Assembly (NCBI GenBank): GCA_964584485.1
Contig: CAZPAT010000001.1
Coordinates: forward strand, 1 to 26,124
DNA length: 26,124 nucleotides
DNA from: an uncultured Bifidobacterium sp.
GTDB taxonomy: Bacteria; Actinomycetota; Thermoleophilia; Miltoncostaeales; Miltoncostaeaceae
Direction of reading: 5' to 3'
Shown: positions 1 to 26,124 of the stretch, piece by piece
Layout: each line of letters begins with the position of its first letter
Position numbering within the stretch: position 1 is the first letter of the stretch
Notes under the pieces: model-generated
The model's input: the letters and a program-made list of their open reading frames with translations, nothing else
Told to the model about the DNA's origin: nothing
Databases searched by the model: none
Made by a program: the position numbers and the translations under genes

Positions 1-1210
1 CGATCCAGAGCGGGGCCGTCATGGCGAGGCCCGTCGCCGGGCCCGATCCGATCTCGGGCACCGCCTGCAGGTAGAGCGCGAGGTTCATCACATAGACCGC
101 ACCGGCGCCCAGGGCCAGCACCACGCCCCGGCGCGTGGACCGGGCGGCCGGGGTCCGCGAGATGCGCAGTACGCCCAGGCCGGCTGCCGCGCCCAGGGAG
201 AGCAAGCCCGACAGCACGTAGGGCGTGGTGCGGTTCATCGCCACCTCGTTGGCCGCCAGAGACGTGACGCCGGCCACCAGCATGAGGGCCGCGAACGTCA
301 GGGCCACGGTGGTGGCGGAGCGCTGGCGATCGGGGCCCGCCTGCCGGTAGCCCGCCAGCATGATCCCCGCCGCAGCGAAGAGCGACAGGGCCAGCATCGC
401 ATTCGCCGCATGCTCCGCGGGGTCGCCACCACCGAACGGCGGTTCCATTCCGCGACGCGAGGCCTCGATCGTGATGATGGCGATGGCGAGCATGCAGGCG
501 GTGGCCCAGCGCGCGCCGCTTCGCCCCGCCACGGCGATGGCCCCGAGCAGCGCGATGGGCACCAGCGGGCCGATCTCGCCCAGCAGCCCGACCCACGCGC
601 ACGCCGTGACGCCGGCGAAGGCGGCCATGGCCACCGGGTGCCGGAAGGCCTCGGAGACGGCGAGGTCGGGGTCGCCCCATGCCAGCACGAACGCGCCGCC
701 CACCAGGAATCCGGCCATGTAGCCCATGAGCAGCCACCCCCCGACCTCCGCGATCCCGTACTGCGGCGGGATCTCGCCGGTGGCGACCAGCAGCGACGCC
801 GTGAGAGCCGCGCCCGCGATGCTGATGACGGCGGAGATACCGGCGAACCGCGTGGCCTGCGCCAGGTCGCGCAGCCAGCAGGTGGCGCGCTGAAGCCACG
901 TCGCGCAGGCCAGGCACGCCGCCACGTGGATCAGCACCGACATGGCCACGATGAGGAGGGGCCGGTCGTGCATGATCACCTGCCCCACGGTGTCGCCGAC
1001 GGCGATCGCCGGCCAGAAGGCACGGCCGAAGCGGGCCAGCAGGGCCGACCCGATCCCGGGCACGAGGAGGAGCGGCGACACCTCGAGGGCGGTCAGGACC
1101 ACCGTGTAGGACAGGAGCGTCGCGCCCAGCATCGCCACGGCGATCAGGGCCAGCAGGGCCCACCAGTGCGGCGATGCGATGTTCGCGCGGCGGGGGAGGA
1201 GCGCGTTCAC
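1..1210 (-). CDS. Polytopic membrane protein, MASE1 domain fused to an EamA/DMT-like domain (partial, runs off left edge)
   Basis: Hand-translated open minus frame (>=403 codons, no stop in window, so absent from ORF track). N-part has MASE1-like FGRAFWPAIAVG and GRSGARWA...GMEPPF; C-part has EamA-like NLALYLQAVPEIGSGPATGLAMTAPLWI. GTG at 1210 lies 7 nt after TAGGGT (alternative GTG at 1219). Confidence 0.75.
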   Translation of the reverse strand, partial: MNALLPRRANIASPHWWALLALIAVAMLGATLLSYTVVLTALEVSPLLLVPGIGSALLARFGRAFWPAIAVGDTVGQVIMHDRPLLIVAMSVLIHVAACLACATWLQRATCWLRDLAQATRFAGISAVISIAGAALTASLLVATGEIPPQYGIAEVGGWLLMGYMAGFLVGGAFVLAWGDPDLAVSEAFRHPVAMAAFAGVTACAWVGLLGEIGPLVPIALLGAIAVAGRSGARWATACMLAIAIITIEASRRGMEPPFGGGDPAEHAANAMLALSLFAAAGIMLAGYRQAGPDRQRSATTVALTFAALMLVAGVTSLAANEVAMNRTTPYVLSGLLSLGAAAGLGVLRISRTPAARSTRRGVVLALGAGAVYVMNLALYLQAVPEIGSGPATGLAMTAPLWI

Positions 1211-1226
1211 GGCGGTCACCCTACGC

Positions 1227-1259
1227 GAAGGGCCCGCCTCTCCCGAGCGCGGGCCCTTC
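1227..1259 (-). terminator. Hairpin terminator downstream of tRNA-fMet
   Basis: Perfect 11-bp arms GAAGGGCCCGC/GCGGGCCCTTC plus inner CTC/GAG pairs, closing a GGGA (GNRA) loop on the minus strand, 3 nt after the tRNA 3' end. Confidence 0.75.
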
Positions 1260-1262
1260 TCA

Positions 1263-1336
<74 letters not shown>

Positions 1337-1347
1337 GCGGTTTCGGG

Positions 1348-1356
1348 AATGTAGCA
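1348..1356 (-). promoter_or_regulatory. Extended -10 promoter of tRNA-fMet
   Basis: TG-C-TACATT (TGn-TANNNT) ending 11 nt upstream of the mature tRNA 5' end. Confidence 0.55.
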
Positions 1357-1437
1357 CCGCAACGCCGCCACTGGACGGGGCCGGGTGCCGACCTATGGTG
1401 GCGCGCGACCAGCGGACCGAGGGGGAGGGGGCAGCGG

Positions 1438-1908
1438 ATGACCATGGCATCGCGGAAGCGGATCGTGATGATCGCCCATGACAACAGGAAGCGCGACATG
1501 CTCGAGTGGGCACGGCACAACTACGCCGTCCTGCGCCACCACGAACTGCACGCCACGGGCACGACCGGCGGCATCATCGCCGATGACCTCGGCCTGGAGG
1601 TGCACCGGTTCCTGTCGGGTCCGCTGGGTGGCGACCAGCAGGTGGGGGCGGCTCTCGCCGAGGGGCGCCTGGACATCGTCATCTTCTTCTGGGACCCGCT
1701 GGAGCCACAGCCGCACGACGTCGACGTGAAGGCCCTCCTGCGCATCGCGGTGGTGCACAACTGCCCCATCGCGTGCAACCGGGCCACCGCCGACTTCATA
1801 CTCAGCAGCCCGCTCATCCACGCGGACTACCGCAAGGCGGCGTCCCCGGGCGATCTGGCCCCCGCCGAGCGCCTCATCGATGACATCGGGGTGGCGCTCA
1901 GGGCGTGA
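1438..1908 (+). CDS. mgsA: Methylglyoxal synthase
   Basis: IAHDNRK, ATGTTG, SGPLGGDQQVG, FFWDPLEPQPHDVDVKALLR motifs; GGAGGGG SD before ATG 1438. Confidence 0.96.
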   Translation: MTMASRKRIVMIAHDNRKRDMLEWARHNYAVLRHHELHATGTTGGIIADDLGLEVHRFLSGPLGGDQQVGAALAEGRLDIVIFFWDPLEPQPHDVDVKALLRIAVVHNCPIACNRATADFILSSPLIHADYRKAASPGDLAPAERLIDDIGVALRA

Positions 1909-2605
1909 CGCGCACCGGGTCGCCCACCGCGACCCACCCCGCGCGCACCACCCGGCAGCACGCGCCCACGTGGTTGCGGCGCTCGCGCGCCACGGCCGCG
2001 TGGGCGCGGGTGTCGCGCTCGGCGGTATCGGGATCGCGACTGAGCACGCCCGACCGGCGGGTGGCCGCGACCACCTCGATCTCGGTGGCGGAGCCGATCC
2101 GCAGGCGCAGGCCACGCCAGTCATCCTCCGGGAAGGCCACGTCGTCGCCGCAGTCCACCACCAGGTTCGGCCGCAGGCGCCGCCGGTCGACGTCGTCCCC
2201 CGCCCACCCCGACACGCGGCGGATGGTCTCCTCCGTCAGCAGCGCCACCGGCTGCGCCGCGTGCGCGCCCGCCGGCGCGCGGATGACCGCCACGGGCTCA
2301 TCGTCCTTGCGCCCGAGACCGCGACGGACCTCGTCGGCCAAGCGCATGTCGCCCCAGGGGATCACCGCGCCGGACGGTGAATCCACCTGAACCCCGCTGC
2401 CGGTGACCGGGTCATCACAGCGGGCGCGGTAGCGCAGCAGCGCGGGCTCGCGCACCGCCACCAGCGGCTCCCCGGTCGCGGCGTCCACCACCGCGCACTG
2501 GCGATCCCCGACCAGGCCGAGCGGGCCGATGAAGGCCCGCCGCAGGCGTTCCCCCGACATCGACGCCACCGGGTAGCGCCACAGATCGGACACCACGCCC
2601 ACCAT
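1898..2605 (-). CDS. MOSC-domain protein (YcbX/mARC-like), conserved Mo-ligand Cys replaced by Ser
   Basis: MOSC_N WRYPVASMSGE and GDRQCAVVD; C-domain RRLRPNLVV, FPEDDW, TRRSGVLSRDPDT; start set at ATG 2605 (ORF-track extension overlaps next gene). Confidence 0.85.
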   Translation of the reverse strand: MVGVVSDLWRYPVASMSGERLRRAFIGPLGLVGDRQCAVVDAATGEPLVAVREPALLRYRARCDDPVTGSGVQVDSPSGAVIPWGDMRLADEVRRGLGRKDDEPVAVIRAPAGAHAAQPVALLTEETIRRVSGWAGDDVDRRRLRPNLVVDCGDDVAFPEDDWRGLRLRIGSATEIEVVAATRRSGVLSRDPDTAERDTRAHAAVARERRNHVGACCRVVRAGWVAVGDPVRVTP

Positions 2606-2613
2606 CGGGAGTC

Positions 2614-2796
2614 CTACGTGAGGATGATCGCGAGGACGATCACGAGGATGAGCAGGATCGCGAGGGTGGCGTACACCAGTCGCACGGCGCGGTTGGCGCC
2701 CTGCGCCACGACCTTGGCATTCTCGCGCTTGCGCGCGATCGTCTCCGGGTCGGTATCCCGCTCCGGCCAGTCGTCGTCTTCGTCGTCCCAGCCCAT
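2614..2796 (-). CDS. Small single-pass membrane protein (60 aa), unknown function
   Basis: Acidic N-terminus, basic linker, C-terminal hydrophobic helix; GC3-rich codons; TAGGCT-N6-ATG leaderless-type start. Confidence 0.7.
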   Translation of the reverse strand: MGWDDEDDDWPERDTDPETIARKRENAKVVAQGANRAVRLVYATLAILLILVIVLAIILT

Positions 2797-2826
2797 GGGT
2801 TGAGCCTACCCGCGGCACCCCGCGCG

Positions 2827-2854
2827 CCGCCGGTGGGCGGGAGCCCACCGGCGG
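2827..2854 (-). terminator. Hairpin terminator after sigma factor gene
   Basis: Perfect 12-bp arms CCGCCGGTGGGC/GCCCACCGGCGG with 4-nt loop, 12 nt past the stop codon; no U-tract (actinobacterial type). Confidence 0.75.
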
Positions 2855-2866
2855 TGGCGGATGGGT

Positions 2867-3949
2867 CTAGGCGACCTCGGCCAGCCCGCGCACGTCCATC
2901 ATGCCGGCCAGCTTCTGCAGGGCCTGGTTCTCGATCTGCCGGATGCGCTCGCGGGTGACGTTGAACGTACGGCCGACCTCATCGAGGGTGCGCGGCTGCT
3001 CGCCGCCCAGGCCATAGCGCAACTCCAGCACGCGGCGCTCGCGGTACGACAGCGAGTTCAGCACGTCCTGCAGCGCCTCATTGCGCAGGGTCTCGTCGGC
3101 GGCCGCCTCGGGCGAGATGGCCTTCTCATCGGCGATGAACTGCCCGAACTCGGACTCCTCCTCGTCGCCGACCGGCTTCTCCAGCGACACGGGCGTCTGG
3201 GCGCTGCGGCGGATGGACTCCACCTCGGCCTCGGTGAGGCCGATCGACGCGCCGATCTCGGCGTTGCTGGGGTCGCGCCCCAGCTCGGCCAGCAGCTTGC
3301 GCTCGGTGCGGTTGATCTTGTTCAGCTTCTCCACCACGTGCACCGGCATCCGGATGGTGCGGCCCTTGTCGGCGATGGCGCGGGCAACGGCCTGGCGGAT
3401 CCACCACGTGGCGTAGGTCGAGAACTTGTAGCCCTTGCGGTAGTCGAACTTCTCGGCCGCGCGCACCAGGCCCAGCGTGCCCTCCTGGATCAGGTCCAGG
3501 AACGCCAGCCCCTGGTTGCGGTAGTTCTTTGCGATCGACACCACGAGGCGCAGGTTGCTCTCGACCATCTTCTGCTTGGCCTGGAGGTCGCCCTCCTCGA
3601 TGAGCTTCGCGAGTTCCACCTCCTGCCTGGCCGTGAGCAGCGGGATGCGGCCGATGTCGCGCAGGAAGAGCTGCAGCAGGTCGGTGGTGCTCTCGGCCTT
3701 GGCGGCCACGCGCCGGGGCCGCTCGGCCTCCTCGGCCAGCTTGGCGCGACGCTCCTGGGCCTCGGGCTCCTCGAGCAGTTCGATGCCCATCTCGTCGACG
3801 TGCGTGTACAGGGCCTCGGCGTCCTCCTGGACGATGTCCATGCCCTGCAGCGCCTCGGCGACCTCCTCGATGCCGAGGAAGCCCTGCTCCTGCCCACGGG
3901 TGAGGAGCACCTGCATCTCCTCGTTGCCCACGATCTCCTTGAGCGTCAT
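2867..3949 (-). CDS. rpoD: RpoD/SigA-family RNA polymerase sigma-70 factor (possibly a group-2-like paralogue)
   Basis: Region 1.1 (GQEQGFL..EEV), 1.2 ([17 protein letters not shown]), 2 ([33 protein letters not shown]), 3 (SLEKPVG), 4 ([21 protein letters not shown]). Confidence 0.92.
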
Positions 3950-4210
3950 CCTCGTCCGTCCCCTCCGGCCCGGCTTCGCCGGGCGCCTCGTCGTCCTCCC
4001 GCCGGGACCCCCGGCGGATGCCTCGATGCCGATGTCGACCTCGATGCCCCCGGGGAACGGCGTCGGCCACCATGCCCCGGACCTGCCCTGCTCACCCGGC
4101 GACCACGCGGGCCGGTCGGGGATCCAACGCGCCGGAGTGCATCTCCGGCATCATGCTGTTCGGCAGTCTCCCCATCGGCCCTTATGGACCGGTTAAGGGG
4201 TTCGCGGAAG

Positions 4211-4239
4211 AGGGTAAACATCCTCCGGGTGCATGTCAC
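4211..4239 (-). promoter_or_regulatory. Sigma-70-type promoter of the sigma factor gene
   Basis: GTGACA (4239-4234) - 17 nt - TACCCT (4216-4211); implies TSS near 4204. Confidence 0.55.
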
Positions 4240-4301
4240 CGGGGAACGGGCGGATCCTTACCGAGGCGTGACCCTCCGGCTCGGATGCGGGGGTGATCTG
4301 C

Positions 4302-4988
4302 TCAGCCGGTGGTGGTGCCGCCCGTGGTGCCGGTGCGCGTTCCCTGCTCGGCGATCCCCTTGAGCAGGGCGACGGTGGTCCTGCCGATGGGTGTATCGGG
4401 ATCGATCTCGGCAACGCGCTTCCACGACGTGATGACCTCGCGCCCATCCCGGCGATAGGTGGCAAGCCAGCCACGGTTGAACCAGGCCACCTGGCTCGCC
4501 GGGTTGCGGCGGGTGATGCCCGCGAGGGCGGAGGTGGCACGGGCCATGCCCGCATCGCCCGTCGCGGCATCAACCATGGCCAGGCCGATCGCGGGCTCGA
4601 TGCCGTCCGGGTCGGCGGCCCGCGCGCGACGGTAGGCGTCGGCCGCGGCATCCTGTGCGCCCGCGCGCTGCTCCGCCGCGGCCAGGCGCAGCAGTGATGC
4701 CGCGTCGTCGTCGCGGGCGTCATCCCGGTAGCGCGCGACCTGCCCGGATGGCGAGAGCGACGCGATGTCCTCCGGCACGGGATCCTCCAGCACCATCGCG
4801 AGCGGCGGCAGGTCCGTGGGGCCCGTGAGTTCCTCGCCCGGCGCGGCCACCACTCCCACCACGATGGGCTGGGCCTCATCGGGAGGCGCCATCTGCGTGG
4901 TGCCCCCCAGCGCGAGGGAACCGGCGATCACCGCCGCGGCCAGGCCGAGGCCGGCTCCGATCATGGCGAGGATGCGGCCCGGGTTCAT
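4302..4988 (-). CDS. Membrane-anchored/secreted TPR-repeat protein
   Basis: N-terminal hydrophobic helix (ILAMIGAGLGLAAAVIAGSLALG); TPR-like helices AADAYRRARAADPDG, AWFNRGWLA...WKRVAEIDP. Confidence 0.75.
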   Translation of the reverse strand: MNPGRILAMIGAGLGLAAAVIAGSLALGGTTQMAPPDEAQPIVVGVVAAPGEELTGPTDLPPLAMVLEDPVPEDIASLSPSGQVARYRDDARDDDAASLLRLAAAEQRAGAQDAAADAYRRARAADPDGIEPAIGLAMVDAATGDAGMARATSALAGITRRNPASQVAWFNRGWLATYRRDGREVITSWKRVAEIDPDTPIGRTTVALLKGIAEQGTRTGTTGGTTTG

Positions 4989-5067
4989 CGCCCCGCAGTG
5001 TGCCAGCGCACCGCACCGGTCGTGGCGCGGCGGTCGCGTCCCGCCCCCGCCCGGGACGTCCGTCCCC

Positions 5068-6291
5068 TCAGGGGGCGGACGGCACGAGCGCGTCGAGCGC
5101 ATCGCGCAGCGCCGCGAGGGGCACCTGCGCATGACCATGGCCCACCCACCCGCCATCGGCGCGCGACGCGATGCCCATGGGGATGGCGGGCGCCTCGCCC
5201 GCGTCGATGCACAGCCGGGCGTCAATCGCCATTCCCGCGCACGCGATCACCCCCTGATCACCGGTCCAGGGCGCTGCGCCGGACGCGCCGCTGCCCTCAT
5301 CGAATCGGGCGTCATCGGCGATGGGGGCAGGGGCCGTGTGCCATGCGCCGGGCGTGCCCGCCAGCATCACCCCGACGTCGGTGCCGTTGCCCGACATCGC
5401 GATGACCAGGCTCGACATCGGGGTGCCGGCTGCCGCCTGCACCGCGCACCGGGCGGCCGCGGCCATGAGCGGCAGGGCGATGTGCACCATGGGCGCGCCG
5501 ATGCCCGTGAGGGCCGGCACGGCGTCGAGCGCGTGGATGGCCATCGCCGGCAGGAGTTCACGGATGAGGAGGAGTCCGGCGGCGCGCGCATCGGGGACGT
5601 CCGCGTCGCCCATGCGTGCGGCCTCCCCGGCGAGCATGGCGAGGTCGATGGGGCCGCGCGCCCCGAGCGCGGCGGAGGCCCCGGGAGCCAGGCGGTCGGC
5701 CAGCAGGCGCTGGCGGGCGATCAGGTCACGCGTGCGGGCCGACGCCGGCAGGCCGTCACCGGCACCATCGGACATCGGGGCCCATGCGTCCGCCCCCGTG
5801 ACCTCGTCGTGCACCGCCCACACTGCCATCGAGGGCGAGAGCACGCCGTTCATGGCTGCCGCGACCCCGTGCGCCTCGGTGGTGGCGAGTTCGATGTCCC
5901 CCGCCTCGATCAGGGCGGCCGCGGCACCCTGGTCCCCGGCCCATCCCTCCAGCACGGCGGCGCGCGCCACCTGGCCGCGCATGGCGGGGCCCAGCCGCTG
6001 CCATTCGCACGGGGGGCCGCAGTGCAGGATGCGGCGGGCATCCATGCCCGGCACGAGGTCGGTTGCGAGGCCGGCGTCCACCAGATGCGGCCTGCTTGCG
6101 TCGAGCGCGGCGAGGGCCCGTCGGTTGCCCTCCTCCACGCGGTCATCCGCGTACGCGCGCGTGAGCAGCGCGACATCACCCAGGTCCCCGCCGGCGGGGG
6201 GCGACCAGTCGACGACGAGCGGGTCCACGCCTTGTTCTCGGAGGTCGTCCTCCACCCGTGGTGCATCGATGACGGCGATGGCCAGTGCCAT
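5068..6291 (-). CDS. DUF1116 (YahG/YlbE/AllG-like) protein, divergent and internally shortened
   Basis: LREQGV...VDWSPPAGG, GN..A...SRPHLV, ILHCGPP..W..LGPAMRG, SPSM, MSGNGTDVG...WHTAPAP, GD, P..MGIA...GG.VG.G motifs of the family. Confidence 0.85.
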   Translation of the reverse strand: MALAIAVIDAPRVEDDLREQGVDPLVVDWSPPAGGDLGDVALLTRAYADDRVEEGNRRALAALDASRPHLVDAGLATDLVPGMDARRILHCGPPCEWQRLGPAMRGQVARAAVLEGWAGDQGAAAALIEAGDIELATTEAHGVAAAMNGVLSPSMAVWAVHDEVTGADAWAPMSDGAGDGLPASARTRDLIARQRLLADRLAPGASAALGARGPIDLAMLAGEAARMGDADVPDARAAGLLLIRELLPAMAIHALDAVPALTGIGAPMVHIALPLMAAAARCAVQAAAGTPMSSLVIAMSGNGTDVGVMLAGTPGAWHTAPAPIADDARFDEGSGASGAAPWTGDQGVIACAGMAIDARLCIDAGEAPAIPMGIASRADGGWVGHGHAQVPLAALRDALDALVPSAP

Positions 6292-6327
6292 GGGTGTGAT
6301 CGTAGGGGGCGCCCCGGCGCCCGCTGC

Positions 6328-7092
6328 TCAGGTGACCAGGAAGGCGATGCCGATCGCGATGCCGAGGAGGATGATGCCCGCCCGGAACACCGACTCGCGC
6401 ACGTGCTGCACGGTGCGCCCCCCCAGCCACCCGCCGCCCCATGCGCCCACGCCCATGAGTACGGCCACCAGCCAGTAGACGTGTCCGCTGAAGGCGAAGA
6501 AGATCGCCGCCGCGCCGTTGGCGCAGAGCGACATGAGCAGCTTCAGCGCGTTCAGCCGGTTCAGGGCATCCGTCAGCATCAGGCCGAGGATCGCGATGAC
6601 GATGATCCCGAGGCCGGCACCGAAGTAGCCTCCGTACACCGTGGCGACGAAGGCGGACGCCAGGAGCACCGGGCGTGCGACCTCTCCGGACGAGCCACGC
6701 GCACCGGTGGTGATGCGGCGCAGCGGTCCCTGCGCGGCCAGCAGGCCCGTGGCGGCGAAGATGAGCCAGGGCACGAGCTGCTCGAACAACTCCTCGCCCG
6801 TCGCCAGCAGCAGCGCTGCTCCGGTGATTCCGCCCAGGATGGCGGTGACAGCGAGCGCCCGGGCGAGGTCCCGCCGCCCGGCGAGATCGCCGCGCTGCGC
6901 ATAGGTGCCGCCGGCGTACCCGGGGGCAAGGGCGACGGCGTTGGTGACGTTGGCGTCGAGGGCGGGGATGCCCACCGCCGTAAGCACCGGGAAGGTGATG
7001 AGCGTGCCCCCGCCGGCGATAGAGTTGATGAAGCCGCCCGCGACGCCCCCGAGCAGCGCGAACACGAGGGCCCAGGTTCCGAGGTCCGCCAC
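6328..7092 (-). CDS. Sulfite exporter TauE/SafE (TSUP) family permease
   Basis: AGGFINSIAGGGTLITFP, ANVTN, YGGYFGAGLGI, NALK signatures; multiple TM segments. Confidence 0.92.
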   Translation of the reverse strand: MADLGTWALVFALLGGVAGGFINSIAGGGTLITFPVLTAVGIPALDANVTNAVALAPGYAGGTYAQRGDLAGRRDLARALAVTAILGGITGAALLLATGEELFEQLVPWLIFAATGLLAAQGPLRRITTGARGSSGEVARPVLLASAFVATVYGGYFGAGLGIIVIAILGLMLTDALNRLNALKLLMSLCANGAAAIFFAFSGHVYWLVAVLMGVGAWGGGWLGGRTVQHVRESVFRAGIILLGIAIGIAFLVT

Positions 7093-7146
7093 GGCGCGAG
7101 CATGCCACGGCCCGTCACCGGACGTCCGCTACCGTCCGCGCCCGCG

Positions 7147-9306
7147 ATGACCCGGACCACGCCGCGTACAACGCTCCTCGGCCGCCTCGGGGGGTGGTGC
7201 GCCCGCCGTCGCTGGTGGGTGCTGGCCGGATGGCTCGCGGTGCTCGCGGGAATGGTGGCGCTGGGCGCGGGGCTGGGTGGCGCGCCGTCGGATGACCTGT
7301 CGGTGCCGGGGCTGCCGGCGGCCGAGGGCGCGGTGGTGCTGCAGCGCGCATTCCCGGGCCAGGGCGCCGCCGACGGCACGGTGGTGGTGCGCTCCGACGG
7401 TGCACCCGTCACCTCGGGGGCGGGGCGCACGGCCATCGGCGACGCGGCGCGGCGACTGCGCGAGGTGCCGGGCATGCGCTCGGTGACGGTGCCCGGGGCG
7501 CCGGGCACGGTATCCGCCGATGGCCGCACCGCGATGATCGGCATCGAGTGGTCCACTCCTGCGGACGAGCTGGGGGCCGCCGACCTCGCGCAGGTGCGCG
7601 CGGCGGCACGGCCGCTGGAGCGCGCGGGACTCACGGTGGCGTACGCGGGTGCCCCCGCCGCGCAGGCGGAGGCATCGGGCACCGACTGGTCGGCGCTGGT
7701 GGGGATTGCCGCAGCCGTGGTGATCCTGCTGCTGGCGTTCGGATCGGTGGTGACCATGGCGGTGCCGGTCGTGGGCGCGCTGGTCGCCGTGGGCACCGCG
7801 CTCTCGATCCTCACCGTGCTCGAGGCTGCCACGGACGTCAGCACGGTGGGCCGGACGCTGGCCCTCATGATCGGTCTCGGAGTGTCGGTGGACTACGCCC
7901 TGTTCGTCGTGAGCCGACATGCGGAGCAGATGGCTGCCGGGATGCCCGTGCGCGATTCGATCGCGCACGCCACGGCCACCGCCGGACGCGCCGTGGTGCT
8001 GGCGGGCGGCACCGTCGCGGCCGCGGTTCTCGGCCTTGCCGCCGCCGGCATCCCGTTCGTCACCCGCCTCGGCGAGGCCGCGGCGATCGCCGTCGTGGTG
8101 GCGGTGCTCGCCGCCGTCACGCTGCTGCCGGCGGCCCTCGCGGTGGTGGGTTCCAATCTGGGTCGCGGTCGCATTCCGGGCGTCCGTGGACCGCAGCCGG
8201 TGGACCTGGACCCGCCCGACGGCCGCCCCCATGGCTGGGCGCGCTGGTCGATGGCGGTCACGCGACGGCCGTGGCCCTACCTGGTGGCATCCGGCGCCGT
8301 GCTGGTCACTTTGGCCCTGCCGGTCTTCTGGCTCGAACTGGGACAGGTGGACGCCGGCAGCGACCCGCCCGGGTCCACCACGCGTGAGGCCTACGGGATG
8401 ATCGCCACGGGCTTCGGGCCCGGCTTCAACGGACCGGTGGAGATCGTGCTGGAGGGGCCACGGGCCCGGGCGAATGCCCGGGAGGTCGCGCAGCGCGCGC
8501 GTGACCTGGCAGGGGTGGTGGAGGTGTCCCCACCCGTGGTCGCGCCGGGGGGCGACGTGGTGCTGCTCACCGTCATCCCATCTGCGGCCCCGGCAAGCCC
8601 GCGCACCACCGAGATGGTGGAGCGGCTTGCGCAGCGCCTGCGGCCGGTGGCGGGCGCGGGCACGGCCGTCTACGCCACGGGGCCGACCGCGGTGGGGGTC
8701 GACCTGTCCGAGCGCGTGGCCGACCGGCTGCCGTGGTTCATCGGCGTGGTCATCGCCATCGCGTTCATCCTCCTGATGATCGAGTTCCGGTCGATCCTGG
8801 TGCCCCTGCAGGCCGCGCTGATGAACCTGCTGTCGGTAGGTGCGGCGTTCGGGGTGGTGGTGGCCATCTTCCAGTGGGGCATCCTGCGATCGGCCCTCGG
8901 CGTGCCGGAGGCCGTGGCGATCGAGGCCTGGGTGCCGATGATGATGTTCGCGATCCTGTTCGGCCTGTCGATGGACTACGAGGTGTTCCTGCTGTCCCGG
9001 GTACGCGAGGCGTGGATGCACGAGGGCGACCCGCATCGCTCCGTTGCCATGGGGCTCGCGTCGACCGCGCGCGTCATCTCGGCCGCGGCCCTGATCATGG
9101 TCAGCGTGTTCCTCGCCTTCGTGATCACCGACGACGTCATCGTCAAGATGCTGGGCATCGGCCTGGCCACCGCGGTGCTGGTGGACGCGACCATCATCCG
9201 CCTGGTGCTGGCACCTGCGCTGCTCAGCATCTTCGGCCGGTGGAACTGGTGGTTCCCGGGCCGCCGCGGGCGCGATGAGGGGGCCGCGGGGAGAATGGCG
9301 CCATGA
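7147..9306 (+). CDS. MMPL family (RND) transporter, ~719 aa
   Basis: GRLGGWCARRRWWVLAGW start; TM4 GVSVDYALF and TM10 GLSMDYEVF Asp-Tyr pairs; GFGPGFNGP; true start ATG 7147, upstream part of ORF-track frame is a shadow. Confidence 0.93.
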   Translation: MTRTTPRTTLLGRLGGWCARRRWWVLAGWLAVLAGMVALGAGLGGAPSDDLSVPGLPAAEGAVVLQRAFPGQGAADGTVVVRSDGAPVTSGAGRTAIGDAARRLREVPGMRSVTVPGAPGTVSADGRTAMIGIEWSTPADELGAADLAQVRAAARPLERAGLTVAYAGAPAAQAEASGTDWSALVGIAAAVVILLLAFGSVVTMAVPVVGALVAVGTALSILTVLEAATDVSTVGRTLALMIGLGVSVDYALFVVSRHAEQMAAGMPVRDSIAHATATAGRAVVLAGGTVAAAVLGLAAAGIPFVTRLGEAAAIAVVVAVLAAVTLLPAALAVVGSNLGRGRIPGVRGPQPVDLDPPDGRPHGWARWSMAVTRRPWPYLVASGAVLVTLALPVFWLELGQVDAGSDPPGSTTREAYGMIATGFGPGFNGPVEIVLEGPRARANAREVAQRARDLAGVVEVSPPVVAPGGDVVLLTVIPSAAPASPRTTEMVERLAQRLRPVAGAGTAVYATGPTAVGVDLSERVADRLPWFIGVVIAIAFILLMIEFRSILVPLQAALMNLLSVGAAFGVVVAIFQWGILRSALGVPEAVAIEAWVPMMMFAILFGLSMDYEVFLLSRVREAWMHEGDPHRSVAMGLASTARVISAAALIMVSVFLAFVITDDVIVKMLGIGLATAVLVDATIIRLVLAPALLSIFGRWNWWFPGRRGRDEGAAGRMAP

Positions 9307-11186
9307 GCACGGGGGGAGGCGCCGGGGGCGATGTGCGACCGGATCGCGTGACGATCCGGTCGGGTGCGCGTCCCCACACGGAATTCGGCCACGACGACGT
9401 CGATGCCGATGCGGAGCTGGTGGTCATCCGCACCGCGGACCACAAGCACTGGGACGGGCTGCTGATGCGCCCCCGCGACGACCACGGCGGCCGGGCCGGC
9501 ACCCTGGTGATCGTGGTGCACGGCTCGCTCGGCAACTACATGGGCGGGGTCCCGCGGCGGATGGCCTTCGAGCTCGCGCACCACGGGTATGCGGCGCTCT
9601 CGATCAACACCCGCATGGCCAACTTCGGCGTGGTGTACGGGGGTGGTCTGTTTGACGAGACGCCCCACGACCTCGCGGGGGCGATGGACCTCGCACGGGA
9701 CATGGGGTTCGAGCGGGTCGTGCTGATGGGCTACAGCTTGGGCGCGAGCATCGTCACCCACTACCAGGCGCTCCGCCGCCCGCCGGAGGTGGTGGGGCTG
9801 TGCACCCTCGCCCACCCCTGGAGCCTGCCGGAGTCGATGCGCGCGCGCTGGACCCGCCTGCGCGCGCGCCCCTCGTACACCGAGGTCGCGCGCATGGCCC
9901 TGCGCGCCGGCGTGGATCGCGGTGGCGACGACGACGTGGTCATCGTGCACCGCGGGGCCGGCCCCACCGATGCCCCCGCCGATTCCGAGGCGTGGTCCCT
10001 TCGCTGCTGGTGGCAGTGCCGCGGCCCGGAGTCACGGAATCCCGTGTCGGTGGACCGGATCCGCGACGTCGGCGTGCCCGTGGCGCTCATCCAGGCGGGG
10101 GACGATCCGGTGCTGCCGGGTGACGACGGCGACAACCTGGCCGAGGCGGCGCGCGCCGCCGGGCTCGACGTGCACCTGGAGCACGTCCCAGGTGCCGACC
10201 ACACCTTCTGGGGCATGGTGCCCGAGGTCGCCGACCGGGCCGTGGCGTGGCTCGATGCGCTTCCCGCCGACCGCGACGTGATGGTGCCGCCGCGCGGCGC
10301 GCAATCCGGCACGGCCCGCCTTGTCACGATCGAGGGCGGCGACGGCAGCCTGCACGACGCCATCCTCGAGCGGCAGGAGGAGCCCACCGCGGCTCGGGCG
10401 GCGGCGACCGGGCGCCGCACGGCCATCATCCACCTGCACGGGAACCAGGGGAACCTCAGCGTCGGCGCGCTGCGCTTCATCCGCGCACCGATCGCCGGCC
10501 TCGGCGTGCCGATCCTTACCATGGATACGCGGATCGGCAACGTGTCGCAGCTGTTTGGCACCGCGGTTCTCGAGGACGTGCTCGAGGACGTGCGTGCCGC
10601 CACCGCCTGGCTGGCCGGCGAGGGCTATGACCACGTCCTCCTGTCGGGGTACTCGCTGGGGGCGACGGCGGCGTTCTACTGCGCCGCGCACGACCTGGGG
10701 CTGCCGCTGGTCGGCGCCGCCGGCCTCGGCACCGCATGGAGCCTGCCCGAGTCCAGCCGGGACCGCATGGATCGCTGCGGTGCCGCGCCGTCGTACGACG
10801 AACTGGTCGAGCTCTGCCGGCCCTACGCCGACGTGGCGCCCGCCGACGACGTCAGCCTGGTCATCCACCGCATGTACCTGCCCGACGATGCGCCGCACGC
10901 GGCGGGCGTCTACACGGCGCGGACCTGGTGGCACAGCCGTGGCCCGGACTCGGAGGCCGCGAAGGCCTACCTGCACGTGGGCCGGGTGCCCGCCCCCGTC
11001 CTGCTGGTGCAGGGCACCACCGATGTCATCGTCGCCCCGGACGACGCCGTCCGGCTCGCGGACCGCGCCCGCGCGGACGGCCATTCCGATGTCGAGGTGC
11101 ACATGCTCGAGGGCGTGGGGCACGACTTCGGCGACCACGACGCCACCGTGGGCGCATTGCGCGACTGGGTGCTGCGCGTGGCCTAG
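9303..11186 (+). CDS. Tandem two-domain alpha/beta hydrolase (two complete Ser-Asp-His triads)
   Basis: Domain 1: HGSLGN, GYSLG (Ser145), QAGDD, GADHTF. Domain 2: HGNQGN, GYSLG (Ser451), QGTTD, GVGHDF. ATGA overlap with MMPL stop. Confidence 0.88.
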   Translation: MSTGGGAGGDVRPDRVTIRSGARPHTEFGHDDVDADAELVVIRTADHKHWDGLLMRPRDDHGGRAGTLVIVVHGSLGNYMGGVPRRMAFELAHHGYAALSINTRMANFGVVYGGGLFDETPHDLAGAMDLARDMGFERVVLMGYSLGASIVTHYQALRRPPEVVGLCTLAHPWSLPESMRARWTRLRARPSYTEVARMALRAGVDRGGDDDVVIVHRGAGPTDAPADSEAWSLRCWWQCRGPESRNPVSVDRIRDVGVPVALIQAGDDPVLPGDDGDNLAEAARAAGLDVHLEHVPGADHTFWGMVPEVADRAVAWLDALPADRDVMVPPRGAQSGTARLVTIEGGDGSLHDAILERQEEPTAARAAATGRRTAIIHLHGNQGNLSVGALRFIRAPIAGLGVPILTMDTRIGNVSQLFGTAVLEDVLEDVRAATAWLAGEGYDHVLLSGYSLGATAAFYCAAHDLGLPLVGAAGLGTAWSLPESSRDRMDRCGAAPSYDELVELCRPYADVAPADDVSLVIHRMYLPDDAPHAAGVYTARTWWHSRGPDSEAAKAYLHVGRVPAPVLLVQGTTDVIVAPDDAVRLADRARADGHSDVEVHMLEGVGHDFGDHDATVGALRDWVLRVA

Positions 11187-11827
11187 GCGCCGGGTGCCCG
11201 GCGCTCCGCCTCCGGGGCGCGCCGGGCGCGCACGAGGGTGTCGATCGCGGTCCGCGGGCCATCGGCGGTGCTCACCATGCGTTCGATGCGGACGGCGGAC
11301 TCGATCTGCAGGCCCGTGCCGAGGGCGGCGACCACCTGCTCGGGTGACTGCAGGATCGCCGGGTCCTGCGGGCCCCCGAACCCGCGCTCCAGGTTCTCCC
11401 GGTCGTGGCCGATGAGCAGGAGCGTCCCGCCCGGGGCCAGCGCACCTGCAGCATGGTGCAGCACGCGGTCCAGCGTCTGCTCCGGGACCTGCAGGTACAG
11501 GATGAGGACCAGGTCGAAGGCCGCCCCGGGAGGCGCATAGTCGGCCAGGTCCGCGTGCACCGCGGTGAGCGTCGTGCCCTGGCGCCGCGCCATCTCGCCG
11601 GCGCGGTCCAGCCCGATCCGCGAGAAGTCGACGATCGTGACGTCCCACCCACGCGATGCGAGCCACGCGGCGTTGCGTCCCTCCCCGCCGCCGAGGTCGA
11701 GGGCGCGCCCCGGGGGGAGCGCCCCGACCTCGTCGACGAGGCGGCGGTTCGGCTTCGCACCCCACACGAGGTCCGGAGCCGAGTACCGCCGATCCCACCT
11801 GTCGGCGTCAGTGGCCGAAGCGCACAT
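11183..11827 (-). CDS. Class I SAM-dependent methyltransferase (TehB/TPMT-like)
   Basis: RWDRRY...W...PN, PGRALDLGGGEGRNAAWLA, VTIVDFS, FDLV motifs; 20-nt overlap with the MMPL 3' end. Confidence 0.9.
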   Translation of the reverse strand: MCASATDADRWDRRYSAPDLVWGAKPNRRLVDEVGALPPGRALDLGGGEGRNAAWLASRGWDVTIVDFSRIGLDRAGEMARRQGTTLTAVHADLADYAPPGAAFDLVLILYLQVPEQTLDRVLHHAAGALAPGGTLLLIGHDRENLERGFGGPQDPAILQSPEQVVAALGTGLQIESAVRIERMVSTADGPRTAIDTLVRARRAPEAERRAPGA

Positions 11828-13928
11828 CCGGGAGGATCCGGTCGAGCCACTTCGGCTGCCACCACGCCCACTTGCCCACCAGCCGCAGTGCGACCGGCAC
11901 GAGGAGCAGCCGCACGAGGAAGGCGTCCAGGAGGACGGCCACCCCGAGGATGATCCCCATCTCCTTCGGCGGCAGCGGGCCGGAGAGGGCGAAGGTGAAG
12001 AACACCGCCACCATCACCGCGGCCGCGGCCAGGATCACCCGGCCCGAGTGGGCCATGCCGGCCACCATCGCGTCCCGCGGGTCGTGCGAGCGGTCCCAGT
12101 GCTCGCGTGCCGAGGACAGCAGGAACACCGTGTAGTCCATCGAGATCGCGAAGATCATGGCGAAGAAGAACACGGGCCCCCAGGCATCCAGGAAGCCCTG
12201 CGACTCGAAGCCGAGCAGGTCCGCGCCCCAGCCGTCCTGGAAGATGAGGCGCGCGACGCCGAAGGCCGCGCCCACCGCGAGGAGGTTGGTCACCACGCCG
12301 ATGGCGGCGACGACGGGCGCCTGGAATGCCACGAGCAGCAGCAGGAAGCCCAGCACGAGGACGATGCCGATGACGATCGGCGTGTACGTGCTGAGGGCGG
12401 CCGACAGATCGGCCTGTTCGGCCGCGGCGCCACCGATCAGCACGCCCGCGGGCAACTGTGCCCGGAGCCGCTCGAGCGTCTCGGCCGTCTCGGTGGTGGA
12501 TGGTCCGGTGGTCGGGATGGCCTGCACCATCGCGAGTCCGCCGCCGCCCTGCATGGGCGGCATGGCGGCGGCGATGCCGGCATCGGAGGCGGCGATCCGC
12601 TGCGCCGATGCCATCTCGTCCGCCGGGCCCACGATCTGCAGGGTGCCCGGGGCACCCTCGCCGAAGGCCTCGCTCACCAGCTCGTAGCCCTGGCGTGAGC
12701 CGTCATCGGCGGGCACCACCGCGATGGATGGCATGCCCGTCTTCAGCCCGAACACCGGGATCGCCAGCACCAGCAGCACGATGAGCGCCGGGAGCCCGAA
12801 CAGGACCGGCTTGCTCCAGAGCTTCTGCCCCCAGCGCTCGAAGCGCTTGGACCGGTGGTCGCCCGAGTGCGCCCACTTGAGCGTCCCCTTGTCCACCCGC
12901 GGTCCGAGCTTGGCCAGCACCGCCGGCAGCAGGGTGAGGGTGGCGAGCAGGATGAAGACGACCGAGATCATGATGCCCAGCGCCATCGAGCGGAATGCCG
13001 GACTCGGGACGATCATCACCGCCGACAGCGAGATGAGCACCGTCAGCCCGGAGAACAGCACCGCCTTGCCCGCGGTGTCCATCGTCTCCGCCACGGCGTC
13101 CACGGGTTTCCGGCCCGATCCGAACAGCGCCCCGCGGAAGCGGACGACGATGAACAGCGCGTAGTCGATGCCCAGTGCGAGCGCGAACATCAGGGCGAAG
13201 TTCATGGCCCAGATGGAGACGTCGAACGCCAGGGTGGTCAGGTACAGCGCTCCCGCCGTGGCCACCAGGCCGAGGATCGTGAGCAGCAGCGGGAGCCCCG
13301 CGGCCACGAGCGCCCCGAACGCCAGCACCAGGATGGCGAGGGTGACGGGCCACGAGAGCAGTTCGCTCTTCAGCATCGCCGAGCGGTTCGCCTCATTGAA
13401 GTCCGACCACATGCCGGACGCTCCGGTGAGGTAGACGGACACCTCCTCCGAGCCATCGGCCCGGAGGGGCGCCTTCAGGCGGTCGGCCGCGCGCACCATC
13501 TCCGTCGCGTTCTCGGCCGCGCCGGCCATGAGGATGGCCGTGTGGCCGTCGCGCGAGATCGTCTGTCCCGGCATCGGCGGAACCACGCCGGTCACCGCGC
13601 CGTCGGCCTCGAGGGTGCGGGTGGCGCTGGCGATGGCTGACTGGAACGCCGGCGACGACACCTGCTGGTCCGGCGAGTGCACCACCACCATCAGGGCATT
13701 CGCGGAGTTGCCGGCGAAGTTGTCCTGGATGAGCTGCCGGGCGGCGACCGACTGCGAGCCGGTGTCCTCCCACCCTGCACCGGAGAGCGATGTCTCGACG
13801 CGCGGAGCCAGGAAGCCGAGCCCCAGCGCAATGACCACCCATGCGGCCACGACCCACTTCACATTCGTGGCCGACCAGTGCCCGAGGCGACCGATCGGCC
13901 CGACCTTCGGCGTGGGGTCGTCGCTCAT
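11808..13928 (-). CDS. MMPL family (RND) transporter, 706 aa
   Basis: ALGIDYALF and AISMDYTVF Asp-Tyr pairs, AFGEGAPG, TAGKAVLFSG, SGRVILAAA. Confidence 0.93.
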   Translation of the reverse strand: MSDDPTPKVGPIGRLGHWSATNVKWVVAAWVVIALGLGFLAPRVETSLSGAGWEDTGSQSVAARQLIQDNFAGNSANALMVVVHSPDQQVSSPAFQSAIASATRTLEADGAVTGVVPPMPGQTISRDGHTAILMAGAAENATEMVRAADRLKAPLRADGSEEVSVYLTGASGMWSDFNEANRSAMLKSELLSWPVTLAILVLAFGALVAAGLPLLLTILGLVATAGALYLTTLAFDVSIWAMNFALMFALALGIDYALFIVVRFRGALFGSGRKPVDAVAETMDTAGKAVLFSGLTVLISLSAVMIVPSPAFRSMALGIMISVVFILLATLTLLPAVLAKLGPRVDKGTLKWAHSGDHRSKRFERWGQKLWSKPVLFGLPALIVLLVLAIPVFGLKTGMPSIAVVPADDGSRQGYELVSEAFGEGAPGTLQIVGPADEMASAQRIAASDAGIAAAMPPMQGGGGLAMVQAIPTTGPSTTETAETLERLRAQLPAGVLIGGAAAEQADLSAALSTYTPIVIGIVLVLGFLLLLVAFQAPVVAAIGVVTNLLAVGAAFGVARLIFQDGWGADLLGFESQGFLDAWGPVFFFAMIFAISMDYTVFLLSSAREHWDRSHDPRDAMVAGMAHSGRVILAAAAVMVAVFFTFALSGPLPPKEMGIILGVAVLLDAFLVRLLLVPVALRLVGKWAWWQPKWLDRILPDVRFGH

Positions 13929-14143
13929 CGCGCGCAGCCCTGGAGGTTGAAGACGCGGCGGATCACGAACGACGACGGGCAGTCACCCACCGTGGCGTAC
14001 ATCAGTTGCGACGCACCGACGAAGGCGGTGAGGATCAGGAACCACGGCGACACGAGGGCCGCGAGGATGACGCTGACGATGGTGACCGTCCCGGCCATCA
14101 CGAACAGCACGCGCTCCAGCGTCCAGCGGTTTTCTGAACTCAT
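13925..14143 (-). CDS. DUF2892 (YgaP-like membrane domain) protein, 72 aa
   Basis: LERVLFVMAG...SPWFLILTAFVG...YATVGDCP pattern; ATGA overlaps at both ends. Confidence 0.85.
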   Translation of the reverse strand: MSSENRWTLERVLFVMAGTVTIVSVILAALVSPWFLILTAFVGASQLMYATVGDCPSSFVIRRVFNLQGCAR

Positions 14144-14484
14144 GGGGCGACCTCCCCGGTGACGAGGGATTGCAGTTCGGCCAGGTGGCGCTCCAAGCCA
14201 CCGCAGACGTGCTCGCACATGTCGAACACGCCCTGGTCCGCGATCTCGTACAGCACCGCGTTTCCGCGGCGCTCCCGGCGTACGAGGCCCGCTCCGTGGA
14301 GCAGTCCCAGGTGCTTCGAGACATTCTGCTGCGAGGTGCCGAGTTCGTCGGCGAGGACGCCGACGGCCCGCGGTCCGTCGCGCAGGTGGTCGAGGATCCG
14401 GATGCGCATGGGCTCCCCGAGCACCTTGAACCGCTCGGCGATCATCTGCGCCAGCGGGTCGGGGATGGGATGGGGAATCGCCAC
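14140..14484 (-). CDS. ArsR/SmtB family transcriptional repressor with C-terminal CxxxC
   Basis: RFKVLGEPMRIRIL, SQQNVSKHLGLL..AGLV.RERRG..VLY, CEHVC; AAGGAG SD before GTG 14484. Confidence 0.92.
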   Translation of the reverse strand: MAIPHPIPDPLAQMIAERFKVLGEPMRIRILDHLRDGPRAVGVLADELGTSQQNVSKHLGLLHGAGLVRRERRGNAVLYEIADQGVFDMCEHVCGGLERHLAELQSLVTGEVAP

Positions 14485-14515
14485 GTACGCACTCCTTGAT
14501 CGGCGGACGGGGGCG

Positions 14516-14544
14516 AACGTACTGATCAACCAATTAGTTGTCAA
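14516..14544 (-). promoter_or_regulatory. Sigma-70 promoter of the arsR-DUF2892-MMPL-methyltransferase operon
   Basis: Perfect TTGACA (14544-14539) - 17 nt - TACGTT (14521-14516) in the most AT-rich stretch of the window. Confidence 0.8.
14527..14540. promoter_or_regulatory. Putative ArsR operator
   Basis: Imperfect palindrome CAACCAATTAGTTG (12/14) filling the -35/-10 spacer; extra AGTTGT half-site at 14544-14549. Confidence 0.6.
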
Positions 14545-14607
14545 GTTGTAAAGTGCGGAGCGTCGGACGGGCAGGGAATGCGGCACGGGGCGGAGAAACC
14601 GCAGGTC

Positions 14608-14994
14608 ATGACGACGTCCCGCATGCTCACGCTCTCCGAGGCCGCGGAGGTGTGCGGCACCACGAAGAAGGCCCTGGAGCGACGGGCCGAACGCGGCACG
14701 CTGCACGTGGCCCGCCGGGGTGCGGTGCGCGTGGTCGCGGTGGATGAACTGATGCGCGTCGGCCTGGTCGCGCTGGACGCGGATGTGGCGGCCCCCACGG
14801 GCCCGGGGGCGGCGGACCGCCCGCTGGCGGTGCTGGCACGTCGCGTGGCTGAGGCCGATGCCGACCTGGCCGAGATGCGCGCCGCGCTCGCGTCCACGGA
14901 GGCCGCGCTCCGCCGTGCCCGCGAGGAGGCGCGCCAGCTCCGCTCCCGGTTGGCGCACGGCGCGGCACCGGAGGCGCTGGCCGAGACCGCGTAG
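14608..14994 (+). CDS. Excisionase/MerR-like HTH protein with C-terminal coiled coil
   Basis: MLTLSEAAEVCGTTKKALERRAERGTL (HTH_17-like) followed by heptad-rich LARRVAEADADLAEMRAALASTEAALRRAREEARQLRSRL. Confidence 0.7.
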   Translation: MTTSRMLTLSEAAEVCGTTKKALERRAERGTLHVARRGAVRVVAVDELMRVGLVALDADVAAPTGPGAADRPLAVLARRVAEADADLAEMRAALASTEAALRRAREEARQLRSRLAHGAAPEALAETA

Positions 14995-15030
14995 GCCGCG
15001 CCGCCCGCCGCCCCCGGTAGCGTGCCGGGG

Positions 15031-16278
15031 GTGGATGACGCACGGCATGAGGACGATGTGGTGGTGGAGCTCCACCCGCAGGTGGACGCCTCCGGCGACG
15101 CCGTCCCGGTCGAGGAGCCGGTGGAGGGGCTGGCCGTGATCGGCGTGCCGGGGCCCTATGCGGCGCTCGAGGGGCATCGTGCGCTCTCCGCGGGCAGCGA
15201 CATCATGCTGCTCAGCGCCGATGTGCCGCTGGCCGACGAGGTGGCCCTGAAGCAGCGGGCCGGGCGGTCCGGCCGCCTTGCGCTCGGCCCGGGCAGCGAC
15301 ACCGCGATCATTGACGGCATCGGGATCGGCATCGCCAATGCGGTCGCGCCGGGCCGCGTGGCCGTGGTGGCGACGTCCGGTTCCGGTGCTCAGGAGGCAT
15401 CGGTGCTGCTCGACCGCTTCGGCGTGGGCGTGAGCCGGTGCCTTGTCACGGGGCCGCGTGACCTCTCGGATGAGGTCGCGGGTGCATCGACCATCGCGGC
15501 GCTCGGCCGGCTTGCCGGGCACCCCGGCACCGATGCCGTCGTGCTGGTGGCGGAGGGATTCTCGGCGCGGGCAGCCGAGGCCGTGCTCGCTGCGATGGCG
15601 GCGACCGGCATTCCCGGGTCGGCGTGCCTCATCGGTGCGGGCGAGATGCCCGCCCCTGACGGGATTGACGTGCACGCCGCCATCGATCATGCGGTGGTGG
15701 CCGCCGCGCGCCGCGCCGGCGCGCGCCCGGTCATCCCGGCCGCGGAACCCACCGGCTGGGTCAGCGCGGGCCACGTGCGGGGGATATTCGCCGGATCGGC
15801 GCTGTGCGCCGAGGCCGCGGCAATCCTGTCCGCGCAACTGGGGCGCGTGGTGTCCAACACCCCCGCGGGCGCCGCCGAGTACCTGGATCCGCGCGATGTC
15901 GTGCGTGGCCATGCGTGCCTTGACCTGCAGGCCGAGTCATCCGTGCACGGCACCCCGCACCCGGTGCGCGACCCATCACGCCGCGCCGAGCTGATCGTCG
16001 ATACCGTGTCGGACCAGACCGTGGCAGTGGTGCTGCTGGACGTCATCCTCGGGCGCGGAGCCCATGCCGATCCGGCCGGAGCCCTCGCCCCGGCGCTCAC
16101 CCGGGCCCTGCAGGCGCGCCCCTCGCTCCAGGTGGTGGCGCACGTATGCGGCACCGAGGCCGACCCGCAGGTGCTCTCGCGCCAGGAGGAGGCCCTGGTC
16201 GCAGCCGGCGCGCGCGTGGCCCCCACCAGCGCCCAGGCCGCCCGGCTCGCCGCGGCGCTCGTGCGACCCGGTCGCTGA
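15031..16278 (+). CDS. FdrA/YahF (AllF)-like acyl-CoA synthetase-fold protein, N-terminally truncated and divergent
   Basis: AVIGVPGPYAA..G.RAL, V.LADEVALK, TAIIDG, SGSGAQE, RGIFAG..LCAEA, GHACLDL, PHPVRDP, LLDVILGRGAHADPAG, HVCGTEADPQ; GTG 15031 lies 7 nt after TAGCGT. Confidence 0.85.
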   Translation: MDDARHEDDVVVELHPQVDASGDAVPVEEPVEGLAVIGVPGPYAALEGHRALSAGSDIMLLSADVPLADEVALKQRAGRSGRLALGPGSDTAIIDGIGIGIANAVAPGRVAVVATSGSGAQEASVLLDRFGVGVSRCLVTGPRDLSDEVAGASTIAALGRLAGHPGTDAVVLVAEGFSARAAEAVLAAMAATGIPGSACLIGAGEMPAPDGIDVHAAIDHAVVAAARRAGARPVIPAAEPTGWVSAGHVRGIFAGSALCAEAAAILSAQLGRVVSNTPAGAAEYLDPRDVVRGHACLDLQAESSVHGTPHPVRDPSRRAELIVDTVSDQTVAVVLLDVILGRGAHADPAGALAPALTRALQARPSLQVVAHVCGTEADPQVLSRQEEALVAAGARVAPTSAQAARLAAALVRPGR

Positions 16279-16287
16279 GGGGCCCCG

Positions 16288-17460
16288 ATGCGGGTGCGGA
16301 TCGCGACGTACTCGGCCATGCCCCGGGGCGGCGCGGTGCATGCGCGCAGGCTCGCCGAGGAACTCGCCGCGCGCGGGCACCGGGTGGAGCTGTGGGCGCT
16401 CACCATCGGCGGGTCGGGCCTCGCCGTGGGGCCCGGCGTGGCGCTGCATCAGGTACCGCTGATGCCGGAGCCCGGTGAGGGAGTCGCGCAGCGGGTGGCC
16501 CGTGGGGCCTCGGCCCTCGCCGCGGCATTGCGGCACGCGGCCCCGGTGGACATCCACCATGCGCAGGACATGGTGTCCGCGCGTGCCCTGCTGGACCTCC
16601 GGGCCGAGGGCGTCATCCCGCACGTGGTCCGCACCGTCCATCACGTCGAGGTCTTCCAGGACGACGTCCTCGAGGAGTGTCAGCGCGCGTCCATCCAGGA
16701 CGTCGACCGCTGCCTGGCGGTGTCGGCCTTCTGGGCCGCGCGCCTGGCATCGGAGTTCGGCGTGCAGGCCGGGGTGGTGCCCAACGGCGTGGACTTCGCG
16801 CGCTTCGCCCACTGCCCACTGGACCGACGCCGGGCGGGGGAGCGCTTCGGCTGGGGCATGCGTCCCGTAATCCTCGCGCTTGGCGGCGTGCAACCCCGCA
16901 AGGGGGGCCGCGTGCTCCTCGAGGCCTTCGCCCGCGCCCGCGGACGCCTGCCGGACGACGCCCTGCTGGTCGTCGCCGGGGGCGACGGCCTGTATGCGGA
17001 ACCGGTCCACCTCGCGGCATGGAAGGACGACGCCGCACGCCTGGGCCTGCGCGTGCGCGTGCGCGAGGGGCCGTACCCGTCACCTGATGCGCATGTCGCG
17101 CGCATCGGGGTGGTGGCCGACGACGACATGCCCGCGCTGTACCGCGCGGCCGACGCCCTGGCCTTCCCCTCCACGCGCGAGGGGTTCGGCCTGGTGGTGG
17201 TGGAGGCCATGGCCGCCGGGCTGCCGGTGGTGGCCAGCGACATCCCCGTGCTCCGCGAGTTCCTGCGGGACGGGGACGACTGCCTCATGACCCCCGTGGG
17301 CGATTCCGGCCCCATGGCCGAGGCGCTCGTGGCCGTGATGCGCGAGCCCGATCTGCGGGCGCGGCTCACCGCGAACGCGCAGGCCACTGCCCGCGCCTTC
17401 CGGTGGGAGATCACCGCCGAGCGCGCGGAGGCCGAGTACGAGGGAATGCGGGCGTCGTGA
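16288..17460 (+). CDS. GT4 glycosyltransferase, MSMEG_0565-like
   Basis: TYS..PRGGAVH...LAE.L...GH.V, HAQD, RTVHHV, CQRASI, VVPNGVD..RF, EGFGLVVVEAMAAGLPVVASD (E-x7-E). Confidence 0.85.
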   Translation: MRVRIATYSAMPRGGAVHARRLAEELAARGHRVELWALTIGGSGLAVGPGVALHQVPLMPEPGEGVAQRVARGASALAAALRHAAPVDIHHAQDMVSARALLDLRAEGVIPHVVRTVHHVEVFQDDVLEECQRASIQDVDRCLAVSAFWAARLASEFGVQAGVVPNGVDFARFAHCPLDRRRAGERFGWGMRPVILALGGVQPRKGGRVLLEAFARARGRLPDDALLVVAGGDGLYAEPVHLAAWKDDAARLGLRVRVREGPYPSPDAHVARIGVVADDDMPALYRAADALAFPSTREGFGLVVVEAMAAGLPVVASDIPVLREFLRDGDDCLMTPVGDSGPMAEALVAVMREPDLRARLTANAQATARAFRWEITAERAEAEYEGMRAS

Positions 17461-18323
17461 GCCCTCCGGACCCGGCGGTGGAGGCGTCGGGCGCCGTGCA
17501 GGTGGTGGCAACCCGCCCGTGGCCCGGATCCGCGGTGGCCGTGTCTCCGGACGGCGCCTGGGCGGCCGTCGCCCTGCCGGGCCGCGTGATGGTCGCGCGG
17601 CTTCCCGACCTGGAGGGCGCACGGGAGATCGCCGTGGCCGACGTGCGCTCACTGGCCGCCGTCGGAACCGACCGCCTGGCCCTGGCCCCGCGCCGCGGCC
17701 TGCTGGTCATCACGGATCCGGCCGGGGCGCCGGCGGTGGGGCTGCGTGCCCGCGGTCCCGGGCGCCTCGTGCTGGCGGCCGGTCCAGGGGGGCGGCTGGC
17801 CGCGGTGGGGCCGCGCGCCGCGCTACCACGTGCCACCGTCATCGCGCGCTCGGACGCCGCTCGCCGCCGGGACTGGACAGCGGCGGTGGCGGGGGCGTCG
17901 TCGGCGGCATGGCTCGACGGCGACGACCTGGTGATCGGGGCCGGGGAGGACCTGGTGCTCGTGCGCCGGGGCGAGGAGCACGCGCGTGCCCGGTCGCCCA
18001 TCGGCGAGCCCATCATGGCGCTCGCGGCGATTCCGGGCGGTGTCGCCATTGCGGGCGCCGGTGGCCGTGCCGTGCTCCACTCGGTCATCCCCGGGCGCGC
18101 GCGGCCGTCGGTGGGCATTCCCCCGGGCGCCGGGCGGGGGCTGGCCGCGTCGGAGGGCATCCTGGTTTCGTCCACCCGGTCGCTCGGGGAGCGCGTGACG
18201 GCCCACGGGCTCCTGGATGGCCGTGAGGTGGGCGGGCTGCGCGGGGTGTCGGCGGGTGCGCCCGCGCCGCCGTACCTGGTGGCCACGGGCCGCGAGGGCA
18301 CCGTGGTGGCGGTGATGGGCTGA
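17457..18323 (+). CDS. Beta-propeller-like (WD40/YVTN-type) protein
   Basis: Repeated blade-like motifs AVAVSPDGAWAAVA, RSLAAVG, LAAGPGGRLAAVG, AAWLDGDDLVIG, IMALAAIPGGVAIAG; GTGA overlap with the GT stop. Confidence 0.6.
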   Translation: MSPPDPAVEASGAVQVVATRPWPGSAVAVSPDGAWAAVALPGRVMVARLPDLEGAREIAVADVRSLAAVGTDRLALAPRRGLLVITDPAGAPAVGLRARGPGRLVLAAGPGGRLAAVGPRAALPRATVIARSDAARRRDWTAAVAGASSAAWLDGDDLVIGAGEDLVLVRRGEEHARARSPIGEPIMALAAIPGGVAIAGAGGRAVLHSVIPGRARPSVGIPPGAGRGLAASEGILVSSTRSLGERVTAHGLLDGREVGGLRGVSAGAPAPPYLVATGREGTVVAVMG

Positions 18324-18480
18324 GGGGAACCCCCAAGCGCACGTGACGTTCTCGCGCCCGGCCACCGACGACGGTCAGGCCCCCATCAACGGGCGCGTCC
18401 CCGTGGGCGGGAACGTGGGCGTGGTCAACGAGAGCAACCAGGTGGTGCAGGCCTCGGCCTACGTGGTCTGCCTGCGCGCC
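18322..18480 (+). pseudogene. Orphan 3' gene remnant (beta-rich C-terminal domain ending ...QASAYVVC)
   Basis: GC3-biased frame EGNPQAHVTFSRPATDDGQAPINGRVPVGGNVGVVNESNQVVQASAYVVCL between convergent genes; no SD and no own stop. Confidence 0.4.
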
Positions 18481-19661
18481 TTATCGGGGGGCGGCGCGGC
18501 CCCGGCATCGCGGCCGGGGTCGCGCGCGTCGTCGCCCAGGGCGCGCGTGACCTGCGCGAGCCCGGCGACCTCCACGGGGTCCTCGGCCAGTGCGGGCACG
18601 ATGGCCAGTGGTGGTCCCGAGAGCGCATGTGAGAGCGCGCCCACCTCGTGCGCATCTGCGGCGGCGCGCGCCTGCGCGGCCTCCAGCGCCGCCGCGGCGC
18701 GCGATGCCAGGCCCTCCGGATCGGGCGCGCCCGCGTGACGCAGCAGCCCGGCCAGCCCGTCCGGCGTGCCCGTGGCGCCGGGCGCCGGGTGCACGCGGTT
18801 CACCACGACCGCGCCCAGCGGATAGTGCTCGTCCGCCAGCCGCCGCCAGAGCGCCACGGCCTCGGAGGCCGGCTCGGGGCGCGGTCCGGTGACCACCACG
18901 AACCGCGTGGAGTCGGATGCCAGCAGGTCGTGCACGGCCGCTGCGCGGTTGCTGAACCCCTGGTACATGCCGTCGAATGACTGCAGGAACTCCGAGATGT
19001 CGGTCAGCAGTTGCGCGCCCGTGAGCCGCTCCACCACCGACATCACCATATGCCCGCCGGCCTGCAGCGCCCGCCAGCCGGTGCGCCCGGCTCCTGTCCG
19101 CGGCCCCAGCAGCAGGCGCAGGCCCCGGCCCTCCACGAACCGCGTCATCCGCTCGGGGGCGTCCAGGAAGTCCAGCGCGTTGCGGGCGGGCGGGGTGTCC
19201 AGCACGACCACGTCATAGGCGCCTGAGTCCACGAGCTCGTGCAGCCGCTCGACCGCCATGAACTCCTGGGCGCCCGCTGCGCCGGACAGGTGCCGGTAGA
19301 CGCGGTTGCGCAGAATGCGGTCACGCGCGGCGTCATCGGGCGCCTCCCGCGCGATGAGCCGGTCGAAGGTGGCCCGTGGGTCCAGCTGCAGTGCATCGAG
19401 CGTGCCCGCCATGCGCATGCCCGCCGCCTCCACGACCGCCGGGTCCACGCGATGGGGCTCATCCCCCAGCCCGGGTATGCCGAGGGCCGTGGCCAGCCTG
19501 CGGGCGGGGTCGATGGTGACCACCGCCACGCGGGCACCCGCCGCGGCCAGGCCCAGTCCGAGCGCCGCGGACACGGTGGTCTTGCCCACCCCGCCGGCGC
19601 CGGCCACCACCACCACCCGGCGCCCGCGCAGCATCGCCATCAGGTCGACCTCAGGAGGCAC
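18459..19661 (-). CDS. ArsA/Get3-like ATPase (Rv3680-type subunit)
   Basis: GAGGVGKTT, VTIDPARRLATALG, QEFMAVERL, DVVVLDTPPARNALDFLDAP, VVVNRVHP. Confidence 0.92.
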   Translation of the reverse strand: MPPEVDLMAMLRGRRVVVVAGAGGVGKTTVSAALGLGLAAAGARVAVVTIDPARRLATALGIPGLGDEPHRVDPAVVEAAGMRMAGTLDALQLDPRATFDRLIAREAPDDAARDRILRNRVYRHLSGAAGAQEFMAVERLHELVDSGAYDVVVLDTPPARNALDFLDAPERMTRFVEGRGLRLLLGPRTGAGRTGWRALQAGGHMVMSVVERLTGAQLLTDISEFLQSFDGMYQGFSNRAAAVHDLLASDSTRFVVVTGPRPEPASEAVALWRRLADEHYPLGAVVVNRVHPAPGATGTPDGLAGLLRHAGAPDPEGLASRAAAALEAAQARAAADAHEVGALSHALSGPPLAIVPALAEDPVEVAGLAQVTRALGDDARDPGRDAGAAPPPDKARRQTT

Positions 19662-20607
19662 CTGTGCCCCCCAGTGCAGGGTCGGCCATCAGCGTGGCGG
19701 AGAGATGCTCGACGCCCCCGGACCCCGGGGCGAGATCCGGTACCGCGGGCAGCATCGCGACCGGCAGCGCACAGCCGTCGCCGAGCGCCCGCACCTCGCG
19801 CGCATCATGCGCGGCGCCGTCCACTGTCGCGAGCGCCGCCCCGGCTGCGGCGCGCTCGGCGGGGCCGGCCGCGGGATCACCGAGCACCGTCCGTAGGACA
19901 TCGGCGTCGCCGGGCCCGAAGGGCGACGTGCGCACGGCGTTTGCGACGGCGCACGCGACGGGCACGCCGCGCTCGCGCATGAGGGCCACCGCCTCGGCGG
20001 CTTCGGTGACCGCGAGCTCCTCGGGAATGGCCACCACCACCACGCCGGTGGCTTCCGGGTGCCGCACCACCCTCTCGATGGCATCGGCCTGATCGCTGAT
20101 GGGTCCCGACCCGGCGAGGTCGCGCATGCTCGCTGCCGCCTGCAGCAGGGCCAGCCCGTGACCGGTGGCCGGCGCGTCCACCACGAGCCGGTCCCACACC
20201 GGGCGCCCATCCCGAACCGCGGTGGCGAGGTCCCAGATCTTGCCGAGGGTCACCAGTTCGGCGAGACCCGGGGCGGCCTGGGTCACCTGATGGAAGGCGC
20301 GGCTGCGGGACATCATCTCGACGACCGGCCTCACCTTCAACTGGATGCTGAGGTACTCCTGCATGGCCTGCTCGGCGTCCACCGACAGCGCGAAGAGCCC
20401 GGGACGCAGTTCGACCGGCGCATCCACCGGTGGCGCTGTGCCGAACACCGCCGCAGTGCGCGTCTCCGCCGCCACCTCGATCAGGAGGGTGCGGTGCCCC
20501 CGGTCCGCCAGGCCCAGGGCGAGCGCCGCGGCGACGGCGGTCTTGCCCACCCCGCCCTTGCCGAGCACGAACACCAGACGGCGGTCGGTGAGGGGCGGCG
20601 AGGGCAT
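19651..20607 (-). CDS. ArsA/Get3-like ATPase (Rv3679-type subunit)
   Basis: GKGGVGKT, APGLAELVTLGKI, LVVDAPATGHG, PEELAVTEA; start set at ATG 20607 (TAGGGT-N7-ATG). Confidence 0.92.
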   Translation of the reverse strand: MPSPPLTDRRLVFVLGKGGVGKTAVAAALALGLADRGHRTLLIEVAAETRTAAVFGTAPPVDAPVELRPGLFALSVDAEQAMQEYLSIQLKVRPVVEMMSRSRAFHQVTQAAPGLAELVTLGKIWDLATAVRDGRPVWDRLVVDAPATGHGLALLQAAASMRDLAGSGPISDQADAIERVVRHPEATGVVVVAIPEELAVTEAAEAVALMRERGVPVACAVANAVRTSPFGPGDADVLRTVLGDPAAGPAERAAAGAALATVDGAAHDAREVRALGDGCALPVAMLPAVPDLAPGSGGVEHLSATLMADPALGGTGAS

Positions 20608-20617
20608 CCCCATCACC

Positions 20618-21463
20618 CTAGCCCCGGAGCGCCTCCGGGCCGATGGTCCCCGTCATCACCGGGACGACCGCCCCTCCCACGTGGACCGCCGCGGGGCCAT
20701 GGGCACCGGCGTCCACTGCGACGTCGATGAGCCCGTCGCGCCCCACGTGACGACCCTGGCGGATGGTGAGCCGCAGCCCGTCCCCCGCTGGTCCGCCACG
20801 CGCGAGCAGGGCCGCGCCGAGGGCCCCGGCCGCGCTGCCGGTGACCGGGTCCTCGCGGATCCCGATGGGACCCGCGAAGTGCCGGACCTCGGCGCGGGCC
20901 GTTCCATCCCCGTCGTCATCCAGCACGAACGCGCTCACCCCGGCCCAGCCCATGGACGTGCCCCGCGCCGTGATGGCGGCGTAGTCGGGGGCCAGGTCAT
21001 CGAGGGAGGCGACCTGCGCCATGACCTGTGGGAGCCCGGCATCCCAGATGGGGCAGGCGCCGATCACCCGGCCCCCGATGCACGCGGCCATCACTGACGG
21101 ATCCTCATGCCCCCGCGCCCGCGGTGCGGCGCGTGTCATCGTCGCGCCCTGCGCATCGGTCCGCACCGGGATCTCGCCGCCCGGCGCCTGCAGCAACCCC
21201 TCCGCGCCGATCCATCCGAGGCGCGCGAGCACCCATGCGGCGCCCACGAGCGGGTGCCCGGCAAGGGGGATCTCGGCGACAGGGGTGAAGATGCGCAGGC
21301 GCGGCGTGTCCCCGCGCACGGCGAAGACGGTCTCGGACAGGCCGATCTCGCCTGCCACGGCCTGCATGCGGTGGGTCGGCGGCAGGTCGTCCCCGGTGAC
21401 GACGGCGAGGGGGTTGCCCGAGAGGGGCCCGGTGGCGAAGACGTCGACCCAGTGGATATCCAT
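20618..21463 (-). CDS. PhzF-family (diaminopimelate epimerase-fold) isomerase
   Basis: VDVFA...LSGNPLAVV, GLSETVF, LRIFTP..EIPLAGHP, EDPVTGSAAGALG, QG. Confidence 0.93.
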   Translation of the reverse strand: MDIHWVDVFATGPLSGNPLAVVTGDDLPPTHRMQAVAGEIGLSETVFAVRGDTPRLRIFTPVAEIPLAGHPLVGAAWVLARLGWIGAEGLLQAPGGEIPVRTDAQGATMTRAAPRARGHEDPSVMAACIGGRVIGACPIWDAGLPQVMAQVASLDDLAPDYAAITARGTSMGWAGVSAFVLDDDGDGTARAEVRHFAGPIGIREDPVTGSAAGALGAALLARGGPAGDGLRLTIRQGRHVGRDGLIDVAVDAGAHGPAAVHVGGAVVPVMTGTIGPEALRG

Positions 21464-21482
21464 GGCGGTAGTGTCCCAGTCC

Positions 21483-21842
21483 ATGGGCTGGACGGGGTGG
21501 ACCATCACGGGCGCGGCGATCGCCCTCGCCGTGCTCGCGGGCGCGGGCATCGCATACGCCGTCGTGCGCGCCATCCTCCTGAAGCGCAGGGTGGGGGCCA
21601 GCACCCGGCGCATCTCCCCCGTGCTCGCCGGCATCGAGGGCAGCGCCGCGCGGATCGAGCAGGGCCTCGCGCGAGGGGAGCAGGGTGCGTCGGAGCTTGC
21701 CCAGGAGGTCGAGCGCCTGCGCGTGGCGGTGGCCGAGCTGCAGGCGATCAGCCGTCATGCGGCCCTCGCGATCGCTCAGATCCGCGGCCCGCTGCGGTGG
21801 GTTGCAGGGATCCGCGCGCTCGTCCGCTACCGCCGTCGGTAG
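21483..21842 (+). CDS. Small membrane-anchored coiled-coil protein (119 aa)
   Basis: N-terminal TM helix then heptad-like IEGSAARIEQGLARGEQGASELAQEVERLRVAVAELQ; stop 2 nt before ppx. Confidence 0.7.
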   Translation: MGWTGWTITGAAIALAVLAGAGIAYAVVRAILLKRRVGASTRRISPVLAGIEGSAARIEQGLARGEQGASELAQEVERLRVAVAELQAISRHAALAIAQIRGPLRWVAGIRALVRYRRR

Positions 21843-21844
21843 GG

Positions 21845-22744
21845 GTGCGCGCCGCCGTCATCGATGTCGGCTCGAACTCGGTGCGCCTGCTGCTCATGGA
21901 GCGCATGGATTCGGGGGGCGCCGTGGGGGAGAGGATCGTGACCGTCACCGGACTGCGCCGGGGCGCAGGCGCGGGCGGACGGATCACGGATGATGCGCTG
22001 TCGCGGCTGGACGCCTGCCTGGCCGACTACGCCATGCGGATCGCGGCGGCCGGGAGCCCTCCGGTGGTCGCCGTCGGCACGGCGGCGGTGCGCGAGGCCC
22101 CGAACCGCACGTCCGTCCAGGCCATCGCCCGCCGCAGGCTCGGTGCGGACCTCGAGGTGATCGACGGCCGGCGCGAGGCCGCCCTGTCGTTCGCGGGGGC
22201 GCGGCTCGTGCTGCCGCCGTCGGGTGGTCCGTGCCGGATGATCGACATCGGCGGGGGAAGCACCGAGGTGGTGGCCGGTGATGCCGATGGACCGCGGGCG
22301 TCGGTGAGCCTGGCCCTCGGGGTGAATCGCCAGGGCGATGGCATCACGGGCGACCCCCCGGACCCCCGCGAGGTGCAGGCGATCGCCGATGAAGCCCGCG
22401 CCATGGTGGGCGAGGCCACGCGGGGGTTCGGCTCGGCCGGGCCGCTGGTCGGCGTGGCCGGCACGGTCACCACCGTGGCCGCCGTGATGCGGGGGGGCTA
22501 TGACCCGGCGGCCATCCACGGGATGCGCGTGGGCCGCGACGACGTGGGCGCCGTGCTCGCGCGACTCGCGGGCTGCGGGCATGCGGAGCGTGCACGGACG
22601 CCGGGCCTGCACCCGGACCGCGTCAATGTGATCGTCCCCGGGCTCGCGATCCTGGCCGGGGCGATGGACGCCCTGGGCGACCGGGAACTCATCGTCTCGG
22701 AGCGCGACATCCTGGACGGGATCGCGCTCTCGCTGGGCGGATGA
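21845..22744 (+). CDS. ppx: Ppx/GppA phosphatase family protein (single domain, no HD extension)
   Basis: AAVIDVGSNSVRL, GTAAVREA.N, IDG..EA..SF.G, IDIGGGSTE, GVAGTVTT, RVNVIVPG, SERDILDG. Confidence 0.92.
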   Translation: MRAAVIDVGSNSVRLLLMERMDSGGAVGERIVTVTGLRRGAGAGGRITDDALSRLDACLADYAMRIAAAGSPPVVAVGTAAVREAPNRTSVQAIARRRLGADLEVIDGRREAALSFAGARLVLPPSGGPCRMIDIGGGSTEVVAGDADGPRASVSLALGVNRQGDGITGDPPDPREVQAIADEARAMVGEATRGFGSAGPLVGVAGTVTTVAAVMRGGYDPAAIHGMRVGRDDVGAVLARLAGCGHAERARTPGLHPDRVNVIVPGLAILAGAMDALGDRELIVSERDILDGIALSLGG

Positions 22745-22778
22745 CCCGGTTGCGGGGGGATGGATAGGATTCCCATCC

Positions 22779-23039
22779 ATGGGCACCGGGGGCACGCACG
22801 CGGGCGACGAGGACGCCGTGAATGCAGTGGACGGACTGGCCGAGGCGCTGGCCCGTACCGAGGACCCCGCGGATGACCGGCGCATGATCTTCTCGAAGGG
22901 CGAGAACACCCGCCACATCCGGCACGAGCAGGTTCTCGACAGGTGGCCGATCCTCGCCGAGGACTGGTGCCGCCGGGTGGAGGACTCCCGACGTGCCGCG
23001 GTCGATCGGACCCCCGGCGCGGCGACGTTCGGCCGGTGA
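22779..23039 (+). CDS. Small hypothetical protein (86 aa)
   Basis: GC3-biased ORF filling the ppx-tRNA gap; TAGGAT-N8-ATG; no family recognised. Confidence 0.6.
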   Translation: MGTGGTHAGDEDAVNAVDGLAEALARTEDPADDRRMIFSKGENTRHIRHEQVLDRWPILAEDWCRRVEDSRRAAVDRTPGAATFGR

Positions 23040-23060
23040 TGGTGCCCGGCGTGAGCTCCG

Positions 23061-23144
23061 GCCGGAGTGGCGGAACTGGTAGACGCGGGGGACTTAAAAT
23101 CCCCGGCCCCTCGGGGCGTGCGGGTTCGACTCCCGCCTCCGGCT
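23061..23144 (+). tRNA. tRNA-Leu (anticodon TAA), type II, U73 discriminator
   Basis: Acceptor GCCGGAG/CTCCGGC, D-arm GCG..CGC with GG, anticodon stem GGGGA/TCCCC around CTTAAAA, long variable arm GCCC-CTCG-GGGC, T-arm GCGGG-TTCGACT-CCCGC. Confidence 0.95.
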
Positions 23145-23156
23145 CCTCGGTCGCGC

Positions 23157-23186
23157 GGCAGGCGGACCCCCGGGGGCCCGCCTGCC
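23157..23186. terminator. Bidirectional hairpin terminator between convergent tRNA-Leu and HU
   Basis: GGCAGGCGG-A-CCCCCGGGGG-C-CCGCCTGCC: 30-nt near-perfect palindrome with one mismatched pair. Confidence 0.7.
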
Positions 23187-23201
23187 GGCGGCAGGTCGGT
23201 A

Positions 23202-23480
23202 CTACCCGGCGACGGAGCGCTTCAGCTGCGCGCCCGCCTGGAACCGCGGCACCTTGCGGGCCGGGATCTGGATCTTCTGGCCGGGGTTGCGGGGGTCAAC
23301 GCCCTCGCGAGCGGCACGGTGCGACACCGAGAACTTGCCGAAGCCGGAGAACTGCACCTCGTCTCCGGCCTTCAGGGCAAGTTCGAGCTCATCCAGGACC
23401 GCCTGCACAGCCCGGGTCGCCTGGTCGTTGGTGAGGTCGGCTGCACGCGCGACGCGCTTGACGAAGTCGGCCTTGGTCAT
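23202..23480 (-). CDS. hup: DNA-binding protein HU
   Basis: MTKADFV..VA...L, GDEVQFSGFGKF, RAAREG.DPRNPG..IQIPARKVPRF.AG..LK. Confidence 0.95.
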   Translation of the reverse strand: MTKADFVKRVARAADLTNDQATRAVQAVLDELELALKAGDEVQFSGFGKFSVSHRAAREGVDPRNPGQKIQIPARKVPRFQAGAQLKRSVAG

Positions 23481-23612
23481 GGGTCTCCTCGCTTCGATGA
23501 CCTCCGGACGGAGGCTGCAGCGTTCGCTGCGAAGTGCCGGTGACGCTACCAGCGCACCCGGACGCGGCAGCGGTTTCGGGTCCGCAAAACCGCTTTGCGT
23601 AGGGGTTTTCGC

Positions 23613-24241
23613 GTGATACGTCGTCGGCCGAAGGCGCGCATCGACGTCGAGATGCCCGCAGCCGGGATGGCCGCGGTGCGCACCACGTATCCGGGGGGCG
23701 GCACGGGTCGCCCGCCCGCGGCCGACGACCTCGACCTCGCCCTGGGCCTGATCGCCTGGGGAGTCCATCGCACGCACGAGAACGAGGTGCGGGGCATCGC
23801 CGAGCGGGTGCGCGACCTGGCAACGGCCATCGCCGCCAGTCCGGATGGATCGCTGCCCGCGGGAACGGTGCGGGTGGGCACGCGGTCGCGTGGCACGGTG
23901 GACGTCGAGCTCATCCCGTGGTCGGGCGACCGGGGGCTTACGCGCATCACCTGCGAGCTCGCCGGCTCGGCCGTGGGGCCCGTTCCGGTGGTGAAGGGTT
24001 CGCCATCCGCGGCGGCCCTCGTGATCTCCGGCCTCGCGGCGGCAATGTGGCTGGCGGGGGACTGGGACGCCGATGACCGACTGGCCCTCGCCCTGTCCCT
24101 CGAGGGCCTCACGGCCTGGTACCGGGAGGCGCACCGCATGACGCCCGCCCGCGACGCCGTGCATGCGGCGCGCAATCATGCGGCGGACCGGCTGCGGGAC
24201 GCCGGACGGGTGCCGCCGCCCTGCCTGGCGGGGTCGCCGGA

Positions 24242-24245
<4 letters not shown>
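23613..24245 (+). CDS. Hypothetical protein (~210 aa)
   Basis: Only GC3-biased frame between hup and acs; start uncertain (GTG 23613 or ATG 23652); no family recognised. Confidence 0.65.

Positions 24246-26124
<1,879 letters not shown>

Follow-up and report, generated by a model that had tools for sequence, protein, structure and literature searches.

The MASE1-DMT fusion gene and its surroundings

The stretch of DNA analysed here (the window) is 26,124 nucleotides long and starts at the end of a contig. Its first feature is a minus-strand open frame that runs from position 1219 to base 2 without a stop (406 codons) and is open at the left edge. The first-pass annotation had read a single unbroken minus-strand frame ending at position 1210. 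That reading holds, and 1210 is the first base of a GTG codon (1210-1208), which we take as the true start because the family consensus begins MNxLxP and because a Shine-Dalgarno-like AGGG motif (1222-1219) lies 8 nt upstream. From this start, the window contains codons 1-403 of 602 of a MASE1-DMT fusion gene (2..1210, minus strand). The last 199 codons lie outside the window, on contig C72 of the same genome (G000:C72:56-654, plus strand), along which the frame runs on to a stop. Positions 1..55 of the window are 100% identical to C72:1-55 on the opposite strand, i.e. the assembly breaks within the gene. Leftward extension of the frame, which the first-pass annotation had advised, yields by way of C72 a protein of 602 aa. 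This joined product has 5 differences, besides the start codon, from P0002, a protein of 602 aa whose gene lies within one contig in assemblies from JGI and from ENA. Over positions 11-235, sequencing run X3 contains two variants side by side, one with 1 difference and the other with 18, and strain variation of this type probably caused the contig break inside the gene.

A tRNA-Met (CAT) gene lies 52 nt upstream of the fusion gene on the same strand (1263..1336, minus strand; found by ARAGORN, Rfam tRNA score 65.5 bits), and the equivalent region of loci L008 and L049 carries the same tRNA-Met. Between this tRNA and the start of the gene, a hairpin with 8 bp of G+C can be read from the sequence (GGGCCCGC ... 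GCGGGCCC; 1230..1256, minus strand), with no T-run after it. The neighbourhood consists of a convergent multicopper oxidase gene, the tRNA-Met, and MGS, MOSC and sigma-70 genes. The gene downstream is convergent and is therefore not co-transcribed with the fusion gene. These neighbours point to no substrate. No rib genes were found adjoining the window gene and no FMN riboswitch was detected there with Rfam, which reported only tRNAs at the window, at the rib-operon locus described below and at related loci. Linkage to either would have been the mark of a DMT-type riboflavin transporter such as RibN or ImpX.

Short RNA contigs, each with 1 mismatch, were found in two metatranscriptome libraries, which come from different studies and of which one had been treated with DNase. 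They give a weak hint that the fusion gene is transcribed, the RNA contigs being fragmentary and DNA carry-over being possible. Gaps in the RNA coverage of the gene in X15 and X16 carry no weight.

The N-terminal half as a MASE1 domain

Few membrane input domains are as widespread as MASE1 among bacterial kinases and c-di-GMP enzymes. It is usually followed by a cytoplasmic signalling output domain, although this is not a defining trait. The membrane domain of E. coli UhpB is a MASE1 and works with the transporter-like membrane sensor UhpC.

In the fusion protein the MASE1 domain proper comprises residues 14-288 (347..1171, minus strand) and has 10 TM helices, as delimited by Pfam, profile matches, fold and the helices of the AF2 model. 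The window's own N-terminal half aligns with positions 1-259 of 299 of the Pfam MASE1 profile (PF05231) with a score of 15.8 bits (E 0.008), i.e. below the Pfam cut-off of 29.8 bits. Orthologues and deeper relatives exceed this cut-off over nearly the whole profile (P0020, 35.6 bits; P0029, 33.8 bits; P0031, 43.5 bits; P0036, 50.5 bits), and MASE1 was detected in 17 of the 25 family members at E<=0.01. The next matches of a profile of the family (E 1e-9 to 1e-7) were canonical MASE1 kinases and cyclases, which themselves score 107-172 bits. When the AF2 model of the N-terminal half (pLDDT 88.8) was compared with the Swiss-Prot models in AFDB, the top six matches were DgcE, DgcF, UhpB (twice), PdeF and PdeA, i.e. 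exactly the MASE1 proteins of E. coli and Salmonella, with probability 1.00 and TM by query of 0.57-0.74 (DgcE 0.74, DgcF 0.66 and UhpB 0.59). Residues 1-298 are thus supported as a divergent but genuine MASE1 domain: the original assignment is borne out by the relatives that pass Pfam, by the step from the family profile to canonical MASE1s and by the fold match.

Like DgcE, DgcF, PdeF (YfgF), PdeA and UhpB, the window protein has an N-terminal polytopic domain of ~300 residues with the same fold, a cytoplasmic C-terminal end and reciprocal profile similarity. The helix count agrees with the 10-TM proposal for MASE1 (PMC6510439). The MASE1 of the window protein is very divergent from that of the E. 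coli signalling proteins, and unlike them the protein has no HisKA/HATPase, GGDEF, EAL, PP2C, PAS or GAF domain. After the MASE1 region Pfam shows EamA alone and the fold search shows a DMT carrier, with no signalling output domain in either.

A polytopic bundle fused to a carrier could itself take part in transport, e.g. by offering a second path for the substrate, by coupling transport to ions or by recruiting substrate in a vestibule, so that the whole protein would be a 20-helix transporter. The 10-helix bundle with its conserved intramembrane Gly/Pro and charged turn motifs would suit such a role. No solved structure of the N-half fold was found with the sequence profile or with Foldseek against the PDB copy, and we know of no ligand, signal or signalling mechanism for any MASE1 domain, which leaves room for a part in transport. 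The YfgF MASE1 acts independently of c-di-GMP, and MASE1-promoted aspartate excretion has been raised as one possible explanation (Lacey et al., PMC3718329). However, the N-half model has no transporter-fold match, all of its matches after the MASE1 proteins having TM <0.26 and probability <0.3. An internal duplication of the MASE1 half, considered because of its similar GR..W motifs at two cytoplasmic hairpin turns, was rejected when its halves were compared by hhalign (probability 0.1), i.e. there is no repeat of the carrier type. Elsewhere, moreover, MASE1 is always joined to signalling enzymes. We consider it very unlikely that the protein is a composite transporter of this kind.

The C-terminal half as a DMT/EamA carrier

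The DMT/EamA part begins within the window, which encodes its helices 1 to ~4 (residues 299-403; 2..316, minus strand; assigned by fold search), and helices 5-10 are encoded on C72. The continuation on C72 matches Pfam EamA (PF00892) with 47.4 bits in two stretches. P0002 matches it with 41 bits, again in two stretches, and EamA was matched in 25 of 25 family members, the first repeat being the weaker. Residues 295-585 match the whole 10-TM DMT fold of full-length targets, with a TM by target of 0.84 for LicB (7PAF), 0.79 for CntI and 0.74-0.78 for YddG (5I20) on full-length chains (0.69 on the truncated chain). ImpX is one among many equally good DMT fold matches. Residues 299-590 form a complete 10-TM DMT/EamA fold, and the EamA/DMT assignment, which would have fallen had this part lacked a match or the fold, is supported by both.

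The putative carrier resembles YddG, LicB, CntI, YijE, PecM and ImpX in having two EamA repeats, a complete 10-helix fold and an N-in/C-in orientation. It differs from stand-alone 10-TMS DMTs in bearing a 300-residue N-terminal membrane domain, and the stand-alone DMTs found are no more than 26-32% identical to it. Genome G383 was among the weak DMT matches, and none of the conclusions depends on it. In NCBIfam no specific family or equivalog model fits the fusion protein, the matches being generic and sub-threshold. Among the substrates of related DMT carriers are amino acids, amines, carboxylates, metallophores and flavins.

Linker, topology and contact between the halves

The halves are joined by a cytoplasmic Arg-rich linker (residues 289-298; 317..346, minus strand), located from the alignment and the K+R count. 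It is 10 residues long in all 25 aligned family members and, following the invariant Tyr288, starts with the invariant Arg289. The first-pass annotation had described a polar linker at ~319-348. The linker is present as described, and its position is corrected to 317-346 of the window; the motifs quoted in support of the two domains are also present, and are invariant or nearly so in the family. DNA contigs of independent runs, one of them 1,279 nt long, cross the linker without indels.

The AF2 model of the whole protein (pTM 0.85, pLDDT 85.6) has 20 helices. The topology is 10+10, and both termini and the linker are cytoplasmic. The mean K+R count is 21.2 on cytoplasmic loops vs 3.1 on outer loops for the whole protein, and 13.1 inside vs 2.2 outside for the MASE1 half. 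The gene product is a 20-helix inner-membrane protein without a kinase, GGDEF, EAL, PP2C or other soluble output domain.

When the halves were modelled as separate chains, the median ipSAE was 0.45 (0.45, 0.63 and 0.41) vs 0.00 for the best control. The tool grades this result as 'weak support', a mark reached by 58 of 80 solved complexes and by 2 of 110 mismatches, with scores <=0.60 found for 7 of the 80 solved complexes but for both of these mismatches. The two-chain runs had at least 87% of their contacts in common, and the partner pLDDT was at least 77. In the alignment, whose sequences range down to 47% identity, columns are on average 66% identical in the MASE1 half, which has 36 invariant positions in a domain of ~300 residues, and 77% identical in the DMT half, a level that would be compatible with function as a carrier.

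Distribution and reality of the fusion

Searches of NCBI, JGI, ENA and Logan gave 25 full-length homologues of 587-614 aa. The fusion is present in 14 species-representative genomes and in at least 14 sequencing runs from at least 12 studies, always in one frame. A search for the architecture among relatives, also suggested by the first-pass annotation, found it in 12 of the 15 other genomes of the same genus, in a single frame each time. The host genus belongs to the Thermoleophilia and comprises Miltoncostaeales-type MAGs of 1.5-2.1 Mb from marsh and coastal water.

No split MASE1/DMT gene pair was found among the relatives. P0027 is a complete natural stand-alone N-half that ends 2 residues after the linker motif; it was rejected as half of a split pair, as there is no DMT gene beside it. 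Two further candidates for a split form were also rejected, P0030 because it is a fragment at a contig end and P0026 (435 aa) because the size of its contig (1,556 nt) marks it as a fragment.

In this assembly the gene is split across two contigs, as it could be if the fusion were an artefact, with contigs wrongly joined, sequences assembled into a chimera or a stop codon lost. However, independent assemblies contain almost identical full-length genes, each within one contig, the frame is single in 12 genomes of the genus, conservation is continuous over the junction with a linker of constant length, and the 1,279-nt contig that crosses the linker comes from an independent run. The worry that the fusion might exist in one assembly only, with separate genes in relatives, is dispelled by its presence in at least 25 distinct full-length proteins. 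The artefact reading is refuted and retains practically no probability; the MASE1-DMT architecture is almost certainly real, and the fusion is a stable feature of one Thermoleophilia genus.

The architecture has been seen by annotation pipelines: JGI automatic annotation labels relatives 'DMT-like permease/integral membrane sensor domain MASE1'. In the literature searched, no paper pairs MASE1 with EamA, with DMT in the relevant sense or with UhpB/UhpC, and the matches to 'MASE1 + permease' were unrelated. This is therefore a rare architecture that pipelines already detect and of which we found no discussion in that literature.

Other MASE1-DMT fusions and gene context

The same genome encodes a second, very distant MASE1-DMT fusion, P0309, which scores above both Pfam cut-offs (44 and 32.8 bits) and is ~30% identical to the window protein over the DMT half only. 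A separate fusion, P0045, passes both cut-offs strongly (122 and 94.7 bits). The P0309 family and P0045 have the same order as the window protein, i.e. MASE1-linker-DMT, and are 579-650 aa long. In the trees the MASE1 of P0045 falls among kinase-type MASE1s and its DMT half among stand-alone DMTs, a placement from which we infer that the P0045 fusion arose independently, with both halves of other lineages than those of the window protein. A common origin of the two fusion families of this genome was also considered: the window family and the P0309 family are grouped in the MASE1 tree (SH-aLRT 98), with a long-branch warning; in the DMT tree the two are unresolved, and a single clade is not rejected (p-AU 0.50).

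This recurrence bears on the idea that MASE1 merely sets the lifetime or abundance of the carrier as a module sensitive to membrane proteases, or acts as a scaffold for insertion or stability, with no signal involved. The Gly- and Pro-rich MASE1 helices would be consistent with such a role, and in DgcE the MASE1 region is needed for continuous N-terminus-first proteolysis (PMC6510439). In the same study, however, any membrane anchor, e.g. LacY TM1+2, sufficed to support the proteolysis of DgcE, and a domain of 300 residues with 36 invariant positions exceeds that need. An independent second fusion to a DMT is also hard to explain by a generic degron, and a role confined to turnover or stability seems to us quite improbable.

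Gene context differs between branches. In one branch of the P0309 family (P0310 and P0318) the gene lies between ribBA and ribH in a riboflavin operon, at which no FMN riboswitch was detected with Rfam. Another P0309 sub-branch lies in a conserved block with protease, MoxR, DUF58 and VWA genes, and a deeper branch of the window's own family has a truncated globin gene directly upstream on the same strand. The conserved block and the globin gene would fit a reading in which the MASE1 half senses no small signal but is a docking platform in the membrane. Another protein, e.g. an enzyme, a GTPase or a further membrane protein, would bind to it and, acting in trans, control or use the carrier, on the models of DgcE-RdcA and UhpB-UhpC. 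In DgcE the MASE1 is where the GTPase RdcA docks (PMC6510439), and stand-alone MASE1 proteins exist (PMC3718329), P0027 being a further case. Against this, no conserved partner gene adjoins the window's family, in which the neighbours vary by branch, and the convergent downstream gene is, as noted above, outside the transcript. Docking also overlaps with regulation in cis, since the signal could be the docked protein. As an account separate from regulation in cis, we regard docking as unlikely.

In this genome, which is 90% complete, there are two MASE1 matches and both are DMT fusions. The genome has 4 DMT genes in all, of which these fusions make up 2. The MASE1 count weighs against a further reading, in which the DMT half would be a transceptor that senses a solute without transporting it and relays the signal, by contact between MASE1 domains, to a kinase or cyclase with a MASE1 of its own, as UhpC does to UhpB. 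UhpB works with UhpC and is among the fold matches of the N-half, but the genome contains no MASE1 signalling protein to receive the signal, and the DMT half, with its higher column identity, is the more conserved of the two. We give this reading very little credence.

Proposed role of the MASE1 half

The reading that we favour takes the DMT half to be a working small-molecule carrier. The MASE1 bundle would pack against it in the membrane and serve in cis as a regulatory module, passing a membrane-level or cytoplasmic-face signal (e.g. a ligand, the redox or energy state, or a docking protein) straight to the conformational cycle of the carrier. The output would be transport and not a second messenger. 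The sensor-gated exporter proposed by the first-pass annotation would be one version of this, a conjecture in both its gating and its direction. We put the chance that MASE1 regulates or partners the carrier in cis at even or a shade below. Coupling of the halves is favoured by the AF2 model of the whole protein, by the two-chain ipSAE of 0.45, though weakly, by the recurring architecture and by the MASE1 and DMT counts of this genome, and YfgF and DgcE are precedents for a MASE1 that works independently of its enzyme domain or as a place where other proteins bind. Against coupling, a 10-residue tether alone would put the two bundles side by side whether or not they communicate; against regulation in cis stands the stand-alone N-half P0027, as the MASE1-like half may also be functional by itself.

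The riboflavin operon provides a concrete substrate hypothesis for that branch of the P0309 family. As a clue to the substrate of the window protein it is weakened by belonging to a paralogue whose DMT half is only ~30% identical.

In UhpB-UhpC, as in the fusion, a MASE1 bundle is paired with a membrane protein of transporter fold; that pair consists of two proteins, with an MFS-type partner and a kinase as output, whereas here there is one chain with a DMT and no kinase. MASE1 might, more broadly, be a general module within the membrane by which the conformational state of a partner with a transporter fold is read or set, either in trans (UhpB-UhpC and the aspartate effect of YfgF) or, as in the fusion, in cis. 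This would agree, short of proof, with the independent occurrence of at least two MASE1-to-DMT fusions and with a genome whose MASE1 domains are all fused to a DMT, and we hold so general a role to be rather unlikely. If it were true, the actinobacterial fusions would be its minimal device, with transport as the output and no second messenger.

The fusion offers a one-polypeptide system for asking what MASE1 does, as the sole possible output is a carrier in the same membrane and the domain boundary has been marked by nature. It also suggests that planktonic Actinomycetota with streamlined genomes, which encode almost no conventional MASE1 signalling proteins, may use a module of the sensor type to control transport at the protein level.

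The fusion is a single gene interrupted by a contig end

The minus-strand open frame runs uninterrupted over the first 1,219 bases of the window and is open at its left edge, which is the end of the contig (C1, position 1). Contig C72 of this genome opens, on the opposite strand, with the same 55 bases as the window (positions 1-55), which is a typical k-mer overlap. C72 extends the frame by 199 codons to a stop, giving a product of 602 aa from the GTG at 1210, so that the single frame ending near 1210 described in the first-pass annotation is recovered and completed. Sequence features support a start at this GTG rather than at the upstream GTG at 1219, because the family consensus opens MNxLxP and the codon at 1210 follows an AGGG motif at a distance of 8 nt.

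We considered whether the fusion could be an assembly artefact present only in this genome, and this is excluded. Leaving aside the start codon, 5 positions separate the joined product from P0002, a protein also of 602 aa whose gene lies unbroken on one contig in each of two assemblies, one from JGI and one from ENA. Independent DNA runs over the window's part of the gene contained no indel and no joint, and the linker, across which the first-pass annotation had proposed mapping reads, was crossed by one 1,279-nt contig from an independent run. In run X3, two co-occurring variants (1 and 18 differences) were found over positions 11-235 (225 nt), and because of such variants in this stretch, strain microdiversity probably caused the assembly break inside the gene. 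In another metagenome, a contig end diverges at position 63 of the window.

The fusion is real and stable. Full-length homologues were drawn from NCBI, JGI, ENA and Logan assemblies, and metagenomes of marsh, salt marsh and seawater (at least 14 runs belonging to at least 12 studies) contain near-identical DNA. The fusion is present in 14 species-representative genomes, all of them apparently MAGs of Thermoleophilia or Miltoncostaeales type. Among 300 genomes of the class that were screened (E<=1e-20), the window's family was found in 12 of the 15 other genomes of the genus and in 0 of 286 genomes outside it, and every complete match was one frame over both halves. Short matches were evaluated as split genes and ruled out, being either contig-end fragments or a stand-alone N-terminal half (P0027). 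One genome of the genus carries tandem copies (G270:C79:206-1987 and 2048-3775, both on the minus strand). Four species-representative MAGs labelled 'Bifidobacterium' (loci L011, L013, L014 and L017) carry the Thermoleophilia-type gene at 64-78% identity, and these labels look wrong.

The two halves are a divergent MASE1 domain and a DMT carrier

Homology at the level of the family identifies the N-terminal half as a divergent MASE1. The window's own copy scores 15.8 bits against Pfam MASE1, below the cut-off of 29.8, but a match at E<=0.01 was obtained for 17 of the 25 family members, and the relatives P0020 (35.6 bits), P0029 (33.8), P0031 (43.5) and P0036 (50.5) exceed the cut-off over nearly the whole profile. 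When a profile of this half alone was searched against 1.84 billion representatives, the first matches were further fusions of ~590 aa, followed by canonical MASE1 histidine kinases and GGDEF, PAS, GAF and HD proteins, matched over their N-terminal ~280 residues. Modelled separately (pLDDT 88.8), this half matched no solved structure, by sequence or by fold; its six top Swiss-Prot fold matches, after which there was a sharp drop, were DgcE, DgcF, UhpB (twice), PdeF and PdeA (probability 1.00, TM 0.57-0.74), all of them MASE1 proteins, in agreement with the first-pass assignment.

The C-terminal half is, by domain and predicted fold, a DMT carrier, as the first-pass annotation had proposed from the window's part of the gene. 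On the C72 continuation, Pfam EamA exceeds its cut-off with 47.4 bits in two stretches, and it matches 25 of 25 aligned family members. In the AlphaFold2 model of the whole fusion, built from the family alignment (pLDDT 85.6, pTM 0.85), residues ~295-585 align over the whole length of complete 10-helix DMT carriers, including LicB (7PAF, TM 0.84 by target) and YddG (5I20, TM 0.74-0.78), with further matches to CntI, YijE, PecM and ImpX.

No paper treating MASE1 together with EamA or DMT was found in the literature searched, nor does NCBIfam offer a model that combines them. Both domains are already visible to public pipelines, as JGI product names show, and the names given to members at NCBI record one domain each, 'EamA family transporter' or 'MASE1 domain-containing protein'. 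The fusion is therefore not a wholly new kind of protein; it is a new combination of known parts, in which the only module attached to a membrane sensor-type domain is a carrier.

Topology of the fusion and possible coupling of its halves

The model contains 20 transmembrane helices (10 + 10). Family-average K+R is 21.2 on the loops assigned as cytoplasmic versus 3.1 on the other loops, which places both termini and the linker in the cytoplasm. The Arg-rich linker (residues 289-298) is of equal length in all 25 sequences, with two invariant residues, Tyr288 and Arg289, where it begins; mean column identity is 77% in the C-terminal half versus 66% in the N-terminal half. P0027 (L063:143-1054) is a complete stand-alone gene for the N-terminal half (303 aa, 57% identical over fusion residues 1-298) that ends two residues past the linker motif, and therefore marks the domain boundary independently; no DMT remnant lies between it and the unrelated convergent gene that follows.

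While the architecture, topology, conservation and recurrence of the fusion are established, its mechanism is proposed: the DMT half would transport, and the MASE1 bundle would control it in cis. The models give limited support for physical coupling, from the whole-chain pTM of 0.85 and from a controlled test with the halves as separate chains, in which the coupling score (ipSAE) was 0.45 versus 0.00 for the best control, with at least 87% of contacts common to runs and partner pLDDT of at least 77; on the tool's own scale this counts as weak support. The alternative that we rank first is that the MASE1 half is a docking platform for a separate partner, as the MASE1 of DgcE is a docking site for the regulator RdcA (PMC6510439). 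It is followed by a composite transporter using all 20 helices, and then by a MASE1 half that acts as a turnover or stability module. As background to the favoured reading, control in cis, the MASE1 domain of YfgF can act independently of its enzymatic output, and promoted aspartate excretion is one explanation offered by the authors (PMC3718329).

MASE1 has been joined to DMT carriers more than once

MASE1 matches exactly two proteins of the window's genome, both DMT fusions, and the genome carries only two stand-alone DMT genes. That this genome lacks any MASE1 signalling protein weakens a fourth-ranked alternative, in which the fusion would be a non-transporting transceptor. The second fusion, P0309 (593 aa; C161:1553-3331, minus strand; L027:553-2334, minus strand), is above both Pfam cut-offs but very distant from the window's protein, with only ~30% identity, over the DMT half only. 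Its family comprises 28 clusters, some named by JGI 'DMT-like permease/integral membrane sensor domain MASE1', and occurs in 10 of 15 genomes of the genus. The architecture is rare: in the ESM Atlas, only one large cluster has both domains (63 members, Actinomycetota).

A further fusion, P0045 (650 aa), has strong, canonical matches to MASE1 (122 bits) and EamA (94.7 bits), and its 118 nearest relatives are all MASE1 kinases, PP2C phosphatases, cyclases or other non-EamA MASE1 proteins. In the MASE1 tree the Thermoleophilia fusions form one group (SH-aLRT 98, with a long-branch warning) and P0045 is nested in a kinase-type clade (98); in the DMT tree P0045 falls among stand-alone DMTs of another actinobacterial family (96). 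These placements indicate that MASE1 was joined to a DMT at least twice independently. The window's family and its deeper branch (P0186, P0031) form a clade in the DMT tree (100), and a single clade with the P0309 family was not rejected (p-AU 0.50).

Genomic neighbourhoods

A tRNA-Met lies 52 nt upstream of the window's gene on the same strand, and between its 3' end and the fusion start is a perfect 8-bp G+C hairpin (1230-1256, minus strand) with no T-run after it, which may act in processing or attenuation or may have no role. A three-domain multicopper oxidase gene (C72:651-1553, minus strand; L002) faces the fusion gene in convergent orientation, with an overlap of 4 nt at the end of the latter; this arrangement, plus a pentapeptide-repeat protein, is kept in relatives at 63% identity (L006, L008). 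The other flank holds methylglyoxal synthase, a MOSC protein and a sigma-70 factor. The deeper branch keeps the sigma-70 neighbourhood, and at two of its loci (L049:5496-7764 and L051:5589-7794) the fusion is preceded on its own strand, at a distance of 16-31 nt, by a truncated haemoglobin gene (Bac_globin), with a stand-alone EamA gene, a GMC oxidoreductase and an MMPL transporter then following. The neighbourhoods of the window's gene and of the deeper branch gave no substrate clue for the family.

In relatives (L047, L055), the P0309-type gene is part of the riboflavin operon, where it follows ribBA in the same orientation after a gap of ~40 nt and has ribH on its other side. We regard P0309 as a candidate flavin-related carrier; the search for an FMN riboswitch at this locus was negative. 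A sub-branch 53-55% identical to P0309 (L053:6001-7794, L054:6001-7809) instead occupies a conserved co-directional block, in the order DEAD helicase, 88-aa ORF, fusion, trypsin-like protease, MoxR AAA, DUF58 and VWA/BatA.
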